Part shown: piece by piece, positions 1 through 64,000 of the stretch | Layout: the number at the start of each line of letters is the position of its first letter | Position numbering within the stretch: the first letter of the stretch is position 1 | Sequence record: NC_047838.1 | Strand: one strand, 5' to 3' | Length of the DNA stretch: 64,000 nt | Notes under the pieces: model-generated | Databases searched by the model: none | What the model saw: only the letters and a program-made list of their open reading frames with translations | Told to the model about the DNA's origin: nothing | Program-made: the position numbers and the translations under genes

Positions 1-2
1 TT

Positions 3-152
3 GTTTGCTACACTCAATTTTGGGACGAGTTAGTGTATGTTCACAGCAGGAGATTTGCTAATGCTTCAAACCTTGAAGAGATGGAAATCTATGTAAGAAA
101 GTTTGATGATGACACCTACAAATCACAAGAGCACAGATATAGAGATCCGTGA
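3..152 (+). CDS. Partial hypothetical protein (5' end outside window)
   Basis: Frame 3 is open from the window start to TGA 150-152 (VCYTQFWDELVY...RYRDP), overlapping the next GTG start (GTGA). Confidence 0.45.
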   Translation, partial: VCYTQFWDELVYVHSRRFANASNLEEMEIYVRKFDDDTYKSQEHRYRDP

Positions 153-358
153 ATAAGTTATGGAAAGTATGGAAGTATGCAATCGGAAGTTTCAGCGATG
201 ACAAGACAGAACCTTACGATAATTATGTTGCTGGCATACGCACCATTATATTTGTTAGTTACATGGTCACTAACGCTTTTATTGTATCTGGAGTATTGAG
301 ACACTGGCATGATGTACCAAGTCAATTACATGAAACCAAAGAAGAAAGGTTATGCTAA
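149..358 (+). CDS. Small hypothetical membrane protein
   Basis: 69 aa, WKYAIGSFSDDKT N-terminus plus a hydrophobic segment; resembles small cyanophage ORFs as I recall them. Confidence 0.65.
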   Translation: MNKLWKVWKYAIGSFSDDKTEPYDNYVAGIRTIIFVSYMVTNAFIVSGVLRHWHDVPSQLHETKEERLC

Positions 359-458
359 ACAAACAGCAACCTTTCTTAAAATTGAAGATGCTGTATTCTG
401 GGAAGAGCATGTTAAACAGAACCTAAATGCTACTGACATAAAAATCGTGGTCAAGTGA
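309..458 (+). CDS. Small hypothetical protein (49 aa, not in ORF track)
   Basis: Own translation MMYQVNYMKPKKKGYAKQTATFLKIEDAVFWEEHVKQNLNATDIKIVVK; its stop overlaps the next GTG start (GTGA). Confidence 0.6.
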   Translation: MMYQVNYMKPKKKGYAKQTATFLKIEDAVFWEEHVKQNLNATDIKIVVK

Positions 459-991
459 ATAAAACCTTTTGCAGAGAAAATCTAGAAATAGAAATTCATC
501 ATCACCCACATTTTCATAATCTTAACGAGAAGTTGATAGATGATCTTTCTAAACTTAGTTTTTATTCATATGATGATAATCAAAACTTTACGAATATCAA
601 AGGTAGTCAATTTAATTTTGTTAGAAATAAACTCTCTTTGAAACCTAGAGGAGTAACTTTAGTTGAAAACTGGGCAAAACAAATTATTCAAAATAAATTG
701 ATGTTTCCAGTAGAATTTAGATTTGACACCTGGGCGGCAAGATTAGATAGAGATCAGGAAACATTAGAGCATGATCATCTGTATTATGCTACATTTTCTT
801 TTGTTTATTTTGTTAATACTCCAGAGGGAGCATCACCTTTAGTTTTTTCTACAAGTGGTAGGAAAGTTAAAGCACAACCTGGTAAACTTGTATTGTTTCC
901 TGCTCCATTAAGACATAAAGTTCCAGTCAACAAATGTGATAATAGGGTCACGATTGCATCGAATATCACCATCATAGAGAAAACTATGTGA
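455..991 (+). CDS. Putative 2OG-Fe(II) oxygenase (TIGR02466-like)
   Basis: HDH ... SFVYFV ... GKLVLFPAPLRHKVP ... RVTIASN pattern of the double-stranded beta-helix oxygenases common in cyanophages. Confidence 0.75.
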   Translation: MNKTFCRENLEIEIHHHPHFHNLNEKLIDDLSKLSFYSYDDNQNFTNIKGSQFNFVRNKLSLKPRGVTLVENWAKQIIQNKLMFPVEFRFDTWAARLDRDQETLEHDHLYYATFSFVYFVNTPEGASPLVFSTSGRKVKAQPGKLVLFPAPLRHKVPVNKCDNRVTIASNITIIEKTM

Positions 992-1044
992 CACTCAGAT
1001 AACTGTCCACTAATTTGACACAGACCATCAATCCCGTGTATATT
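988..1044 (+). promoter_or_regulatory. Early-type cassette 1: palindrome + TTGACA + -10
   Basis: GTGACACTC-AGAT-AACTGTCCA (988-1009), TTGACA 1015-1020, TATATT 1039-1044. Confidence 0.7.
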
Positions 1045-1059
1045 AACAGAGTCAAACAA

Positions 1060-1197
1060 ATGCAACACATGGACGATCTTTGGAGTGAGATTCAAGACAT
1101 GCCCGGTGAGATCTTTGATCTTACTGAACTTGAAGAAAATGACACAGAGATGAACATCAAATGTGATGAGTTCAACCAGTCCGATTACACCGTCTGA
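1060..1197 (+). CDS. Small acidic hypothetical protein
   Basis: ATG 1060 lies just after the promoter (track start 1015 lies inside the promoter); MQHMDDLWSEIQDMPGEIFD. Confidence 0.6.
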   Translation: MQHMDDLWSEIQDMPGEIFDLTELEENDTEMNIKCDEFNQSDYTV

Positions 1198-1198
1198 T

Positions 1199-1414
1199 AT
1201 GAAACCTGCTGAAATCATGTACGAAATGCGCGAGATCCAAGATACTTGGAGACAGCAAAATTTCTTCCTATCTGATGCACAGAAGCAGCGATATGCTGAT
1301 CTTTTGAAGATGCGTCGGGATCGTGTTCAGTTCTTCTATGATAACGATATGGTTCAAAAAGGACCGAAAGTTGTCAAAAAACCTGAACCACCACAAGAGG
1401 ACCAAGACAGTTAA
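1199..1414 (+). CDS. Hypothetical protein
   Basis: In-frame ATG at 1199 right after the upstream stop; MKPAEIMYEMREIQDTWRQQNF. Confidence 0.65.
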   Translation: MKPAEIMYEMREIQDTWRQQNFFLSDAQKQRYADLLKMRRDRVQFFYDNDMVQKGPKVVKKPEPPQEDQDS

Positions 1415-1461
1415 ACAAGTGGCACAGAGCGTCTCCTAGGGGTCTCTCTGTGCTTTATACT
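1404..1461 (+). promoter_or_regulatory. Early-type cassette 2: palindrome + hairpin + -10
   Basis: AAGACAGTT-AAAC-AAGTGGCAC (1404-1425), stem GCACAGAG/CTCTGTGC (1422-1453), TATACT 1456-1461. Confidence 0.7.
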
Positions 1462-1482
1462 ATTGACATCAACAGAACACAC

Positions 1483-2673
1483 ATGCTTACCCTTCGTCCA
1501 CATCAAGAACGCATCAACGATCGTATGCTTGCATATAACAAGGGTCAGATCATCGTGCCTACTGGTGGTGGCAAAACTTTGACCATGATTGTTGATACTC
1601 AGCGTCGTCACGATGCTATCAACAACGGCACCACCACAGTTGTTGTTGCTCCGCGTATTCTTTTGGCAGAGCAACTGTGCTCTGAGTTTCTGGAGATTAT
1701 TGATACTTCCCACACGCATGTGATGCACGTTCATAGTGGTGAAACTCATCACTACAGCAACACAAAACCCGTGAACATTCATGTCTTCGCTAATACTGCG
1801 CGGAACATGGGTGAGAACTGCATCATCTTTACTTCTTATCATTCCCTGCATCGTGTGATGGAGGCAGATATTGAGGTGAATACTATTTACTTTGACGAGG
1901 CACATAACAGCGTTCAGCGTAACTTTTTCCCTGCGACTGAGTTCTTCGCTAATGATGCAGATCGTTGCTATTTCTATACTGCAACGCCTAAGCATAGTCT
2001 GACTATTTCTAAACCAGGCATGAATGATGCTGCTGTTTATGGTCAGGTTCTTATCAACGTTCCTGCTCCTGAACTTGTCGAGCAGGGTTACATTCTTCCC
2101 CCCAAAGTTGTAGTGAAGCAACTGCCTTTGATTAAAGGTCGCAAGGTGATGTATGCTGATGATTGTGACAATCTGATTGAGACTATCGATGACAACAACA
2201 TCGACAAGACTTTGATCTGTGCTCGCACCACAAAGCAGATTATCAACCTTTTGACTTACTCTGACTTCTGTGCTGAACTTGCTCGGCGTGGATATTCTTG
2301 GATGACGATTACATCTAAGACAGGTGCAATTATCGACGGCAAGAAAGTTGACCGCGAGAAGTTCTTCGACACGTTGAACGCTTGGGGCAAAGATTCTGAG
2401 AAAAAGTTTGTTGTTATCCACCACAGTATTCTGTCTGAAGGTATCAACGTCAGCGGACTCGAAGCAGTCATCTTTATGCGTAACATGGACTACATCGGCA
2501 TCAGTCAATCTATTGGTCGTGTGATTCGTTTGGGTGGAGATTCTAAGACCTTTGGTCTAGTTTGCATCCCAACTTATGACTCTGTGGGTATTGGCACCGC
2601 TCGTAAAGTTCAGGCAGTTGTTGATGTTGTCTTCAACAAAGGTGAACCCGCTATTAGTGAGATTCGTCGATGA
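1483..2673 (+). CDS. SF2 DExH helicase/ATPase, ResIII/Type ISP-like (paralogue A)
   Basis: LRPHQ, PTGGGKT (Walker A), FTSYHS, YFDEAH, YTATP, ILSEGINV, QSIGRVIR. Start placed at ATG 1483, downstream of the -10 and aligning with paralogue B. Confidence 0.9.
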   Translation: MLTLRPHQERINDRMLAYNKGQIIVPTGGGKTLTMIVDTQRRHDAINNGTTTVVVAPRILLAEQLCSEFLEIIDTSHTHVMHVHSGETHHYSNTKPVNIHVFANTARNMGENCIIFTSYHSLHRVMEADIEVNTIYFDEAHNSVQRNFFPATEFFANDADRCYFYTATPKHSLTISKPGMNDAAVYGQVLINVPAPELVEQGYILPPKVVVKQLPLIKGRKVMYADDCDNLIETIDDNNIDKTLICARTTKQIINLLTYSDFCAELARRGYSWMTITSKTGAIIDGKKVDREKFFDTLNAWGKDSEKKFVVIHHSILSEGINVSGLEAVIFMRNMDYIGISQSIGRVIRLGGDSKTFGLVCIPTYDSVGIGTARKVQAVVDVVFNKGEPAISEIRR

Positions 2674-2909
2674 ACAATTCTATGAACTTTCAATCTGTCC
2701 ACTCAAAACCATTTGAAGAGGCAAGAGAAAGATACAGAAAAGCACAAGCATTGATGCAAGTAAAGCAGAGAATGATTGCTGATTTACCACCACCAGGCAG
2801 TGCAATGTATAGGTACTTTCTTGATCCAAAAGACAATCCCAAACCATACTCTGAACAAGTAAAACACATTGAAAGTTTGACATACGAAGATATATTTGGA
2901 AATGAATGA
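2670..2909 (+). CDS. Hypothetical protein
   Basis: 79 aa, ATGA overlap with the helicase stop. Confidence 0.6.
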   Translation: MNNSMNFQSVHSKPFEEARERYRKAQALMQVKQRMIADLPPPGSAMYRYFLDPKDNPKPYSEQVKHIESLTYEDIFGNE

Positions 2910-2911
2910 GT

Positions 2912-2969
2912 GTGCCAGTAAATAAGTGTCACACACCTTCACCCGCTGCTCTAGCGGGTGAATTATACT
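2912..2969 (+). promoter_or_regulatory. Early-type cassette 3: palindrome + hairpin + -10
   Basis: GTGCCAGTA-AAT-AAGTGTCAC (2912-2932), 10-bp stem TTCACCCGCT/AGCGGGTGAA (2938-2962), TATACT 2964-2969, RBS AAGGAG before ATG 2995. Confidence 0.75.
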
Positions 2970-2994
2970 ATCTGTATATTAAAGGAGTTCAACC

Positions 2995-4392
2995 ATGCAA
3001 CTGCGACCCCATCAACAGGTCATGCTTGACGCGATGGAGAGCAATCGCAAAGGTTATCTGACTTGCGGCACTGGTGGCGGCAAGACACTCACCTTCATCA
3101 CTGATTCTCGTCGATTCTTGACACCAGGCAACGTAATTGTTGTTGTTGCTCCTCAACTTCTGTTGTCTGAGCAACTTTTCAGTGAGTTTGATTTTCATCT
3201 CTCTGATATTGATTTTGTCTATCGTCAGGTATCTTCCGAATCTAAAACTTGGCAGCGTGATCGTGCCAACCTCAAGTTTCGTATGAAAGTGCAACCTGAC
3301 TCGCCAAATACAGGGATTGATGAGATTAAGCGCACATACGAAGTAGCACAAAAAGCAAATCTACCGCTGATTTTATTCACTACCTATCAGAGTCTTGAGC
3401 GTGTAAATGGTGCTAACCTGCCTATCACTGCTGTTTATTTTGATGAGGCACACAATGCCTGCTCTGTTGATTCTTTTAATGCTGTAGAGTCTATCAGCGC
3501 CACCGCAAAACATGCGTATTTCTTTACTGCAACCCCTCGCCGCAGTGAGTCTGAAACTGGCAAAGGTTTCGACAATACTAATGTATATGGTGAGCACATT
3601 GCTAATATCAAGTTCTCCGAACTGCTTGAATCTGGTGCGGTAGTTAAACCCTACCTTCACCTACAAACTAGTAACGCTCAGCAAAAGAATCTTGATGAGA
3701 TTTCTCTTGACGTTGATACTCTTATGGAGACTGTCAACTATTATGAGAACACACACTTTACGACTGGAGCACACAAGATTTTGGTTGCATGTCGCGGCAC
3801 CACTAACATTCAAGGTATGCGCCTTGCTATGCTCAAGTGGGCAAATGACAAGGGTTACGATCTTCTCTCTGTTGATAGTGTCAATGGTGGTTACATGAAC
3901 GGGACACAGATCTGTGCTCCTAATGCTAAAGGTAAGTTCCTTGATAAACTTGATGAACTTGGTAAGGATTTGACCCGCAAGATGATTGTGCTTCACTACG
4001 ATATGCTTGGTGAGGGTATTGATGTCAAAGCATTTACAGGTACAGTTTTCCTGCGTAATATCTGCTCTAACATCAAAGCAGTGCAGGCAATGGGTCGTGT
4101 GATTCGCTCATCCCCCGGCAAGAAATATGGCATCGTGACTATCATTCAGCACGATGACGATACTGATGATGCGTGGTATGCAATCTCTTCTATTGTCAAT
4201 CAACTTATCACTCAAGGTGTGCCAGTTGAAGAGATCCTGACTGAAGTATCTGGACGCGGTAAAGAAGAAGAAACTATTGAAGATCTTCAGGAAGACATCA
4301 GAAAGCGTATTGCAGATTATGACATCAAGTGGTGGCACGATATTATGATTCAAGAACTTGTGTCTAGCGGCGATCCTCTGGACATCCTCTGA
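2995..4392 (+). CDS. SF2 DExH helicase/ATPase, Type ISP/ResIII-like (paralogue B)
   Basis: LRPHQ, GTGGGKT, FTTYQS, YFDEAH, FTATPR, MLGEGIDV, QAMGRVIR; longer acidic C-terminus than paralogue A. Confidence 0.9.
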   Translation: MQLRPHQQVMLDAMESNRKGYLTCGTGGGKTLTFITDSRRFLTPGNVIVVVAPQLLLSEQLFSEFDFHLSDIDFVYRQVSSESKTWQRDRANLKFRMKVQPDSPNTGIDEIKRTYEVAQKANLPLILFTTYQSLERVNGANLPITAVYFDEAHNACSVDSFNAVESISATAKHAYFFTATPRRSESETGKGFDNTNVYGEHIANIKFSELLESGAVVKPYLHLQTSNAQQKNLDEISLDVDTLMETVNYYENTHFTTGAHKILVACRGTTNIQGMRLAMLKWANDKGYDLLSVDSVNGGYMNGTQICAPNAKGKFLDKLDELGKDLTRKMIVLHYDMLGEGIDVKAFTGTVFLRNICSNIKAVQAMGRVIRSSPGKKYGIVTIIQHDDDTDDAWYAISSIVNQLITQGVPVEEILTEVSGRGKEEETIEDLQEDIRKRIADYDIKWWHDIMIQELVSSGDPLDIL

Positions 4393-4396
4393 CCTT

Positions 4397-4453
4397 GTGA
4401 CAGAAAATAAGTGTCACACCATCCCCCCAGAGGGGATGATTTTCCTATATTAT
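4397..4453 (+). promoter_or_regulatory. Early-type cassette 4: palindrome + hairpin + -10
   Basis: GTGACAGAA-AAT-AAGTGTCAC (4397-4417), stem CATCCCC/GGGGATG (4420-4438), TATTAT 4448-4453, GGAG RBS. Confidence 0.75.
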
Positions 4454-4474
4454 TAAATCAACTCATGGAGACAC

Positions 4475-5728
4475 ATGCCCGCAGTGATTGAAGCAACTCC
4501 CGCCGCCAAGCGTCAGGCATTGCTAACCTATTACAAAAAAGGGATCAAACCTGTTGACCCTAGGCAACCGATTGCTGAAGATCTGGCGCAGCAGATGGTT
4601 CAGGATCTAGAAAAGTGTAATGTTTCAAAGGACGCAACGATAGGTGTTTTTGATACTTTTCTGACACTGACTCTTACACTTCAAGAGCATGGATATACTA
4701 ATATCGTGTATTTTGAGAACAAGCACACAAACTTGACGCCAGATCAGGAGAAATACTATAATACTATTGAGCAAGGATGTAAAAAGATAGGCGTTACATA
4801 TTACATCCCCCCTAAAAACAACTATAGTTGGTGTAATATGAAGTTTGATGTTATTATCGGTAATCCCCCATACAACAAATCAGAAAAGGTTGGATCACAG
4901 AGAGGATCTGCCAATTCAGCATTGTGGTGGGAAATTACACAACAATCTCTCAAACTTCTTAAACCTAATGGAATCATTTCTTTTATTACACCCTCAAACA
5001 TTGTAAATGGTGCAGATAAGTTCACCTCTATTGTTTTGGGTAATGCCCGCAAATATGACCTGAGAACTGTTGATTTTGGTTGTTCCAATTTCTTCAAGGT
5101 TGGTATTCCTATCTGTCGTTGGGTTGCTGTCAACAAACTGACCACAGATAACAATGTTGTTGTCACTGATGGTCGTGTTCTTGATACAACCAACACCCTG
5201 AAGATCAATGAGGATGTCATTTATGACGAAATCCTTCATGATATGTTTAACTCAGAGTATGATAATCTGAATTTTAATATGAAACAGTGTTATCAATATC
5301 AACAGGTTGAGGGTTATCTTAAGAAGAAAAATCTTCCTATTGAATGGGCAAAAGATTTAAAAAAGACTCAAGATGATGTGTATAAGTATCCTGTAAACAT
5401 TAACGGTAAAATTAAGTTTTCCCGAGTAAAGTGGCGGATGAATGGCATACCTAGGTTGTTTATTCCTAAGATGCAAAATCCTATGACTATTGAATACTCT
5501 AGAGAATGGGAAGCAGATGGGTCTACATTTACCATGGTATTTGATACCAAAGAGGACGCACTTCTGACCAAAGGTTATCTTGACAATCCTCTTTATCGTT
5601 GGGTAATTGAACAAACCCGTGTAAGTGGCAGACTTAATGCAAACATTATTTGCAAACTTCCTAACGCTCCCATTGAAAAGATTCTGACTGCTGATCAACT
5701 CGCATACATTCAATCTCAACTTTCCTGA
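4475..5728 (+). CDS. N6-adenine DNA methyltransferase-like protein (Eco57I/gamma type) with catalytic NPPY and TRD-like C-terminus; SAM-binding motif I degenerate
   Basis: KFDVIIGNPPY (NPPY at 4862-4873), SLKLLKPNGIISFITPS; the expected motif I position reads IGVFDTFL with no glycine-rich loop. Confidence 0.8.
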   Translation: MPAVIEATPAAKRQALLTYYKKGIKPVDPRQPIAEDLAQQMVQDLEKCNVSKDATIGVFDTFLTLTLTLQEHGYTNIVYFENKHTNLTPDQEKYYNTIEQGCKKIGVTYYIPPKNNYSWCNMKFDVIIGNPPYNKSEKVGSQRGSANSALWWEITQQSLKLLKPNGIISFITPSNIVNGADKFTSIVLGNARKYDLRTVDFGCSNFFKVGIPICRWVAVNKLTTDNNVVVTDGRVLDTTNTLKINEDVIYDEILHDMFNSEYDNLNFNMKQCYQYQQVEGYLKKKNLPIEWAKDLKKTQDDVYKYPVNINGKIKFSRVKWRMNGIPRLFIPKMQNPMTIEYSREWEADGSTFTMVFDTKEDALLTKGYLDNPLYRWVIEQTRVSGRLNANIICKLPNAPIEKILTADQLAYIQSQLS

Positions 5729-5729
5729 C

Positions 5730-6293
5730 ATGAAACTTCAGCACACATTTGGACATGATTGTGAAGATCTCTCTTCATTAGTTGCAGAGAACAAACTATC
5801 AAAGTTCTTCAAGAAGTTGGTAGAGTTAGCTAAGAAACAAGATCCAGATTTTTATGATCCATTAAAGTTCATGGGAGACGGATTTGAATGGTTTGGCGAA
5901 TACTTCTTCAAATTCTTCAATGGGGATCATACCTTGACATATACAGCAAACTATGAACCAAACTTCGATTATGATCGCGGCATTGATGGTCGTGGACTCT
6001 CCACACTTGACGGACTGCCTAATGTCATTCAATTTAAGTTTAAGGCAGATCCCACTAAGTATCTGACAAACGATGATAATATCAGTAATGTTGCAGCAGA
6101 TGCAACTATGAATGAAGGTCTACAATATAATGGAAAGAATGTAATTATTGTCACCTCATGTAAGGGAGTCCATCCTAAACATGCTATGGCAAATGTGCAT
6201 TGCATCAGTTACAAAGACATGGCAAGACGTGTGGACAATAATGTAATTTTCTGGGATAATCTTAGAAGCATCGTAGAAGAGCAATATGCCTAA
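5730..6293 (+). CDS. Putative Mrr-family PD-(D/E)xK-type endonuclease
   Basis: GDGFEWFGEY (E53) ... DRGID (D82/D86) ... VIQFKFK (Q101-x-K103); starts 1 nt after the methylase stop. Confidence 0.65.
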   Translation: MKLQHTFGHDCEDLSSLVAENKLSKFFKKLVELAKKQDPDFYDPLKFMGDGFEWFGEYFFKFFNGDHTLTYTANYEPNFDYDRGIDGRGLSTLDGLPNVIQFKFKADPTKYLTNDDNISNVAADATMNEGLQYNGKNVIIVTSCKGVHPKHAMANVHCISYKDMARRVDNNVIFWDNLRSIVEEQYA

Positions 6294-6690
6294 AAAGAAC
6301 AAGCACAATGAAAACGTAGGATCTGAAGTTGTCAGGTCCGATGAACGTATTGATGCAACTGGTGAAGTATTCACACCAGTGGTGCTTTGCACTGAGATGA
6401 TATTAGAGATCCCTGAATCTATCCTAAAAAATGACAAGAGTAGATTTATGGACAACTCAGCAGGGTCAGGAAACTTCCTACTAGCATTGCAGACAGAATT
6501 ATTGAAATATCACTCTTTATCACACATCAACGATAATATGCTCTATGGAGTAGAACTTATGGAAGATAATCATGCAGAAATGTGCAATAAACTAGGTGTT
6601 TCGGTTGATCATCCACATTTTGTGTGTGCAAATGCTCTAGAATATGATTATTCTTTCGGGGAACCAGTCGGACTAGAAATGTTCATGTGA
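6286..6690 (+). CDS. Stand-alone N-terminal (SAM-binding) half of an N6-adenine methyltransferase
   Basis: GEVFTP (motif X), FMDNSAGSGNFL (motif I), LYGVEL (motif II), VCANAL (motif III); ends before any NPPY/DPPY; overlaps the nuclease stop. Confidence 0.75.
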   Translation: MPKKNKHNENVGSEVVRSDERIDATGEVFTPVVLCTEMILEIPESILKNDKSRFMDNSAGSGNFLLALQTELLKYHSLSHINDNMLYGVELMEDNHAEMCNKLGVSVDHPHFVCANALEYDYSFGEPVGLEMFM

Positions 6691-6744
6691 CAGTTGACGA
6701 ACCGGACACAATCGCTTGCAATCCGCTGATCGATGCGCTATCTT
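6687..6744 (+). promoter_or_regulatory. Early-type cassette 5
   Basis: GTGACAGTT-GACG-AACCGGACA (6687-6708), TTGCAA 6716-6721, 17 nt spacer, TATCTT 6739-6744. Confidence 0.7.
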
Positions 6745-6750
6745 AAGAAC

Positions 6751-7662
6751 ATGAAAAACACACATCTCCAACACCCCGAAGATTCTATCCTGACGGGTGA
6801 TCTTTCTGCACTCGATTGGTTGCTCTCCGATGGTGAAATTTCTGCGAAGATTGATGGCGCTCCCGCGATTGTATGGGGGACGAATCCGGCGACGGGTAAA
6901 TTCTTTGTTGGTACAAAATCGGTCTTTAATAAGAAACTTATCAAGATTAACGAAACTCATAGTGACATCGACGCTAATCATTCTGGCGATGTTGCTGATA
7001 TACTACACCATTGCCTTGATTATCTTCCTGATTTCGACGGGATTGTTCAAGGTGATTTTATTGGGTTTGGTGGTGATGATACTTACTGCCCCAATACGAT
7101 TACTTATGTCTTTGATGAAATAATTGAGAAAGATATTATCATCGCACCTCATACTTTGTATGCAACTGATGGTGAGATGAAAGATGCCTATGTTATCAAC
7201 GACATGGTAGATATGGAGATCTTCGATGATAATGATTATGTAAAGTTCGTGCAACCAAAATGTTGGCAAGTTGATGAAGATTTCGATGAGATTGTTGCAT
7301 TTGCCAAGCAAATGTCGTGTATGTGTGAGTTTCTGAGCCCCAAGCAATCGCAACAGGTTCAGCAACAACTTAACAGCATTATTCGTGCTGGTCTGGATAT
7401 TGATGACCTGACCATGGATGCGCTGGCATTTGCAAACAAAATCGACGTGAATGTTTTGCGTTTGTGGTCACTCGTTAAGTCAATCAAGGATGATATGTTG
7501 TTCCTGATGCGGAATAATGGTCCTAAAGCATACATCGGTCGCCAAAGGTGTGGTGGCGAAGGTTATGTCAAGATCAATCAATTTGGTATGTTCAAGTATG
7601 TCAACCGAGAGCAATTTTCTCATGCTAACTTCAATAATGGTAGGTTTGCTTGTGCCGGTTGA
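6751..7662 (+). CDS. Conserved phage protein with ATP-dependent ligase/nucleotidyltransferase-like motifs (DUF6267-like)
   Basis: KNTHLQHPED, SAKIDGAPAIVWG (KxDG), VQGDF, GGEGYV, FKYV; ATG 6751 lies just after the -10. Confidence 0.6.
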   Translation: MKNTHLQHPEDSILTGDLSALDWLLSDGEISAKIDGAPAIVWGTNPATGKFFVGTKSVFNKKLIKINETHSDIDANHSGDVADILHHCLDYLPDFDGIVQGDFIGFGGDDTYCPNTITYVFDEIIEKDIIIAPHTLYATDGEMKDAYVINDMVDMEIFDDNDYVKFVQPKCWQVDEDFDEIVAFAKQMSCMCEFLSPKQSQQVQQQLNSIIRAGLDIDDLTMDALAFANKIDVNVLRLWSLVKSIKDDMLFLMRNNGPKAYIGRQRCGGEGYVKINQFGMFKYVNREQFSHANFNNGRFACAG

Positions 7663-7709
7663 TGTAGTGGCACACACCTGCTTGTAAGGTCTCCGTTTTC
7701 ATGTATTAT
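7652..7709 (+). promoter_or_regulatory. Early-type cassette 6
   Basis: GTGCCGGTT-GATG-TAGTGGCAC (7652-7673), TTGTAA 7682-7687, TATTAT 7704-7709. Confidence 0.7.
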
Positions 7710-7731
7710 TAAAGAGTCAAAGGAACAGCAC

Positions 7732-8103
7732 ATGACCGCTTCAACTTTCTCCGACTTTGTTGCCACTCAAGATGCACGGAATGACATTCAACTCAACATC
7801 CGCAAATATACTTTGATGTTGTGTGATTGTCTGACTGATGATTTCACTCGCAGTCATCCTAACTCTGATCCCTACAAGTTCTACATCGAAAGTGGTAGAA
7901 AGTATCACAAGATTGTGATGGAAACTAACGGTCAATCCCGTAGTGTTCATGCCTTTGTTGATAAGAAGACCGGTGAAGTTTACAAACCAGCATCATTCAA
8001 AGCACCTGCAAAGATTGTGCGCTACAATCTTCTTATGATTGAGTCTCGCGAAGAATGTTTTGCCCGTGCAGATTGGGCAGGAGGTTATCTCTATGTTCGA
8101 TGA
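7732..8103 (+). CDS. Conserved hypothetical early phage protein
   Basis: GRKYHKI...SVHAFVDKKTGEVYKPASFKAPAK motif that I recognise from phage early regions; AAGGA RBS. Confidence 0.75.
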   Translation: MTASTFSDFVATQDARNDIQLNIRKYTLMLCDCLTDDFTRSHPNSDPYKFYIESGRKYHKIVMETNGQSRSVHAFVDKKTGEVYKPASFKAPAKIVRYNLLMIESREECFARADWAGGYLYVR

Positions 8104-8183
8104 ACTTTTTCCTGGAACTATTGACCAACTGAACAAACTTACCGTCATTCGTTATGACCGCTTCGTTCCCTATTCTCAGCAAG

Positions 8184-8351
8184 ATGATTCACTCAAAGAA
8201 AATGATCATCGACGTGATCAAAACTTGCGACAACGTTGATACTCTCAACAAACAAGAAAAGTTTTCAGTTTTCTGTCAAGTTTGTGACAACTTGCTGGAA
8301 GATGGTAGAATCACCAAAGCAAATCACACTCGTTGGACTAACATCTGGTGA
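8184..8351 (+). CDS. Small hypothetical protein
   Basis: MIHSKKMIIDVIK...FCQVCDNLLEDGRITKANHTRWTNIW; start may be 8154. Confidence 0.6.
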   Translation: MIHSKKMIIDVIKTCDNVDTLNKQEKFSVFCQVCDNLLEDGRITKANHTRWTNIW

Positions 8352-8509
8352 ACGTAACTAAATCCACAAGAGCACCAAGAACAGGCAGACAAATCGTCTG
8401 CCCTAAGTGTAATTCAGTCGCAACAGTTTATCACTTTGCCTGGAGTGCATTAGGGTGCCAAACTTGTAATCAAATGATCAACAAATTCGACTGGAGTTTA
8501 ACATCATGA
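8348..8509 (+). CDS. Small zinc-ribbon protein (53 aa, not in track)
   Basis: GTG start overlapping the previous stop; CPKC ... CQTC. Confidence 0.6.
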   Translation: MNVTKSTRAPRTGRQIVCPKCNSVATVYHFAWSALGCQTCNQMINKFDWSLTS

Positions 8510-8652
8510 AATGGGAAGTTAAATTGTATGTTGGCGGCAAAGTTTTCACAGAGGAAGTTTATGCCAGCAATCATCAGGATGCAAGGGAAACAGCAACAGC
8601 ACGCAATCCTAGAGCAAAAGTGATAGGAGTCAACCCGATTGTGGGAGGTTGA
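8506..8652 (+). CDS. Small hypothetical protein (48 aa, not in track)
   Basis: ATGA overlap; MKWEVKLYVGGKVFTEEVYASNHQDARETATARNPRAKVIGVNP. Confidence 0.65.
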   Translation: MKWEVKLYVGGKVFTEEVYASNHQDARETATARNPRAKVIGVNPIVGG

Positions 8653-8662
8653 TGTAAAGAAA

Positions 8663-8720
8663 GAACCAGTTGAGGAACTGGCACACAACCGGTTGTGTGG
8701 TCGCTGTTTTCATGTATTAT
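8663..8720 (+). promoter_or_regulatory. Early-type cassette 7
   Basis: GAACCAGTT-GAGG-AACTGGCAC (8663-8684), perfect 18-bp palindrome CACACAACCGGTTGTGTG (8682-8699), TATTAT 8715-8720. Confidence 0.75.
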
Positions 8721-8744
8721 TAAAGAGTCAAAGGGATTCACCAC

Positions 8745-9011
8745 ATGCAAGTAACCAATTCTGCCACCATCGTTGATTACTTTCCCGAGGCATTTATTGC
8801 TGAGGCTGATGACATCAAAGGCATGAAAGTTGTTGTCAAGCGTTTCATCCGTCGCGTTTATTTCCGCGCTACTGGTCAGAAATCTTACAGCACAGTTCTT
8901 GGTATTGAAGCAAAGTATGATTGGCAATCTCGTATTGCTAAAGGTGCAACAGTTACAGGATTCAACACCGACAAAATGCCTCGCGCTGAGTATATGCCAC
9001 TGATGTGCTGA
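8745..9011 (+). CDS. Hypothetical protein
   Basis: 88 aa ORF directly after cassette 7. Confidence 0.7.
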   Translation: MQVTNSATIVDYFPEAFIAEADDIKGMKVVVKRFIRRVYFRATGQKSYSTVLGIEAKYDWQSRIAKGATVTGFNTDKMPRAEYMPLMC

Positions 9012-9015
9012 GTTT

Positions 9016-9258
9016 ATGTCACTTATCAAACATTATCTTCATCAAATCATGACTGAAACCACCGACAACATCATCGACCGCGATCAACTTCAAGAGGCAT
9101 ATATTGAGTCGATTATTGATGGAATGGATCACAAATCCATGTGGCAATTCGTATATGATAGTCTGAATAAAAATCTTGATGATTACACTGTAGATGAACT
9201 TATTACTGAAGTAGAGGATTATTATCCTGAACTTTTGGAGGAAAGTAAAGAGAAATAA
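9016..9258 (+). CDS. Acidic hypothetical protein
   Basis: 80 aa; DRDQLQEAYIESIIDGMD...ELITEVEDYYPELL. Confidence 0.65.
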   Translation: MSLIKHYLHQIMTETTDNIIDRDQLQEAYIESIIDGMDHKSMWQFVYDSLNKNLDDYTVDELITEVEDYYPELLEESKEK

Positions 9259-9318
9259 ACCAGTTGACAAGGTGGCACAAGGTCGCTTGTAATTCCCCCC
9301 GATCTGTGCCATTATACT
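9257..9318 (+). promoter_or_regulatory. Early-type cassette 8
   Basis: AAACCAGTT-GACA-AGGTGGCAC (9257-9278), TTGTAA 9287-9292, CATTAT/TATACT 9310-9318, stem GGCACA/TGTGCC. Confidence 0.7.
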
Positions 9319-9321
9319 GGT

Positions 9322-9501
9322 ATGAACAAAACAAACCTCTTTTCCACTCAAAACCTGACCGACCTTCAGGATTTCATGTTCGATACAATGCTCCCTGCTG
9401 ATGATTGTGTTGATTGGTTCTGCGATCGTTTCGATGTTAATGCAACTGACGACGTGATCGATTTTGTTGTTGATGCACACTTTGCCTTCCACGGTGAGTG
9501 A
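9322..9501 (+). CDS. Small acidic hypothetical protein (59 aa, not in track)
   Basis: MNKTNLFSTQNLTDLQDFMFDTMLPADDCVDWFCDRFDV... Confidence 0.6.
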   Translation: MNKTNLFSTQNLTDLQDFMFDTMLPADDCVDWFCDRFDVNATDDVIDFVVDAHFAFHGE

Positions 9502-9536
9502 CACTTATTCTTCCTTTTCTTTTCTAAACTAACATC

Positions 9537-9764
9537 ATGACAATCACAGAACGCAATCAGAAACTCTACGATCTCCGCAAAAAACTTGATCAAAAGCGTA
9601 TGGAACTCGCATGGATTGAGACTGAGATTATGGCAGTCAAGTCGGAATATGATCGCCAGAATGTTGATCTCTACGAGGAAATGTTCGGTGAGAAAAATAC
9701 TTTGTGGGATCACCTTGATCGCATGAGCGATACTCCCATGGCAGAAGAAGTCTACGGAGGTTGA
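9537..9764 (+). CDS. Hypothetical coiled-coil protein
   Basis: 75 aa, helical, MTITERNQKLYDLRKKL. Confidence 0.65.
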   Translation: MTITERNQKLYDLRKKLDQKRMELAWIETEIMAVKSEYDRQNVDLYEEMFGEKNTLWDHLDRMSDTPMAEEVYGG

Positions 9765-9768
9765 TAAC

Positions 9769-9900
9769 ATGAGAATCTTTTTTCTTGCCTTGTTTGTTAT
9801 CCTCGGTGTTAATCTTGGTATTGAGTTGTTAGATAGCAACATGACTCAAATTATCAAAGACCGAAACGAATCTATCCAACGCACTATCAACAACCTTTGA
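9769..9900 (+). CDS. Small membrane-anchored peptide (43 aa, not in track)
   Basis: MRIFFLALFVILGVNLGIELL hydrophobic N-terminus. Confidence 0.55.
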   Translation: MRIFFLALFVILGVNLGIELLDSNMTQIIKDRNESIQRTINNL

Positions 9901-10088
9901 AAACAACAACCGCAACTTACAAAATTGATGTGACACAAGAGTGTGGAAATGTTCTCACTTATATGAGAACGATGCCCACACGCCCAACAACACATAGAGG
10001 CATTAAATCACACAACACAAAACTAGAAAATTGGGCAAAGAATGTTTGCCATAACTGGAAAGAAATCAACGTCACTTTGCTTCCCTAA
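9897..10088 (+). CDS. Hypothetical protein
   Basis: TTG start overlapping the previous stop; 63 aa. Confidence 0.55.
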   Translation: MKTTTATYKIDVTQECGNVLTYMRTMPTRPTTHRGIKSHNTKLENWAKNVCHNWKEINVTLLP

Positions 10089-10089
10089 A

Positions 10090-10434
10090 ATGTTATTTGT
10101 TTCTGGTCATTCTCCGTTTTTTTCATTAACTCACCGAGTCTACGATTTTTTTTCTGAGTTATACGAGGTGAGCGCGGATGTAGAAGTTTGTCACACTAAT
10201 CTACGAGATGAGCACGCGCTAGGATTTACTGAAGTTAATGGAGATGAGCAGTTCATTCAGATACATAACGGATTGAATCGTGAGGAGTTTATTGTTACTT
10301 TGCTCCACGAACTTGTCCACGTTGTTCAAAACGAGAAAGGCATGATTGACGAAACTGAGAGAGAATCTGAAGCATACAGATTGGAGGGGATTCTATACAA
10401 GAACTATTGTGCCAGTCTGCAAGGTGTCCACTAA
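10090..10434 (+). CDS. Putative minimal zincin-like metallopeptidase
   Basis: ALGFT...IQIHNGL...TLLHELVHVVQ...E-x-E-A (HExxH); in-frame ATG 10090 follows the previous stop. Confidence 0.65.
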   Translation: MLFVSGHSPFFSLTHRVYDFFSELYEVSADVEVCHTNLRDEHALGFTEVNGDEQFIQIHNGLNREEFIVTLLHELVHVVQNEKGMIDETERESEAYRLEGILYKNYCASLQGVH

Positions 10435-10465
10435 TCCCCCCATGACCCGCTGATCCGTGTATATT
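10409..10465 (+). promoter_or_regulatory. Early-type cassette 9
   Basis: GTGCCAGTC-TGCA-AGGTGTCCA (10409-10430), TATATT 10460-10465, enclosed by CCCCCATG/CATGGGGG. Confidence 0.7.
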
Positions 10466-10514
10466 AGATGCATGGGGGAAACGAACCCATTTCACTTCAC
10501 TAACTTCACCAAAC

Positions 10515-10862
10515 ATGCGTAAGATCGAAAAGCAAATGTGTGCCGCAGTTCAGTCTAACATCGACTGGCAATCTGCTAACACTTCTGTTCACTTTGATCC
10601 TGAAACTGGCGTTTCTGTTGTTCGTCTTCACGGCAATAAGATCGCTGAGATTAGTGACAACGACATGACAATCTTCGATGGAGGTTATCAGTCTACCACT
10701 ACAAAGTCTCGTCTTAATGCACTTTGCCAGGAATTTTGTGTTGCTGGTGAAGGTGTATTCCAGAAAGATTTTGCATGGTATGTAAGAAAGTTTGTAGGTG
10801 CAATTAACGGACAATCTAAGTTCGTCACCGAAACTTTCTCTAACGGTTACATCTTTGCCTGA
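10515..10862 (+). CDS. Conserved hypothetical early phage protein
   Basis: MRKIEKQMCAAV...VRLHGNKIAEI...GGYQSTTTKSRLNAL. Confidence 0.75.
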   Translation: MRKIEKQMCAAVQSNIDWQSANTSVHFDPETGVSVVRLHGNKIAEISDNDMTIFDGGYQSTTTKSRLNALCQEFCVAGEGVFQKDFAWYVRKFVGAINGQSKFVTETFSNGYIFA

Positions 10863-10922
10863 TGTAATCATAGAGGGGTTAGTTATACTTTCCCTTCTAT
10901 AATTACTTCATCTAAGTAACAC

Positions 10923-10968
10923 CTGGGCAGTACAGAATTGGGAGACTGATTCACAACGTAAGACCCAG
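10923..10968 (+). ncRNA. Candidate structured RNA / leader
   Basis: TATAAT 10898-10903 upstream; CTGGG/CCCAG outer stem, AGTA/TAA internal loop, 7-bp stem with GAGA tetraloop. Confidence 0.4.
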
Positions 10969-11012
10969 ATTTAACCAGACCAAACTATCACTACTATCAC
11001 TTTCTTTTCGTA

Positions 11013-11159
11013 ATGATGACCCGTTCAACTGCACTTGGTATGCTCTCAGTTGGTAACACCGGAGATGAAATTCTTCAGATTCTGGATGTTATCGTTGAGG
11101 ATATTACTCAAGAAAATATCAACGATTGTGCAGAGTATTTTGCATCAATTAGTGCTTGA
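11013..11159 (+). CDS. Small hypothetical peptide (48 aa, not in track)
   Basis: MMTRSTALGMLSVGNTGDEILQILDVIVED...; followed by a terminator. Confidence 0.55.
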   Translation: MMTRSTALGMLSVGNTGDEILQILDVIVEDITQENINDCAEYFASISA

Positions 11160-11182
11160 TTTGTTGTTCTGTGAGTGATACT

Positions 11183-11210
11183 GAGGGGGGACACATTTTC
11201 CCCCTTTTTT
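11183..11210 (+). terminator. Intrinsic terminator
   Basis: GAGGGGGG-ACACATTTT-CCCCC followed by TTTTTT. Confidence 0.7.
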
Positions 11211-11359
11211 AGTAATAACTACCTACAGAAAGTATTAAAAAACGTTTATAAATGGTTAAATAAATATACTTTGCCTTTTTATCTTGTTGAGAATAGTTCT
11301 CTGGATACTACCCAATAATACCTATTTTAATGTGCTCAGGGGTAGTGATCTAAGCGAGC

Positions 11360-11388
11360 AGTCTAACAGCAACTCGCAGAAATGTCAA
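11360..11388 (-). promoter_or_regulatory. Minus-strand sigma70-like promoter
   Basis: TTGACA (rc 11383-11388) - 17 nt - TAGACT (rc 11360-11365), pointing into an AT-rich tract. Confidence 0.5.
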
Positions 11389-11464
11389 GGGGGCAGACTA
11401 TAAAGTTTTCTGAGGATTGACAGCGTAAAACTATCAGTCTTCCTAATAAATAACAGGTGGAAGA

Positions 11465-11493
11465 TTGACAATATCTCTCAGGCATTCTATACT
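11465..11493 (+). promoter_or_regulatory. Host-like sigma70 promoter
   Basis: TTGACA 11465-11470 - 17 nt - TATACT 11488-11493; GGAG RBS before ATG 11521. Confidence 0.75.
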
Positions 11494-11520
11494 AGGTAAG
11501 TATCACCAACGGAGTCAATC

Positions 11521-11697
11521 ATGTCAGTCGCTATCAGTCAGGCACAGAAGCAACGTTACAGAATCACATTGGATATTGAGGTTCTGGAAGACTTTGACCC
11601 GCATCAGATTTCATGGGAGGATCTTTTTGAACTGGAAGGATCTGAGCGTGTTATTGACAGTTATGTAGAGGACCTGAGTGTACCTGTCAGGTGGTGA
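11521..11697 (+). CDS. Small conserved hypothetical protein (58 aa, not in track)
   Basis: MSVAISQAQKQRYRITLDIEVLEDFDPHQISWEDLFELEGSERVIDSYVEDLSVPVRW with promoter and RBS. Confidence 0.7.
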   Translation: MSVAISQAQKQRYRITLDIEVLEDFDPHQISWEDLFELEGSERVIDSYVEDLSVPVRW

Positions 11698-11707
11698 TTG
11701 CAGCAGG

Positions 11708-11736
11708 TTGACAGTCAGTCTCTGAGGTGTTATTAT
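11708..11736 (+). promoter_or_regulatory. Host-like sigma70 promoter with extended -10
   Basis: TTGACA 11708-11713 - 17 nt - TATTAT 11731-11736, preceded by TGT. Confidence 0.75.
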
Positions 11737-11916
11737 AGGGGGGAGAGGAACACCGTGGACCACAGTTGTTCGCGGTTTGTTGTTGCCGTTGCGGCGGGCG
11801 ATGCGTATATAAAAACGCTTAACTACCCTAACCTACAGAGGTGACAATTCGACCTCTAAATATTATTCGGAAGTTGATTTCATATCGGTAAAAAAAATTC
11901 GCCGGGAAAATTTCTT

Positions 11917-12132
11917 ATGGAAAAGGTTTATCACATCTATGCAAAAGAAGAGTGTTTATACAATAATCTAACAGAACAACAATTTAATACTACATGGGAA
12001 ACCCTCAAGGGAATGGTTGGTCTAATGAAGACTGATTACGAACTTGAGGATTTGTCATATGAGGAATGCACTCGCCCCCTTGGAGGAGGTTCGGGTAATG
12101 CGAATGATCCTCCTGGATGCGATTCATATTGA
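11917..12132 (+). CDS. Conserved hypothetical protein
   Basis: MEKVYHIYAKEECLYNNL...MVGLMKTDY...LSYEE. Confidence 0.75.
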   Translation: MEKVYHIYAKEECLYNNLTEQQFNTTWETLKGMVGLMKTDYELEDLSYEECTRPLGGGSGNANDPPGCDSY

Positions 12133-12157
12133 CAGACTACATACTACACGTTATAAT
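12129..12157 (+). promoter_or_regulatory. Consensus sigma70 promoter
   Basis: TTGACA 12129-12134 - 17 nt - TATAAT 12152-12157. Confidence 0.85.
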
Positions 12158-12180
12158 TGACTTGAAGGTTAATTCAACTT

Positions 12181-12948
12181 ATGGCTAAAGGATTCACGGT
12201 TAAAGCAAAAGCACCCACTAAGAAAGCAGAGGAGTGGGATATCCCAGCAATCAAAGAAAGGATGCGAGGTAAGACGATTGTCTTTTGCCTTCCTGGACGT
12301 GGATGCTCTTATATCTTTCTGAAGAACTTCGTACAACTGTGCTTTGATATGGTACAGAATGGTATGAGTATTCAGATCAGTCAAGATTATTCTTCGATGG
12401 TTAATTTCGCCCGTTGTAAGGTTCTGGGTGCAAATGTCCTGCGAGGACCCAAACAGATTCCTTGGGATGGTAAACTGGAATATGACTATCAACTGTGGAT
12501 TGATAATGATATTGTCTTTGACACCAACAAGTTCTGGCAGTTGTGTGACATGGCAATCTCTGCAGATGGTGAAGAGAAAGAGATTGTAAGTGGTTGGTAT
12601 GCAACTGAGGATGGACACACAACCTCTGTCGCACACTGGTTGGAAGAAGATGATTTCCGTAAGAATGGTGGAGTGATGAATCACGAAACTGTCGAATCCA
12701 TTCAGAAGCGTAAGAAACCATTTACTGTAGATTACACAGGTTTTGGTTGGGTACTGATCAAGAAGGGCGTCTTTGAGAATCTTGAGTACCCCTGGTTTGC
12801 TCCTAAGATGCAAGTCTTTGAGAGTGGAAGTGTTCAAGACATGTGTGGTGAGGATGTCTCATTCTGTCTTGATGCCAAGGAAGAAGGCATGGAAATCTGG
12901 TGTGATCCTCGCATTCGCGTTGGTCACGAAAAAACTCGCGTTATCTGA
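12181..12948 (+). CDS. Putative GT-A fold glycosyltransferase
   Basis: VFCLPGR..., YQLWIDNDIVF (DxD), VDYTGFGWVLIKKGVFE, GEDVSFC, RVGHEK. Confidence 0.7.
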   Translation: MAKGFTVKAKAPTKKAEEWDIPAIKERMRGKTIVFCLPGRGCSYIFLKNFVQLCFDMVQNGMSIQISQDYSSMVNFARCKVLGANVLRGPKQIPWDGKLEYDYQLWIDNDIVFDTNKFWQLCDMAISADGEEKEIVSGWYATEDGHTTSVAHWLEEDDFRKNGGVMNHETVESIQKRKKPFTVDYTGFGWVLIKKGVFENLEYPWFAPKMQVFESGSVQDMCGEDVSFCLDAKEEGMEIWCDPRIRVGHEKTRVI

Positions 12949-12956
12949 GGTAAATT

Positions 12957-13091
12957 ATGGCAATCATGAAAGGCGGCAGTTATATTGAAGGTGCTCCGAA
13001 AAAATCTCGTCAAGGTAAAGGTAAGCACACGAAGTTATCCGCGACTTCTCGTAACGGTGCTAAGAAACGATATCGTGGTCAAGGTAAGTGA
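12957..13091 (+). CDS. Small basic peptide (44 aa, not in track)
   Basis: MAIMKGGSYIEGAPKKSRQGKGKHTKLSATSRNGAKKRYRGQGK. Confidence 0.65.
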   Translation: MAIMKGGSYIEGAPKKSRQGKGKHTKLSATSRNGAKKRYRGQGK

Positions 13092-13183
13092 AAACTTGAA
13101 TTTTCATACATACCTTTGTATGGTTTGAACGGGAAACCCTTAATTCTTTAAGGGTTAAATAGAGAAAGATATAAATCTTCACT

Positions 13184-13858
13184 ATGCCTTGTTTAATTGC
13201 AAACCTACCTTCTTATGAGGTATGGGTCCGTAAGGAATATCTTACAGATCATCAAAGTGGACACGGTGAATATGTAAAGGGCGTCTGGGTATCGGTTAAA
13301 TCGATTCCTGGGCGTGCTTTTTATTTTGAGACATATTTACCAGAGTATGCGGCAATGTATGATAAGTTGCCGATTAGCGCGTTTGTCTCGTCCCCCGAAA
13401 AACCCTCGCCTGATATGGAGTTGCATAACTTGCAATTCTGGAATTGTATGGACTATGGTGTAACTGTAGTGCAGAAACAATTTGTGGGTAGTATGCACTA
13501 TGAGTGCTTTACAAGGGACTATGGACCCCAGACAGGCACTTATATTTGCACAATTGATAATTATCACCAAGATCCTGATGCAATTGATTATGCAACCTCT
13601 GAGAATCCATCAGAACACAAGTCACATAACCTAATTGAACTTGATAATGGTCAGTTTGCGCTGTATCCTAACAACAGGACACGTATTTTTGACAATTCGT
13701 TAACTCCTGAGACGCCAAAAACACCCGATTTCAAGGTTTCGACCGTTTATTACCAAGTTGAGAACGGTCATGACCGCGACGGGCTCGGAAATGATGAGAA
13801 TTATTTCTGGAAAACTGCTAAAGAGCGTAAAAATACCGAAAATTTACCAGAATTTTAA
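13184..13858 (+). CDS. Conserved hypothetical protein of marine T4-like phages
   Basis: 224 aa, preceded by TAAATA 13156-13161. Confidence 0.75.
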   Translation: MPCLIANLPSYEVWVRKEYLTDHQSGHGEYVKGVWVSVKSIPGRAFYFETYLPEYAAMYDKLPISAFVSSPEKPSPDMELHNLQFWNCMDYGVTVVQKQFVGSMHYECFTRDYGPQTGTYICTIDNYHQDPDAIDYATSENPSEHKSHNLIELDNGQFALYPNNRTRIFDNSLTPETPKTPDFKVSTVYYQVENGHDRDGLGNDENYFWKTAKERKNTENLPEF

Positions 13859-13862
13859 GAAA

Positions 13863-14033
13863 ATGAACGATTTTTTAGACAATTTAGGTAACGATCAGCA
13901 CCAAAAGATGCTGAGAGAGATTGCAAACGACAATCAGACGCCTAAAAAACGCGATTCTCGTCAAAATACTGAACTTTTTGAGACTGAAGAGGAATATACT
14001 GTCATTCCTCCTCAAACTCTGAACGAATTTTGA
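13863..14033 (+). CDS. Small hypothetical protein
   Basis: ATG 13863 just after the previous stop; MNDFLDNLGNDQHQKMLREIAND. Confidence 0.65.
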   Translation: MNDFLDNLGNDQHQKMLREIANDNQTPKKRDSRQNTELFETEEEYTVIPPQTLNEF

Positions 14034-14045
14034 TTTATACCTTAA

Positions 14046-14051
14046 TAAATA
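14046..14051 (+). promoter_or_regulatory. T4-type late promoter
   Basis: AATAAATA upstream of gp25. Confidence 0.65.
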
Positions 14052-14072
14052 AGATATAATCGCTGTATTTTT

Positions 14073-14474
14073 GTGCCTCTAGAAAGGGTAAGTCAAGGAT
14101 TTAAAGATATTAGTATGTCATTCAAGTTTAACCCCTTGAATGGCGATCTAATTGCGCTTAAAAACGCTAATGCAATATCAAGATCAATCCGAAATATTGT
14201 TTTTACCACTCCTGGAGAGAAGTTTTTTAATGAAGATTTTGGATCTGACGTAAGTCGATCACTTTTTGAGAATATTGACGATCTTACTGCTTCAAATATT
14301 AGGGATCAAATTAGAAGATCCATTATTAACTTTGAAGAAAGGGTAGATTTGAGAGAAGTGGTTGTGCTTCCTGATTTTGACAGGAATGCTTTTGATGTGA
14401 TCATTAGATATGACATTATTGGCGCTGATATTCCACCACAAGAATTACAATTCGTTTTGCAGTCAAATAGATAA
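14073..14474 (+). CDS. gp25: Baseplate wedge subunit gp25
   Basis: AISRSIRNIVFTTPGEKFFNEDFGS...FEERV; precedes gp6. Confidence 0.9.
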   Translation: MPLERVSQGFKDISMSFKFNPLNGDLIALKNANAISRSIRNIVFTTPGEKFFNEDFGSDVSRSLFENIDDLTASNIRDQIRRSIINFEERVDLREVVVLPDFDRNAFDVIIRYDIIGADIPPQELQFVLQSNR

Positions 14475-14476
14475 AA

Positions 14477-16555
14477 ATGCCACTTGCAAATTTCTCTAAC
14501 TTAGATTTCGATCAAGTTAAGACAACACTCAGAGACTATCTAAAGTCTAATTCTAACTTTACAGACTATGATTTTGAAGGGTCGAACCTTTCGACCATTC
14601 TCGATGTCTTGGCATACAATACATACATCTCCTCATATAACGCAAACATGGTTGCGAATGAGGTTTTCCTTGATAGTGCAACTTTAAGAGAAAATATCGT
14701 TGCACTTGCAAGAAATATCGGATATGTACCTAGATCTAGGAAGTCGGCAAGGGCAACAGTCACCTTTTTTGTAGATACATCAAATATTACACCAACTCCA
14801 GCAACAATCACCCTTCATAAAGGTATTGTAGCAACAACTAGCGGCAGTTTTGGTAATGAATCGAAGGCATTTTGCATTTTAGAAGATATTTCAGTCCCAG
14901 TAGTCAATAATATTGCTAATTTTGAAGATATTTCAATTTATGAGGGAACTTTACTGAGTTCTAACTTTACTTACAGCACCAGAATTCCAAATCAGAAGTT
15001 TATCTTACCAAATGCTGGTGTTGACACTTCTCTTATTAGCGTTTTAGTCAAAAATAACGAAAATTCGTCAACTTCTGTCAAATACTCAAATCAAGATAGT
15101 CTTTTTGATATCGGCGGTGCTTCAAAAGTCTATTTTTTACAAGAAATCTCTGATGAGAGATATGAACTCTTCTTTGGTGATGGAATCTTCGGTAGAGCTC
15201 TTGAAGAAGGCAATTATGTTACCGTAAATTATATCGCATCAAATGGCGACTCTGGAAATGGCATTTCCTCTTTCCAGTTTTCGGGTAGATTGACCTACAC
15301 AAGGAACGCACAGACATATACAGTCACTTCGGGCATATCACTCCTAACAACGGGTTTATCGTCTTCTGGGGGCGATACAATCGAGTCTGTGGAGTCTATT
15401 CGTAAGTATGCACCAAGGATCTATGCATCGCAAAATAGAGCACTTACTGCAAATGACTATGAAACTCTGATCCCAGCAAGAATTTACCCTGAAACTGAAT
15501 CTATCTCTGTTTTTGGTGGTGAAGAGTTGGTTCCACCACAATACGGTAAGGTCTTTATTAGCATCAAACCAAGAACTGGTGATTTCTTACCTAACATCAT
15601 CAAACAGAACATCAAAACCAAACTTAAGAGATTCGCAGTTGCTGGAATTGTACCTGAAATTTTAGATCTGAAATATCTCTATATTGAGGTTGATTCAAAA
15701 GTATATTATAACTCGAACATGGCACCATCTGCGGCATTAGTGTCAACTGTTGTTCAAAATAATGCAAACAAGTATGCTGAATCATCAGAACTCAATAAGT
15801 ATGGTGCAAGATTCAAATACAGTAAGTTCCTTAAAGTTGTTGATGATAGTCATGAGTCTGTAACATCTAACATTACGACTCTTAGAATGAGAAGAGACTT
15901 AAGAGTTGTTTTGAATGGTTTTGCCGAGTATCAAATTGGTTTTGGTAATAGATTCCAAGTAAAAGATCCAGATGGATTCAATATCAAAACCTCTGCATTC
16001 AGAATTGATGGTATTCCTCAAGATGTTTACATGTCAGATCTTCCAAGACCTGATAGAGAGTCTGGATCTCTGTTCTTCTTCAGTTTACCATCAGTTGGTT
16101 CACAGCAACCAACAATTGTAAGAAGAAACGTTGGATTTATTGATTATGTAAATGGCGTAATCACTATGAACCCTGTCAATATTCAGGGTGGACTTGTTAA
16201 AGATGGTCAAACGATTATTGAGATTGAAGCAACGCCTAGTTCAAACGATGTTATCGGATTACAGGATCTTTATTTGCAACTAGATATAAGTAACAGTAAT
16301 TTTGAAACTGTCGTGGATGAAATATCTTCAGGTTTAGATCCTGCAGGTTCAAACTATATTGTCACCTCCAGTTATCCAAATGGAAATCTTGTGAGAGAAG
16401 GAGGAAGGGGATCTATTGTAAGATCCTCGACACCAACCACCACAACCTCATATACGAGCACAACCACAACCACAACGGCTTCAGTACCAACCACATCTAC
16501 CAGTACTTCTTCATCTTCGGGTGGATCAGGCACCGGTGGCGGCGGCGGTTACTAA
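14477..16555 (+). CDS. gp6: Baseplate wedge subunit gp6
   Basis: LDFDQVKTTL...DYDFEGSNLSTILDVLAYNT...SATLRENIV; QNRALTANDY. Confidence 0.93.
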   Translation: MPLANFSNLDFDQVKTTLRDYLKSNSNFTDYDFEGSNLSTILDVLAYNTYISSYNANMVANEVFLDSATLRENIVALARNIGYVPRSRKSARATVTFFVDTSNITPTPATITLHKGIVATTSGSFGNESKAFCILEDISVPVVNNIANFEDISIYEGTLLSSNFTYSTRIPNQKFILPNAGVDTSLISVLVKNNENSSTSVKYSNQDSLFDIGGASKVYFLQEISDERYELFFGDGIFGRALEEGNYVTVNYIASNGDSGNGISSFQFSGRLTYTRNAQTYTVTSGISLLTTGLSSSGGDTIESVESIRKYAPRIYASQNRALTANDYETLIPARIYPETESISVFGGEELVPPQYGKVFISIKPRTGDFLPNIIKQNIKTKLKRFAVAGIVPEILDLKYLYIEVDSKVYYNSNMAPSAALVSTVVQNNANKYAESSELNKYGARFKYSKFLKVVDDSHESVTSNITTLRMRRDLRVVLNGFAEYQIGFGNRFQVKDPDGFNIKTSAFRIDGIPQDVYMSDLPRPDRESGSLFFFSLPSVGSQQPTIVRRNVGFIDYVNGVITMNPVNIQGGLVKDGQTIIEIEATPSSNDVIGLQDLYLQLDISNSNFETVVDEISSGLDPAGSNYIVTSSYPNGNLVREGGRGSIVRSSTPTTTTSYTSTTTTTTASVPTTSTSTSSSSGGSGTGGGGGY

Positions 16556-16569
16556 TTTAAGGATATAAA

Positions 16570-19500
16570 ATGTCAGAGAAAAGAATTCAAATCAATTCGG
16601 TTGTCAAGAACCAGGTTCCTCAGTATGTGAGGGAGGATTATCCTTTAGTAACAGAGTTTTTAAAGCAATATTATATCTCTCAAGAATTTCAAGGTGCTCC
16701 TCTTGATTTAATTCAAAATATTGACAAATATGTAAAAATTGATGAAACAACCAATCTAACATCACATGTTGGATTGGGAACTGTAATTAATGCATATGAA
16801 AGCACTATCAATATTGATCTGGGCAAATTTCCAACAGGAACAGATGGATTCCCAGATTCATATGGTCTTTTAAAAATTGACGACGAAATTATTACATATA
16901 CTGGTAAAACCAGGTCCGCATTTACTGGTTGTGTAAGAGGATTTAGTGGAATCACTTCATACACATCTCCATCCAATCCAGAGGAACTTGTATTTGATAC
17001 CAGTGTTGGTGTAGCTCACACTTTTGGTGCAAAAGTTGAAAACTTAAGCAATCTTTTCCTTAAAAAGTTTTTATCAAAAACTAAAAACCAACTATTACCT
17101 GGTCTAGAAGATAGACCATTTGATAGTCAGTTAAATGAAAAAGTTTTCATTAAACAGTCAAAGGATTTCTATCTCTCTAAAGGAACTGATAAATCTTTTG
17201 AAATTTTGTTCAAAGCATTATATGCTGAAAACGCAAAAATCGTAAGACCTGGTGAATTTCTTTTTACCCCTTCAAATGCTCAGTATAATGTAACTAATGA
17301 TTTGGTCGTAGAACCAATTACTGGTGATCCTAGTAATTTGGAACTGATGACCTTATTCCAAGATGCTTTTGGAGATACTGAACGAGCATATGCTCCAGTT
17401 AGCAGCGTAGAGGAAATTATTACAGGTACAGGTCAAACTTTTTATAGACTGAGTGTTGATGCAGGTTATAATAAAGATATTAGAGTTGATGGTAGCACAT
17501 ATGGTGCTTTTACAGTTCAACCAAAAACTAGAGTAATTGGTAATGTTGGAATCGGTTTAACTGTACTTGACGTTGACTCAACTGTTGGTTTCGGAACAAG
17601 TGGAACTCTTAGAGTAACTTTTGATGATAATACCGTTGGTATTGTATCATATAAGTCAAAATCTTTGACTCAATTTTTTAATATTACAGGTATTGGTAAA
17701 ACTATTCTTGATTCCACAATTGTTGGAGTTAATACTTTTGCTTATGGAAAGTCAAAAAATGATATTAACGAAACAATTCAAGTCAGAATTAATTCTGTAA
17801 TTAATGATTGTGAGCATCCTGGTGCATATCAACAAGGTAAAAATGATACGATCTTAATCAAAACACTTGGTATTGGAAATACTACTTTCAAGTATAAAAA
17901 TTGGTACTATAACACTGCACCATCATATACTGTAGAATCAGTTTCTCTGCAGGACGCTTCAGATAATACTTATAGAGTAACTCTTAATAAAGATCATTAT
18001 TTTAGAGTAGGTGATAGACTCACAGTAAAAGCATCTGCTAGTGGAAATAAACCATTATCAACAGTTACCAAAATTGTTAATGAAAGATCTTTCTTGATTA
18101 AGGGTCAAGGTCTCCTTAATGTATCTGAAACATTTACTGTAAGTAGATCTCTCTTAAAAGCAGAATCAAACGATTTCCCCGGTTCTGCAGTTTATTCTGC
18201 CAACGTTCAAAACGTTTACAAAGAAAAATATAAAGATGATATTATTGTAGCATCATCTTCACTTCCCTTTTATAACGCTAACTCTTTGAATGCCGATTCA
18301 AGAGCAGTAGTTTTCTCTGGCACCTTTATTGGAGATGAGTTTGAAATTATATTAACAGGTGATCACGGTTTCTACACTGGTGATGCACTTTATTATACTC
18401 CAGAGAAAGTTGAGCAATCATCTACAAATAGACAAACAGGTATTACTTCTACCACAACAGTTTTAGGAACATCACTTTTTGGTGGTAATACTGGAGGAGA
18501 AGGTCTCTACTTTGTTAAGAGAATTACTGCAAGAACAATTAAACTGTCTAAGAGTAGAACTGACATTTACAACAATAAGTTTGTTACCCTAGAGAGTTCA
18601 ACTCCTGTTACAAATAACAAATTTGATTTATATGATTTTAGACAAAGAACGTTAGAAACTCAAAAACTCTACAGAAAGTTCTCAACTCCAATTGATGATG
18701 GCACCGTAACTCTTACAAATCCAGGATTTACTGGACTTCTTTTAAATGGCGTTGAGATATTAAATTACAAATCTAATGATGTAATTAAGTATGGTGAAGT
18801 AAGAAGAATTGATGTATTGAACGGTGGTGATGATTATGATGTAATTAATCCACCTGTACTGCATGTTGAGGATTCTGTTGGAACTGGTGTAACAGGAACT
18901 GTGTCTGTATCTGGTTCTCTCCAAGAAATCAGAATTATTGATCCTGGATTTGACTATGAAGAGGTTCCAAAGATTAGAATTACTGGAGGAAATGGTCAAG
19001 GAGCTGAAGCAACTGCATCTTTAAAAAAAGTAGAGCATAAGATTTCATTTAACGCTGACCTCGCTACTAGGGTTGGTTTAGGAACGACTGGTTCTTTACC
19101 CTCAACAATCGGATTTGGCACATTCCACAAGTTCAAAACTGGAGAGAAAGTTTTATACATTTCAGATGATCAAACTGTAATTGGAGGTCTTACTACAAAT
19201 ACTTCTTACTTTGTATCTCAGGTTGGATTAACAACCGTTAGATTACACCCAACCCAAGTAGATGCTGTTTCTGGTATTAACACCATCGTACTTACATCCT
19301 TTGGTTCAGGAGTACAATTCCTTAAAGCACATAAAGATAAGTCAGTTCTTGAATCAATTACCGTTATAAACGGTGGTGAAAACTATGAGAATAAAAAGAG
19401 GAATGTTTTCCCAGTTGGAATTAATACGGCGTTAAATACAGTTAATTCTGTAAACCATGACTTTGAGTCTGGTGAGATTGTTAAGTATACCTGCAAAGGA

Positions 19501-22500
19501 ACACCAGTTTCTGGATTAACTACAGATACTGAATATTATGTTACCAAAGTCGATGATAACAACTTTAAGTTATCAACAGTTGGTGTTGCGACAGAAAAAG
19601 ATATTTTCTACAGAACCAACAGACATGTAAATTTAACCTCTGTTGGCGTTGGAACTCATTTCTTTAACTATCCTGATATTAATGTTTCCCTAGTTGGAAA
19701 AGTAGGATTAGCATCTACAGGCAACACTTCTTTTGAAGCGTCTATTCAACCCATCTTTAGAGGTCAAGTAACATCTGTTGATCTTACTGCTAATGGAGTT
19801 GGATATGGTGTATCAGAAGTTATTAACCTTGAAAGACTTCCTATTGTTACACTTGGTGTTGGTTCTGATGCACAATTAAAACCAATTATTAAAAATGGTG
19901 CTATTGATGAAGTTATTGTTGATAACCAAGGATCTGGATATGTTTCTCTTCCTGACCTGATTATTGATGGAGATGGAGTTGGTGCTGTTCTGACCCCTGT
20001 TACAAAAACTGTAGGATCAGGATCAACTGAAACCAAAGTAATTGATTATATTAAAGTTGTTTCGGGTGGACAAAATTATACTCAAGATGAAACTACAGTT
20101 ACAGTATCACCTGCTGGATCTGGAGCACAATTCTTACCAATCTTGCAAGAATGGAGAATCAACTTAGTTGAAAGATTCTTTAACACTAACAAAATCACCT
20201 CCGATGATGGTTTTATCACCAGGGGGGTAAATGATGCCTATGGTCTGCAATATTCGCACCTGTACGCTCCTAGACCCCTTAGAGAGTCTCTTTCTCCAAG
20301 CGATCAGTTCGGTAATACAATCTTTAGAAAAAATGATATTGTTAAAGTAAACGGTATTGAGGTTGCATCAAAGGATCACTCACCAATTATCGGATATGCC
20401 TATGATGGTAATCCAATTTACGGACCATATGGTTACTCTGGTTTAAATGGTGGTGTAATCACTCAGTTAAAGTCAGGATATAGTGAAGACTCTTTAACAA
20501 AGCAGCAAAGACCTCCAATTAGTGTTTTCCCTGGTGGATTCTTTATTGAAGACTATACTTATAAAGATGTTGTTGACGAATCTGTCTTAGACAAAAATAA
20601 TGGTAGATTCTGCGTTACCCCAGAATTTCCAAATGGAACCTATGCATACTTTGCAACTATTGATGATTCTACTGCTCAAGGACAGGGAGCAGTATTTGCA
20701 GGATTCAAACTTCCTAAGTTCCCTTACTTAGTTGGAGATGCGTACCACTCTAAACCTGATGAGTTCAACTACAGGTATGATTCAAACCAGGATGATTTTG
20801 ACTTAAATGGTTCTGATTACTGCAGAAATACTGTACCACATAATTTAATTGACGGAAACGTATCATATCCATATATTACCACTCCAAACAAACTAACACA
20901 ATCTGTTGATGTATTAGCAGTAAGCCCAGGTAAAGTTGAATCTATTGGAATTGAAACTGGCGGTGATGGGTATAAGGTTGGTGATACGATCTTATTTGAC
21001 AATACAAACACTCAGGGTTCAGGCGCTATTGCAAAGGTAACAACTTTGAAGGGCAAGCAAGTTAATAGTGTTAGTGTTGCCACTAGTTCAATTACAGGAG
21101 TTGAAATCTTACCTTCTTCTGCAAAAGGTGACTATATCCTCTTTGCAGACAATCCTCACAACTTTAAGAAGTTTAATAGAGTTTTAATCACGGGATTATC
21201 AACAACTTCGTCTAAGATTGGTGGATCTTATCCTGTAGGAGTTTCCTCCAATAGACTTACTCTGGTTGGTGTTGGAACATCATCCTCTGGTGTTGGAACT
21301 GTTGGTGCTACCGGAATTGTCACCTATTTTAAAGTAACTGGCGATTTAAATTTCCCTCAAATAAGAGAGAACGACATTCTCGGAATCGGCACCGAGCAAG
21401 TAAGAGTGTTGAATGTTGACGTACTTAACTCAAGAATCAGAGTTCTTCGTGGGGTAAATGGTGTTGTTGGAGCATCTCACACTATTACTTCAACACTTCT
21501 TGAAGACCCCAGAAAACTTACAATTAACGCTGGATTTAAAACAACGTATGCACCAAGAAGGAATAGACAAATTTACTTTGATCCTTCTGAGAGCGTTGGT
21601 TTAGGAACTGCTACTGGTGTTGGCATCGGTTCTACAATCGTATTTGCTAACCCTGGAGCAGGATTGACGAGAATTGATATTCCCACAAAGGGAATCTATA
21701 TTCCTTATCATGGTTTAGAGACTGGAGATCAACTTACATATTCTCCCGGAAATGGTAGTGGAATTGATGTACAGAATATCGTAGGTGCTGCATCAACTTT
21801 ATCCAACAATCAAACATTATTTGCTGCAAAGATTTCAAGAGATGTTATTGGTATTTCTACAGTTAAAGTTGGACTGGGAACCACAGGTTCATTTGTTGGA
21901 ATTGCATCCACTCAAAGAAATATAAGCACCTTATTCTTTACTGGATTTGGAACTGGTGTCTACCATAGTTTCCAAACCAACTTCTCAGTCATTACCGCAG
22001 AACTTAGGAGAAAAGAAGTAACAGTTCAAACAAAACAAGCTCATGGTATTCAAGGAAATCATGAAGTTATTATTGATGTAAACCCATCAATTTCAACGAC
22101 AGTTACCTTAAAATATAATGATTACAGCAGACGATTGATTGCCAATCCAAAGTCTTTTGCATCGTCTGGTGTTAATACTACAACTAATACAATCACTATT
22201 TCTGGTCACGGATATGTAACTGGACAGAAAGTCCTGCATACGGCATCCAATCCTGCAGAAGGGTTGTCTGATAATGCAATCTACTACATCGTGAGAGTTG
22301 ACGACGATTCATTCAAACTGACTAACACTAGATACGATTCTACTTTAGGAAAACCTCAAGTTGTTGGTATTACTAGTGTTTCATCGGGAACTATTAATCT
22401 GATCAATCCTCAGATTGACGTGATTAAAGATTCAACAGTTGAGTTTGATTTATCTGACTCCTCTTTGGCATATACTGCACAGGGTATTAGTTATCCTGCA

Positions 22501-25500
22501 TTCCAACTGAATTTCTATCTTGATAATCAGCATACTAAGATTTGGAATACAAGTTTCACTAATAAAACGTTTGAAATTGCAAGATCTGGTAAAGTTGGTG
22601 TTGATACCGATGCAAAAGTTACTCTTACTGTAAATTCAGATATCCCTCAACAACTATACTACAAGTTTGATACCGTAGATGAAAGCGACGTTCCTTTGGT
22701 AAAAAGTGGTATTGTCACAGATACTGACGTTACTTCTTACAATCAAATTAATGTTAAAGAGAGTCTGTATAATGGCAGATATGCTGTTTCAGTTGCTGCA
22801 ACCAATTCATTTAACTATTACGTTGAAGAAACTCCCGAAAGAGTTTCCTATGCAGGAACTACCTCCAAATTATCTTATATTACCGATTGCACTCATACCA
22901 CCGGTGCGATTAATGCATTTACTATTCAGAATGGTGGTGTAAATTACTACTCACTTCCAGGCATTAGTACGATTGTAGGTGTAGGTACATCAAGCACAGG
23001 AAGTGGTGCAATTATTTCGGTTGCAAGCACATCCATCGGTCAAATCAAGAAAACTATCATTAATGATATCGGATTTGACTTCCCATCAGACACGACTCTG
23101 AAACCAAGCACAGCAATTCCTCAGATTGTAACGATTGAATCCCTGAATTCATTTGAGTCTATTGGAATTACTTCAAATGGAAGAGGATATACCGTAGCCC
23201 CCAAACTGGTTGTTGTTGATGGAAAGACCAAGAAACAAGTAAAAGATGTTGACATCGGATACACTATCGGTGATTCAAACGTAACTATCTTCAAAAATAC
23301 CTTTGGTATCAATAATGTTCTCCCAAGCATTATTCCAACATCAAACAGTAACGGCGTTGGTATTAGAACAGTTGGATTTAATACCGTTACAAAGGATGTA
23401 ACGATTGGTATTGATACTGGATTTAGTTCTGGATCAACATTCCCGTTTGTAGTGGGAGATAAAGTTCTTATTGAAGGTGTTAGTATTGGTATTGGGTCTA
23501 CTGGACTTGGATATAACTCTGAGGAGTTTGAATACAAACTGTTTGAATTGACGGCAGTAGATGCAAACGTTGGTGGACTTGGATCTGTTACCTATAACAT
23601 GAGTGGTGACATTCCATCTGGATTGACCACTCCTGGATCATATGATGCTCCAAACTCTGTTGGAGCAAGAATTATTCCTGAAAGATTCTTCCCTAACTTT
23701 GATATTAGACTGCAGCAAAATAATTTCTTTAATGGAGAAACTGTAAAGAGTAAGTCTGCATCAGGAACTGTTGAGTTCTGGGATGATAAAACTAATACTT
23801 TAAGAATTTCATCAGTTGATACCTTTGTTACTGATGAGATAATTAGAGGATCTACGTCAAGAACTGAGGGTGTTGCGACTGAGGTAAGATCATATGAATC
23901 TTATCTTAAGATGGGTGCTACATCTGAAGTGTTAAAAGGACATCAGAACGATTCTGGATTCCTTAATGCTAACATGCAAAGAGTGCAGGATAGTGATTAC
24001 TATCAGACATTTGCTTATTCAATCAATTCAAGAATTCCTTTTGATACTTGGGATGACGTTGTTTCTTCTACAAACCACACAATTGGTTATAAGAAATTTG
24101 CAGATTATCAACTTGAGTCTACAGCATCTATTAACGTTGGTCTGGCAACAGATGTTTCTTACTTTGATCAAGTAAATGAACTTGTTGGAGTTGCGGATCT
24201 CAACTGTGTATATGACTTTGACCTTGTAAGCGAAAACTTCCTTAATGTAGGATCAAAAGTTCTTTCTACTGAAGTTAGATTTGCAAATAGAATTCTTCAA
24301 GACTTCCTTGAGTCTGTAGGAAACAGAGTTCTGTCAATTGATGATGTAAGTAGTCAATTCAATAGCAATCCTAGAGCAACTAAGTTTAGTATTGCAAATA
24401 CCTTTGCTCTTTCATCCAGAAGAGCGATGAAGTATATTACTTATGTAAGAGATACTCGTTATACAGCTCAGCGTCAATTAATGATTGTTGACCTCATTCA
24501 TGACGGATCTCGTGGATATATTAATCAGTATGGTAGAGTTGAAAGCACTTATGATCAAGGTTCATTTGACTTCACCATTTCTGGAACTGAGGGTCAATTG
24601 CAATTCTTCCCAACTAAGTTCTCTGTAAATGATTATCAGATTGCTGCTATCTCTTATAATCTTGATGATAACTTACTGAGCACTGGTAGTACTTCTATCG
24701 GTGGGGTTACTCTAATTGAATCTGATAGCACAACCATCGGAGTTGGTGTTGGAACAACTGCAATCGTAAGTATTGCAAACACTCACAACTCTGTTAAGGT
24801 GATGCTCGAAATCACACCTGACATTAATAATACAAGTGAGTTTGAATTTAATAATTTAAATGTTGTTCATAACGGAACTGATATTGAAATCCTTGAATAC
24901 GGTCAACTTAACACATCACTTACAGGTGATGCAGACGTTGGACTTGGAACATATAGTGCTGCGTTTGTTGGGTCGAACCTTGAAATAAGGTTCCACCCAA
25001 GATCTGGTGTTGGTATCGGAACTACAGGTGTAATTAACACTATTCAAGTTGGTTTGGCTACCGCAGGTATTACTGGTATCGGCACAGTCGATATGAAGCA
25101 CGCCAGAATTGAAGGTAGAACTACAAGTATTTCCTCCTCTGGTACACCTGGTATTCATACAGTTGCATCTTATCCTGATACTTATGATGTTGCCTACTTT
25201 GTTGCTCAAGTTGCAGACACCTCAAATAATCAATATGAGATGGCAGAGATCATCGTGGTTGATGATTTTGAGAGTGGTGGAAGCACTCAAGAAACATATG
25301 ATACTGAATTTGGTGAAGTAGGAACCTCAGTTGGTCTTGGAACATTCGGAACAAGAGTCTCTGCTGCAGGAACTACAGAGTTAATGTTTACACCTGCTGC
25401 CAGCATTAATACTGTTGTTAATGTCTACATGAACGCAATTAGGCATGAAGACGATGCTAAAGATAACATCGACTTCACTAATGCTTTGATTGAATCTGGA

Positions 25501-28500
25501 TTTGCTACTTATGAAGGAACTGAAAGAGACATCAAGAGAGCATTTGAATTAAAGCATGAAACTGATAATATCTTTGATCGATCTTTTGAAGGTAACAATT
25601 CTGATATCGTTAATACAACGACTAATACGATCACCTTACCAAATCACTTCTTCGTAACAGGTGAAAAGATCACATATAATCATGCAGGTGCAGGAACATC
25701 GCAAGCAATTGGTATTGCATCAACTTCATTTGTTGGGGTTGGTACAACATCTCTACTTCCAGGCAACTTATTTGTCGTTAAAGTAAATGATGATGAAATT
25801 AAAGTTGCCTCTAGCGCACAGAATGCTCTTAAGGCTATCCCTGAAGTAGTAGATCTCACAAGTGTTGGTATTGGCACATCTCACAGATTTACAGCGATCA
25901 ATCAAAATGCTAAGGGAATTATTGCCCTTGACAATATGATTCAATCTCCGATTGTTTCAACCGCTGTGACAACCACACTTGCAGATCAGATGTTCTCGAC
26001 TGATGACACTCTGAAACTTGCAGGAATTACATCAATTAAAGGAAGTGACCTTCTGAAGATTGGAGATGAAATTATTAGAGTTGATGGTGTTGGTATTGGT
26101 AGTACAAATGCTTTAACTCTAAGAAGAGGATGGATGGGAACTGGAGTTGCTTATGCTGCAACTGGTGCTCTGGTGACAAAAGTTGTTGGTAACTACAATA
26201 TTGTTGATAACGTCCTCCACTTTGTTGATGCTCCATTCGGTAATACACCAATTGGCACAGACACTAATCCACCTGATGCTAGAGACTTCCAGGGTATCTC
26301 AACCAGTTCTAGTTTCCAAGGAAGAATTTTCCTTAGAAGTGGCGTAGAGGATTCCTCAAATGAGACTTACCATAAGAATTATATCTTCGATGATATTTCC
26401 AATCAATTTAATGGAAGTCAGAAGGAGTTTACTCTCAAGCAAAACGGTTCTGATGTTACTGGTATTGCAACTGAGACTGGTGTTATTCTTGTTAGTGATA
26501 TTTTCCAAACTCCTGGAAGCACCAATCAATATACGATGTCTGAGAATGCAGGTATTACCTCAATCTCATTTGTTGGTTCTGCTGTCTCAAATACGTCGGA
26601 TATCAGAACCTCTACAGTTCCTGTGGGCGGTGTGATTGTTTCCGTTGGATCAACTGAGGGATTTGGTTATCAACCTTTGGTTGCTGCTGGCGGAACTGCT
26701 GCAGTTTCTATCGCGGGAACGATTCAATCCATCAGTATTGGTAATAGTGGATCTGGTTACAGACCTGGTGCTCAAACTGTAAATGTTGGAGTTGCAACCA
26801 CATCTCTTACTGGTTCAAACAGATTGAATATTGGAACTGCCTCGATTAGTGGTGGACATATCGTTAGTGTTGCAATCACCAATCCTGGAACTGGATATAC
26901 TTCTACTGAACCTCCTGTTGTAATCTTTGATGATCCCATCAGTTATAGCGACATTCCTTTAGTTTACAGTTCAACATCAGCTGGTCTTGGGACTGGAGCA
27001 AAGATTGATATTGTTGTGGGTCAAGGATCTAGTGTTATTGATTTTGAGATCAGAAATACTGGATATGGTTATGGTAATAATGAAACTCTGACTGTATCCA
27101 TCGGAGGAACAGTCGGTATTCCAACTGACACTACTAAGACTTTCCAAGAGTTCCAGATTACTGTAGATGACATCGCAACTGATGAATTTACTGGATGGTC
27201 TGTTGGCGAACTCCAGGTTATGGATAATATTGAACAGTTCATCAACGGATCAAGAACAAACTTCCCAATTGAATTGAATGGAGTAGTTACTTCTATTGTC
27301 GCAGGTAAGGGATCCAAAGTTAATGTCCAAGATGTGCTTTTGGTCTTTGTCAATAACATTCTGCAAGTTCCTGGAAAGGGTTACATCTTTAACGGTGGAA
27401 GTCAGATTGAATTTACTGAGGCACCTAAGATTGGTGACAGCGTAGAAATCATCTTCTACAAAGGAACTGGTGCTCAGGACGTTGTTCTTAGAGAAGTTCT
27501 TGAAACTGTAAAACAGGGTGATACTTTGCAACTTCAGTCTGATGATCAATTCCTCGATGAAGATGTAAGGTCTGTTGATCTCGTGACTGGAACTGACGTT
27601 GCACAAACAAACACTTATTCTGGTCCAGGTAATATTCAAAATACTGCATTACTGAGACCTGTAATTTGGTGCAGACAAACTGAGGACAAGTTCATTAATG
27701 AGCAGGAAGTTGGTAAAGACAGAGAAATCTATGAACCTCTGGTCAGTCCTACTGCACATATCATTAAGAATGTTGGAGTTGGATCAACGGCAATCTATGT
27801 TGATACCCTGAGACCTCTATTTAATGTGTTTAATGAAGTTGAAGATAAGTCCAACTTACTTTTTCAAGATAAAGTTAAGTTTATCACTCAAGAAGATAAA
27901 GTATCTGCTGCAGGAACTGCATTAGTTTCTGCCGCTGGTACAATTACATCAGTCGCTATCTCCACCGGTGGCGTTGGATATTCTACCGCACAAGTCAGTT
28001 TTGCAAGCACCGCTGCTGGTATTGGTATAGGAACCACGACGACAGCACTTGGAACGGTAACTATCGGAGCAGCAGGGACAATTACTGGTGTAGCAATTAC
28101 TAATCCTGGTCTTGGTTATACTCAAACTAATCCTCCCCTTGTTCTGTTCTCGCCTCCTACAAGAGGTGTTGAGGAAAATAAAGTTGTTTCCTATATCGGA
28201 GACTCTGGAGTTATCGTTGGATTCGGAACTACCTCTGTCGGAATCGGAACTACACAATTCATTCTTGATCTTCACATTCCTAGTGATTCTTTCCTTAGAA
28301 ATGCAGGTCTTACAACTGGAGTTGTCTCCGCCGCGATTACTGCAAGTTCCTTAAGTGCCGGTGATTATTTTGTGGTCTTTGGATCAAATGTTGGATCGGC
28401 AACAACGTCTATTACAGCACTTGATTCCTCTGGTGCAACAGTTGGTATTGGAACATCTCATATAGATAATGTATATCAAGTGGCAAGTTCTGAAACTGTC

Positions 28501-28773
28501 TTTAGACCTACGGGAGTAAACTCTGAGGGTGTTGGTATCGGAACTTCACATATAACAAGAGTGTTTGTGAACGTTGACAACAACTTCCCATATGGAGTTG
28601 GTATTCAAACATCAAACTCTTTTGGTGAATTTAGTTGGGGTAAGATTCAACTTTCCTCTAGATCTAAAGTGACTTCATACTCCGCATTCACACTTGGCGG
28701 TGTTGGTGGAATTACAACCTCCACATTCGTCCAAAGATCGAAAGCGTTGAAGTTCAAAAATTATGACATCTAA
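16570..28773 (+). CDS. gp7: Giant baseplate wedge/virion protein (gp7-like, 4067 aa)
   Basis: Between gp6 and gp8; FIKQSKDFYLSKGT, RVQDSDYYQTFAYSI; many GxGY and VGIGT repeats. Confidence 0.75.
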   Translation: MSEKRIQINSVVKNQVPQYVREDYPLVTEFLKQYYISQEFQGAPLDLIQNIDKYVKIDETTNLTSHVGLGTVINAYESTINIDLGKFPTGTDGFPDSYGLLKIDDEIITYTGKTRSAFTGCVRGFSGITSYTSPSNPEELVFDTSVGVAHTFGAKVENLSNLFLKKFLSKTKNQLLPGLEDRPFDSQLNEKVFIKQSKDFYLSKGTDKSFEILFKALYAENAKIVRPGEFLFTPSNAQYNVTNDLVVEPITGDPSNLELMTLFQDAFGDTERAYAPVSSVEEIITGTGQTFYRLSVDAGYNKDIRVDGSTYGAFTVQPKTRVIGNVGIGLTVLDVDSTVGFGTSGTLRVTFDDNTVGIVSYKSKSLTQFFNITGIGKTILDSTIVGVNTFAYGKSKNDINETIQVRINSVINDCEHPGAYQQGKNDTILIKTLGIGNTTFKYKNWYYNTAPSYTVESVSLQDASDNTYRVTLNKDHYFRVGDRLTVKASASGNKPLSTVTKIVNERSFLIKGQGLLNVSETFTVSRSLLKAESNDFPGSAVYSANVQNVYKEKYKDDIIVASSSLPFYNANSLNADSRAVVFSGTFIGDEFEIILTGDHGFYTGDALYYTPEKVEQSSTNRQTGITSTTTVLGTSLFGGNTGGEGLYFVKRITARTIKLSKSRTDIYNNKFVTLESSTPVTNNKFDLYDFRQRTLETQKLYRKFSTPIDDGTVTLTNPGFTGLLLNGVEILNYKSNDVIKYGEVRRIDVLNGGDDYDVINPPVLHVEDSVGTGVTGTVSVSGSLQEIRIIDPGFDYEEVPKIRITGGNGQGAEATASLKKVEHKISFNADLATRVGLGTTGSLPSTIGFGTFHKFKTGEKVLYISDDQTVIGGLTTNTSYFVSQVGLTTVRLHPTQVDAVSGINTIVLTSFGSGVQFLKAHKDKSVLESITVINGGENYENKKRNVFPVGINTALNTVNSVNHDFESGEIVKYTCKGTPVSGLTTDTEYYVTKVDDNNFKLSTVGVATEKDIFYRTNRHVNLTSVGVGTHFFNYPDINVSLVGKVGLASTGNTSFEASIQPIFRGQVTSVDLTANGVGYGVSEVINLERLPIVTLGVGSDAQLKPIIKNGAIDEVIVDNQGSGYVSLPDLIIDGDGVGAVLTPVTKTVGSGSTETKVIDYIKVVSGGQNYTQDETTVTVSPAGSGAQFLPILQEWRINLVERFFNTNKITSDDGFITRGVNDAYGLQYSHLYAPRPLRESLSPSDQFGNTIFRKNDIVKVNGIEVASKDHSPIIGYAYDGNPIYGPYGYSGLNGGVITQLKSGYSEDSLTKQQRPPISVFPGGFFIEDYTYKDVVDESVLDKNNGRFCVTPEFPNGTYAYFATIDDSTAQGQGAVFAGFKLPKFPYLVGDAYHSKPDEFNYRYDSNQDDFDLNGSDYCRNTVPHNLIDGNVSYPYITTPNKLTQSVDVLAVSPGKVESIGIETGGDGYKVGDTILFDNTNTQGSGAIAKVTTLKGKQVNSVSVATSSITGVEILPSSAKGDYILFADNPHNFKKFNRVLITGLSTTSSKIGGSYPVGVSSNRLTLVGVGTSSSGVGTVGATGIVTYFKVTGDLNFPQIRENDILGIGTEQVRVLNVDVLNSRIRVLRGVNGVVGASHTITSTLLEDPRKLTINAGFKTTYAPRRNRQIYFDPSESVGLGTATGVGIGSTIVFANPGAGLTRIDIPTKGIYIPYHGLETGDQLTYSPGNGSGIDVQNIVGAASTLSNNQTLFAAKISRDVIGISTVKVGLGTTGSFVGIASTQRNISTLFFTGFGTGVYHSFQTNFSVITAELRRKEVTVQTKQAHGIQGNHEVIIDVNPSISTTVTLKYNDYSRRLIANPKSFASSGVNTTTNTITISGHGYVTGQKVLHTASNPAEGLSDNAIYYIVRVDDDSFKLTNTRYDSTLGKPQVVGITSVSSGTINLINPQIDVIKDSTVEFDLSDSSLAYTAQGISYPAFQLNFYLDNQHTKIWNTSFTNKTFEIARSGKVGVDTDAKVTLTVNSDIPQQLYYKFDTVDESDVPLVKSGIVTDTDVTSYNQINVKESLYNGRYAVSVAATNSFNYYVEETPERVSYAGTTSKLSYITDCTHTTGAINAFTIQNGGVNYYSLPGISTIVGVGTSSTGSGAIISVASTSIGQIKKTIINDIGFDFPSDTTLKPSTAIPQIVTIESLNSFESIGITSNGRGYTVAPKLVVVDGKTKKQVKDVDIGYTIGDSNVTIFKNTFGINNVLPSIIPTSNSNGVGIRTVGFNTVTKDVTIGIDTGFSSGSTFPFVVGDKVLIEGVSIGIGSTGLGYNSEEFEYKLFELTAVDANVGGLGSVTYNMSGDIPSGLTTPGSYDAPNSVGARIIPERFFPNFDIRLQQNNFFNGETVKSKSASGTVEFWDDKTNTLRISSVDTFVTDEIIRGSTSRTEGVATEVRSYESYLKMGATSEVLKGHQNDSGFLNANMQRVQDSDYYQTFAYSINSRIPFDTWDDVVSSTNHTIGYKKFADYQLESTASINVGLATDVSYFDQVNELVGVADLNCVYDFDLVSENFLNVGSKVLSTEVRFANRILQDFLESVGNRVLSIDDVSSQFNSNPRATKFSIANTFALSSRRAMKYITYVRDTRYTAQRQLMIVDLIHDGSRGYINQYGRVESTYDQGSFDFTISGTEGQLQFFPTKFSVNDYQIAAISYNLDDNLLSTGSTSIGGVTLIESDSTTIGVGVGTTAIVSIANTHNSVKVMLEITPDINNTSEFEFNNLNVVHNGTDIEILEYGQLNTSLTGDADVGLGTYSAAFVGSNLEIRFHPRSGVGIGTTGVINTIQVGLATAGITGIGTVDMKHARIEGRTTSISSSGTPGIHTVASYPDTYDVAYFVAQVADTSNNQYEMAEIIVVDDFESGGSTQETYDTEFGEVGTSVGLGTFGTRVSAAGTTELMFTPAASINTVVNVYMNAIRHEDDAKDNIDFTNALIESGFATYEGTERDIKRAFELKHETDNIFDRSFEGNNSDIVNTTTNTITLPNHFFVTGEKITYNHAGAGTSQAIGIASTSFVGVGTTSLLPGNLFVVKVNDDEIKVASSAQNALKAIPEVVDLTSVGIGTSHRFTAINQNAKGIIALDNMIQSPIVSTAVTTTLADQMFSTDDTLKLAGITSIKGSDLLKIGDEIIRVDGVGIGSTNALTLRRGWMGTGVAYAATGALVTKVVGNYNIVDNVLHFVDAPFGNTPIGTDTNPPDARDFQGISTSSSFQGRIFLRSGVEDSSNETYHKNYIFDDISNQFNGSQKEFTLKQNGSDVTGIATETGVILVSDIFQTPGSTNQYTMSENAGITSISFVGSAVSNTSDIRTSTVPVGGVIVSVGSTEGFGYQPLVAAGGTAAVSIAGTIQSISIGNSGSGYRPGAQTVNVGVATTSLTGSNRLNIGTASISGGHIVSVAITNPGTGYTSTEPPVVIFDDPISYSDIPLVYSSTSAGLGTGAKIDIVVGQGSSVIDFEIRNTGYGYGNNETLTVSIGGTVGIPTDTTKTFQEFQITVDDIATDEFTGWSVGELQVMDNIEQFINGSRTNFPIELNGVVTSIVAGKGSKVNVQDVLLVFVNNILQVPGKGYIFNGGSQIEFTEAPKIGDSVEIIFYKGTGAQDVVLREVLETVKQGDTLQLQSDDQFLDEDVRSVDLVTGTDVAQTNTYSGPGNIQNTALLRPVIWCRQTEDKFINEQEVGKDREIYEPLVSPTAHIIKNVGVGSTAIYVDTLRPLFNVFNEVEDKSNLLFQDKVKFITQEDKVSAAGTALVSAAGTITSVAISTGGVGYSTAQVSFASTAAGIGIGTTTTALGTVTIGAAGTITGVAITNPGLGYTQTNPPLVLFSPPTRGVEENKVVSYIGDSGVIVGFGTTSVGIGTTQFILDLHIPSDSFLRNAGLTTGVVSAAITASSLSAGDYFVVFGSNVGSATTSITALDSSGATVGIGTSHIDNVYQVASSETVFRPTGVNSEGVGIGTSHITRVFVNVDNNFPYGVGIQTSNSFGEFSWGKIQLSSRSKVTSYSAFTLGGVGGITTSTFVQRSKALKFKNYDI

Positions 28774-28779
28774 TCATAA

Positions 28780-28785
28780 TAAATA
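28780..28785 (+). promoter_or_regulatory. T4-type late promoter
   Basis: AATAAATA upstream of gp8. Confidence 0.65.
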
Positions 28786-28803
28786 AAGAAAAATCTATGT
28801 CCA

Positions 28804-30357
28804 ATGGCTGCAATAATTACTGATCAGATTAGGATATTAAATGCGAAGAATTTTGTAAGTGGTGTTACCGCATCAACAAATGCATATTATTCCTTCATCG
28901 GACTGACCAACGCCACTGACTTTCTTTCGACATGGGATCAAGATCCCCCCTCACCAAAAGATAATTTTGATGAGGAGAATCAATATTGGGATTCGATGGT
29001 TGCTCTCAAGAAGATCAACTCTCAAGATGTAAGGCAAGTTGTTACTAAGAGAAGTTGGTCCTCTGGAACCACTTATGACATGTATCGTCATGATTATAGC
29101 AGATCTAATACTGCTAAAGTAAGTGGTGCTACAAACTTATATTCTGCATCTTACTTTGTTATTAATAGTGACTTTAGAGTATATGCTTGTTTGCAAAATG
29201 GAACGACTCCTGACACTCCAAATGGAAAACCATCTTTAGATGAACCAACCTTTACAGATCTTGAACCAAGATCTGCAGGAACTAGTGGTGATGGATATGT
29301 TTGGAAATACTTGTATTCCATCAAACCTAGTGAGATTGTAAAATTTGAAGCAACTGACTTTATGCCAGTTCCTCAAGACTGGGCAACTGGAACTGAAAAT
29401 GCAGCGGTTAGAGATAACGCTGTAGATGGTTCAATCAAAATTGCTACCATCACAAATAGAGGTGCGGGTGTTGGTCCTGTAGGTGCAACAAGATATGCCA
29501 ACGTTCCCATCAAAGGTGATGGAACTGGAGCAGAATGTACAATCGTTACCACTAACGATCAAAGAATTGATTCTATCACGATCACTAATCAGGGATCTGG
29601 ATACACCTTTGCTAATGTTGATTTAGTCGGTGGTAATGTTCCAACTGGCACAACTAGACCAACCTTTGACGTAATCATTTCTCCAACTGGTGGTCATGGT
29701 GCGGACATCTATAGAGAACTGGGTGCTACAAACGTTCTTCTTTATTCTAGAATTGAAAACGATATTGAGAACCCTGACTTTATTACAGGAAACCAAATTG
29801 CTAGAGTTGGTATCGTAGAGAATCCAAGAACCACAGATAATTCTCTTCTGTCAGCAGATAAAGCAAGTGCTGTTGGTGCTCTTAGATTAGCAGGTGCAGG
29901 ATACAGTTCTGCAACTTTCACAGCAGACTCTTACTTTACTCAAACTGTTTCTACTGGCACAACTGCTCAAGGAAGAGTTATTAATTATAATCAAACAACA
30001 GGTGTTTTAAAATATTGGCAAGATAGAACTGTAGCAGGTTTCAACACCGTTGGAACTGCACAAACATCTCCAACATACGGATACGATTTAACTGAGTTTA
30101 CATCTGCTCCTGGCACGGGTGGCAGTTTGACAATCACTCCTACTTCAGGAGTTGATTTGCAGATTGATTCAAACTTCAGCGGTATCCAAACCACAATAAA
30201 TAGTAGGACATATAATCTTGGTCTTACTTTTACGGATGGTATTGCTCCTGCAGAAGTGAAAAAATATGCAGGAAACATCGTATACGTTGACAACAGACCT
30301 TCTATTACAAGGTCAGCTAACCAAAAAGAAGATATCAAAATTGTTTTGCAGTTCTAA
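28804..30357 (+). CDS. gp8: Baseplate wedge subunit gp8
   Basis: WSSGTTYDMYRHDY, VYACLQNG, DGYVWKYLYSI, GNIVYVDNRPSITRSANQKEDIKIVLQF. Confidence 0.9.
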   Translation: MAAIITDQIRILNAKNFVSGVTASTNAYYSFIGLTNATDFLSTWDQDPPSPKDNFDEENQYWDSMVALKKINSQDVRQVVTKRSWSSGTTYDMYRHDYSRSNTAKVSGATNLYSASYFVINSDFRVYACLQNGTTPDTPNGKPSLDEPTFTDLEPRSAGTSGDGYVWKYLYSIKPSEIVKFEATDFMPVPQDWATGTENAAVRDNAVDGSIKIATITNRGAGVGPVGATRYANVPIKGDGTGAECTIVTTNDQRIDSITITNQGSGYTFANVDLVGGNVPTGTTRPTFDVIISPTGGHGADIYRELGATNVLLYSRIENDIENPDFITGNQIARVGIVENPRTTDNSLLSADKASAVGALRLAGAGYSSATFTADSYFTQTVSTGTTAQGRVINYNQTTGVLKYWQDRTVAGFNTVGTAQTSPTYGYDLTEFTSAPGTGGSLTITPTSGVDLQIDSNFSGIQTTINSRTYNLGLTFTDGIAPAEVKKYAGNIVYVDNRPSITRSANQKEDIKIVLQF

Positions 30358-30363
30358 AGAATT

Positions 30364-33300
30364 ATGCCACAGCAGACGAACCTCAACGTAGCACCATATT
30401 TTGATGACTTTGACCCGGTAAATGATTACCATAGGGTGCTGTTTAAACCTGGATATCCAGTTCAGGCAAGAGAATTAACCACTCTTCAATCGATTCTGCA
30501 AAATCAAGTCGAAAGATTTGGTCAGCATTTCTTTAAAGAAGGTGCAAAAGTAATTCCTGGTAATACAGGTTATAACAGAATATATTATTGCATTCAGTTA
30601 GTCAATACTTTTCAAGGTGTTCCTGTTGCAGCATATGCTGAGCAATTAGTAGGAACTAAAATTACAGGTCTTACTTCGGGTGTAACTGCATTCGTTGATA
30701 GTGTTCTTCTCCCCGAAGATTCAGAAAGAGGAAATCTTACTCTTTATATCAACTATCTTGACTCAAGCAGCACTAACAATTCTACTCAGACATTTAGTGA
30801 TGCTGAGGAATTGGCATGTAATGAAATTATCACGTCTGGTCTTTTAGGAAACAGCACCATTTCTGTTGGTGCTCCTTTTGGACTAACACTTTCTAATGAA
30901 GCAGCACAAACTGGATCATCATTCCAGATTCAAAATGGTGTTTACTTTATTAGAGGAAACTTTGTAAACGTTGACACAGAGACTTTACTTCTTGATCAGT
31001 ACGGAACCACCCCCAGTTATAGGATTGGTCTGTTTGTTAGCGAAGAGATTATTACAGCAGACTTAGATGAAACTCTTAATGACAACTCTCAGGGTTTTAA
31101 TAACTATGCTGCTCCAGGTGCAGATAGACTCAAGATTAGCACCTCCCTGATTAAAAAATCTCTTGATGACCTCGATGATGGTTCATTTGTTGAATTAGCA
31201 ACTGTAGTCAACGGTGTTTTAAGAACAAAGACTGTTAAAGGTGGTCTTGGTGGAGGAGTCGGATATAAAGATTGGACTGATGTTCTTGCAAGAAGAACTT
31301 TTGCAGAATCGGGTGATTACTATGTGACACCCTTTGATGTCACCATGAAAGAGTCCCTAAATGATAATCTGGGGAATGGTGGTGTCTATAATGCTGGTCA
31401 ATTTACATATGGAGGTTCTGTTCCATCTGATGATCTAGCTCTTTACAGATTGTCTGCAGGTAGAGCATTTGTCAGAGGTTATGATATTGAAACTCTGAAT
31501 GCTACTTATCTTGACGTTGATAAACCAAGAACGACTAAGACGATTGAAGATCAATCTGTAATTTACAATACAGGACCAACACTCAAACTTGATAATGTTC
31601 ATAGAACACCCTCTGTTGGTATTGGTAGCACTTATGTTTTAAGTCTTAGAGATCAGAGAGTTGGAACAAGTGCAGAAACTGCTCCTGGAAATGAAATTGG
31701 TTTAGCAAGAGTTTACGATTTCAGAATTGAATCTGGTGCTTATGATACTGCAAATGCTGATTTAAACCAGTGGGGAATTTCTCTTTATGATGTTCAATCT
31801 TTCACCACACTTACATTAAACCAGGCACACACGCTTTCCGTTCCAACGTTTGTTAAAGGACAAAGAAGTGGTGCTACTGCGTTCATTAGATCCGCAGTAT
31901 CCGACAGTAAGACTGTTACTTTGTATGAAACTCAAGGTGAGTTTATTAAGAATGAACCACTTTTCTTTGATGGAATTTTAGATGGTAGAATTGCTATCGC
32001 TGCAACTGCTCATGGTATCGGTGATGTAAAATCTGTATTTGGAACTACAGACAGTACTACAGGAATTCATACTTTTAGTGCAGATACCGTTCAGTCAGTC
32101 GCTCTTGACGTTGGTGTTGCAAGAATTACCCCAAGAGATCAAGGCGGAATCAGCACAGTAACCAGCACTAATCCCCTGTTTCCAGGAACAGCAATTAAAC
32201 TGAATAGTCTGATTCAATATAGTGATCTTGCATCGGTCGTGGGAGATGATAATGATCCCATCGCAGGAAGAGTCGTTAGCGTCGGATCATCTCATATTGA
32301 GTTTGTAGGTGTTGCTACTGTTACTGGTATTTTTGGTGGTAAGTTGCCATCATCAAATACCGATGTAAATGATTTCAAAGTCCTTACTACACCACTTGAT
32401 CCATCAACTGATAACACTCTCTACACACCTCTTCCAAAAGAAAATATTGAAAGTGTAAATCTTACTGACGCTATTCTGACAATCAGAAAGACCTTCAACG
32501 TTAATATTGCTAGTAATAAATTATCAAGCGCAATCACCGCTGATGATAATGAGGTGTTCTTGCCATTTACCCCCTCAAGATATTCTCTTATCAGAGAAGA
32601 TGGAACCACAGAAGAATTAACTGCTGATAAGTTCACAATCACTTCACCTGGTGGTAAGAGCACACTTCAGATTAATGGTCTTGGATCTAACGATACTGGA
32701 TCTACTCTGATTGCAACCATCAGAAAGAGAAAACCAAAAGCAAAAATTAAAGTAAGAAATAGAGTTCAATCTATTATTGTTGATAAGTCTAAAAATGTTG
32801 GATCTGGTATTGGAACCACAACTCTGAATGATGGACTGACTTACGGAAATTATCCATTTGGTACTAGAGTTCAAGACGAAAGAATTTCGTTAAATGCACC
32901 AGATGTAATTGAGATTCATGGTATTTTTGAGTCCGCAGATACATCTAATCCCTCATCACCAACTCTTACTCTGCAATCAATTACTAGTGCCTCTGCCACA
33001 ATTGATGAGTTTACTATTGGAGAATCTGTTGTAGGACAGGACTCAGGTGCGATTGGTATTATCGCAGAGAAGACTTCTGTGTCTGATTCTAAGATTGCAA
33101 TTCTTTATAAGAACGATATTTTGTTTAGAGAGGGTGAGACTATCATCTCATCTGAAACTAATATTAGCGCAATTGTAAACACAGCAGATGCATCGAGTTT
33201 TGATGTTTCTACTAATTTTACGTTTAACAATGGGCAAGAGAATACCTTCTATGATTATGGATCAATTAAAAGAAAGTCAGATTCATCAGAACCTACCAGA

Positions 33301-36300
33301 AAATTAAGAATCTACTATAAGAGTGCTTCATACGATAGCACCGATGATGGTGACATCACCACAGTTGCTTCTTACGATAATTTTGATTATTCATCGGAAA
33401 TTGGAATTGTTGGTGATTCTGGAAACTCTGATATCATCGACATCAGACCAAGAGTAAGTTCTATTGCAACTGTTTCTGAGGGAGATAGATCTCCCCTTGA
33501 ATTCCTTGGTAGAGTATTTACTGGATCTGGCGATTCTGCTCAAAATATTTTAGCGTCAGATGAATCTCTGTTTATTGATTTCTCATATTATCTTGGAAGG
33601 GTTGATAGAGTTTTTCTGACAAAAGATGGCAAATTCCAAGTTAAATATGGAGTACCTTCTGACAGACCAGAACCACCTGATGTTGTTGATGACGCTATTG
33701 AAATCTGCGAAATAACTCTTCCACCATATCTCTATAATGTTGTTCAAGCTTCGTTGAAGTTTAACACTCATAAGAGATATCGTATGCAAGATATCTACAA
33801 ACTTGAGGATAGAATCAAGAATCTTGAGTATTATACATCACTCTCGATGCTTGAAACAAACACAGCAAATCTTTTTGTTGCTGATGCCGATGGATTGAAT
33901 AGATTTAAGTCTGGTTTCTTTGTAGATAACTTTACTTCATTTAAACCTCAGGAAGAGAGACTTCCTATTAAAAATAGTATTGATGCTGAGAAGAAAGAGT
34001 TCAGACCAACTCATTATACAAACTCAGTAGATCTAATTCAAGGACCTGTTGTCAATAATGACACAACTGCTGACCTAAATTTTGCAACGATTGAGGGCAA
34101 TAATGTAAGAAAGCAAAGTGATGTCATTACTCTTGACTATGCTGAAGTTGAGTGGTTAAAGCAATCATTTGCTACCAGAACTGAGAGTGTAACTCCATTC
34201 TTGATTAGTTTCTGGAAGGGTTCTATGGAACTTACTCCAGCATCTGATACCTGGGTTGATACCGCAAGAATGAAGGCAAAGGTTATCGATGTTGAAGGTG
34301 ATTATGCATCAACTCTTGAGTTGCTTGCAAGAACTGAGAATGTTGATCGTCAAACAGGAATGGCACCCATAGTTTGGAATGCCTGGGAAACAAACTGGAC
34401 TGGAACCACAGTAACAAATACTACACGTAGAAGAGCTACTAGTTCCTCCTCCACTTTCGGAATGGGTGGTTGGGCTAACAATTTTAGTGGTGGATTTGGT
34501 AACCCTGCACGTAGAATCAGAAGAACTGATACTAGAGTATTTGAAGATACGCTTCAGACCACAGTTCAGACTGGAGTTATGTCCAGATCTGGCACCAGAA
34601 CCGTTGTTACTGAACAGTTTGATAGAGAGTCTGTTGGCGATAGAGTCGTTAGTAGAGATATTGTTCCATTCATGAGATCTAGAAACGTTGAGTTTGTTTC
34701 TAAGAGAATGAAACCTCTCACAAGAATGTACGCATTCTTTGATGGAGAAGATGTTACTAGATTCTGTGTTCCAAAACTTCTTGAAATCAGCATGGTTTCA
34801 GGATCATTTACAGTTGGTGAGACTGTAACTGGAAGAGTTAATAGAACTGGATTAGATCAAGATACTGGTAATACTGCTGCAAGTATTACATTTAGAGTGG
34901 CACAATCAAATCATAGGGAAGGTCCTTATGATGTTCCTACAGCAACATTTAGAGAAAATCCTTACAACAATACGCCGTTGTCAGGAGCATACTCTTCAAC
35001 TTCGGAAATCTTGAATGTAGATACATTCTCACTTTCCGCTGAAGCACAAGGTGAGTTCTTCGGATTTGTTGCCCCAGGAATGGTTCTTACTGGAGGATCA
35101 AGTGGAGCACAAGCAACTATCACAGATGTTAGACTCATCTCTGATCTTGCTGCTAACTTGACTGGTAGTTTCTTTATCCCCGATCCAAACTCAACATCAT
35201 TCCCAGAATTTGAGACGGGTTCTAAGAACTTTACTCTTACAAATGATCCAGACAATAATCAAGATCTCTGCAATACAATTGCAGAAGAAACATACACCGC
35301 ATCAGGAACTCTTGAAACAGTTCAAGAGAACATTCTTTCTATTAGAAATGCAAGAGTTGAGCGTAGACAGCAATTCCAAGAAAGAAATGTTAACCGTGAT
35401 CTTGGAACACAAGTTGTTGGATCAAGGCAAGTTGGTGGTTCTGTAAGAGAAGAGATTATTGGATGGTATGACCCTCTTGCACAGTCTTTCCTTGTAGAAG
35501 ATGACACCGGGGTCTTCTTGACCAAGTGCGATGTCTTCTTTGCAACTAAAGATGACATGGATATTCCTGTGGTCTTCCAGTTGAGAACTATGGAAAATGG
35601 TCTTCCAACTCAGAAGATTATTCCTTTCTCAGAGATTGTAATCGCTCCTGAGGATATTACAACATCTGCAGATGGTTCTGTTGCTACATCAATTGAATTC
35701 AAAGCACCTGTGTATCTTGAAGGTGGAAATACTGAATATGCCATCTGTTTAGCATCTAACTCCACCAAATATAGTGTTTACATCTCACGTATTGGTGAAA
35801 ATGATCTGCTGTCAGACACCTTTATTTCCAACCAACCATATCTCGGATCTCTATTCAAATCGCAAAACGCATCAACCTGGGAACCAAGTCAGTGGGAAGA
35901 TCTCAAGTTTACTCTTTATAGAGCAGACTTTATTGAAAGTGGATCTGTAGAATTCTATAGCCCTGAATTAACTAAGGGTAATCAGATGATTCCAAGACTC
36001 TTACCTGATTCTCTTGTCCTTAATTCTAAAAAAATTAGAGTTGGACTTGGAACCACAACTGGAGATACTGGATATGAAATTGGCAATACCTTCTTCCAAT
36101 TAGGAACTCAAGCAAGTGCTGATTTAGTAGGTGTTGCTGCATCTGCTACCGGACTTTCAGTTGCTAACCCAGGTATCGGTTACACTCCATCTACGGGGTC
36201 TAGAACCTTCTCTAGCGTCAATCTTGTAACACTTAGTGGTAATGGACGTGGTGCTGTTGCAGACGTGTTTGTGAACGCTGGAGCAATCGGTGTAGCAACC

Positions 36301-37932
36301 ATTACAAATGGTGGTTCTGGATATCAAGTTGGCGATGTTCTTGGCATTTCTACAATTGGTATCGCAACCGTTGGTAGAAATTCAAGAATTACAGTCACCG
36401 GTATTGGAATGACAAGTGAACTTATCTTTGAAAATGTTCAAGGAGAGTTTGTGACAGGTATTGGCAACACAATCATGTATGTCAATAGTGCAGGTGTTAC
36501 AACACAATTCAACTTTAATGACGCTAATGGTATCGGAGTAACTGCACAAAATATCATCACCGATAGTGACGGATTGCACATCAAGGTCAATCACAAAAAT
36601 CATGGTATGTACTTCTCTGATAACAGAGTTGCAATCAGCGATGTTCAGTCTGACATCAAACCAACAAAACTATCCGCAGAGTTTGCGATTGGTTCAACTG
36701 GTGAAATTTCTGTTAACGACGGAACTAACTTCGGAACCTTTGAGAATGTTGGTGTGGGAACAACAAACGTTGGATTCCTTAAGATTGGAAATGAAATTAT
36801 TGAATATACCAACGTAACTGGAAATGTAATCGGTGGCACAATCACCAGAGGTAACAATCAGGCGAACTATCCTATCGGAACTCCTGTATTCAAGTATGAA
36901 ATTGGTGGAGTCAATCTCCATAGAGTCAATAAGACGCATGATTTGAATAACGTCACCGTTGATAATCCAATCACTTTTGATTCTTATAATGTAAAACTTG
37001 ACATGTCAGAAACCTTCAATACAGGAACTGGCACTAGTGCAGATGATAGAAGTAATGATGTTGGTCTTCCTAAGTTGTTTATGAACAAGACGAAGACTGC
37101 TGGTGGTTATGATATTAGAGCATCTCAAAACATGCCATTTGAAATCCTTACACCCATCATTCAAAATGTCACCGTTCGTGGAACCTCCCTTAACGCTGAA
37201 GTAAGAACAATCTCAAGTCAAAGTATTAGTGGAAATGAAATTCCATTTATTGATGAAGGATTCTCGGATCTTAACATCAATACTCCAAACTACTTTGACA
37301 CCCCAAGAATGATTGCTTCTAAGGTGAATGAAAATGAAAAACTCGATAATATTCCTGGAAATAAATCTATGAATATGAGACTGTTCCTTGGAACAGTTGA
37401 TACAAGAGTAAGTCCTGTGGTTGATGCACAGAGAATTTCTGTAATTACCACTTCAAATAGAGTCAATAGTGTTGTTACTGACTACGCTACTGACGCGAGA
37501 GTCAATACTCTTAGAGAAGATCCCACAGCATGTCAATACATTTCTAAAGAAGTTGTATTGGAAAATCCTGCAACTTCGCTGAAGATTCTTGTTTCTGCTC
37601 ATGTAAATGCTCTGTCTGATATCAGAGCTCTTTACGCGATTAGCGACAAGCAAGGATTTGATCCCATCTTCCAACTGTTCCCTGGTTATGATAATCTCAA
37701 TACCAGAGGACAAGTGATTGACTCAAGTTTAAATGATGGTCAAACAGATACTAAGATTATTAGATCTGATAATTATAACTTCGATAGTTTGAATCTTGAT
37801 TATAAGGAAATGACATTTACTATCGATCAACTGCCTGCATTTAGATCATACAGAATCAAACTTCTGTTAACATCTACAAGTCAGGTATATGTCCCAAGAG
37901 TAAAAGATCTGAGAGTTATCGCACTTGCATAA
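30364..37932 (+). CDS. Large virion structural protein (DUF4815/VrlC-like, 2522 aa)
   Basis: MPQQTNLNVAPYFDDFD...VLFKPGYPVQARELTTLQS, APGADRLKI, YDPLAQSF. Confidence 0.8.
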   Translation: MPQQTNLNVAPYFDDFDPVNDYHRVLFKPGYPVQARELTTLQSILQNQVERFGQHFFKEGAKVIPGNTGYNRIYYCIQLVNTFQGVPVAAYAEQLVGTKITGLTSGVTAFVDSVLLPEDSERGNLTLYINYLDSSSTNNSTQTFSDAEELACNEIITSGLLGNSTISVGAPFGLTLSNEAAQTGSSFQIQNGVYFIRGNFVNVDTETLLLDQYGTTPSYRIGLFVSEEIITADLDETLNDNSQGFNNYAAPGADRLKISTSLIKKSLDDLDDGSFVELATVVNGVLRTKTVKGGLGGGVGYKDWTDVLARRTFAESGDYYVTPFDVTMKESLNDNLGNGGVYNAGQFTYGGSVPSDDLALYRLSAGRAFVRGYDIETLNATYLDVDKPRTTKTIEDQSVIYNTGPTLKLDNVHRTPSVGIGSTYVLSLRDQRVGTSAETAPGNEIGLARVYDFRIESGAYDTANADLNQWGISLYDVQSFTTLTLNQAHTLSVPTFVKGQRSGATAFIRSAVSDSKTVTLYETQGEFIKNEPLFFDGILDGRIAIAATAHGIGDVKSVFGTTDSTTGIHTFSADTVQSVALDVGVARITPRDQGGISTVTSTNPLFPGTAIKLNSLIQYSDLASVVGDDNDPIAGRVVSVGSSHIEFVGVATVTGIFGGKLPSSNTDVNDFKVLTTPLDPSTDNTLYTPLPKENIESVNLTDAILTIRKTFNVNIASNKLSSAITADDNEVFLPFTPSRYSLIREDGTTEELTADKFTITSPGGKSTLQINGLGSNDTGSTLIATIRKRKPKAKIKVRNRVQSIIVDKSKNVGSGIGTTTLNDGLTYGNYPFGTRVQDERISLNAPDVIEIHGIFESADTSNPSSPTLTLQSITSASATIDEFTIGESVVGQDSGAIGIIAEKTSVSDSKIAILYKNDILFREGETIISSETNISAIVNTADASSFDVSTNFTFNNGQENTFYDYGSIKRKSDSSEPTRKLRIYYKSASYDSTDDGDITTVASYDNFDYSSEIGIVGDSGNSDIIDIRPRVSSIATVSEGDRSPLEFLGRVFTGSGDSAQNILASDESLFIDFSYYLGRVDRVFLTKDGKFQVKYGVPSDRPEPPDVVDDAIEICEITLPPYLYNVVQASLKFNTHKRYRMQDIYKLEDRIKNLEYYTSLSMLETNTANLFVADADGLNRFKSGFFVDNFTSFKPQEERLPIKNSIDAEKKEFRPTHYTNSVDLIQGPVVNNDTTADLNFATIEGNNVRKQSDVITLDYAEVEWLKQSFATRTESVTPFLISFWKGSMELTPASDTWVDTARMKAKVIDVEGDYASTLELLARTENVDRQTGMAPIVWNAWETNWTGTTVTNTTRRRATSSSSTFGMGGWANNFSGGFGNPARRIRRTDTRVFEDTLQTTVQTGVMSRSGTRTVVTEQFDRESVGDRVVSRDIVPFMRSRNVEFVSKRMKPLTRMYAFFDGEDVTRFCVPKLLEISMVSGSFTVGETVTGRVNRTGLDQDTGNTAASITFRVAQSNHREGPYDVPTATFRENPYNNTPLSGAYSSTSEILNVDTFSLSAEAQGEFFGFVAPGMVLTGGSSGAQATITDVRLISDLAANLTGSFFIPDPNSTSFPEFETGSKNFTLTNDPDNNQDLCNTIAEETYTASGTLETVQENILSIRNARVERRQQFQERNVNRDLGTQVVGSRQVGGSVREEIIGWYDPLAQSFLVEDDTGVFLTKCDVFFATKDDMDIPVVFQLRTMENGLPTQKIIPFSEIVIAPEDITTSADGSVATSIEFKAPVYLEGGNTEYAICLASNSTKYSVYISRIGENDLLSDTFISNQPYLGSLFKSQNASTWEPSQWEDLKFTLYRADFIESGSVEFYSPELTKGNQMIPRLLPDSLVLNSKKIRVGLGTTTGDTGYEIGNTFFQLGTQASADLVGVAASATGLSVANPGIGYTPSTGSRTFSSVNLVTLSGNGRGAVADVFVNAGAIGVATITNGGSGYQVGDVLGISTIGIATVGRNSRITVTGIGMTSELIFENVQGEFVTGIGNTIMYVNSAGVTTQFNFNDANGIGVTAQNIITDSDGLHIKVNHKNHGMYFSDNRVAISDVQSDIKPTKLSAEFAIGSTGEISVNDGTNFGTFENVGVGTTNVGFLKIGNEIIEYTNVTGNVIGGTITRGNNQANYPIGTPVFKYEIGGVNLHRVNKTHDLNNVTVDNPITFDSYNVKLDMSETFNTGTGTSADDRSNDVGLPKLFMNKTKTAGGYDIRASQNMPFEILTPIIQNVTVRGTSLNAEVRTISSQSISGNEIPFIDEGFSDLNINTPNYFDTPRMIASKVNENEKLDNIPGNKSMNMRLFLGTVDTRVSPVVDAQRISVITTSNRVNSVVTDYATDARVNTLREDPTACQYISKEVVLENPATSLKILVSAHVNALSDIRALYAISDKQGFDPIFQLFPGYDNLNTRGQVIDSSLNDGQTDTKIIRSDNYNFDSLNLDYKEMTFTIDQLPAFRSYRIKLLLTSTSQVYVPRVKDLRVIALA

Positions 37933-38159
37933 TGGAAAAATATACTGTAGAGGGTCACTCCGATTTAGCGAGAGACCCTCGCACTGGTTCAATTGTTAAT
38001 GTAAACAAAACTGAATATGAGCAATATCTTGCAAGACGTGAAGTGAAATCTGAAAAGAATCAAAAAGTACAGAATCTTGAGGATGAACTTGCTAGTATGA
38101 AGGGTGATATTGATGAAATTAAGTCACTACTTAAGGAGTTATTAAATGGACCCAGATAG
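37932..38159 (+). CDS. Conserved hypothetical coiled-coil protein
   Basis: VEGHSDLARDPRTGSIVN...LKGDIDEIKSLL-like pattern; overlaps the upstream stop. Confidence 0.75.
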   Translation: MEKYTVEGHSDLARDPRTGSIVNVNKTEYEQYLARREVKSEKNQKVQNLEDELASMKGDIDEIKSLLKELLNGPR

Positions 38160-38325
38160 CATAGAACTTAACAATCTTTCTAAAAGTTTTGCATATCAAA
38201 AGTTAGCATCTGAGATAGATAGTTGCGATGATCGCGATCAACTCAGAAACATCGCTAAGTCATTTATCAAACTTTATTATAAACAACAAGAAACAATGTC
38301 AGTAATAGGTATCCCGAATGGCTAG
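38146..38325 (+). CDS. Small helical protein (59 aa, not in track), weakly NblA-like
   Basis: MDPDSIELNNLSKSFAYQKLASEIDSCDDRDQLRNIAKSFIKLYYKQQETMSVIGIPNG; overlaps both neighbours. Confidence 0.6.
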   Translation: MDPDSIELNNLSKSFAYQKLASEIDSCDDRDQLRNIAKSFIKLYYKQQETMSVIGIPNG

Positions 38326-38704
38326 TAATAACATTACTTTTGACCCAGATTCTGGAGTTCCTTACGGTGCCAATTTCTCCATCTATACTGGCGGAGATTT
38401 CAAACAAACCTTCAACATTAAAAATACATCTAACTCTGCCTTTAACCTCACAGGATATTCGGGGTCAGGTCAGATGAGAAAGAGCACATCCATCGGATCA
38501 ACAACGATTGCTGCAGGAACTTTTACTGTGGGTGTTACTAGTGCTCTGGGTGGTACGTTGCAAATTTCCATGGGTTCTACCGACACAAGAAATTTGGCAG
38601 AAGGTAGATATATGTATGATGTCTTAGTAAGTTCTGGTGCAACTTACTATAACTTGGTTAATGGAAATGTGTATGTATATCAGGGTATTTCTTCCGCTCC
38701 ATAA
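38318..38704 (+). CDS. Hypothetical virion-associated beta-rich protein
   Basis: FNLTGYSGSGQMRKS...LAEGRYMYDVLV pattern; upstream of the neck genes. Confidence 0.65.
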   Translation: MASNNITFDPDSGVPYGANFSIYTGGDFKQTFNIKNTSNSAFNLTGYSGSGQMRKSTSIGSTTIAAGTFTVGVTSALGGTLQISMGSTDTRNLAEGRYMYDVLVSSGATYYNLVNGNVYVYQGISSAP

Positions 38705-38707
38705 ATA
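38702..38707 (+). promoter_or_regulatory. T4-type late promoter
   Basis: CATAAATA upstream of gp13. Confidence 0.65.
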
Positions 38708-38726
38708 CTTAAAAAGTAGTGAATAG

Positions 38727-39569
38727 ATGGCACAACCTGCAAGTAGGACAGACCTCATAAACTATTGCAAAAGACAGTTAGGTGCTCCTGTCTTAGAGAT
38801 CAACATCGCAGATGAGCAGGTGGATGATCTGGTTGATGATGCTCTGCAGTATTTTCACGAAAGACATTTTGATGGTGTCATACAGACGTTTTTAAAATAT
38901 AAAATTACACAAGACGATATTGATAGAGGAAGAGCGAGAGGAGGAAATAATCCTGTTGGTATTGTAACCACTACTGCTACATCAACAGTTGGGATTTCTT
39001 CTACTTTTTCTTTTGAAGAGAATAGTAACTTCTTACAGATTCCACCTGCTGTACTTGGGATCAATAAGATTTTTAGATTTGATGGATCAAATACTGTTAC
39101 TAATAACATGTTTAGTGTTAAGTATCAGTTATTTTTGAATGACGTTTATACGTTCAGTTCGACTGAGATTCTATCATATGCTATGACAAAGAGATATCTT
39201 GAAGATCTTGATTTTGCACTAGGGACAGAAAAATATATTAGATTTAATAAAAGACAAGATAGACTTTACTTAGATTTTGACTGGGGTGCAGCAAGTAAAG
39301 ATGATTATCTGATTATTGATTGTTATAGACTTATTGATCCAAACGATTTCACTAGAGTTTATAATGACTCATTCTTAAAGAAATATCTTACTGCCCTAAT
39401 GAAGAGGCAATGGGGACAGAACTTGATTAAGTTCCAAGGTGTTAAACTTCCTGGTGGAATTGAACTTAATGGTCGTCAAATTTATGATGATGCAGAGAAA
39501 GATTTAGAAATTATCAGGGAGCAGATGTCTAATACTTATGAACTTCCTCCCCTTGATATGATAGGTTGA
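38727..39569 (+). CDS. gp13: Neck protein gp13
   Basis: LINYCKRQLGAPVLEINIADEQVDD, WGQNLIKFQGVKLPGGIELNG. Confidence 0.93.
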   Translation: MAQPASRTDLINYCKRQLGAPVLEINIADEQVDDLVDDALQYFHERHFDGVIQTFLKYKITQDDIDRGRARGGNNPVGIVTTTATSTVGISSTFSFEENSNFLQIPPAVLGINKIFRFDGSNTVTNNMFSVKYQLFLNDVYTFSSTEILSYAMTKRYLEDLDFALGTEKYIRFNKRQDRLYLDFDWGAASKDDYLIIDCYRLIDPNDFTRVYNDSFLKKYLTALMKRQWGQNLIKFQGVKLPGGIELNGRQIYDDAEKDLEIIREQMSNTYELPPLDMIG

Positions 39570-39573
39570 TATC

Positions 39574-41025
39574 ATGGTGTTAAATCCATTTTTCACACAA
39601 GGCACTTCATCCGAACAAAATCTTGTTCAGGACCTTATCAACGAACAGTTAAGAACTTATGGTGTAGAAATTTTTTACATCCCAAGAAAATTCGTTACCG
39701 AGAAGTCAGTAATTAGAGAGGTAGTTCAATCCAAGTTTGATCTTGCTCTACCTCTAGAAGCATATATTGACAACTACGATCAATACTCTGGTGCAGGTAA
39801 TTTACTATCAAAATTTGGTATTGAATCAAGAGATGAGGTAAGACTAGTTATCTCAAGAGAAAGATATGAAAATTATATTACACCTCTGATTGAAGATCAA
39901 TCAAACATCAAACTATCAACCAGACCAAAGAGTGGAGATTTAATTTGGTTCCCTCTTGATGATCGTCTTTATGAGATTAAAGATATAGAGTATGCTAAAC
40001 CATATTATCAACTACAAGATCTTTACACTTATGAACTATATTGTGAGCTCTATCGTTATGAAGATGAGGTGATAGCGACAGGTATTGATGAAATTGATAA
40101 TAACTTAGTTGGAGATGAGGGAGACGGTGAAACTGATGATGGTATCAGCACAATTCAAGGTGTCACTCATACTTTAACCCTGGTTGGAACTGGTGTTACC
40201 GCAACTGCTGTCACAGGAATCATCACATCTGGTGGTGTTAGATTTATCACCATTACAAATAGAGGAGGAGGATATGGAGAGATTCCAACGGTTGCAATAT
40301 CTTCTGCTCCGTCAACAGGTATCACAGGTATTGCAACTGCTACCATGATTGGTGGTATCAACGTATGCAACCTTAACGCAAATCCAAAACTGCAGTCTGT
40401 CCAGACTGTGCCTATCATAAATCCAGGTGCAGGATATACTGTTGCACCTAAGATCAAGTTCTATGGTGGCAAGGGAGGCACAGGAGCAGCAGCGACCTCT
40501 GGAATCGGTGATGGTGTAGTGGGAATTGTCACTTTAAGTGGTGGGGGTTCTGGTTATACCACAGCACCAACCATTACACTTTCAAATGAAGTGTTCTTGT
40601 CAGGTGTTTCTACCGAGTCTGCTGAATTGGTTCCAGTCGTAAGTGCTGCTGGAACAATTAGTGCAATTAGAATTACAAATGCAGGTCTTGGTTATAGCAC
40701 AGCACCAACTATTACCATCGGAAGTCCCAACATGGACTCATCTGGAGACTTTATCTTTAATGAAGTTGTAACAGGTTCTACTAGCGGAACTACAGGAAGA
40801 GTAAGAACTTATAACTCAACCACAAACATCCTTGAGGTTGCAAGTGTAAGTGGAACATTCACGATTGGTGAAGATATTGTAGGATCTACGTCAGGTGCAT
40901 CACATGCCTTAAGAGTGATTGATACTGAACCTGACAACGATCCATTCGCTGATAATTTTGAGATTGAAACTCAAGCAGATAATATTCTTGACTTCTCCGA
41001 ACAGAATCCATTCGGTATTCCCTAA
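39574..41025 (+). CDS. gp14: Neck protein gp14 (with repeat insertion)
   Basis: EQNLVQDLINEQLRTYG, SKFGIESRDE, DFSEQNPFG. Confidence 0.9.
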   Translation: MVLNPFFTQGTSSEQNLVQDLINEQLRTYGVEIFYIPRKFVTEKSVIREVVQSKFDLALPLEAYIDNYDQYSGAGNLLSKFGIESRDEVRLVISRERYENYITPLIEDQSNIKLSTRPKSGDLIWFPLDDRLYEIKDIEYAKPYYQLQDLYTYELYCELYRYEDEVIATGIDEIDNNLVGDEGDGETDDGISTIQGVTHTLTLVGTGVTATAVTGIITSGGVRFITITNRGGGYGEIPTVAISSAPSTGITGIATATMIGGINVCNLNANPKLQSVQTVPIINPGAGYTVAPKIKFYGGKGGTGAAATSGIGDGVVGIVTLSGGGSGYTTAPTITLSNEVFLSGVSTESAELVPVVSAAGTISAIRITNAGLGYSTAPTITIGSPNMDSSGDFIFNEVVTGSTSGTTGRVRTYNSTTNILEVASVSGTFTIGEDIVGSTSGASHALRVIDTEPDNDPFADNFEIETQADNILDFSEQNPFGIP

Positions 41026-41028
41026 ATA
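41023..41028 (+). promoter_or_regulatory. T4-type late promoter
   Basis: CTAAATA upstream of gp15. Confidence 0.6.
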
Positions 41029-41065
41029 TAGTTAGTCGGACTACTTATTGTCATAAGGTCTTAAC

Positions 41066-42067
41066 ATGTTTGGATACTTTTATAACGAAATTTTGAGGAG
41101 GACAATCATATCCTTTGGAACCCTCTTCAATAACGTAACGATTCAGCAGGATAATTCTGTTGTAAAAGTTCCTCTGGCCTATGGTCCAACTCAAAAGTTT
41201 TTAGCAAGAATTGAGCAGTCACCCGATCTCAACAAACCAACGGCAATCACCCTTCCAAGAATGTCGTTTGAGTTTACAGGACTTACTTACGATCCTTCCA
41301 GAAAAGTAACGACTACTCAACAGTTTACTGTAAAAGATCCTGATGACGGAACAGAGACCAAAAAGGCATTCATGCCGGTTCCGTACAATATGAATTTTGA
41401 ACTGGCAATCATGACTAAGTTAAATGATGATGCTCTTCAAATCGTTGAACAGATATTACCATATTTTCAACCAGCATATAATCTTACTGTTGAGCTAGTG
41501 TCAACAATTCAAGAAAAGAAAGATGTCCCTGTGATTCTTGAAAACATCACCATGGAGGATGACTACGAGGGAGATTTTACAAAGAGAAGAGTTTTACTTT
41601 ATACTCTGAGATTTACTGCAAAGACATACCTGTTTGGTCCTGTTTCTTCTGCAACGAAGGATATTATCAAGAAGGCAACTGTCAATTATCTCACAGGCAC
41701 AGACACTTCAAATACTACAAGAGCACTTACTTACTCTGTCGAACCAAGAGCAATCAAAAATTATACTGGTGATGCTGTCACTAACCTGGCAGATGATGTC
41801 ACTAAGACTGCTAAGACGATCAGTGTTGATAGTGCAAGTGGTTTGAGTGAGAAGACTTACGTTGATCTAAATGGTGAGACCATCTACATTAAATCAATCG
41901 ATGGCACTAAACTATCTGTTCTTAGAGGTCAATACAAAACTGCTGCAGTCACTCACCTCAAAGGTGATGGCGTATTCGTAATTGACTCCTCAGATAATGC
42001 TCTTATTGAAGAAGGTGATGACTTTGGATTTAGCGGCACTCTGACTGGAGGATTTGACGGATTATGA
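41066..42067 (+). CDS. gp15: Tail sheath stabiliser/terminator gp15
   Basis: YFYNEILRRTIISFGTLFN, VPLAYGPTQKFLAR, LPRMSFE, EQILPYFQP. Confidence 0.93.
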   Translation: MFGYFYNEILRRTIISFGTLFNNVTIQQDNSVVKVPLAYGPTQKFLARIEQSPDLNKPTAITLPRMSFEFTGLTYDPSRKVTTTQQFTVKDPDDGTETKKAFMPVPYNMNFELAIMTKLNDDALQIVEQILPYFQPAYNLTVELVSTIQEKKDVPVILENITMEDDYEGDFTKRRVLLYTLRFTAKTYLFGPVSSATKDIIKKATVNYLTGTDTSNTTRALTYSVEPRAIKNYTGDAVTNLADDVTKTAKTISVDSASGLSEKTYVDLNGETIYIKSIDGTKLSVLRGQYKTAAVTHLKGDGVFVIDSSDNALIEEGDDFGFSGTLTGGFDGL

Positions 42068-42471
42068 GTTTTAACGATTTAAACGAAACATTCAACGTTG
42101 ATGGTGAAGTAGTTCATCCTGAGGTTTCCCCTATCAAACCTAAAAAAATTACTGCTCAAGTTGATGACATCAAAAAGGATTATGAATACACTAGAGGTAA
42201 TTTATATTCTATAATTGAAAAGGGTCAAGAGGCAATCAACGGTATTCTTGAATTGGCACAGGAGTCTGATCAACCTCGTGCATATGAAGTTGCAGGACAA
42301 CTTATCAAGAGTGTTTCTGATGCTACAGATAAGTTGATGGATCTTCAGAAAAAACTGAAAGACGTTGAAGAAGATAAACAAGTTCGTGGTCCTTCCACGG
42401 TTAATAATGCGTTGTTTGTTGGATCTACTGCAGAATTAGCAAAACTATTGAAAGAAAAGGATAAAAAATGA
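42064..42471 (+). CDS. gp16: Terminase small subunit gp16
   Basis: DYEYTRGNLYSIIEKG...PRAYEVAGQLIK...NNALFVGSTAEL. Confidence 0.88.
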   Translation: MSFNDLNETFNVDGEVVHPEVSPIKPKKITAQVDDIKKDYEYTRGNLYSIIEKGQEAINGILELAQESDQPRAYEVAGQLIKSVSDATDKLMDLQKKLKDVEEDKQVRGPSTVNNALFVGSTAELAKLLKEKDKK

Positions 42472-45020
42472 GCACAGAGTTAGGAGAATTTTTTTCCCTC
42501 ATAGGTAAAGCCAGACAAGAGAAGGAAGAAGAATTCCAATCTCTTGTGGGGGAGATTAATATTGACTCTTTGTTTGCAGAAGTAAAAACATCCGTTGCCG
42601 AAGATAAAAAGAAGAAAAAGAAAAAATTAGAGGAGGATAAAAAGAAAAAGGCAAAAGAAAAAAAACAAGTAAAAGCACTTGAGTCGTGGTTATATTCTGA
42701 ACCAAAGCAAGAAGAAAAACTTGAAATAGAAGATGCTAATGGAGATGTTGCGTTTGAAGTTGTTGATTTAATCACACCAGAACCACTCAAACCATCTGAA
42801 CCAGTTGTAGAAGAGCAAGAAAAACCCGAAGAAATTTCTGAAGAAGCAGAAGAAATTCCAGAGGATACCGTTGATCATGCACTTAAAATTCTTGAGACCA
42901 TAAAGTCAAAAGAAGAAGTTCAAGAGAACGTTAGTGATCCAGAGATTATTAAGATAAGGAGAGAATTAGAATATCTTAAAAATCTTGTAAATGCACAAGG
43001 TGGCGGTGGTGAAGTTCGTCTTGAGTTTCTTGATGATGTTGATAGAGATACAGCGTTAGTTGATGGAAAGTTCTTAAAGTATCAGGCATCAACTAAAACT
43101 TTTGTCGGTGCTGATGCATCTGGCGGTGGGGGTAGCACAGCAGGTATTGATACCACAGGCACGTCTCACTTTAAAAATCTCTCCCTTACAGGGATCACGA
43201 CAGGTCTAAATGTATCTGGTATTGCAACAGTCGGTAGACTTGCAAGTTTCAAAGCATTAGTTGGGGCAGCAAGTTCTACAACGGAAACATTTGTCACCAC
43301 AGTTGATAGCAAGACAACTAACCACCGTTACTATGGAAGTGGTTCTAGTAGCGCATATTTTTTAGACGGGATAGAATCTCCATTTCTTACACTTCTTCCA
43401 GGCAAAACATATAGATTTGATCAGTCTGATAGTTCAAATGGCGGTCACCCTCTTCGTTTTTATCTAGAGGCAGACAAGACAACTGCATATACAACTAACG
43501 TTACAACAAACGGAACTGCTGGTAGTTCTGGTGCATATACAGAGATTCTGGTAACTGATTCAACACCACTCGTTTTACATTACCAGTGCTCCAGTCATGG
43601 ATACATGGGGAACTCATCGTTCCTCAACTCAAACTTAGTTGATACTCCATATCAAATTACCGCTAGAAGTGGTATAAACGTATCGGGTATTGTAACCGCT
43701 ACAAGTTTTGTTGGAAATATAACTGGAAATGTTACAGGTAATGCTGATACTGCGACATCAGCAACTACAGCAACCACAGCAACAAATGCTCAAGGACTTA
43801 CTGGTACACCAAACATAACTGTTGGCATCATTACAGCGGCGTCCGCAGAGTTCTCAGGAAACGTCACAGTTGGTGGAACTATTACATATGAAGATGTTAA
43901 GAATGTTGATTCTCTTGGTATCGTAACAGCTAGAACTGGAATCGATGTCTTAGCGAATGGAATAAATGTTGTCGGTATATCTACAATAAGCACCGGTGTC
44001 GGAACGGTGCATGTTGGAACAGGAAATACAACTTTATTGGTTGACGGTGATGCAAGAGTCACCGGTATTTTAACAATTGGAACTGAATCAATTACATTAG
44101 ATCCTACTGCAAAACAAATTAGAGGTCTTGAAGAGATTATAATTGGTATTGCAAATACAATTACAATCAAACAAGATTCCAAAGGTGAGATTGAATTTAC
44201 TGACGCAGCGGGAACTCAAAAGTCAGTTGGTATTGGAACCACAGTTTCAATTAATACATCTGGTATTATAACAGCGACAAGTTTTGTAGGTGATGTAACT
44301 GGTGATGTTACAGGAAATGCAGATACTGCAACCTTAGCAACAACTGCAACTTATGCTGTCAACGCTGGTCTCGCCACCGAAGCAACATATGCCATTACTG
44401 CAGGATTAGCGACCGAAGCAACTTATGCAGTTACTGCTGGTTTAGCGACTGAAGCAACGTTTGCTCTGACAGCAGGTATATCTACTTTTGCAACTACAGC
44501 AGGTGTTGCAACTGATGTAATCGGTGGAATCGCATCCGTAACCACACTAGATGTTACAGGCGTTTCTACTTTGCCTGCGATATCTGGTCAGAACATTAAT
44601 GTATCTGGAATTGTCACAGCAAATGCGTTTGTTGGTGATGGCACAGGACTGACTGGTGTTGGTGGTGGATCTGTCATCTCAGGTATTACAATCAGAGAAG
44701 AAGGCAGCACAGTAGGAACTGCTGGCACAGTTGTTTCTCTTAATTTTGTTGGTGATAACATCACAGCAACTTCTTCAGGTGCTGCTGCAACAATTACAGC
44801 ATCTGCAACACCAACTTTTGACTCAGTATCTGTTGGTGTTGCAACAGTTTCTTCAGCACTTTATGTTCCAAAATATACAACTACAGCAAGAGATGCAGCA
44901 ACTTTTGCAGAGGGTGCGATTATCTTTAATACTACTACAAAGAAAATGAACTTCTACGATGGAACAAACTGGGTAGAACTGCCAGGCGTAACACTTGGAC
45001 TTGGTATGGGAGTCTTCTGA
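42468..45020 (+). CDS. Fibre-like virion protein (K/E-rich N-terminus, cupredoxin-like domain, Ala/Thr repeats)
   Basis: 850 aa; VGIGT/VTGNADTAT fibre motifs; HPLRF...YQCSSHGYMG. Confidence 0.65.
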   Translation: MSTELGEFFSLIGKARQEKEEEFQSLVGEINIDSLFAEVKTSVAEDKKKKKKKLEEDKKKKAKEKKQVKALESWLYSEPKQEEKLEIEDANGDVAFEVVDLITPEPLKPSEPVVEEQEKPEEISEEAEEIPEDTVDHALKILETIKSKEEVQENVSDPEIIKIRRELEYLKNLVNAQGGGGEVRLEFLDDVDRDTALVDGKFLKYQASTKTFVGADASGGGGSTAGIDTTGTSHFKNLSLTGITTGLNVSGIATVGRLASFKALVGAASSTTETFVTTVDSKTTNHRYYGSGSSSAYFLDGIESPFLTLLPGKTYRFDQSDSSNGGHPLRFYLEADKTTAYTTNVTTNGTAGSSGAYTEILVTDSTPLVLHYQCSSHGYMGNSSFLNSNLVDTPYQITARSGINVSGIVTATSFVGNITGNVTGNADTATSATTATTATNAQGLTGTPNITVGIITAASAEFSGNVTVGGTITYEDVKNVDSLGIVTARTGIDVLANGINVVGISTISTGVGTVHVGTGNTTLLVDGDARVTGILTIGTESITLDPTAKQIRGLEEIIIGIANTITIKQDSKGEIEFTDAAGTQKSVGIGTTVSINTSGIITATSFVGDVTGDVTGNADTATLATTATYAVNAGLATEATYAITAGLATEATYAVTAGLATEATFALTAGISTFATTAGVATDVIGGIASVTTLDVTGVSTLPAISGQNINVSGIVTANAFVGDGTGLTGVGGGSVISGITIREEGSTVGTAGTVVSLNFVGDNITATSSGAAATITASATPTFDSVSVGVATVSSALYVPKYTTTARDAATFAEGAIIFNTTTKKMNFYDGTNWVELPGVTLGLGMGVF
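44346..44489 (+). repeat. Four degenerate 36-bp tandem repeats (12 aa: ATYA[VI]TAGLATE)
   Basis: Units start at 44346, 44382, 44418, 44454. Confidence 0.85.
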
Positions 45021-45175
45021 TGAAATCCTTCAAACAATTTCAAGAGTCTTGGTCTAATAAATATAAAAAGAGTATTGACTGTTCTAATCCGAAAGGATTC
45101 TCTCAGAAGGCACACTGTGCTGGACGTAAAAAAAGAGCAGCAGGTGGTAAAACTAAATCAAAACCAGTTGAATGA
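45020..45175 (+). CDS. Small basic peptide with capsid-targeting-like N-terminus (51 aa, not in track)
   Basis: MKSFKQFQESWSNKYKKSIDCSNPKGFSQKAHCAGRKK...; TGATG overlap with the upstream gene. Confidence 0.7.
   Translation: MKSFKQFQESWSNKYKKSIDCSNPKGFSQKAHCAGRKKRAAGGKTKSKPVE
45058..45063 (+). promoter_or_regulatory. T4-type late promoter (inside small ORF)
   Basis: AATAAATA upstream of the 45172 gene. Confidence 0.45.
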
Positions 45176-47028
45176 GCAATCCTCGTATTCCAAGAAAACC
45201 TGGACAACCAGCAAATTCCAAAAAGCACTCTGACCTTTACACGGATGAAAATCCAAAAGGCACGATTCATGGACTTGGATTTAAGGATGTTGCAACCGCT
45301 AAAGCATCTGTTTCTAAGATTCGTAATTCATCAAGATCTCATGCTCACAAAATCCAGGCAGCAGTTGCCATGGAACAGAGAGCAAGAGAAATGGGAAAGA
45401 CTTCAGAAGCAGCGGTCTATAGAAAGTACATCAACGCTATGAAGAAGAAGACCAAAAAGATGAACGAAGCAAAAGAAAACGGAAGATGTAAAGCAGGACA
45501 ATATTTCTGCTATACAGATAAAGTTTGCAAACCAATTCCAAAAGGATTCATGGTTGATCCTGAAGGAATGCTTCGTAAAGAAAATGGTGCGACTATTGAT
45601 GAAGAGGGTCTTCGTGATTGGTTTGGTAAGTCTAAATCAAAAGATGGTAAGAAAGGTTGGGTTCAAGTAGTTTCAGGCAAACCCTGTGCTAGACAACCCG
45701 GTCAAAAGTCAACACCTAAATGTGTTTCTTCTGCGAAGAGAGCAAGTATGAGTAAATCAGAAAGACTCTCAGCCCAAAGAAGAAAAAGAGCAGCTGATCC
45801 TAATCAACCACAAAAATCAGGAGCAGCAAAACCTACTTATGTGTCAACCGATAAACCTAAAAAAATGAAATCTGTTAAAGAGTCTGTTGATTTTGTAACC
45901 TTACCACTTAATATTGAAATTCCTAATAACATCAGAGACTTCAACTTAGGTCTCATGTTCCGCGAAAGTTTAGATACTAATAGCGGAATGCTCTTCATTT
46001 TTGAAGAAGTTGCACAACAGTCATTCCACATGACTGAAACCAGAATCCCTCTGGATATTGCTTTCATCAGAGAGGATGGTACAATCGAAAGCATTAAAGA
46101 ATTAGAACCGTTCGACGAGAATCCAGTCTTCTCTGAGGGAGAAGTTCTGTGCGCGTTAGAAGTAAATCGCGGATGGTTTGAAGAAAATAACGTTGAAGTA
46201 GGTGACCAGATTGATATTGAGGAAGGCAAGAAAGATGCTTGCTACCACAAAGTCAAGTCTCGCTACTCTGTTTGGCCAAGTGCATATGCGTCAGGAGCAC
46301 TAGTCAAATGTCGTAAAGTTGGTGCTGCCAACTGGGGAAATAAGTCTAAGACTAAGAAAGAAGAATTTGAACTTGATGAGAAGTGTTGGAAAGGTTATGA
46401 GAAAAAAGGTATGAAGACCATGTTTGGAAAGAGATATCCAAACTGTGTCAAGAAAACCAAGAAAGAAGAAGTTGAACTGATTGATGAAAAGAAAGGTTGT
46501 ATGCACAACCACAAAGGTGAAGAGTGTCCGGTGCATGGCAAGAAGGAATGCCCTGACATGGTTGAAGAGGCAGTAAGAATGCCATCTAAGACTGGTAATG
46601 TCATCGCAGTCTCTCTGAACTGGAGAGGCAAATTCTATATGATTAAGATGTTCTTCCCCTCGGTTAAGGTTCCTAGCAGAGCAGAAATTCAATCAACGAT
46701 TGAAACTGTATATCCTGGCGCAAAAGTACAAAGTTACCAGGTATCCGAGTATGAACCAGGGCAACCGGTTCTCCATGCAGAAGGAGCAGCATGGACCAAA
46801 AAAGCAGGAAAAAACAAAGAGGGCGGACTTAACGAAAAAGGACGAAAGTCTTACGAAAGAGAGAATCCAGGAAGCGACCTTAAGGCACCTAGCAAGAAGG
46901 TTGGAAATCCCCGTAGAGCGTCATTCTGCGCTCGAATGAAAGGGATGAAGAAGAAATTGACTTCAAAGAAAACTGCGAACGATCCAGATAGCAGAATCAA
47001 TAAATCACTTAGAGCGTGGAATTGCTGA
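45172..47028 (+). CDS. Modular basic protein with an internal DUF192-like domain; putative internal head polyprotein
   Basis: GLMFRESL...GMLFIF...MTETRIPLDIAFI...ALEVNRGWF (DUF192-like) among short K/R/C-rich modules. Confidence 0.7.
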   Translation: MSNPRIPRKPGQPANSKKHSDLYTDENPKGTIHGLGFKDVATAKASVSKIRNSSRSHAHKIQAAVAMEQRAREMGKTSEAAVYRKYINAMKKKTKKMNEAKENGRCKAGQYFCYTDKVCKPIPKGFMVDPEGMLRKENGATIDEEGLRDWFGKSKSKDGKKGWVQVVSGKPCARQPGQKSTPKCVSSAKRASMSKSERLSAQRRKRAADPNQPQKSGAAKPTYVSTDKPKKMKSVKESVDFVTLPLNIEIPNNIRDFNLGLMFRESLDTNSGMLFIFEEVAQQSFHMTETRIPLDIAFIREDGTIESIKELEPFDENPVFSEGEVLCALEVNRGWFEENNVEVGDQIDIEEGKKDACYHKVKSRYSVWPSAYASGALVKCRKVGAANWGNKSKTKKEEFELDEKCWKGYEKKGMKTMFGKRYPNCVKKTKKEEVELIDEKKGCMHNHKGEECPVHGKKECPDMVEEAVRMPSKTGNVIAVSLNWRGKFYMIKMFFPSVKVPSRAEIQSTIETVYPGAKVQSYQVSEYEPGQPVLHAEGAAWTKKAGKNKEGGLNEKGRKSYERENPGSDLKAPSKKVGNPRRASFCARMKGMKKKLTSKKTANDPDSRINKSLRAWNC

Positions 47029-47035
47029 TTGATTT

Positions 47036-48682
47036 ATGAGTGAAGTATATCTTGGTAATCCTAATCTAAAAAAAGCGAATACTCCTATTGAGTTTACTCA
47101 GGAACAAGTTCTTGAGTTTCTTAAATGTAAGGAGGATCCCGTTTATTTTGCAAAAAACTATGTTAAGATTGTTTCTCTTGATGAAGGACTAGTTCCTTTT
47201 CAACCATATGATTTTCAAGAGAAGTTAATTAATAACTTCCACGACAATAGATTTAACATTTGTAAGATGCCTAGGCAGACAGGTAAATCTACAACTGTTG
47301 TATCTTATCTGCTTCATTATGCAGTTTTTAATGATAGTGTTAATATTGGTATCCTCGCTAACAAAGCAGCAACCGCAAGAGAACTTTTAGGAAGACTTCA
47401 GACAGCATATGAAAACTTACCGAAGTGGATGCAGCAAGGTGTGCTAGTATGGAACAGAGGTTCTTTGGAGTTAGAAAATGGCAGTAAGATATTGGCAGCT
47501 TCTACATCTGCGAGTGCTGTCCGAGGCATGTCGTTCAATATCTTATTCCTCGACGAATTCGCGTTCGTTCCAAATCACGTCGCTGATTCCTTCTTTGCAT
47601 CTGTTTATCCTACTATTACTTCTGGTAAAAGCACAAAAGTCATCATAGTTTCAACGCCACATGGTATGAATCATTTCTACCGTATGTGGCATGATGCGGA
47701 GAGAGGTGAAAACGAATACGTACCAACTGATGTCCACTGGTCAGAAGTTCCAGGTAGAGATGAAAAATGGAAAGCAACCACAATTGCTAACACGTCTGAA
47801 TCACAATTCAAAGTTGAGTTTGAATGTGAGTTCTTAGGATCAGTTGATACTCTGATTGCACCAAGTAAACTTAGATCATTAGTATATGATAATCCAATTC
47901 AGAGGAACGCTGGACTGGATGTCTATGAACTACCAAAACAAGACCATGATTATGTAATGACAGTTGATGTGGCAAGAGGAGTTGGTGAAGATTACTCTGC
48001 ATTTGTCTGTGTAGATATTACCGAGTTCCCTCATAAAGTAGTTGCTAAGTATAGAAATAATGAAATCAAACCGATGTTGTTTCCTAACATCATTTATGAG
48101 GTGGCAAAAAAATATAATGGTGCATATATTTTGTGTGAGGTAAATGATATTGGAGATCAAGTAGCAAGTATTATTCAATATGATCTTGAATATCAAAATC
48201 TTCTGATGTGTTCTATGAGAGGTAGAGCAGGACAGATTGTTGGTCAAGGATTCTCTGGTAAGAAGACACAACTTGGTGTCAAGATGTCTAAGACTGTAAA
48301 GAAGGTTGGGTCACTTAATCTCAAAACTTTGATTGAGGCAGATAAACTCATCTTTAGCGATTATGAAATTATTTCTGAACTGACAACCTTTATCTCAAAG
48401 AGTAATTCTTTTGAAGCAGAAGAGGGTTGTAACGATGACTTGGCGATGTGTCTTGTTATCTACGCCTGGTTGGTCCAAATGGACTACTTTAAGGAGTTGA
48501 CCGACCAAGATGTTCGTAAGAGATTATATGAAGAACAAAAGAATCAAATTGAGCAGGATATGGCTCCATTTGGTTTTTTAAATGATGGTCTAAGTGATGA
48601 CAGTTTTGTTGATAGTGAGGGAGATAGATGGACAACAGCAGAATACGGTGACAGATCTTACATGTGGGAATACCTCTCATGA
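47036..48682 (+). CDS. gp17: Terminase large subunit gp17
   Basis: YLGNPNLK, CKMPRQTGKST, LFLDEFAF, IIVSTPHG, VDVARG, NDDLAM. Confidence 0.97.
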   Translation: MSEVYLGNPNLKKANTPIEFTQEQVLEFLKCKEDPVYFAKNYVKIVSLDEGLVPFQPYDFQEKLINNFHDNRFNICKMPRQTGKSTTVVSYLLHYAVFNDSVNIGILANKAATARELLGRLQTAYENLPKWMQQGVLVWNRGSLELENGSKILAASTSASAVRGMSFNILFLDEFAFVPNHVADSFFASVYPTITSGKSTKVIIVSTPHGMNHFYRMWHDAERGENEYVPTDVHWSEVPGRDEKWKATTIANTSESQFKVEFECEFLGSVDTLIAPSKLRSLVYDNPIQRNAGLDVYELPKQDHDYVMTVDVARGVGEDYSAFVCVDITEFPHKVVAKYRNNEIKPMLFPNIIYEVAKKYNGAYILCEVNDIGDQVASIIQYDLEYQNLLMCSMRGRAGQIVGQGFSGKKTQLGVKMSKTVKKVGSLNLKTLIEADKLIFSDYEIISELTTFISKSNSFEAEEGCNDDLAMCLVIYAWLVQMDYFKELTDQDVRKRLYEEQKNQIEQDMAPFGFLNDGLSDDSFVDSEGDRWTTAEYGDRSYMWEYLS

Positions 48683-48906
48683 TAGATTTTGATGGTCAAA
48701 TAAAACTTGGTCATCTTCTTCTTCAAGACAGAAAGTGTAGAACTTGTGGGGAGATTAAAAATCTAGTAGAGGGATTTTATAGAACAAGAAAAGATAGAGG
48801 ACCAGTTGCATCTTCATATTCATATGAGTGCAAAGAATGCACTATAAAGCGAGTTGTAAATACTCCAAAAAAAGATAATAATAAGTGGGAGTATCCTGAT
48901 TGGTAG
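48679..48906 (+). CDS. Small zinc-finger protein
   Basis: ATGA overlap with gp17; CRTC...FYRT...YECKEC. Confidence 0.65.
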   Translation: MIDFDGQIKLGHLLLQDRKCRTCGEIKNLVEGFYRTRKDRGPVASSYSYECKECTIKRVVNTPKKDNNKWEYPDW

Positions 48907-48944
48907 TTCACGTCTTATTTCCCCTCTGAAAGTGCTGCAAATTC

Positions 48945-48950
48945 TAAATA
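48945..48950 (+). promoter_or_regulatory. T4-type late promoter
   Basis: CTAAATA upstream of gp18. Confidence 0.65.
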
Positions 48951-48983
48951 CTTTCAGATAAACTGAGACACGGAGAACAAAAC

Positions 48984-51212
48984 ATGGCGACTCCTCAATT
49001 ATCTCCTGGAGTATTGGTAAGGGAGGTTGACCTAACAGTAGGGAGAGCTGATAACGTATTAGATAATATTGGCGCAATCGCCGGTCCTTTTAGAATTGGA
49101 CCCGTCGAAGAAGCAATTGACATCAGCACCGAGCAAGAGTTAATCAACACTTTTGGAAAACCACTTTCCACAGACACCCAGTATGAGTACTGGATGAGTG
49201 CTGCTAACTATCTTTCTTACGGTGGCGTTCTCAAGGTTGTAAGACAAGCAGACGACAATCTGAGAAACGCTAACGCTGGTGTAGGTATTGCATCGACTTC
49301 TGTCCTGAAAGTCTATAACTACGATGACTATCAGAACAACCACACCACAGATGCATCATTCGTTTATGCTGCTAAGAACCCTGGTTCCTGGGCAGACAAA
49401 CTGAAGGTTTGCTACATCGACGATGCTGCTGACCAGATTATTGGTATCAACACGACCAACCTTGCAACTGCTGGTTTCTCCATCGGTTTCGGTGTTACTG
49501 CTGCAATCAGCGGAACTCAATCTGGAGTTGGAACGACTGGAACATTTACTGGTGCTCTGAAGGGTATTATCACCGGTGTTAATACTTCAAGCACTGCTTC
49601 ACTTAGCACGATTGAAGTTAAGATTGTTTCTCAAGTCTCCTCTGCAGGAACTGAAACAAGAATCACTTATGCTGAAGGAAACGCACTCAAGGCGTTTGAT
49701 GGAAGCGATGCTATCTTCCCAGTAAACAATTCTGGTATCAACACCGGATCTGGAGCAGATGGTGCTAAGTCATTCACTCCTGTTGCACTTTCAGTCAAAG
49801 ACTGGTACGAGGAGCAAACTCTGGGTCTCACCAATCAGACCATTTACTGGAAGACCTTAGCACCAAAACCAGAAACTAACGTTTATGTTTCTGACAGAGA
49901 TGGTAGAAACGACGCTGTTCACATCGTTATTGTTGATGACACCGGAAGCATCACCGGCATCAGAGGAAATGTCCTTGAGACACACCTGAGTCTTTCTAAA
50001 GCAGCAGATGCTATCTCTAATGTAAATGCTCCACAGAGAATTTACTACAAGGATTATCTCGCAGATTTCTCCGAGAATGTCTATGCAGGTCTTAATCCAT
50101 CACTCGCAGGTGATGCATATCACGGAACCTCACCTAAGGCAACCGGATTTACCACGACAAGTGGTGATACAAACGCATTCGCACCTACTTCAATCGCTGA
50201 TGGTTCATTCCGTCAGGATGCTCAAGGTGTAACTTTCTCTGCTCTGGGTAACGTAACATACGAACTACTCAACGGTCTCGATTACACGACTGTTGTTGGT
50301 GGAATGAAGGGAACCCTCGCTGATAACATGAGAGCATACGATCTCTTCTCAAACAAAGATGAGATTGAAGTCGATTACATGATCATGGGTCCTGGTTGCG
50401 ATACTGAGGCAGAAACTCAGGCAAAAGCAAACAAACTGATCTCTCTTGCAAATGAGAGAAAGGATTGTATGGCAGTTATCGGACCTCATAGAGCAAACTT
50501 GATCAACGTAACTAACTCGAACGATCAAACTAACAATCTGATTAACTACTTCTCCACGTTAAGTTCTTCTTCTTACGCGGTATTTGATAGTGGTTATAAG
50601 TATCAGTTTGATAGATTCAATAATGAGTTCCGTTATGTTCCTGCTAACGCAGACGTTGCTGGTCTCATGGTTCGCACCTCGATTCAAGCATTCCCTTGGT
50701 TCTCACCTGCGGGACAACAGCGTGGTGTAATTAACAACGCTGTCAAACTTGCATATAACCCAAGCAAGACACAAAGAGATCGTCTCTATCCTAAGAGAAT
50801 TAACTCCTTCATCACCAAACCTGGTGTTGGAACACTTCTCTTCGGAGATAAGACTGCTCTCGGATATGCATCTGCATTCGATAGAATCAACGTTCGCCGT
50901 CTCTTCCTCACAGTTGAGCAGGCACTTGCAAGAGCAGCAGAAGCACAACTCTTTGAACTCAACGATGAGTTGACAAGAGCAAACTTCAGAAATATTGTTG
51001 AACCATTCCTCCGTGATGTTCAGGCAAAGAGAGGTCTCTATGGATTCCTCGTTGTTTGTGATTCTTCAAACAACACACCTGATATCATCGATAATAATGA
51101 ATTTAGAGCGGACATCTTCCTGAAGCCAACTAAGTCGATTAACTACATCACTCTTACGTTCGTTGCTACCAGAACTGGTGTTTCCTTTGAAGAAGTTGTA
51201 GGCACTGTTTGA
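48984..51212 (+). CDS. gp18: Tail sheath protein gp18
   Basis: LSPGVLVREVDLT, WFSPAG, FDRINVRRLF, FRADIFLKPTKSINYI. Confidence 0.97.
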   Translation: MATPQLSPGVLVREVDLTVGRADNVLDNIGAIAGPFRIGPVEEAIDISTEQELINTFGKPLSTDTQYEYWMSAANYLSYGGVLKVVRQADDNLRNANAGVGIASTSVLKVYNYDDYQNNHTTDASFVYAAKNPGSWADKLKVCYIDDAADQIIGINTTNLATAGFSIGFGVTAAISGTQSGVGTTGTFTGALKGIITGVNTSSTASLSTIEVKIVSQVSSAGTETRITYAEGNALKAFDGSDAIFPVNNSGINTGSGADGAKSFTPVALSVKDWYEEQTLGLTNQTIYWKTLAPKPETNVYVSDRDGRNDAVHIVIVDDTGSITGIRGNVLETHLSLSKAADAISNVNAPQRIYYKDYLADFSENVYAGLNPSLAGDAYHGTSPKATGFTTTSGDTNAFAPTSIADGSFRQDAQGVTFSALGNVTYELLNGLDYTTVVGGMKGTLADNMRAYDLFSNKDEIEVDYMIMGPGCDTEAETQAKANKLISLANERKDCMAVIGPHRANLINVTNSNDQTNNLINYFSTLSSSSYAVFDSGYKYQFDRFNNEFRYVPANADVAGLMVRTSIQAFPWFSPAGQQRGVINNAVKLAYNPSKTQRDRLYPKRINSFITKPGVGTLLFGDKTALGYASAFDRINVRRLFLTVEQALARAAEAQLFELNDELTRANFRNIVEPFLRDVQAKRGLYGFLVVCDSSNNTPDIIDNNEFRADIFLKPTKSINYITLTFVATRTGVSFEEVVGTV

Positions 51213-51223
51213 TCAACATTATC

Positions 51224-51229
51224 TAAATA
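51224..51229 (+). promoter_or_regulatory. T4-type late promoter
   Basis: CTAAATA followed by GGAGG RBS upstream of gp19. Confidence 0.65.
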
Positions 51230-51248
51230 ACAAAGGAGGACTAAAAAA

Positions 51249-51878
51249 ATGGCAGCATCAAAAGAAAACAGAACTATCTCCCAGTTTAAGTCTAGACTTG
51301 CTGGGGGTGGCGCTCGCCCTAATCTGTTTGAGGTAGAACTCACTCTTGATGGAGAGGGTCTTGGATTCTCTCTTCCAGGATATGACGCAACTCAAATGGC
51401 GTTCCTATGTAAGGCAGCAAACCTGCCTGCTCAGAACATCGCTTCTATTGACGTTCCTTTCAGAGGAAGAATCTTCAAAGTTGCTGGAGATAGAACCATC
51501 GATACATGGACTATCACCATCATCAACGATGAGGACTTCAGACTCAGAAGAGCGATGGAATTCTGGACTGAACAGATTGCATCACTTGACACCAACTTAG
51601 GTGCCACAAGCCCTAATGCTTACATGGCAGCAGCAAAAGTTTATCAGTTGGGTAGAGGTTCATCACCCAGAAGTACTGATAACTCTGGAGATTCAAACTC
51701 TGTATTGGCAGAGTATGAATTCGTCGATATCTTCCCCACGGAAGTATCTGCTATCGATCTGTCTTACGATTCATCTGATACGATTGAAGAATTTACTGTT
51801 ACCTTCCAGGTTCAGTCAATTCGCATTCTTAAGGGAGAGGGAGCAGCAGGCAGCGCCAGACAGAACGTAAATGGATAA
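51249..51878 (+). CDS. gp19: Tail tube protein gp19
   Basis: GGGARPNLFEV, FLCKAANLP, AGDRT..WTITIINDEDF, IEEFTVTF. Confidence 0.95.
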   Translation: MAASKENRTISQFKSRLAGGGARPNLFEVELTLDGEGLGFSLPGYDATQMAFLCKAANLPAQNIASIDVPFRGRIFKVAGDRTIDTWTITIINDEDFRLRRAMEFWTEQIASLDTNLGATSPNAYMAAAKVYQLGRGSSPRSTDNSGDSNSVLAEYEFVDIFPTEVSAIDLSYDSSDTIEEFTVTFQVQSIRILKGEGAAGSARQNVNG

Positions 51879-51890
51879 TCTCAGGACTAA

Positions 51891-51896
51891 TAAATA
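51891..51896 (+). promoter_or_regulatory. T4-type late promoter
   Basis: AATAAATA upstream of gp20. Confidence 0.65.
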
Positions 51897-51924
51897 GTCT
51901 GAGGATAACCATAAAAATATAATC

Positions 51925-53592
51925 ATGTCCAAGTTATTTGGGTTCTCTATTGAGGACACAGAACCACTATCTCCCGGAGCGGTCTCCCCTATTCCTCCTA
52001 ATAATGAGGATGGGGTTGACCACTACGCGAGTAGTGGTTTTTTTGGTACGCATGTTGACTTAGAAGGTGTCTATAGAAATGAGTTTGAATTAATTAAACG
52101 ATATCGTGAGATGTCACTTCACCCAGAGTGTGATAGTGCTATTGAAGATATTGTAAATGAAGCAGTTGTTTCTGATTCAAACGATAGTCCTGTAGAGATT
52201 GAACTATCAAACCTTAATGCTAGTGATGGTATTAAGAATAAAATTCGTAAAGAATTCAAGTATATCTTAGATTTATTGGATTTTGATAAGAAAGCACATG
52301 AAATCTATCGCAACTGGTATATTGACGGTAGAATTTATTATCATAAAATCATCGACTTGAAGAATCCTCAAGAAGGAATTCAAGAGTTACGTTATATTGA
52401 CGCGATGAAGATGCGTTATATTCGTCAGCAAAAGAAAAAACCTGGCGATCAAGCAAACGCAATTAACAGACTTAATAATAGAAACCCAGATCCTATGGAT
52501 TATGAGTTTCCTGAAATTGATGAATACTTCCTGTATCAACCAAAACTTACTTATCCAGTTGCTAATCCAACTCAAGCAGGTGGCGATAAGGGTATTAAGA
52601 TTGCAAAAGATGCAATCACATATTGCACATCTGGTTTAGTTGATCGTAATAAAGGTAACACGCTTTCGTATCTTCACAAAGCAATCAAATCACTCAATCA
52701 ACTTAGAATGATTGAGGATTCGCTGGTCATCTACAGATTGTCCCGAGCTCCAGAGCGCAGAATTTTCTACATCGATGTTGGTAATCTGCCAAAAATGAAG
52801 GCAGAACAATACCTGCGCGATGTAATGATGCGTTATCGCAACAAACTTGTATACGATGCAAACACAGGAGAGATCCGTGATGACAAAAAATACATGGCAA
52901 TGCTCGAAGACTTCTGGCTTCCTAGGCGTGAGGGCGGAAGAGGAACCGAAATCTCCACTCTCCCTGGCGGACAAAACCTGGGTGAAATTACTGATATTGA
53001 GTATTTTAAAAAGAAACTCTACCGTTCACTTAACGTCCCTCCATCACGAATGGATGGCGAAGGTGGGTTTAACTTGGGGAGATCTTCTGAGATCCTGAGA
53101 GACGAACTCAAGTTCACTAAGTTTGTTGGTCGTTTAAGAAAGAGATTCTCCAACATGTTTAATGACATGCTGAAGACCCAATTGATCCTGAAGAATGTAA
53201 TTACTCCTGAAGATTGGGAGTCTATGAGTGAGCACATTCAATATGATTTCCTTTATGATAATCACTTCTCTGAACTGAAAGAAGCAGAACTTCTGAATGA
53301 AAGACTGACTCTTGCTCAGGCAGCAGATCCTTATATTGGCAAGTATTACTCTCAGGATTATGTTCGCCGTAAGATTCTGCGTCAAACTGACATGGAAATT
53401 ATCGAACAAGATAAGTTGATTGAAAAGGAAATCAAGGAAGGAAAAATTCCTGATCCTGCAACTATTGATCCTGCAACTGGTCAACCTTACGAAAGTGCAG
53501 CAGGCATGGATTTAGGTACTCCAGTCATGGAACCTGAAGCAGACGGATCTGCAACAGAAGCACCAGAACTACCCAAGGGTGGGGAAATATAA
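51925..53592 (+). CDS. gp20: Portal protein gp20
   Basis: RNWYIDGR, LVIYRLSRAPERRIFYIDVGN, EDFWLPRREGGRGTEISTLPGG. Confidence 0.98.
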   Translation: MSKLFGFSIEDTEPLSPGAVSPIPPNNEDGVDHYASSGFFGTHVDLEGVYRNEFELIKRYREMSLHPECDSAIEDIVNEAVVSDSNDSPVEIELSNLNASDGIKNKIRKEFKYILDLLDFDKKAHEIYRNWYIDGRIYYHKIIDLKNPQEGIQELRYIDAMKMRYIRQQKKKPGDQANAINRLNNRNPDPMDYEFPEIDEYFLYQPKLTYPVANPTQAGGDKGIKIAKDAITYCTSGLVDRNKGNTLSYLHKAIKSLNQLRMIEDSLVIYRLSRAPERRIFYIDVGNLPKMKAEQYLRDVMMRYRNKLVYDANTGEIRDDKKYMAMLEDFWLPRREGGRGTEISTLPGGQNLGEITDIEYFKKKLYRSLNVPPSRMDGEGGFNLGRSSEILRDELKFTKFVGRLRKRFSNMFNDMLKTQLILKNVITPEDWESMSEHIQYDFLYDNHFSELKEAELLNERLTLAQAADPYIGKYYSQDYVRRKILRQTDMEIIEQDKLIEKEIKEGKIPDPATIDPATGQPYESAAGMDLGTPVMEPEADGSATEAPELPKGGEI

Positions 53593-53595
53593 ATA
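53588..53595 (+). promoter_or_regulatory. T4 late promoter (full consensus)
   Basis: TATAAATA. Confidence 0.75.
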
Positions 53596-53622
53596 TATTA
53601 GTTACTCATATACAATTTTTAA

Positions 53623-53823
53623 ATGGAAGACCTATTAGATGCTATCGTGAATGATCAATCACCATCGCAAATTAGTGATGGAATCAAAGACATGCTTTAC
53701 TCCAAAGCAGCAGAAAGGGTTGATGCTTTCCGTCCATATGCTGCAAATGCAGTATTTGGAAATGATGAAATTGATACAGAAATTGAAAGTGAAGTAGAAG
53801 ATACTTCAGATGCTGAAGAGTAA
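53623..53823 (+). CDS. Small acidic protein at the prohead-core (gp67-like) position
   Basis: 66 aa, very acidic C-terminus, between gp20 and gp21. Confidence 0.6.
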   Translation: MEDLLDAIVNDQSPSQISDGIKDMLYSKAAERVDAFRPYAANAVFGNDEIDTEIESEVEDTSDAEE

Positions 53824-53824
53824 T

Positions 53825-53832
53825 TATAAATA
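53825..53832 (+). promoter_or_regulatory. T4 late promoter (full consensus)
   Basis: TATAAATA. Confidence 0.75.
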
Positions 53833-53859
53833 ACTATTATAAATGAACTTTAAGGAATA

Positions 53860-54450
53860 ATGGCGTTAAAACCTGTAGGAAGTGGTATTACTTTCGCCAC
53901 TAGTGGAGCGGCGGCGGTTTCGTCGTTTATTCCACACCAATCTGAGTATATTAGAGTAGTTGCCACCGGTGCAGCTGCTCATGTTGCAGTTGGAACTAAC
54001 CCAACCGCTACGACTACAGATGTTGTTGTGATTACTGGCGAACCAGAAGTTCTGACTATTGGAAGACCATCCTCACAAAGAGTGGTTGCTATTACTACAG
54101 GAACAACGACAACTATTGATTTTCCTGAAGGAACTGGATCTCCGTTTGAGAAGGACGATATTGTTTCGCTCACTATTAACGGCGCAGCACATCATGATGT
54201 CGGCACTCTTGCTAATGCATACGTTGGCATTATTACGGACGTAGGTGTTCTTTCTGTTAATAGAACCGCAGGATTTAGTGGGTTCCATAACACTCGTATT
54301 GTTGTTAATGCAGATACTTCTGGAATTAAAACAGCATTTGACTTTGATTATGCCGAACTAAGAGACCAATTTAAGGTTTCTGCAGAAGCAATTGCTGGAA
54401 CTGGAATGTTTTATGCACAACAAATTCAAACCGCTGGAGGACCATCCTGA
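53860..54450 (+). CDS. Hypothetical virion-associated protein
   Basis: 196 aa beta-rich ORF after a late promoter; TGATG-coupled to gp21. Confidence 0.7.
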   Translation: MALKPVGSGITFATSGAAAVSSFIPHQSEYIRVVATGAAAHVAVGTNPTATTTDVVVITGEPEVLTIGRPSSQRVVAITTGTTTTIDFPEGTGSPFEKDDIVSLTINGAAHHDVGTLANAYVGIITDVGVLSVNRTAGFSGFHNTRIVVNADTSGIKTAFDFDYAELRDQFKVSAEAIAGTGMFYAQQIQTAGGPS

Positions 54451-55100
54451 TGAAACTGATTAGAGAAGAAATTGAATCAGTAGATTTTATCGTTGAAGAA
54501 CGTAACGGTAAAAAGTCTCTTTATATTGAAGGAGTCTTCCTGCAAGGAAATATCAAGAACCGTAATGGTCGCATGTATCCTATGGAAACGCTGCGCCGCG
54601 AAGTTCAAAGATATAGCGAAAATCACGTTGTTGCAGGTAGAGCACTTGGGGAACTTGGTCACCCCGATGGTCCTACCGTTAATCTCGATAGAGTGTCCCA
54701 CAAGATTGTTTCTTTGAAAGAGTCTGGATCAAACTTTATCGGTAAAGCAAAAATCCTCGGAACACCCATGGGTAAGATTGCATCTTCACTTATTGGTGAA
54801 GGTGTAAAACTCGGTGTTTCTTCTCGTGGTATTGGTTCCCTCAAGATGACAAAAGAGGGAGTCAATATTGTCGGTGACGACTTCATGTTAGCAACCGCTG
54901 CTGATATCGTTGCTGATCCTTCAGCACCCGATGCATTTGTTGAGGGGATTATGGAAGGAAAAGATTGGGTATGGGATGGTGGCATTCTTCGTGAGAAGTA
55001 TGCTGAAAAAACATACAAACAAATCAATACTCTTGTTGACCAAAAAGCACTTGATGAGAAGAAATTGGATTTGTTCAACGATTTTCTCAACAACCTCTGA
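54450..55100 (+). CDS. gp21: Prohead protease gp21
   Basis: MKLIREE, YIEGVFLQ, NRNGRMY, GELGHP, LGVSSRG, DIVADPSAPDAFV. Confidence 0.97.
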   Translation: MKLIREEIESVDFIVEERNGKKSLYIEGVFLQGNIKNRNGRMYPMETLRREVQRYSENHVVAGRALGELGHPDGPTVNLDRVSHKIVSLKESGSNFIGKAKILGTPMGKIASSLIGEGVKLGVSSRGIGSLKMTKEGVNIVGDDFMLATAADIVADPSAPDAFVEGIMEGKDWVWDGGILREKYAEKTYKQINTLVDQKALDEKKLDLFNDFLNNL

Positions 55101-55125
55101 TTATTGAGTATAAAATTTCTTAATT

Positions 55126-55133
55126 TATAAATA
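55126..55133 (+). promoter_or_regulatory. T4 late promoter (full consensus)
   Basis: TATAAATA upstream of gp22/gp23. Confidence 0.8.
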
Positions 55134-55171
55134 AATATAGTTTTAAAAAACAGATAAAACGGAGCGTTCAA

Positions 55172-56260
55172 ATGTCTCGTGGCAAAAAATTACAAGAAAT
55201 GGAAGTAAAGACACAGCAATCCAAAACCGCTGTTAACTCTGGTGCTAAGCCAGCAGACGGAATGGATACCTCAGTCGCTGGTTCTTACGAAGATCTCGGA
55301 GGTCCTACCCCCGAGAACTATAAGCCTGACGATGACTCAGCGAAACTTAAGGAACCCGGTGGAACACTTAAGCAAGTTAAGGACGTTGTAAACAAAGGCG
55401 CAAAACCAGCAGATCCCATGAAAGGCATGAAGGAAGAAGAAGAAGTTCTTGAAACCGAAGAAACCATCGAAGAGGAAGAAACTTCCACTGAAGATGTAGT
55501 TGCCGAAGAAGAGACTGCTGAAGAAGTCGTTGCCGAGTATGATGTCGAAGAAGATGTCAATGCTCTCCTCGGTGGCGAGGAACTCTCCGAAGAATTCAAA
55601 GAAAAGGCAAAGACCATCTTTGAAGCAGCAATCAACGCAAAGGTTGCTGAAATTAAAGAAACTCTTGAGTCACAGTACGCAGAGAAGCTTGCTGAGGAAG
55701 TCGAAGCAGCAAAAGAGTCACTCGCTGAGCGTGTTGATTCTTATCTTGAGTACGTCGCTGACGAGTGGTTTGAAGAAAACGCACTCGCCATCGAGAACGG
55801 TCTTAAGACTGAAATGACCGAATCATTCCTTACCGGAATGAAGGGTCTTTTTGAAGAACATTATGTAACCATCCCTGAAGATAAGTATGATGTATTAGAG
55901 AGCATGGTAGAAAAACTTGATGATATGGAGACCAAGCTCAACGAGCAGATTGAGAAGAACATCAACCTGAACGGTCGTCTCGCAGAGGCAACCGCAGGCG
56001 GTATTCTCGATCAAGTTTCTGAGGGACTCGCTGTAACTCAGAAGGAAAAGCTCGCATCACTTTCTGAAAGTGTTGAGTTTGAAAGTGAAGATCAATATCG
56101 TGAAAAACTGGAAACCCTGAAGGAGTCATATTTCTCCGGCAAGGCACCAGTTGCTAAAACAGAAACCCTTTCTGAGGGTGTAGATAGTGCAGAGGGTGTT
56201 GAATCCCATTCTGCATCTATGGAAGCATACCTGAGAACCCTGGGTTCTTTTGGCAAATAA
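55172..56260 (+). CDS. gp22: Prohead core scaffold gp22
   Basis: Acidic; LSEEFKEKAKTIFEAA, VDSYLEYV, FEEHYVTIP. Confidence 0.93.
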   Translation: MSRGKKLQEMEVKTQQSKTAVNSGAKPADGMDTSVAGSYEDLGGPTPENYKPDDDSAKLKEPGGTLKQVKDVVNKGAKPADPMKGMKEEEEVLETEETIEEEETSTEDVVAEEETAEEVVAEYDVEEDVNALLGGEELSEEFKEKAKTIFEAAINAKVAEIKETLESQYAEKLAEEVEAAKESLAERVDSYLEYVADEWFEENALAIENGLKTEMTESFLTGMKGLFEEHYVTIPEDKYDVLESMVEKLDDMETKLNEQIEKNINLNGRLAEATAGGILDQVSEGLAVTQKEKLASLSESVEFESEDQYREKLETLKESYFSGKAPVAKTETLSEGVDSAEGVESHSASMEAYLRTLGSFGK

Positions 56261-56306
56261 ACTGAATTTAACATTAGTTCAAACACTCACACTTTAGGAA
56301 AAAGCA

Positions 56307-57734
56307 ATGTTCCAATCCGAAACGTTGCAGGAAAAGTGGAAGCCCCTTCTGAATCATGAAGGATGCGATGAGATCAAAGATCCCCATCGTAGAGCTGTAA
56401 CCGCTGTCCTGCTGGAAAACCAAGAAAAATTCCTCAGAGAGCAATCCGCATTTAACGAGAGCGGAATGCTTAATGAGCAACCCACCATGAACACCAATTC
56501 TGGTGCTAATGCTGGTTTCTCTGCTGGCGCTACCGCAACTGGTCCTGTTGCAGGTTTCGACCCCGTACTGATCTCCTTGATCCGTCGCTCGATGCCTAAC
56601 CTGGTCGCTTATGACCTCGCTGGCGTTCAGCCTATGTCCGGTCCTACTGGACTCATCTTCGCGATGCGCTCCCGCTACAACACTCAGACTGGCGACGAGG
56701 CATTCTATAACGAAGCAGACACCGGATTCTCTGGATCCGATGCTGGATTCGACAACACCAACGGTTACTCTAACCGTGCTGCTGGTTTCGGTTCTACTTC
56801 TAACGTAGGAACCAATCCTTCAGTTCTCAACCCAACTGCAACCGCATCTACTACCGATTACAACGTCGGTCAGGGTATGCGTACAGATGACGCTGAATCT
56901 CTGGATGGCACCGGCAACGATGCCTTCAACCAGATGGCATTCAGCATCGAGAAGGTTACTGTAACCGCTAAGTCCAGAGCACTCAAAGCTGAGTACTCGT
57001 TGGAACTGGCACAGGACCTCAAGGCAATCCATGGTCTGAACGCTGAAGCGGAACTCGCCAACATCCTCTCTACTGAGATCTTGGCTGAGATCAACCGTGA
57101 AGTCATCAGAACCATCTACAAGACTGCTGAGCAAGGTGCTGTTTCTAACACCGCTACCGCTGGTGTATTCGACCTGGATATCGACTCTAACGGACGCTGG
57201 TCTGTTGAGAAGTTCAAGGGTCTTCTGTTCCAAATCGAGAGAGATGCGAACGCAATCGCACAAAGAACTCGTCGCGGAAAGGGCAACATCATCATGTGCT
57301 CTGCAGACGTTGCTTCTGCACTGACCATGGCTGGTGTGCTCGATTACACCCCTGCACTCAACGCTAACCTGACCGTTGATGACACCGGTAATACCTTCGC
57401 TGGTGTTCTCCAAGGTAAGTACAGAGTCTACATCGACCCATATGCTGCTAACCTGACTGCTGCTAACGCTGCAACCAACTCCGGTAACCAGTATTACGTC
57501 GTTGGTTATAAGGGTACTTCTCCTTATGACGCAGGTCTGTTCTACTGCCCTTACGTTCCCCTGCAAATGGTTCGTGCTGTTGGAGAGAACTCCTTCCAGC
57601 CCAAGATTGGCTTTAAGACCCGCTACGGTCTTGTTGCTAACCCATTCTCCGAAGGAACCACTCAGGGTGCTGGCGCACTCACCAGCAACGCCAACCGCTA
57701 CTATCGTCGCGTTGCTGTTAAGAACCTCATGTGA
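56307..57734 (+). CDS. gp23: Major capsid protein gp23
   Basis: VQPMSGPTGLIFAMRS, SRALKAEYSLELAQDLKAIHG, FQPKIGFKTRYG. Confidence 0.99.
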   Translation: MFQSETLQEKWKPLLNHEGCDEIKDPHRRAVTAVLLENQEKFLREQSAFNESGMLNEQPTMNTNSGANAGFSAGATATGPVAGFDPVLISLIRRSMPNLVAYDLAGVQPMSGPTGLIFAMRSRYNTQTGDEAFYNEADTGFSGSDAGFDNTNGYSNRAAGFGSTSNVGTNPSVLNPTATASTTDYNVGQGMRTDDAESLDGTGNDAFNQMAFSIEKVTVTAKSRALKAEYSLELAQDLKAIHGLNAEAELANILSTEILAEINREVIRTIYKTAEQGAVSNTATAGVFDLDIDSNGRWSVEKFKGLLFQIERDANAIAQRTRRGKGNIIMCSADVASALTMAGVLDYTPALNANLTVDDTGNTFAGVLQGKYRVYIDPYAANLTAANAATNSGNQYYVVGYKGTSPYDAGLFYCPYVPLQMVRAVGENSFQPKIGFKTRYGLVANPFSEGTTQGAGALTSNANRYYRRVAVKNLM

Positions 57735-57756
57735 TCAATACTCACAAGAGTTAATC

Positions 57757-57781
57757 AAGGACCCTTCGGGGTCCTTTTTTT
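57757..57781 (+). terminator. Intrinsic terminator after gp23
   Basis: AAGGACCC-TTCG-GGGTCCTT + T run. Confidence 0.9.
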
Positions 57782-57792
57782 ATGTCATCAGA

Positions 57793-57798
57793 TAAATA
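57793..57798 (+). promoter_or_regulatory. T4-type late promoter
   Basis: GATAAATA just after the terminator. Confidence 0.6.
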
Positions 57799-57815
57799 AC
57801 TAAAAAACTAGGACC

Positions 57816-58001
57816 ATGCCCTATCACGTAAAAAGAACTAGCAGAGTAGATAGTGATATTACCGTTTACTACTGTGGTGATGGAAAATGGTCTGATGACT
57901 ACTCAGATAGAGCAGTCTATGATTCAGACCCAACTCCTATGACTGTCAATTCAAATGGCAAAAATGGTGGATGGGATGGCAGCACAGTTGTAAGTGAATA
58001 A
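57816..58001 (+). CDS. Small hypothetical protein
   Basis: 61 aa, AGGA RBS, follows a late promoter. Confidence 0.65.
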   Translation: MPYHVKRTSRVDSDITVYYCGDGKWSDDYSDRAVYDSDPTPMTVNSNGKNGGWDGSTVVSE

Positions 58002-58003
58002 TC

Positions 58004-58591
58004 ATGCCAGTAACAAGAAAAAGAAAAAAACCTGCTGAGAGATATTCAAGGCAAGTTGAAAATAGAAACTTCCTAGCACCAACTGGTTTTAGGTTTGTTT
58101 TAAAAAGATCTCCAAAGGCAGCGTTCCTTTGCAATCAAGCAAACATTCCAGCAATTGATCTGGGAACTACCGTTCAACCTAATTACCTGAGAGACATTCC
58201 TGTTCCAGGAGACAAAATTGAATTTGGTGATTTGACCATCAGGTTCTTGGTTGATGAAGATCTAACTAATTACATGGAATTGCAAAACTGGATTCGTGGT
58301 TTAGGTTTTCCAGAAACCAGGAAGAACTTTTCTGACTTTGAGAGTGAAGGTTCAGACTACGGCATTATTCCTACAGAAGGTGGCGACAATATCTATTCTG
58401 ATGCTACACTTCAGATACTTAGTAACAATCTTGTCCCTAAGTTTCAAGTGATGTTCAAAGATTTATTTCCATATTCTTTGACAACTATTACGTTTGATGC
58501 TACTGATACGGACATCGAATACTTTACAGCAGAGGCAAGTTTCAAGTATACTATGTACAACTTGACAGATATGGAAAACAATCCTTTATGA
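58004..58591 (+). CDS. gp3: Tail completion/tube terminator gp3
   Basis: RNFLAPTGFRF, CNQANIP, IPVPGDKIEFGDLTIRFLVDEDLTNY. Confidence 0.88.
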   Translation: MPVTRKRKKPAERYSRQVENRNFLAPTGFRFVLKRSPKAAFLCNQANIPAIDLGTTVQPNYLRDIPVPGDKIEFGDLTIRFLVDEDLTNYMELQNWIRGLGFPETRKNFSDFESEGSDYGIIPTEGGDNIYSDATLQILSNNLVPKFQVMFKDLFPYSLTTITFDATDTDIEYFTAEASFKYTMYNLTDMENNPL

Positions 58592-59022
58592 TCGATCTTG
58601 ATAAACTTCAAGAGATGTGGGAAAAAGACTCAAAGATTGACATGGACAACTTGCATACTGAGTCTACAAATATTCCCACTCTCCATGCGAAGTACTTTGA
58701 TTTATATAATACCATCTTTTTGATGAGAAAGAAAGCAGAGCAGCAGAAGAAAAATATCAGACACGAAAGATACGAATACTATTCAGGAAAGGCAGACCCA
58801 GATATTTACGTGCAGAATCCCTTTCCTAAAAAAATCAGAGACAAGGACACGATGACGAAGTACCTTGACGCTGATGAAAAATTGTCTACAGTATGTTTGA
58901 AAATAGACTATTACGATACTATGCTAGTCTATATTGAGAGTATACTTAAACAGATAACTAACAGAACCTATCAAATTAAGAACGCGATAGAGTTCATGAG
59001 ATTCAACGCAGGACTAGGATGA
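58588..59022 (+). CDS. uvsY: Recombination mediator UvsY
   Basis: LHAKY...YEYYSGK...YLDADE...NRTYQIKNAIEFMRF; upstream of uvsW. Confidence 0.88.
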   Translation: MIDLDKLQEMWEKDSKIDMDNLHTESTNIPTLHAKYFDLYNTIFLMRKKAEQQKKNIRHERYEYYSGKADPDIYVQNPFPKKIRDKDTMTKYLDADEKLSTVCLKIDYYDTMLVYIESILKQITNRTYQIKNAIEFMRFNAGLG

Positions 59023-59204
59023 TGGAAGAAGAGGATTATTATCATCTAGAGTTGCCAATAGAGGCAGTTCGCATTATTCATATGGGTCTTACTCAGGCAG
59101 TGGACAAATGGTCAGGAGGAAGTCCACAAGAGCAAGAAGATTTGCTTGCCATGCGAGATCATTTTTATAGGATCATGCTAGAGCACAGATTTAGTAACAT
59201 GTAA
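59019..59204 (+). CDS. Small hypothetical protein
   Basis: 61 aa, coupled to uvsY. Confidence 0.65.
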   Translation: MMEEEDYYHLELPIEAVRIIHMGLTQAVDKWSGGSPQEQEDLLAMRDHFYRIMLEHRFSNM

Positions 59205-59398
59205 TGGAAGAAGAAAGAAAACCCATTTTGTCGCTAAATTTTGAGATTGAAGATATTCAAATGCAATATACTGCCATGGAAAAATACATGGAAGGTATGG
59301 ACAAAGTAAGTTGGGAATATAAACACGCAGATAGAATAAAAACAGAGTTATACAGAGCAATCGCTCATCATAAATTTAATCTTGACAAGGAAGAATAA
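59204..59398 (+). CDS. Small hypothetical protein (possible paralogue of preceding ORF)
   Basis: 64 aa, TAATG overlap. Confidence 0.6.
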   Translation: MEEERKPILSLNFEIEDIQMQYTAMEKYMEGMDKVSWEYKHADRIKTELYRAIAHHKFNLDKEE

Positions 59399-59401
59399 AT
59401 A
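59396..59401 (+). promoter_or_regulatory. T4-type late promoter
   Basis: AATAAATA upstream of uvsW. Confidence 0.55.
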
Positions 59402-59422
59402 TTAACAGATGTATGGATATCT

Positions 59423-60898
59423 GTGATTGATACGACAGCAAACCTTGTTATATCAAAATCCAACGAAGTTTTTTTAAAAGTAAAAACAGAACCTCATATT
59501 GAATATGAACTTAGAGATCACTTTAAGTTTGAGGTTCCTAATGCAAAATTTATGCCGCAATATCGTGGTAGAAATTGGAACGGAGAAATTCACCTATACG
59601 ATATGCGGTCCAAACAGATCTATGTCGGTCTGTTAGATAAGATTGTATCTTTCTGCAAGAACTACGGATACACTTACAAGTTTGAAGATAATAAATTCTA
59701 CGGCACTCCATATGAAGAGAACGACTTCATTTCGATGGAGGGTGTAAAAGATTACATTAAATCGATCTCGGCTTACGCGCCACGACAATACCAAGTCGAG
59801 GGAGTATACGATGCTCTAAAACACAACAGAAGACTATTGATATCTCCAACTGCGTCAGGCAAATCTCTGATGATTTACTCATTAGCAAGATATTACGTTG
59901 AGCAAGGGAAAAATATTCTGGTAGTTGTTCCCACGACCAGTCTGGTAGAGCAGATGTATAAGGACTTTGGGGAATATGGGTGGGACTCAGAGAGTTACTG
60001 CCATAAGATCTATAGTGGGAGGGAGAAGAATGATGATCGTCCAATTGTCATTACCACATGGCAATCTATCTATAAGTTAGAAAGAAGTTGGTTTGAGAAG
60101 TTTGATGTTGTAATCGGTGATGAAGCACACTTGTTTAAGTCAAAGTCTCTGATTCAGATCATGACTAAGTTGCATCATGCAAAATATAGATTCGGTTTTA
60201 CTGGCACACTTGATGGTACACAGACTCACAAGTGGGTGCTAGAGGGTCTCTTTGGTCCATCATACAAAGTGACAAGAACTGAAGAGTTGATGAGACAAGG
60301 ACACTTATCCCAGCTTGATATTCAGTGTCTTGTTCTTAAACATCCGCCTCAGAAGTTTGAGGTTTATGAAGATGAAATTCAATATCTTATCTCTCATGAA
60401 CAACGTAATAGATTCATTCGTAATCTAACACTTGATCTTAAAGGGAACACACTTGTGCTTTTTGCAAGAGTCGAAGCACATGGTGCCGTACTCTATGAGG
60501 AGATAAATAAACACAAGCGAGGTGACCGTAAGGTATTTTTTATACATGGTGGTGTAGATGCAGAACAAAGGGAGATAGTCAGAGAAATTACAGAAAGAGA
60601 ATCCAACGCTATTATCGTTGCCTCCTATGGAACTTTTTCTACTGGTATCAACATTAAAAACCTCCATAACGTTATCTTTGCCTCTCCAAGTAAGTCCAGA
60701 ATCCGCAATCTTCAGAGTATTGGACGAGTTCTTAGAAAAGGAAAAGACAAAGTAAAAGCAACTCTGTATGATATTGCAGATGATTGTTCAACTAAGTCCA
60801 GAAGAAATTACACACTTAATCATTTCATAGAAAGAATCAAAACGTATAATGAAGAAAGTTTTAACTATGAGATAATCACTATTCAACTAAAGGTATGA
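59423..60898 (+). CDS. uvsW: DNA helicase UvsW
   Basis: SPTASGKS, TTWQS, GDEAH, GFTGT, GTFSTGINI, LQSIGRVLR. Confidence 0.95.
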   Translation: MIDTTANLVISKSNEVFLKVKTEPHIEYELRDHFKFEVPNAKFMPQYRGRNWNGEIHLYDMRSKQIYVGLLDKIVSFCKNYGYTYKFEDNKFYGTPYEENDFISMEGVKDYIKSISAYAPRQYQVEGVYDALKHNRRLLISPTASGKSLMIYSLARYYVEQGKNILVVVPTTSLVEQMYKDFGEYGWDSESYCHKIYSGREKNDDRPIVITTWQSIYKLERSWFEKFDVVIGDEAHLFKSKSLIQIMTKLHHAKYRFGFTGTLDGTQTHKWVLEGLFGPSYKVTRTEELMRQGHLSQLDIQCLVLKHPPQKFEVYEDEIQYLISHEQRNRFIRNLTLDLKGNTLVLFARVEAHGAVLYEEINKHKRGDRKVFFIHGGVDAEQREIVREITERESNAIIVASYGTFSTGINIKNLHNVIFASPSKSRIRNLQSIGRVLRKGKDKVKATLYDIADDCSTKSRRNYTLNHFIERIKTYNEESFNYEIITIQLKV

Positions 60899-61287
60899 TA
60901 GAAGACGATTTTTTTGCAACACTAAAATTAAAATCTGGTGAAGAAATCTTTGCAAGAGTTGCTGCAACCGAAGAAGATGATAGAACTCTTCTGCTAGTTT
61001 CTAATCCAGTTGTTGTAAATGAAATAAAGAGTAGAATGGGTGTTGTTGGTTACAAGGTAGAACCTTGGTTGAAGACAACTACCGAAGATATGTTCATTCT
61101 TAATATCTCAGATGTGCTCACGATGTCTGAGTCATCCGACATAGAAATGATTATGATGTATCAAGACTATGTTAGATCATCTAATAGTGATGAAGATAAT
61201 AATACTCAATTAAACAGACGCATGGGACGTATTGGCAACGTCAGAGATGCAAAAGAAATTCTAGAGAAGATATTTAAAAACACCTAA
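60895..61287 (+). CDS. Conserved hypothetical protein (Sm-like fold likely)
   Basis: ATLKLKSGEEIFARV...VEPWLK; syntenic between uvsW and gp55. Confidence 0.7.
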   Translation: MIEDDFFATLKLKSGEEIFARVAATEEDDRTLLLVSNPVVVNEIKSRMGVVGYKVEPWLKTTTEDMFILNISDVLTMSESSDIEMIMMYQDYVRSSNSDEDNNTQLNRRMGRIGNVRDAKEILEKIFKNT

Positions 61288-61335
61288 AGCCTGTCTATCA
61301 AACTCCACAAAGTTATTCTACTTGTATTTGAGAAC

Positions 61336-61364
61336 TTGTCAAGTCTTTCGTAAGATGATATAAT
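61336..61364 (+). promoter_or_regulatory. Host-like sigma70 promoter of gp55
   Basis: TTGTCA 61336-61341 - 17 nt - TATAAT 61359-61364. Confidence 0.7.
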
Positions 61365-61388
61365 TCATACATATTATGAGATAAACTT

Positions 61389-61883
61389 ATGATAAGACCT
61401 GGTATGGCTAAAAGAAAAAGGTCCGAACATTACGTTAACAATAAAGAGTTTCTTGCTGCTCTTATCAAGTATCGTGAAGATAAAGAGATTGCAGAGATGA
61501 AGGGTCTTCCCAAACCTCCCATTCCACGATACATTGGGGAGTGTTTCTTGAAGATTGCAAATCACTTGTCCTTCAAGCCGAACTTCGTTAACTACATGTT
61601 CAAGGAGGACATGGTTTCAGATGGAATCGAAAATTGCGTTCAGTACATTCATAATTTTAATCCTGAGAAATCCCAAAATCCTTTTGCTTACTTTACGCAG
61701 ATCATTCATTATGCGTTTCTCCGCAGGATCCAAAGAGAGAAGCGTCAGTTAGAAATTAAGAACAAGATTATTGAACGGTCTGGTTACAGCGAAGTGTTTG
61801 ATGATAACAACACCCTTGACGGATCGAACTACAGCGACTACAATAGTATCAAAGATGCTGTGCATTCCAAACTACGTTATTGA
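61389..61883 (+). CDS. gp55: Late transcription sigma factor gp55
   Basis: HYVNNKEF, YIGECFLKIANHLS, EDMVSDGIENC, NPFAYFTQI. Confidence 0.96.
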   Translation: MIRPGMAKRKRSEHYVNNKEFLAALIKYREDKEIAEMKGLPKPPIPRYIGECFLKIANHLSFKPNFVNYMFKEDMVSDGIENCVQYIHNFNPEKSQNPFAYFTQIIHYAFLRRIQREKRQLEIKNKIIERSGYSEVFDDNNTLDGSNYSDYNSIKDAVHSKLRY

Positions 61884-62929
61884 TGAAAGTTGCAATAATC
61901 ACGGACCAACATTTTGGTGCTCGTAAAAACTCCAAACTGTTTCACGATTATTTTCTAAAGTTCTACAACGAAGTATTCTTTCCAACTCTAGAGAAAGAAG
62001 GTATCACCACGATTGTTGATATGGGCGATACGTTTGACAATAGAACTGGTATCAATTTTGCTGCCCTTGCATGGGCAAAAGATAATTACTACGATAGACT
62101 TCAGAAGATGGGAGTCAAAGTTCATACCATCGTCGGTAATCATACAGCGTACTATAAAAACACTAACACCATTAACGCAGTTGATCTTCTGCTGCGTGAA
62201 TATGATAATGTTGAAGTCTACTCTGCACCTGAAGAGGTTAAGTTAGACAATCTCAAAGTTCTTTTTATACCATGGATTAATCAAGAAAATGAAGCAGACA
62301 CTCTTAAGATTATTGAAAAGACAACTTGCAACTGCGCGATGGGGCACCTTGAACTCCAAGGATTTAGAGTTAATCGACAGATCGTCATGGAGCATGGTAT
62401 GGAGTGCTCACTATTTGAGAAGTTCAGTCATGTCTTCTCCGGTCACTATCACACTAGATCGACAGATGGGAAAATCTCGTACCTAGGTAATCCATATGAG
62501 ATGTTCTGGAGTGATGTGAATGATGCTCGTGGATTTCATATCTTTGACACAGAGACTTTAGAAAGAACTCCTGTCAATAATCCTCATAGAATGTTCTACA
62601 ACATTTACTATGAGGACACTCCACATCAGACATTTGACACCAGGGAATATGAAAACAAGATTGTAAAAGTTGTTGTTCGTAAGAAGACTGACACTAAAAA
62701 CTTTGAAAAGTTTGTAGATAAACTTTACTCGTCAGGTATTGCCGAACTAAAGGTTGTTGAAAACTTTGACTTTAGCGGTTGGTATGATAAGGAAGTTGAT
62801 ATGGTTGAATCTGAAGATACGATGTCAATCCTGAATAGATATATTGAAGAAGCAGAGGTCCCTCTTGATAAGTCTTTGATTCAAAAAATCATGAACGAAG
62901 TATATCAGGAAGCATGTGAGCTGGTGTAA
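61880..62929 (+). CDS. gp47: Recombination endonuclease gp47 (SbcD/Mre11-like)
   Basis: ITDQHFG, MGDTFD, VGNH, SGHYH metallophosphoesterase motifs. Confidence 0.95.
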   Translation: MMKVAIITDQHFGARKNSKLFHDYFLKFYNEVFFPTLEKEGITTIVDMGDTFDNRTGINFAALAWAKDNYYDRLQKMGVKVHTIVGNHTAYYKNTNTINAVDLLLREYDNVEVYSAPEEVKLDNLKVLFIPWINQENEADTLKIIEKTTCNCAMGHLELQGFRVNRQIVMEHGMECSLFEKFSHVFSGHYHTRSTDGKISYLGNPYEMFWSDVNDARGFHIFDTETLERTPVNNPHRMFYNIYYEDTPHQTFDTREYENKIVKVVVRKKTDTKNFEKFVDKLYSSGIAELKVVENFDFSGWYDKEVDMVESEDTMSILNRYIEEAEVPLDKSLIQKIMNEVYQEACELV

Positions 62930-63201
62930 TGTATATCTTAACAATCTATGGAAAAGAGACGGAAGGTGCATATTCTGTAGCAGATGATGAAGGAGATCAG
63001 ATTCTTTATCTGTTTGAAGAGGAAGACGATGCGATGAGATATGCTATGATGTTGGAGGACGACGGAAGTCCTGACATGCATGTGATTGAAGTAGAAGATG
63101 AGATAATGATCAAAACCTGTGAGATGCATGACTATAAGTATGCAGTAATCACAAAGAACGACCTTGTAATTCCTCCAGACGCTAGTCATGATTTTGTTTG
63201 A
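62929..63201 (+). CDS. Conserved hypothetical protein
   Basis: 90 aa acidic ORF between gp47 and gp46. Confidence 0.75.
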   Translation: MYILTIYGKETEGAYSVADDEGDQILYLFEEEDDAMRYAMMLEDDGSPDMHVIEVEDEIMIKTCEMHDYKYAVITKNDLVIPPDASHDFV

Positions 63202-64000
63202 AAAGATTCGTTGGAAAAACTTTCTGTCAACGGGTAATCAATTTACTGAATTTGCACTCAACGAAAACTCTACCAATCTGATTATTGGCACAAACGGTGC
63301 AGGTAAGTCAACTGTATTGGATGCCTTGACGTTCTCTCTGTTTGGTAAACCTTTCCGTAAGATCAACAAACCTCAACTTATCAACTCTGTGAATGAGAAG
63401 GATTGTAAGGTAGAGGTTGAATTTACGATTGGTGACACGAATTGGAAAGTGGTTCGTGGAATCAAACCTGCTGTATTTGAGATCCATAGAAACGGTTCTG
63501 TAATGGATCAATTTGCTGCAGCCCTGGATCAGCAGAAGTGGTTGGAACAAAATGTTCTGAAGATGAACTACAAGTCATTCACTCAGATTGTGATTCTTGG
63601 TAGTAGCACGTTTGTTCCTTTCATGCAACTCCCTGCAAATAGCAGGAGAGAAGTGATTGAAGATTTACTTGATATCAAAATCTTTTCTTCCATGAATAGT
63701 ATTTTGAAAGATAAGATTAGGATGGTGAAGGAAGATATCAAAGTTCTTGATCTTAAGAAAGAGTCTCTGAACGATAAAGTTCAAATGCAGGAGAACTTTA
63801 TCGAAGAGTTGGAGGATCGTGGTAAGCAAAATATCAAAGACAAAGAACGCAAAATTCTTAGTCTCTTAAATGAAGAAAAGGATTTGATGAATGCTTGTGA
63901 TGGAATGAATGAGGAACTTCAAAGTCTCAACAAAAATCTTCAAAATCATTCAGGTGCCACGGATAAACTTCGCAAACTTGGAAACTTAAAGGGAAAGATT
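63188..64000 (+). CDS. gp46: Recombination ATPase gp46 (SbcC/Rad50-like), 3' partial
   Basis: Own translation MILFEKIRWKNFLSTGN...GTNGAGKST...SFTQIVILGSSTFVPFMQL; open to the window end. Confidence 0.95.
   Translation, partial: MILFEKIRWKNFLSTGNQFTEFALNENSTNLIIGTNGAGKSTVLDALTFSLFGKPFRKINKPQLINSVNEKDCKVEVEFTIGDTNWKVVRGIKPAVFEIHRNGSVMDQFAAALDQQKWLEQNVLKMNYKSFTQIVILGSSTFVPFMQLPANSRREVIEDLLDIKIFSSMNSILKDKIRMVKEDIKVLDLKKESLNDKVQMQENFIEELEDRGKQNIKDKERKILSLLNEEKDLMNACDGMNEELQSLNKNLQNHSGATDKLRKLGNLKGKI

Follow-up and report, generated by a model that had tools for sequence, protein, structure and literature searches.

A four-gene set in the genome of cyanophage Bellamy

Genes 85–88 of Synechococcus phage Bellamy, here called A to D, probably constitute one functional module, a Type ISP-like restriction-modification enzyme divided over four polypeptides. 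This reading draws on the identity and fold of each part, the strict linkage of the genes, the fusion of the same parts in Type ISP order in relatives, and the swapping of the TRD. The genes lie in the window analysed, a stretch of 64,000 nucleotides from sequence record NC_047838.1, and the four-gene stretch was 100% identical to Bellamy genes 85–88 upon sequence comparison. The ORF list agrees exactly with the first-pass annotation, which had described four adjacent co-oriented genes; all are on the plus strand, with gene A (gene 85, 465 aa) at 2995–4392, gene B (gene 86, 417 aa) at 4475–5728, gene C (gene 87, 187 aa) at 5730–6293 and gene D (gene 88, 134 aa) at 6286–6690. The stop of B at 5728 is followed by the start of C at 5730, and D starts inside the end of C with an 8-nt overlap. 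Stop codons part all four ORFs, and the four-polypeptide state is kept in all Bellamy-type relatives. The gene calls of L009–L016, relatives from metagenomes, again show B closely abutting C and C overlapping D, and since these junctions are conserved and the genes co-occur at dozens of loci, the arrangement is beyond chance. A to D together are thus confirmed as a real, conserved four-gene set.

The domain identity proposed earlier for each of the four products was borne out by PDB sequence matches, AF2 models, motifs and profiles. Among the curated NCBIfam families, no model matched A, B, C or D at its cut-off, and the PADLOC defence models gave generic helicase and methyltransferase matches only, with none for C.

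The helicase and its upstream elements

Gene A is predicted to encode an SF2 DEAH helicase/translocase. Every helicase motif string quoted at first reading is present in the translation of 2995–4392, which carries Walker A, DEAH, motif III and motif VI; A also matches Pfam ResIII (1.6e-12) and DEAD, as well as the DNA helicase family phrog_16. In the PDB, its sequence is matched best by the Type ISP enzymes LlaGI (5ffj, 2.2e-8) and LlaBIII (4xqk, 9.4e-8); at ~1e-8, the aligned part comprises 72 helicase residues only, and identity outside helicase motifs V–VI is very low. Outside the cassette, the core cyanomyovirus helicase gp83 (1450–2673, plus strand; Pfam ResIII, DEAD and Helicase_C) is 31% identical to A and resembles LlaGI/LlaBIII likewise, but more weakly than A does. 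Gene gp83 was found in 419 phage records, and elsewhere it often lies directly downstream of D homologs. A is probably an accessory paralog of gp83 and derived from it.

Upstream of A, reading of the sequence revealed an element at 2910–2971 (plus strand) consisting of a ~25-nt box, a GC-rich hairpin at 2940–2960 and a −10-like hexamer, which is followed by a Shine-Dalgarno sequence at 2982–2987. A second element lies in the A–B spacer (4395–4451, plus strand), with the same box as before A, a hairpin at 4420–4438 with a T-run, and a −10-like hexamer. The two copies align, and a 14-nt core is identical between them (2921–2934 and 4406–4419). The spacer element is kept in L009, L010, L012 and L014, where the hairpin arms covary and the CTAT..T columns are invariant. 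As promoter-like sites as a class showed no enrichment over shuffled sequence, we can only infer a function for these elements; of the "early-type promoters" suggested previously, a conserved −10-like box behind a hairpin stands and nothing beyond that is supportable.

A proposed two-part methyltransferase

According to its AF2 model and profile matches, B is a gamma-class N6-adenine DNA methyltransferase with a C-terminal TRD and without the motif I glycine loop. Pfam Eco57I matched B at 2.9e-14 (53.9 bits, against a cut-off of 25.3), the catalytic motif IV, NPPY, occupies residues 130–133, and N130 and P132 are invariant in an alignment of 59 relatives. The model (pLDDT 90.9, with the C-terminal domain at pLDDT >90) matched the folds of M.BseCI (7e-13), CamA and M.TaqI (7e-13 to 1e-11), and also those of BrxX/PglX and BpuSI; the NPPY methylase with a TRD recognised from the letters alone is therefore upheld by these folds at E ~1e-12.

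The G-x-G of motif I is absent from B, where residues 57–66 run directly from strand 1 into the helix. The profile alignment of motif I is in register but weak (E 0.044), with a 6-residue gap, and the loop is also missing in the B relatives whose sequences were read from other gene orders. B retains its own well-conserved N-lobe in both the alignment and the AF2 model. This missing loop had not been remarked on in the first-pass annotation.

The C-terminal tail of B falls into four unrelated TRD classes, while A, C, D and the N-terminal half of B remain 50–90% identical. Such swapping fits what would be expected of a specificity subunit in an arms race.

D appears from its sequence to be the SAM-binding half only (motifs X, I, II and III) of a gamma-type adenine methyltransferase, with motif X at residues 26–31 and motif I at residues 56–64. 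It covers just positions 24–89 of the Pfam N6_Mtase profile, and its family profile matches residues 24–160 of CamA (2.3e-12) and residues 2–118 of M.BseCI (1.4e-10); the match to LlaGI/LlaBIII is weak (0.024). The earlier description of D as a SAM-binding methylase fragment agrees with this profile, which matches the N-terminal 120–160 residues of CamA and M.BseCI only. An intact glycine loop is found on D in every cassette whose B lacks the motif I loop. However, simple complementation of the B fold by D does not explain the pair, because B keeps its own conserved N-lobe.

Relatives of D (n = 617) occur as stand-alone proteins or as N-terminal, C-terminal or internal domains, and fused members of the family exist in gamma as well as permuted order (P0271, P0225). 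D-like proteins paired with other NPPY partners are common in cyanophages without A and C, such as P-SSM2, S-SKS1 and S-CAM7 (gp076/077). That D is a widely distributed, unvarying partner of a variety of NPPY proteins is likewise new relative to the first reading of this DNA.

A stand-alone Mrr-family nuclease

C is predicted, from its model and its motifs, to be a stand-alone Mrr-family PD-(D/E)xK nuclease. The AF2 model (pLDDT 94.3, pTM 0.91) has an alpha-beta-beta-beta-alpha-beta core, with helices at residues 44–62 and 119–128 and strands at 72–77, 87–91, 97–103 and 138–142; an acidic residue starts strand 2 and an x-K lies in strand 3, as the PD-(D/E)xK core demands. Seven residues (E53, E57, D82, G84, D86, Q101 and K103) are invariant across 48 close and 16 distant relatives. 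These correspond to the LlaGI/Mrr nuclease motifs as defined in PMC2790908 (helix Glu, D-x-G-h-D and Q-x-K), with E53/E57 as motif I, D82-x-G84-I85-D86 as motif II and Q101-x-K103 as motif III. The top eight PDB fold matches are all restriction-type nucleases, none of them individually significant (E ≥0.02, TM ≤0.43). In BFVD, nine fold matches were found at E ≤1e-3, including a "Mrr-like domain" protein and nuclease-helicase fusions, with values down to 8e-7 among non-cyanophage proteins. The Mrr-type nuclease that had been proposed for 5730–6293 thus gains a confident model, invariant motifs I–III and significant viral fold matches, and this ORF does adopt the PD-(D/E)xK/Mrr fold on which that proposal had been staked. 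No DNA-binding or modification-reading domain was seen in the AF2 model of C, whose 187 aa comprise the nuclease fold plus helices.

Linkage, gene order and fused relatives

Cultured cyanophages account for 17 records with the four-gene set; a further ~45 loci come from viral metagenomes and one contig from a Fischerella genome bin. Within the phage collection, C is present in 17 records, and the helicase search hit 436 places in 419 records, so that 17 records hold a second helicase; the two-place records seen were C carriers. For B, 16 of these C records gave a match covering ≥80% of the query, and a profile match recovered it in the seventeenth. Among 50 IMG/VR loci with C, A is adjacent or fused in 47 and D is present in 42, and two of the three loci without A are cut by a contig end. 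A to D do not, therefore, assort independently, the outcome that would have told against the earlier proposal.

The order A-B-C-D of Bellamy was seen in 8/8 metagenome contigs, and at least six gene orders exist among cassette carriers: in addition to that of Bellamy, D-C-B-A in ACG-2014f, C-B-A-D in S-CAM7 0910SB42, L059 and L063, C-A-B-D in L062 and L064, C-A-x-D in L060 and L061, and A-C-N-D in the Fischerella bin contig L121. The cassette is carried by only ~4% of cyanomyovirus records, and within the species ACG-2014f and S-CAM7 it is present in some isolates but not in others. Partial sets also occur, with B-D lacking A and C in L071 and L072, and C-A lacking detectable B or D in L052–L054.

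The strongest evidence for a Type ISP-like reading is P0305, a single-chain relative of 1251 aa on the phage-like contig L122, which unites the four parts that had been described as separate genes. By alignment, its domains run in Type ISP order: C residues 1–184, A residues 3–374 (at P0305 residues 214–606), a 240-aa linker, D residues 26–123 (at 855–964, abutting the B-like part) and B from residue 121, the B profile aligning from position 120 on with P0305 residues 963–1224. Identity over the aligned parts is 26% for C, 27% for A, 36% for D and 44% for B, and the helicase part is equally close to gp83 and to A. A counterpart of B residues 1–120 is missing from P0305, and no separate D gene follows it on contig L122. 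Moreover, C and A are fused in a 758-aa protein of L065 (Mrr_cat_2, ResIII and Helicase_C).

Proposed working and alternative explanations

If the four products act together, B would locate its DNA site via the C-terminal TRD and flip the target adenine into the NPPY pocket, while D might contribute an intact SAM-binding motif I in place of the one missing from B; together, B and D could then methylate the phage's own DNA. Unmethylated sites would engage helicase A, leading to ATP-driven translocation along the DNA, and the Mrr-family nuclease C, borne by A, would then cut. Likely targets might be the host chromosome or the genomes of phages infecting the same cell. The formation of such a complex, the enzymatic activities, the target and the cooperation of D with B are what we infer from the parts and their linkage.

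It is rather unlikely that the genes are two independent neighbouring modules of a hyperplastic region sharing no targeting, with B and D a self-protective methyltransferase against host restriction, and C and A a nuclease-helicase that breaks down host DNA or serves recombination. The loci that hold B-D or C-A by themselves would suit such a division, as would the D homologs that go with other NPPY partners in P-SSM2, S-SKS1 and S-CAM7, and the separate conserved hairpin and −10-like box between A and B. However, P0305 unites all four parts in a single chain, A, B and C occur together in the same 17 of 419 records, the full set is kept in all six gene orders, and the B–C junction and C–D overlap interleave the two supposed modules. 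That same chain, in which the nuclease is joined to a methyltransferase-TRD, also speaks against C and A being a modification-dependent (Type IV, Mrr-like) nuclease directed at foreign modified DNA, with B and D separate or regulatory. This is improbable, although A gave a weak PADLOC match to Type IV (2.8e-5) and the Mrr family, to which the motifs of C belong, is typified by a methyl-dependent enzyme (PMC2790908): C has no modification-reading or DNA-binding domain, and the same motifs are found in LlaGI, which is blocked by modification (PMC2790908).

A role in replication, recombination or repair without any restriction, in which a duplicated core helicase and a structure-specific nuclease would work beside a methylase marking phage DNA for timing or packaging, is very improbable. 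The 31% identity of A to its core paralog gp83 and the frequent position of D next to gp83 in other phages are in its favour. Against it, the cassette is found in only ~4% of cyanomyovirus records, is polymorphic within species and has swapped TRD classes, and the motifs that mark C as Mrr-family, like the Type ISP arrangement of P0305, suit conflict systems better than housekeeping.

The Type ISP-like module may also be part of something broader. Tentatively, it could belong to a modular cyanophage restriction-modification toolkit, in which a constant SAM-binding D serves interchangeable catalytic/TRD subunits (the short phrog_5172 type, B with its four TRD classes, and helicase-fused giants), and in which ~4% of genomes couple the methylase core to a translocase and an Mrr nuclease, giving a multi-subunit Type ISP-like enzyme that the lytic phage would itself turn against unmethylated DNA of hosts or rival phages. 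The split, fused and permuted forms found side by side would then represent extant stages of the kind long postulated as intermediates in the circular permutation of DNA methyltransferases. The D family in any case unites, as relatives, methyltransferases of gamma order, permuted order and split form, which bears on the origin of the permutation classes.

As all Type ISP parts are neighbouring genes in a lytic cyanophage, phages may wield such enzymes against host or rival DNA. If so, the functions of nuclease, motor and methylase, and even that of the SAM-binding lobe, can be carried by subunits that are separable from one another, and a phage-side restriction weapon would be added to marine virus–host and virus–virus conflict, in which polymorphism within species and a swapped specificity domain are as expected in an arms race. 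The cassette also supplies naturally separate components with which the coupling between translocation and cleavage could be studied.

Comparison with known systems

To our knowledge, Type ISP enzymes have hitherto been described only as one long protein, and they are defined as single-chain bacterial defence enzymes; the cassette would be a multi-subunit, lytic-phage version of this enzyme type. Type ISP enzymes translocate by ATP hydrolysis, cleave upon collision and methylate one strand of an asymmetric site. LlaGI/LlaBIII and the cassette share an Mrr-family nuclease with D-x-G-h-D and Q-x-K motifs (C), an SF2 helicase-like ATPase (A, whose best PDB sequence matches they are) and a gamma-class N6-adenine methyltransferase in which a TRD comes after NPPY (B), and the nuclease-helicase-methyltransferase-TRD order is reproduced by the single-chain P0305. 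In contrast, the cassette consists of four polypeptides rather than one chain, its intact motif I is on the separate 134-aa D while the catalytic subunit B keeps a loop-less N-lobe, and it is found in lytic cyanomyophages rather than on bacterial plasmids. None of the four products showed a recognisable counterpart of the coupler domain, which in Type ISP enzymes lies between the ATPase and the methyltransferase; in P0305, the unassigned 240-aa linker occupies this place.

In Type III (Mod/Res) enzymes such as EcoP1I and EcoP15I, Res has its nuclease at the C-terminal end of the helicase chain, and the beta-class Mod contains its TRD internally. The cassette resembles them in that methylase and helicase-nuclease genes are separate and A matches Pfam ResIII, and EcoP1I of phage P1 is a phage-borne precedent (P1 cited in PMC12707154). 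A Type III assignment was rejected, however, given that the fused relatives L065 and P0305 put the nuclease N-terminal to the helicase and that B, with its TRD at the C-terminus, has gamma-type enzymes as its fold relatives. With Type I enzymes (HsdR/HsdM/HsdS), the cassette shares a multi-subunit make-up, an ATP-driven translocase with an N-terminal nuclease, and specificity varied through TRD exchange. It differs in having no separate HsdS, since the TRD belongs to B, and in that C is of the Mrr type instead of carrying the RecB-like nuclease motifs of classical Type I enzymes (PMC2790908).

Regarding the methyltransferase, B is closest in fold to M.BseCI, CamA and M.TaqI (7e-13 to 1e-11), and the D profile finds its best sequence matches in M.BseCI and CamA; in these enzymes, one chain holds motifs X–III, motifs IV–VIII, the TRD and an intact glycine loop, whereas the loop of the cassette is on D, not B. 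M.AquI and M.EcoHK31I are naturally split or circularly permuted DNA methyltransferases, both C5-cytosine enzymes. They resemble what is proposed for B and D in forming a methyltransferase from two polypeptides, but in the cassette family one constant SAM-binding half serves many catalytic/TRD partners.

Gene content of the cassette

The stretch 2995-6690 of the window is 100% identical to genes 85-88 of Synechococcus phage Bellamy, a T4-like cyanomyovirus of the Kyanoviridae whose isolation host is WH8109. The products of these genes, a helicase (A), a methyltransferase (B), a nuclease (C) and a SAM-binding half (D), had been read in the first-pass annotation as a Type ISP-like cassette in four polypeptides. 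The ORF listing agrees with that annotation, with four co-oriented ORFs on the + strand at exactly its coordinates, and all the motif strings that it quoted were found in the ORF translations. B (4475-5728, + strand, 417 aa) and C (5730-6293, + strand, 187 aa) are separated by 1 nt, and C overlaps D (6286-6690, + strand, 134 aa) by 8 nt. The genes immediately downstream, of the DUF6267 and DUF7717 families (6733-7662 and 7732-8103), also lie close to the cassette in several metagenomic contigs (L011, L012, L014) and look like conserved cyanomyovirus neighbours, not cassette members.

The 465-aa product A matches Pfam ResIII and DEAD as well as phrog_16, and a search of all solved structures by sequence ranks the Type ISP enzymes LlaGI (2.2e-8) and LlaBIII (9.4e-8) first, the match being confined to A residues 311-382. 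A is also a paralog, 31% identical, of gp83 (1450-2673), a core cyanomyovirus helicase, which has a single copy in each of 419 cyanomyovirus records. A gp83 homolog was seen directly downstream of a D homolog in many viral contigs (e.g., L098, L113, L114, L105, L106 and L120), and this widespread arrangement of NPPY protein, D and helicase may itself be a functional unit. In individual metagenomic contigs, single breaks divide the helicase gene of L011 (5518-6917), the nuclease gene of L055 (5349-5977) and the gp83-like gene of L033 (3639-4732) into two ORFs each, which could reflect decay or assembly errors.

The nuclease

The AlphaFold model of C (pLDDT 94.3) has an alpha-beta-beta-beta-alpha-beta core. 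Comparison with PDB sequences, by single sequence and by profile, gave chance matches only, and C has no Pfam match, with 4 of 48 relatives weakly touching Mrr_cat_2. By fold, the top eight PDB matches, none of them individually significant, are all restriction-type nucleases, with HindIII, Card1 and FokI ranked above BamHI and SgrAI. Nine significant fold matches were obtained in BFVD, including a protein labelled 'Mrr-like domain' and several viral proteins that join the C-type fold to an SF2 helicase. Nine residues of C (G49, D50, E53, E57, D82, G84, D86, Q101 and K103) are invariant among 48 close relatives and among 16 relatives down to 30% identity. The Mrr family, which takes in the LlaGI nuclease, is defined by a helix glutamate and a catalytic Asp after a hydrophobic residue, and further features are a second Asp four residues upstream, linked via Gly, and Q-x-K replacing (D/E)-x-K (PMC2790908); C carries exactly this set of four features. 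No relatives of C were found by close patterns in representative bacterial and archaeal genomes. The alignment of distant relatives proved too variable for use as a search query, and a third search gave one Fischerella bin contig only.

The methyltransferase and its SAM-binding partner

B scores above the Pfam Eco57I cut-off, and its AlphaFold model (pLDDT 90.9) shows a complete Rossmann-fold methyltransferase with a C-terminal domain, the closest fold matches being M.BseCI (7e-13), CamA, M.TaqI, BrxX/PglX and BpuSI; because of this model and these matches, B is predicted to be a gamma-class N6-adenine methyltransferase with a target-recognition domain (TRD). A B profile gave only spurious repeat matches to PDB sequences. 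The glycine loop is absent from motif I of B, where strand 1 (56-59) leads directly into the following helix, and it is likewise absent in the B-type proteins of other gene orders. The N-lobe is retained and is the most conserved region of B in the family alignment.

D matches Pfam N6_Mtase at positions 24-89 only, and the profile of its family aligns to CamA residues 24-160 (2.3e-12) and M.BseCI residues 2-118 (1.4e-10), with the match ending at the start of strand 4. Since the matches cover that half alone, D is the SAM-binding half of a methyltransferase (motifs X, I, II and III) and nothing more. The D-type domain has 617 relatives in four forms: in many cases it is a protein by itself (120-180 aa), and elsewhere it is the N-terminal part of complete methyltransferases in which a B-like part follows (P0271, P0295, P0297, P0340), the C-terminal part of permuted methyltransferases (P0225, with NPPY at residue 8) or an internal domain of giant proteins.

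In viral contigs, an NPPY protein lies almost always immediately upstream of D, mostly overlapping it, and this partner is B, a long helicase-fused B-type protein or a short phrog_5172 protein whose chain, beginning at strand 4, lacks a SAM-binding half. Across genera, D is 55-71% identical, versus about 35% for B and C, and we read D as a putative constant SAM-binding subunit serving variable catalytic and TRD subunits. In the short phrog_5172 proteins, the chain begins with the NPPY strand, and translation is coupled to that of the D homolog downstream, as in S-CAM7 gp076/077 (L004 12123-13138), P-SSM2 036/037 (L007 3801-4761) and S-SKS1 215/214 (L008 4131-5868). Such a pair would be a methyltransferase divided in two with its genes in permuted order, and P0225 is a single-chain permuted counterpart. 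A simple two-piece Rossmann fold of B and D, with strands 1-3 from D and strands 4-7 from B, was rejected; because the B model has its own strands 1-3, the two-piece reading is limited to the phrog_5172 partners.

Linkage, gene order and allelic variation

C was found in 17 records of the phage collection, namely, Bellamy twice, 14 ACG-2014f isolates and one S-CAM7 isolate. The helicase search matched 436 places in 419 records, and 17 records therefore have a second helicase; among those seen, the two-place records are C carriers. Of the 17 C records, 16 contain full-length B, and in the other one B was detected by profile. Among 50 IMG/VR loci with C, A is adjacent or fused in 47 and D is present in 42, and 2 of the 3 loci lacking A are truncated by a contig end. 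All eight longer metagenome contigs have A-B-C-D with the identical tight B/C junction and C/D overlap.

The set is retained while gene order varies between loci, with D-C-B-A in ACG-2014f, C-B-A-D in S-CAM7 0910SB42, L059 and L063, C-A-B-D in L062 and L064, C-A-x-D in L060 and L061, and A-C-N-D on the Fischerella bin contig. At L053 (5911-10606), overlapping C and A genes were seen with no detectable B or D; they are followed by an unassigned 349-aa ORF, which was considered as B and rejected as not B-like, a NUMOD3/GIY-YIG homing-type endonuclease and a Mom-family protein.

The cassette is polymorphic within species, with C-B-A adjoining D in some ACG-2014f isolates and a different 178-aa protein there in others. 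The isolates without C-B-A retain D, and this phrog_6927 protein (L006 3419-3955, isolate Syn7803US44), which has a D...E-x-K string and no Pfam match, may be another small nuclease beside D. S-CAM7 isolates also bear differing alleles at the cassette locus. At the equivalent place in S-CAM7 0910CC49 (L004 2671-6222) and phage MC09 (L003 3470-7712), we observed a 704-aa helicase protein with a 348-aa methyltransferase, or a 1074-aa helicase-methyltransferase fusion, in each case with a D homolog after it. The N-terminal domain shared by these long helicase proteins has no recognisable nuclease motif and was rejected as C-like by comparison with C, and the MC09 helicase part has no detectable likeness to A; these proteins are a different, analogous lineage.

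In cassettes that keep A, C, D and the N-half of B at 50-90% identity to those of Bellamy, four classes of B C-terminal tail occur (30, 11, 4 and 3 loci, a few of them one contig counted twice), and no similarity between the classes was detectable. Tail swapping of this kind is typical of restriction-modification specificity modules.

A candidate regulatory element, which may be an early promoter and consists of a box of about 25 nt, then a GC hairpin, then a -10-like hexamer, lies ahead of A (2910-2971) and again ahead of B (4395-4451), with cores at 2921 and 4406 identical in 14 of 14 nt. The A-B copy is kept in relatives, and its hairpin arms covary; promoter-like and terminator-like sites showed no enrichment over shuffles. 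In T4-type phages, promoter-early stem-loop cassettes are said to drive module shuffling, and the elements resemble these and might be linked to the shuffled gene orders.

Fused relatives and the case for one module

All four Bellamy proteins have colinear counterparts in the 1251-aa protein P0305, found among the relatives of D on a contig of phage-like appearance. P0305 residues 4-201 align to C 1-184 (3.5e-12) and contain D-x-G-x-D and Q-x-K strings, residues 214-606 align to A 3-374 (2.7e-29), and residues 855-964 align to D 26-123 (3.5e-20) after a linker with no assigned counterpart (607-846). The B part, from B residue 121, starts at 964 directly after the D part, with the B profile spanning 963-1224 (8e-16). 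By these alignments, the domain order of P0305 is that of Type ISP enzymes; the small ORF downstream is not D-like. L065 encodes a C-A fusion of 758 aa. A 372-aa ORF overlapping its end (8073-9191) aligns in register but weakly with the B methylase domain (E 0.042) and was rejected as B, NPPY being absent; it may be a non-catalytic recognition subunit.

The P0305 and L065 fusions argue that the separate proteins A, B, C and D work together. The main rival is that two adjacent but independent modules are present, which would fit the existence of loci with B-D alone and of loci with C-A alone, but strict co-occurrence of the cassette genes and the single-chain relative P0305 speak against it. 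We therefore regard it as highly probable that the A, B, C and D genes form one module, and rather more guardedly favour the view that this module carries out restriction and modification as Type ISP enzymes do.

Comparison with Type ISP enzymes

The cassette proteins matched no family among curated defence (PADLOC) and NCBI families, and no account of this cyanophage cassette, or of any Type ISP system built from several subunits, turned up in the literature searched. Type ISP enzymes are single chains and the cassette is not; no Type ISP coupler domain was seen in it, and, unlike in Type ISP enzymes, motif I is separated from the catalytic subunit. Parts of the cassette are homologous to a Type ISP enzyme, which it would also resemble in its working.

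Follow-up and report, generated by a model that had tools for sequence, protein, structure and literature searches.

The genes analysed here lie in a 64-kb window (the whole stretch of DNA that was analysed) of Synechococcus phage Bellamy, a lytic marine cyanophage. Three of them, gp86, gp87 and gp88, follow one another on the plus strand downstream of two helicase genes (Table 1). The original prediction had described the products of gp86 and gp88 as complementary parts of a split methyltransferase, and both open reading frames and all the motifs named in it were found where it had placed them, with domain matches well above chance. Its argument that one frameshift is insufficient to explain the split also stands, because gp87 lies between the two genes and the SAM half is encoded downstream.

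Table 1. Features of the gp86-gp87-gp88 locus (positions in the 64-kb window)
Feature	Position	Strand	Description
gp83	1450-2673	+	ResIII/DEAD helicase; upstream of gp86
gp85	2995-4392	+	ResIII/DEAD helicase; directly upstream of gp86
Terminator-like hairpin	4420-4438	+	Between helicase gp85 and gp86; consensus match only
gp86	4475-5728	+	417 aa; Eco57I/M.TaqI-like N6-adenine DNA methyltransferase chain with its own N-lobe, catalytic NPPY C-lobe and C-terminal target-recognition domain
gp86 N-lobe (N*, residues 30-120)	4562-4834	+	Motif X-like RQPIAEDLAQQMV, beta1 IGVF then D60, shortened motif I, motif II acid E81
gp86 shortened motif I, IGVFDTFL (residues 56-63)	4640-4663	+	Glycine loop absent
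gp86 motif II acid E81	4715-4717	+	
gp86 motif IV NPPY (residues 130-133)	4862-4873	+	
gp86 C-terminal target-recognition domain (about residues 236-417)	5180-5725	+	Superposes on the M.TaqI C-terminal domain
gp86 stop / gp87 start	5726-5732	+	TGA-C-ATG, 1-nt spacer
gp87 (phrog_7683)	5730-6293	+	Conserved, 187 aa; middle member of a recurrent trio
gp87/gp88 overlap	6286-6293	+	8 nt, ATGCCTAA; read as translational coupling
gp88	6286-6690	+	134 aa; predicted stand-alone AdoMet-binding N-lobe, phrog_4376
gp88 motif X GEVFTP (residues 26-31)	6361-6378	+	
gp88 motif I DNSAGSGNF (residues 56-64)	6451-6477	+	
gp88 motif II LYGVE (residues 86-90)	6541-6555	+	
gp88 motif III NAL (residues 116-118)	6631-6639	+	
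gp88 conserved tail	6643-6687	+	YDYSFGEPVGLEMFM

The motifs of the catalytic domain are divided between two genes, with the canonical motifs X and I-III in gp88 and motif IV onwards in gp86. The gp86 protein matched the Pfam Eco57I family with 53.9 bits (cut-off 25.3), well above chance, and phrog_3689 with an E value of 3e-146, and it is the only one among the ORFs of the window to contain an NPPY-type motif. Among 44 gp86 homologues N130, P131 and P132 were invariant and Y133 nearly so, and P32, G57 and E81 were also nearly invariant. Position 61 is occupied by a small residue. Neither gp86 nor its family consensus, IGVxDAFL, contains G-x-G, and the D/E-x-x-G-x-G form of motif I is also absent from gp86. 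The missing glycine loop, and the fact that gp86 is the variable, specificity-like module within one family, could suggest that gp86 only recognises DNA and is catalytically dead, any methylation being done elsewhere; a dead recognition subunit had been the alternative in the original prediction. However, the conservation of the NPPY residues speaks against this, and no other ORF of the window could supply them. As gp88 has no catalytic motif, no alternative catalytic chain is at hand, and a dead gp86 appears very unlikely.

To describe the fold of gp86, its AlphaFold2 model (pLDDT 90.9) was used. The model contains beta1 (residues 56-59), alphaA (64-71), beta2 (77-80), alphaB (89-104), beta3 (108-110) and beta4 (124-129), and a complete class I Rossmann fold with canonical strand order, followed by the C-terminal target-recognition domain, is predicted with high confidence. 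Residues 31-399 of the model superposed on residues 21-407 of M.TaqI with a VIA Z score of 19.2 over 320 residues, and the best matches of the model in Foldseek and VIA were M.TaqI, CamA and M.BseCI. Motif I of M.TaqI is likewise non-standard. The dN values were lowest in the N-lobe of gp86 (0.15-0.35) and higher in the C-terminal domain (0.34-0.71), which is the most variable part. The original view of gp86 as a half of an enzyme is not consistent with these data, because the predicted fold is complete and M.TaqI-like and its own N-lobe is the most conserved region. Hence, the statement that each chain lacks exactly what the other has was too strong: gp86 does lack the glycine loop and gp88 does stop before motif IV, but gp86 keeps an N-terminal lobe, as seen in the model and in its superposition on M.TaqI. 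Since this lobe occupies the canonical position, gp88 cannot simply fill a gap in gp86. The low dN of the N-lobe, together with its motif X-like segment, D60 and E81, fits the retention of AdoMet binding by gp86. When the gp86 N-lobe was compared with the gp88 family using hhalign, the two aligned in register, but with a probability of 1.3%, which is not significant, and hence the sequence gives no proof of common descent of the two lobes.

The gp88 protein matched phrog_4376 with an E value of 1e-73 and Pfam N6_Mtase with 22.2 bits (cut-off 20.4), the latter only over model positions 24-89 of 311. No motif IV or other catalytic motif was found in the whole ORF, the stop of which precedes the motif IV position and coincides with the point where single-chain relatives run on into FDVVVGNPPY. 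In its AlphaFold2 model (pLDDT 89.4), gp88 is only half a fold, with strands at residues 54-56, 86-90 and 112-114, no beta4, and an incomplete beta3-beta2-beta1 sheet in which the beta1 edge is free. Its Foldseek matches were the N-terminal parts of CamA, HsdM, LlaGI and BsaXI. By domain content gp88 is an N-terminal fragment, which would agree with gp88 being what is left of a second methyltransferase gene, truncated, in decay and without function. This explanation is already contradicted by the conservation of the gene and is hardly credible: relatives of gp88 are encoded on 469 viral contigs, the length is held at ~132-136 aa throughout the cyanophage genera, and the dN/dS of 0.14-0.23 indicates purifying selection on a working gene. 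In 41 diverse homologues P31, G60, G62 and D94 were invariant. Moreover, gp88 is better conserved than the adjoining gp86; between Bellamy and a related locus, L012, the identity is 86-89% for gp87 and gp88 but only 44% for gp86. Conservation, dN/dS and the variable lengths of the gene overlaps led us to reject a pseudogene, a frameshift or a programmed frameshift as explanations.

The gene between them, gp87, had been treated as incidental, but the gp86-gp87-gp88 trio recurs in 27 of 80 viral loci. Searches gave no direct match of gp87 in Pfam or PADLOC, nor in PDB sequences, which were searched with the single protein and with a profile. Its invariant residues are G49, D50, E53, D82, G84, D86, Q101 and K103, and its look-alikes in the ESM Atlas, which were found using a language model, carry Mrr_cat_2 or Mrr_cat domains, some of them fused to ResIII helicases. 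On the basis of the invariant E53, D86 and Q101-x-K103 and of these look-alikes gp87 is probably an Mrr-type PD-(D/E)xK nuclease. Helicases are also found in related loci as fusions to the NPPY chain (1015-1177 aa). The Mrr-like features of gp87 and the adjoining helicases make the module resemble a restriction-modification enzyme whose parts are encoded by separate genes. When the PADLOC Type II methyltransferase model PDLC03273 (432 positions) was compared with the locus, it was tiled by the two outer proteins, as residues 26-72 of gp88 matched model positions 44-90 and residues 98-413 of gp86 matched positions 105-413. No terminator-like site was found between gp86, gp87 and gp88. The overlap of start and stop codons fits translational coupling; overlaps of -4 to -14 nt are likewise present in most trio loci, and across loci overlaps of 1-14 nt are usual between the partner genes.

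To see how regularly gp88-like genes are linked to a catalytic partner, 80 IMG/VR loci containing such a gene were compared. The data showed that an NPPY-family ORF was located immediately upstream on the same strand in 73 of the 80 loci, which comprise 46 pairs and the 27 trios. In three further loci the upstream ORF was a helicase-fused NPPY/NLPF protein of 1069-1113 aa, so that an upstream NPPY gene was present in all 76 informative loci. In the remaining four the upstream DNA is too short to hold a complete ORF; in L062, which belongs to these four, the sequence ends with a partner-like ORF that is truncated. The same pairing was found in the isolate genomes of S-CAM7 (two pairs), P-SSM2, S-SKS1, MA01 and ACG-2014f. 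Among 60 loci from cellular genomes only ~3 informative ones had no detectable partner, and the NPPY partner was upstream in ~90% or more of those checked. Two distant gp88 homologues, P0010 and P0017, had no NPPY neighbour in their short metagenome contigs of 1.3-2.7 kb, which we treat as uninformative and not as counter-examples. The pairing is shared by almost all related phages and by many bacteria, and it thus has the appearance of a genuine multi-chain enzyme. These data strongly support the partnership of gp86 and gp88, and the co-occurrence that the original prediction had proposed to check is thereby confirmed.

The composition of the partners was then compared with the relationships of the gp88-like genes. 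The canonical D/E-x-x-G-x-G motif was not found upstream of NPPY in any partner architecture, while motif I of gp88 is invariant; the motif II acid was present in all partner N-lobes. Partner types were clustered on the gp88 tree, but not cleanly, with 32 changes compared to a minimum of 6, which gives no indication that the two genes have strictly co-speciated and reads as module exchange. The gp88-like genes of partners with and without an N-lobe are intermixed in this tree, which suggests one mode of action for both.

Several relatives illustrate how the lobes can be arranged. Protein 036 of P-SSM2 has no N-lobe and starts exactly at motif IV, MKFTLAIGNPPY, and a 308-aa protein of Curtobacterium ammoniigenes also starts at motif IV, MRVKFDVILTNPPF, without an N-lobe, with a 178-aa SAM lobe encoded after it. 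Since such partners exist, the small SAM-lobe protein must supply the N-lobe there. Hence, neither chain is complete in the P-SSM2 and Curtobacterium pairs, which differs from Bellamy with its complete predicted gp86 fold. In P0025, P0043 and P0045 the order is canonical, with the SAM lobe leading directly into NPPY in one chain, while P0019 and P0118, each found in two independent samples, are permuted, with an N-terminal NPPY and a C-terminal SAM lobe. The C-lobe of gp86 aligned to residues 2-92 of P0019, and a homologue search with P0019 returned SAM-lobe matches only and no full-length relatives. Bacteria also encode ~505-aa Eco57I-like proteins with a near-normal motif I, DPxxK(S/T)GVF, and a separate SAM lobe upstream, in an operon that includes a GIY-YIG nuclease protein. 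Taken with the linkage, the overlaps and the purifying selection, the fused proteins and the lobe-less partners support the view that gp86 and gp88 behave as one functional unit. The proposed heterodimeric N6-methyltransferase is retained in this respect, but not in its assumption that gp86 is a half.

With moderate confidence, we propose that gp86-gp87-gp88 is a co-transcribed, translationally coupled module for a multi-chain N6-adenine methyltransferase of the Eco57I/M.TaqI type (gamma, or topology A), in which gp88 is a conserved, exchangeable AdoMet lobe. In this enzyme gp86 would supply the catalytic NPPY lobe and the target-recognition domain, while the canonical AdoMet-binding lobe with motifs X, I, II and III would be the separate 134-aa gp88, encoded after the catalytic chain and not before it. 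The free beta1 edge of gp88 and its conserved YDYSF tail could dock onto the C-lobe, which would put AdoMet beside NPPY, and the glycine-less N-lobe of gp86 would then contribute to structure or docking and not to cofactor binding. With gp87 as the probable Mrr-type nuclease, and with the helicases, the locus would resemble a Type IIG/ISP restriction-modification enzyme encoded as separate genes. This proposal draws directly on gene linkage, motif content, the single-chain folds, purifying selection and the fused and lobe-less relatives, from which we infer the physical association of gp86 with gp88, the AdoMet-binding chain in Bellamy and the biological target.

Alternatively, gp86 could work as a methyltransferase on its own, with a compact motif I that lacks the glycine loop, and gp88 could be an accessory AdoMet-binding sensor or regulator, for instance by linking the nuclease gp87 or the methyltransferase activity to the supply of AdoMet. 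In Type I, Type III and Type IIG enzymes AdoMet acts allosterically. The complete predicted fold of gp86, the conservation of its N-lobe with the motif X-like segment, D60 and E81, and the motif II acid kept in all partner N-lobes are in agreement with such an arrangement, as are the ~505-aa bacterial proteins, which have a separate SAM lobe and a GIY-YIG operon despite their near-normal motif I, and the much closer similarity of gp87 and gp88 than of gp86 between Bellamy and L012. However, an accessory role of gp88 leaves the N-lobe-less partners and the fused permuted proteins unexplained, the incomplete sheet predicted for gp88, whose beta1 edge is free, would be unusual for an autonomous sensor, and in the 46 loci without gp87 the gp88-like gene still follows the NPPY gene. 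We consider this explanation rather unlikely, although clearly less so than a dead gp86.

The multi-chain enzyme proposed for Bellamy could be part of a broader pattern. We suggest, tentatively and with less confidence than for the Bellamy module itself, that the gp88 family represents unrecognised, widespread free-standing AdoMet-binding lobes that serve as a constant, exchangeable subunit for diverse NPPY/TRD chains in phages and bacteria. Such a family would hold living examples of each stage of a topology change: a single gamma-type chain, a full chain accompanied by a spare lobe, two half-genes with either one first, and a fused, beta-like permuted chain. To our knowledge, the only known split DNA methyltransferases are C5 enzymes, rare curiosities such as M.AquI and M.EcoHK31I, and arguments on how the alpha, beta and gamma motif orders of amino-methyltransferases arose have been based on models and engineered proteins. 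Here, the cofactor lobe would be a separate, highly conserved gene combined with diverse catalytic and recognition chains in one natural family, in which canonical, split and permuted-fused members coexist. Because these members stand side by side, the permutation pathway and the minimal requirements for building a Rossmann active site out of two chains become directly testable with a few clonable gene pairs. Many small phage and bacterial genes that are now annotated as hypothetical or with generic methylase names would become probable methyltransferase subunits, and the data also point to a restriction-modification-like module encoded as separate genes in abundant marine cyanophages.

The fold and NPPY motif of gp86 resemble those of M.TaqI, CamA and M.BseCI, which are gamma-class, or topology A, enzymes with a C-terminal target-recognition domain (Pfam Eco57I and N6_Mtase), and its motif order (X-like, I-like, II, III, IV, target-recognition domain) matches that of the M.TaqI type. 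These enzymes have one chain with one AdoMet lobe, whereas Bellamy encodes a glycine-less NPPY chain and, downstream, a canonical AdoMet lobe as a separate protein, which in turn resembles the N-terminal parts of CamA, HsdM and LlaGI. In the natural two-polypeptide C5-cytosine methyltransferases M.AquI and M.EcoHK31I the split follows motif VIII or falls at motif IX, and their genes are in motif order or nested (PMC3404938). Like gp86 and gp88, they have catalytic-domain motifs spread over two adjacent genes. The Bellamy proteins, however, are of the N6-adenine type and are divided between motifs III and IV, the gene for the cofactor lobe follows that for the catalytic chain, and a lobe that looks redundant is kept in the large chain. 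In the literature searched, neither the gp86-gp88 gene pair nor a natural amino- or N6-adenine methyltransferase split in this way was described. In beta-class amino-methyltransferases, for example M.RsrI, M.PvuII and CcrM, the motif order is IV-VIII, target-recognition domain, X, I-III (PMC7544214). This order of NPPY lobe, target-recognition domain and AdoMet lobe is present at the operon level in Bellamy and in a single chain in P0019 and P0118, although the sequences are akin to the gamma-type Eco57I and N6_Mtase families and not to the beta-class family, and in Bellamy the parts are separate proteins. With the Type IIG/ISP enzymes (MmeI, BpuSI, DrdV, LlaGI/LlaBIII) the locus shares a gamma-type methyltransferase, a target-recognition domain and, for ISP enzymes, an SF2 helicase, and gp87 would probably correspond to their Mrr or PD-(D/E)xK nuclease; in related loci the helicase and the NPPY chain are fused, and PADLOC Type IIG models were matched. 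Those enzymes are single polypeptides, while in Bellamy, a lytic phage whose locus is not known to have restriction activity, gp83/gp85, gp86, gp87 and gp88 are separate. Finally, the permutation-by-duplication and fission-fusion models of methyltransferase topology (Jeltsch 1999; Bujnicki 2002), as cited in PMC3320104, were framed mainly on single-chain enzymes. The stages predicted by these models, which are a canonical single chain, a full chain with an extra N-lobe, a C-lobe and an N-lobe as two genes, and a fused permuted chain, were found in the gp88-related family.

The window is identical (100%) to Synechococcus phage Bellamy (NC_047838.1, Kyanoviridae), with window positions equal to record positions minus 62000. 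The gp86/gp87 junction is TGA-C-ATG and the gp87/gp88 junction is ATGCCTAA; a terminator-like hairpin lies 5′ of gp86, and none was found between gp86, gp87 and gp88. The motifs of the split methyltransferase proposed in the original prediction, NPPY on gp86 and the SAM-binding loop on gp88, were all placed correctly.

Features of the Bellamy window and of related loci, and kinds of NPPY chain
Feature	Source	Coordinates	Length	Remarks
2OG-Fe(II) oxygenase gene	window	455-991		upstream of helicases; Pfam 2OG-FeII_Oxy_5, phrog_81
ResIII/DEAD helicase, paralog 1	window	1450-2673		the pair lies directly upstream of gp86
ResIII/DEAD helicase, paralog 2	window	2995-4392		
Terminator-like hairpin	window	4420-4438		
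Gene 86	window	4475-5728		annotated DNA methyltransferase
Gene 87	window	5730-6293		annotated hypothetical
Gene 88	window	6286-6690		annotated hypothetical
gp89	window	6733-7662		DUF6267, phrog_455
Helicase–NPPY fusion	locus L006	28-3252		
Helicase–NPPY fusion	locus L051	642-3833		
ORF replacing gp87	locus L022	5474-5950		
ORF replacing gp87	locus L026	3408-3884		
ORF replacing gp87	locus L014	3159-3608		
GIY-YIG-like ORF	locus L043	3802-4359		minus strand
PD...ECK ORF	locus L091	4125-4649	174 aa	
Three-gene operon	locus L140	4280-9860		Acidaminococcus fermentans
gp86-type NPPY chain			360-450 aa	
S-CAM7_056-type NPPY chain			about 330 aa	
S-SKS1_215-type NPPY chain			413-539 aa	
Short NPPY chain			193-241 aa	
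Helicase-fused NPPY chain			1015-1177 aa	

The gp88 protein matched phrog_4376 (E = 1e-73) and aligned with only the first quarter of Pfam N6_Mtase, from position 24 to 89 of 311, at 22.2 bits (cut-off 20.4). In its AlphaFold2 model (41 sequences, pLDDT 89.4) N-terminal helices including motif X are followed by β1 (54-56), αA, β2 (86-90), αB, β3 (112-114) and a non-strand tail, and gp88 is thus predicted to be half a Rossmann sheet, with three strands and without β4. Its C-terminal end (ANALEYDYSFGEPVGLEMFM) is the exact point where single-chain relatives continue into β4, as in the representative P0045 (GDALKFDYWGGMKFDVVVGNPPY). Foldseek matched the model to N-terminal parts of CamA, Type I HsdM, LlaGI/LlaBIII, BsaXI and DrdV. 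Among diverse homologs no substitution occurs at P31, G60, G62 or D94, and E27, F29, T30, N95 and F124 are almost invariant. The dN/dS of gp88, 0.14-0.23 against eight close relatives, shows purifying selection, which makes the pseudogene reading unlikely.

Across the 64-kb window, gp86 alone among the ORFs carries an NPPY-type motif; it matched Pfam Eco57I at 53.9 bits (cut-off 25.3) and phrog_3689 at E = 3e-146. One PADLOC Type II methyltransferase profile was tiled by the two proteins, with gp88 covering positions 44-90 and gp86 positions 105-413. The AlphaFold2 model of gp86 (44 sequences, pLDDT 90.9) contains every class I Rossmann strand, with β1 (56-59), β2 (77-80), β3 (108-110) and β4 (124-129) preceding NPPY, and its residues 31-399 superposed on M.TaqI 21-407 with a Z of 19.2, the next structural matches being CamA and M.BseCI. 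This complete predicted fold and superposition argue against gp86 being half an enzyme; it is modeled as a TaqI-like protein of full length, whose post-β1 loop is cut to a glycine-free D-[A/T]-F. Conservation of NPPY makes the alternative of gp86 as a catalytically dead subunit unlikely. The gp86 N-lobe retains a motif X-like segment (consensus GRQPIPDELAxxMV), the acid following β1 (D60) and the nearly invariant motif II acid E81. Since synonymous sites were saturated, dN alone was compared across gp86 regions against eleven homologs, and it was lowest in the N-lobe (0.15-0.35, versus 0.29-0.55 in the catalytic lobe and 0.34-0.71 in the TRD). This well-conserved N-lobe in its canonical place would fit another explanation, which we regard as less likely: AdoMet binding by gp86 itself, with an accessory role for gp88 that depends on AdoMet.

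A scan of IMG/VR detected a gp88 relative in 469 contigs. Among the best 80 of these 469, which were fetched, 73 had a same-strand NPPY-family ORF closely upstream of the gp88-like gene, either as a direct pair (46 of the 73, with overlaps of mostly 1-11 nt) or in the Bellamy trio order of NPPY gene, gp87-like gene and gp88-like gene (27 of the 73). Three of the other seven loci had a helicase-fused NPPY or NLPF protein of 1069-1113 aa as the partner, and four had upstream DNA too short for a complete ORF, one of them (L062) ending in a truncated partner-like ORF. Isolate genomes contained two pairs in S-CAM7 (gp056+gp057 and gp076+gp077) and one each in P-SSM2 (036+037) and S-SKS1 (215+214); the order was a 1074-aa helicase–NPPY fusion, an ORF and the SAM lobe in MA01, and SAM lobe, gp87-like gene and NPPY gene in ACG-2014f. 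The isolates agree with the IMG/VR co-occurrence, and on these data together the objection that SAM-lobe homologs might routinely occur without an NPPY partner fails.

The NPPY chains paired with near-identical SAM lobes are of five kinds. The canonical D/E-x-x-G-x-G was found ahead of NPPY in none of the five, which have GDPxGxHS, DAxGxF, EPGxG or DAF as motif I substitutes, and the acid after β2 is retained across all architectures. Some partners lack the N-lobe wholly; P-SSM2 036 starts MKFTLAIGNPPY, and the gene upstream of it encodes an unrelated glycine-rich protein. For a partner without an N-lobe, the Rossmann fold is therefore possible only with β1-β3 from the small protein. The NPPY gene of L043 begins at β4 (MRFSVIIGNPPY); a GIY-YIG-like ORF, possibly a homing endonuclease, adjoins its 5′ side, and the N-lobe there may have been lost by recent disruption.

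Comparison of gp88 with 1.84 billion representatives gave 617 matches in three groups: many stand-alone proteins of 100-180 aa; canonical-order single chains (P0025, P0043, P0045), in which the SAM lobe runs directly into FDVVVGNPPY; and two permuted fusions, P0019 at 399 aa and P0118 at 416 aa, which begin MFNIIVGNPPY or MENFYVVGNPPF and carry the gp88-like lobe at the C-terminal end. Each permuted protein came from two independent samples, on phage-like contigs, and the gp86 C-lobe was alignable to P0019 2-92. The PD...ECK ORF of L091 overlaps the start of P0019, and this phage-like contig looks like it encodes a small nuclease and methyltransferase pair. Another representative, P0027 (2803 aa), has seven separate stretches matching gp88, which suggests repeated SAM-lobe-like segments.

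Scanning 185,579 species genomes yielded 60 loci, with canonical order in about 26 and permuted order in about 12, including Fischerella, Geodermatophilus, Cellulomonas and Curtobacterium ammoniigenes NBRC 101786, where a 308-aa protein beginning at β4 precedes a 178-aa SAM lobe. About three informative loci among the 60 had no detectable NPPY partner. At another 16 loci it was the N-lobe of an Eco57I-like protein of ~505 aa that matched, and all five of these that were checked had an upstream SAM lobe. A three-gene bacterial operon, present in seven loci (L140, L126, L114, L116, L119, L139 and L142), encodes in order a SAM lobe (218-245 aa, EPACGxGNF), the ~505-aa Eco57I-like protein (DPxxK(S/T)GVF, a CxxC insert, NPPY near residue 192) and an 835-990-aa protein, which NCBI labels either a restriction endonuclease or a GIY-YIG nuclease family protein. 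One PADLOC Type IIG model, PDLC03626, is tiled by the last two genes jointly. As in Bellamy, a full chain is combined with a spare canonical SAM lobe.

Between Bellamy and locus L012 the identity was 89% for gp87, 86% for gp88 and 44% for gp86. In the gp88 tree partner type was clustered, yet changed at least 32 times, and the gp88-like genes of L026, L022 and L023 form a clade with full support, in which L026 sits at zero branch length even though its upstream partner differs. gp88, together with gp87 where present, behaves as a constant module and the NPPY/TRD chain as a variable one. gp87 (phrog_7683) has invariant G49, D50, E53, D82, G84, D86, Q101 and K103, and the pattern E53, D86, Q101-x-K103 marks it as a putative Mrr-type PD-(D/E)xK nuclease; its ESM Atlas look-alikes contain Mrr_cat_2 or Mrr_cat domains, at times fused to ResIII helicases, and sequence libraries (Pfam, PDB sequences, PADLOC) gave no support for this assignment. 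In L022, L026 and L014 a 149-158-aa ORF (MKFQVIRPFSV...) stands in for gp87 as the middle gene, flanked by the NPPY gene and the SAM lobe gene. The two helicases upstream of gp86 matched PADLOC PbeA and Type IIG/Type I fusion models, and in related loci, such as L006 and L051, the NPPY chain carries a fused helicase of this kind. A gp89 gene lies 3′ of the gp88-like gene in several loci (e.g., L014, L022, L026, L042 and L085), and its K-I-D-G segment (SAKIDGAP) may recall nucleotidyltransferase/ligase motif I.

The best-supported reading of linkage, coupling, selection, lobe-less partners and fusions in both orders is a functional partnership of the SAM lobe and the NPPY chain. We lean towards a mechanism in Bellamy in which gp88 would displace or bypass the N-lobe of gp86. 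An earlier description of this gene pair was not found in the literature searched, and a recent methyltransferase topology classification has no split class (bioRxiv 10.1101/2023.12.13.571470). Known cases of a natural methyltransferase made of two chains are C5 enzymes, M.AquI and M.EcoHK31I (PMC3404938), and circular permutation of methyltransferases has been explained by duplication or fission–fusion models (PMC3320104).
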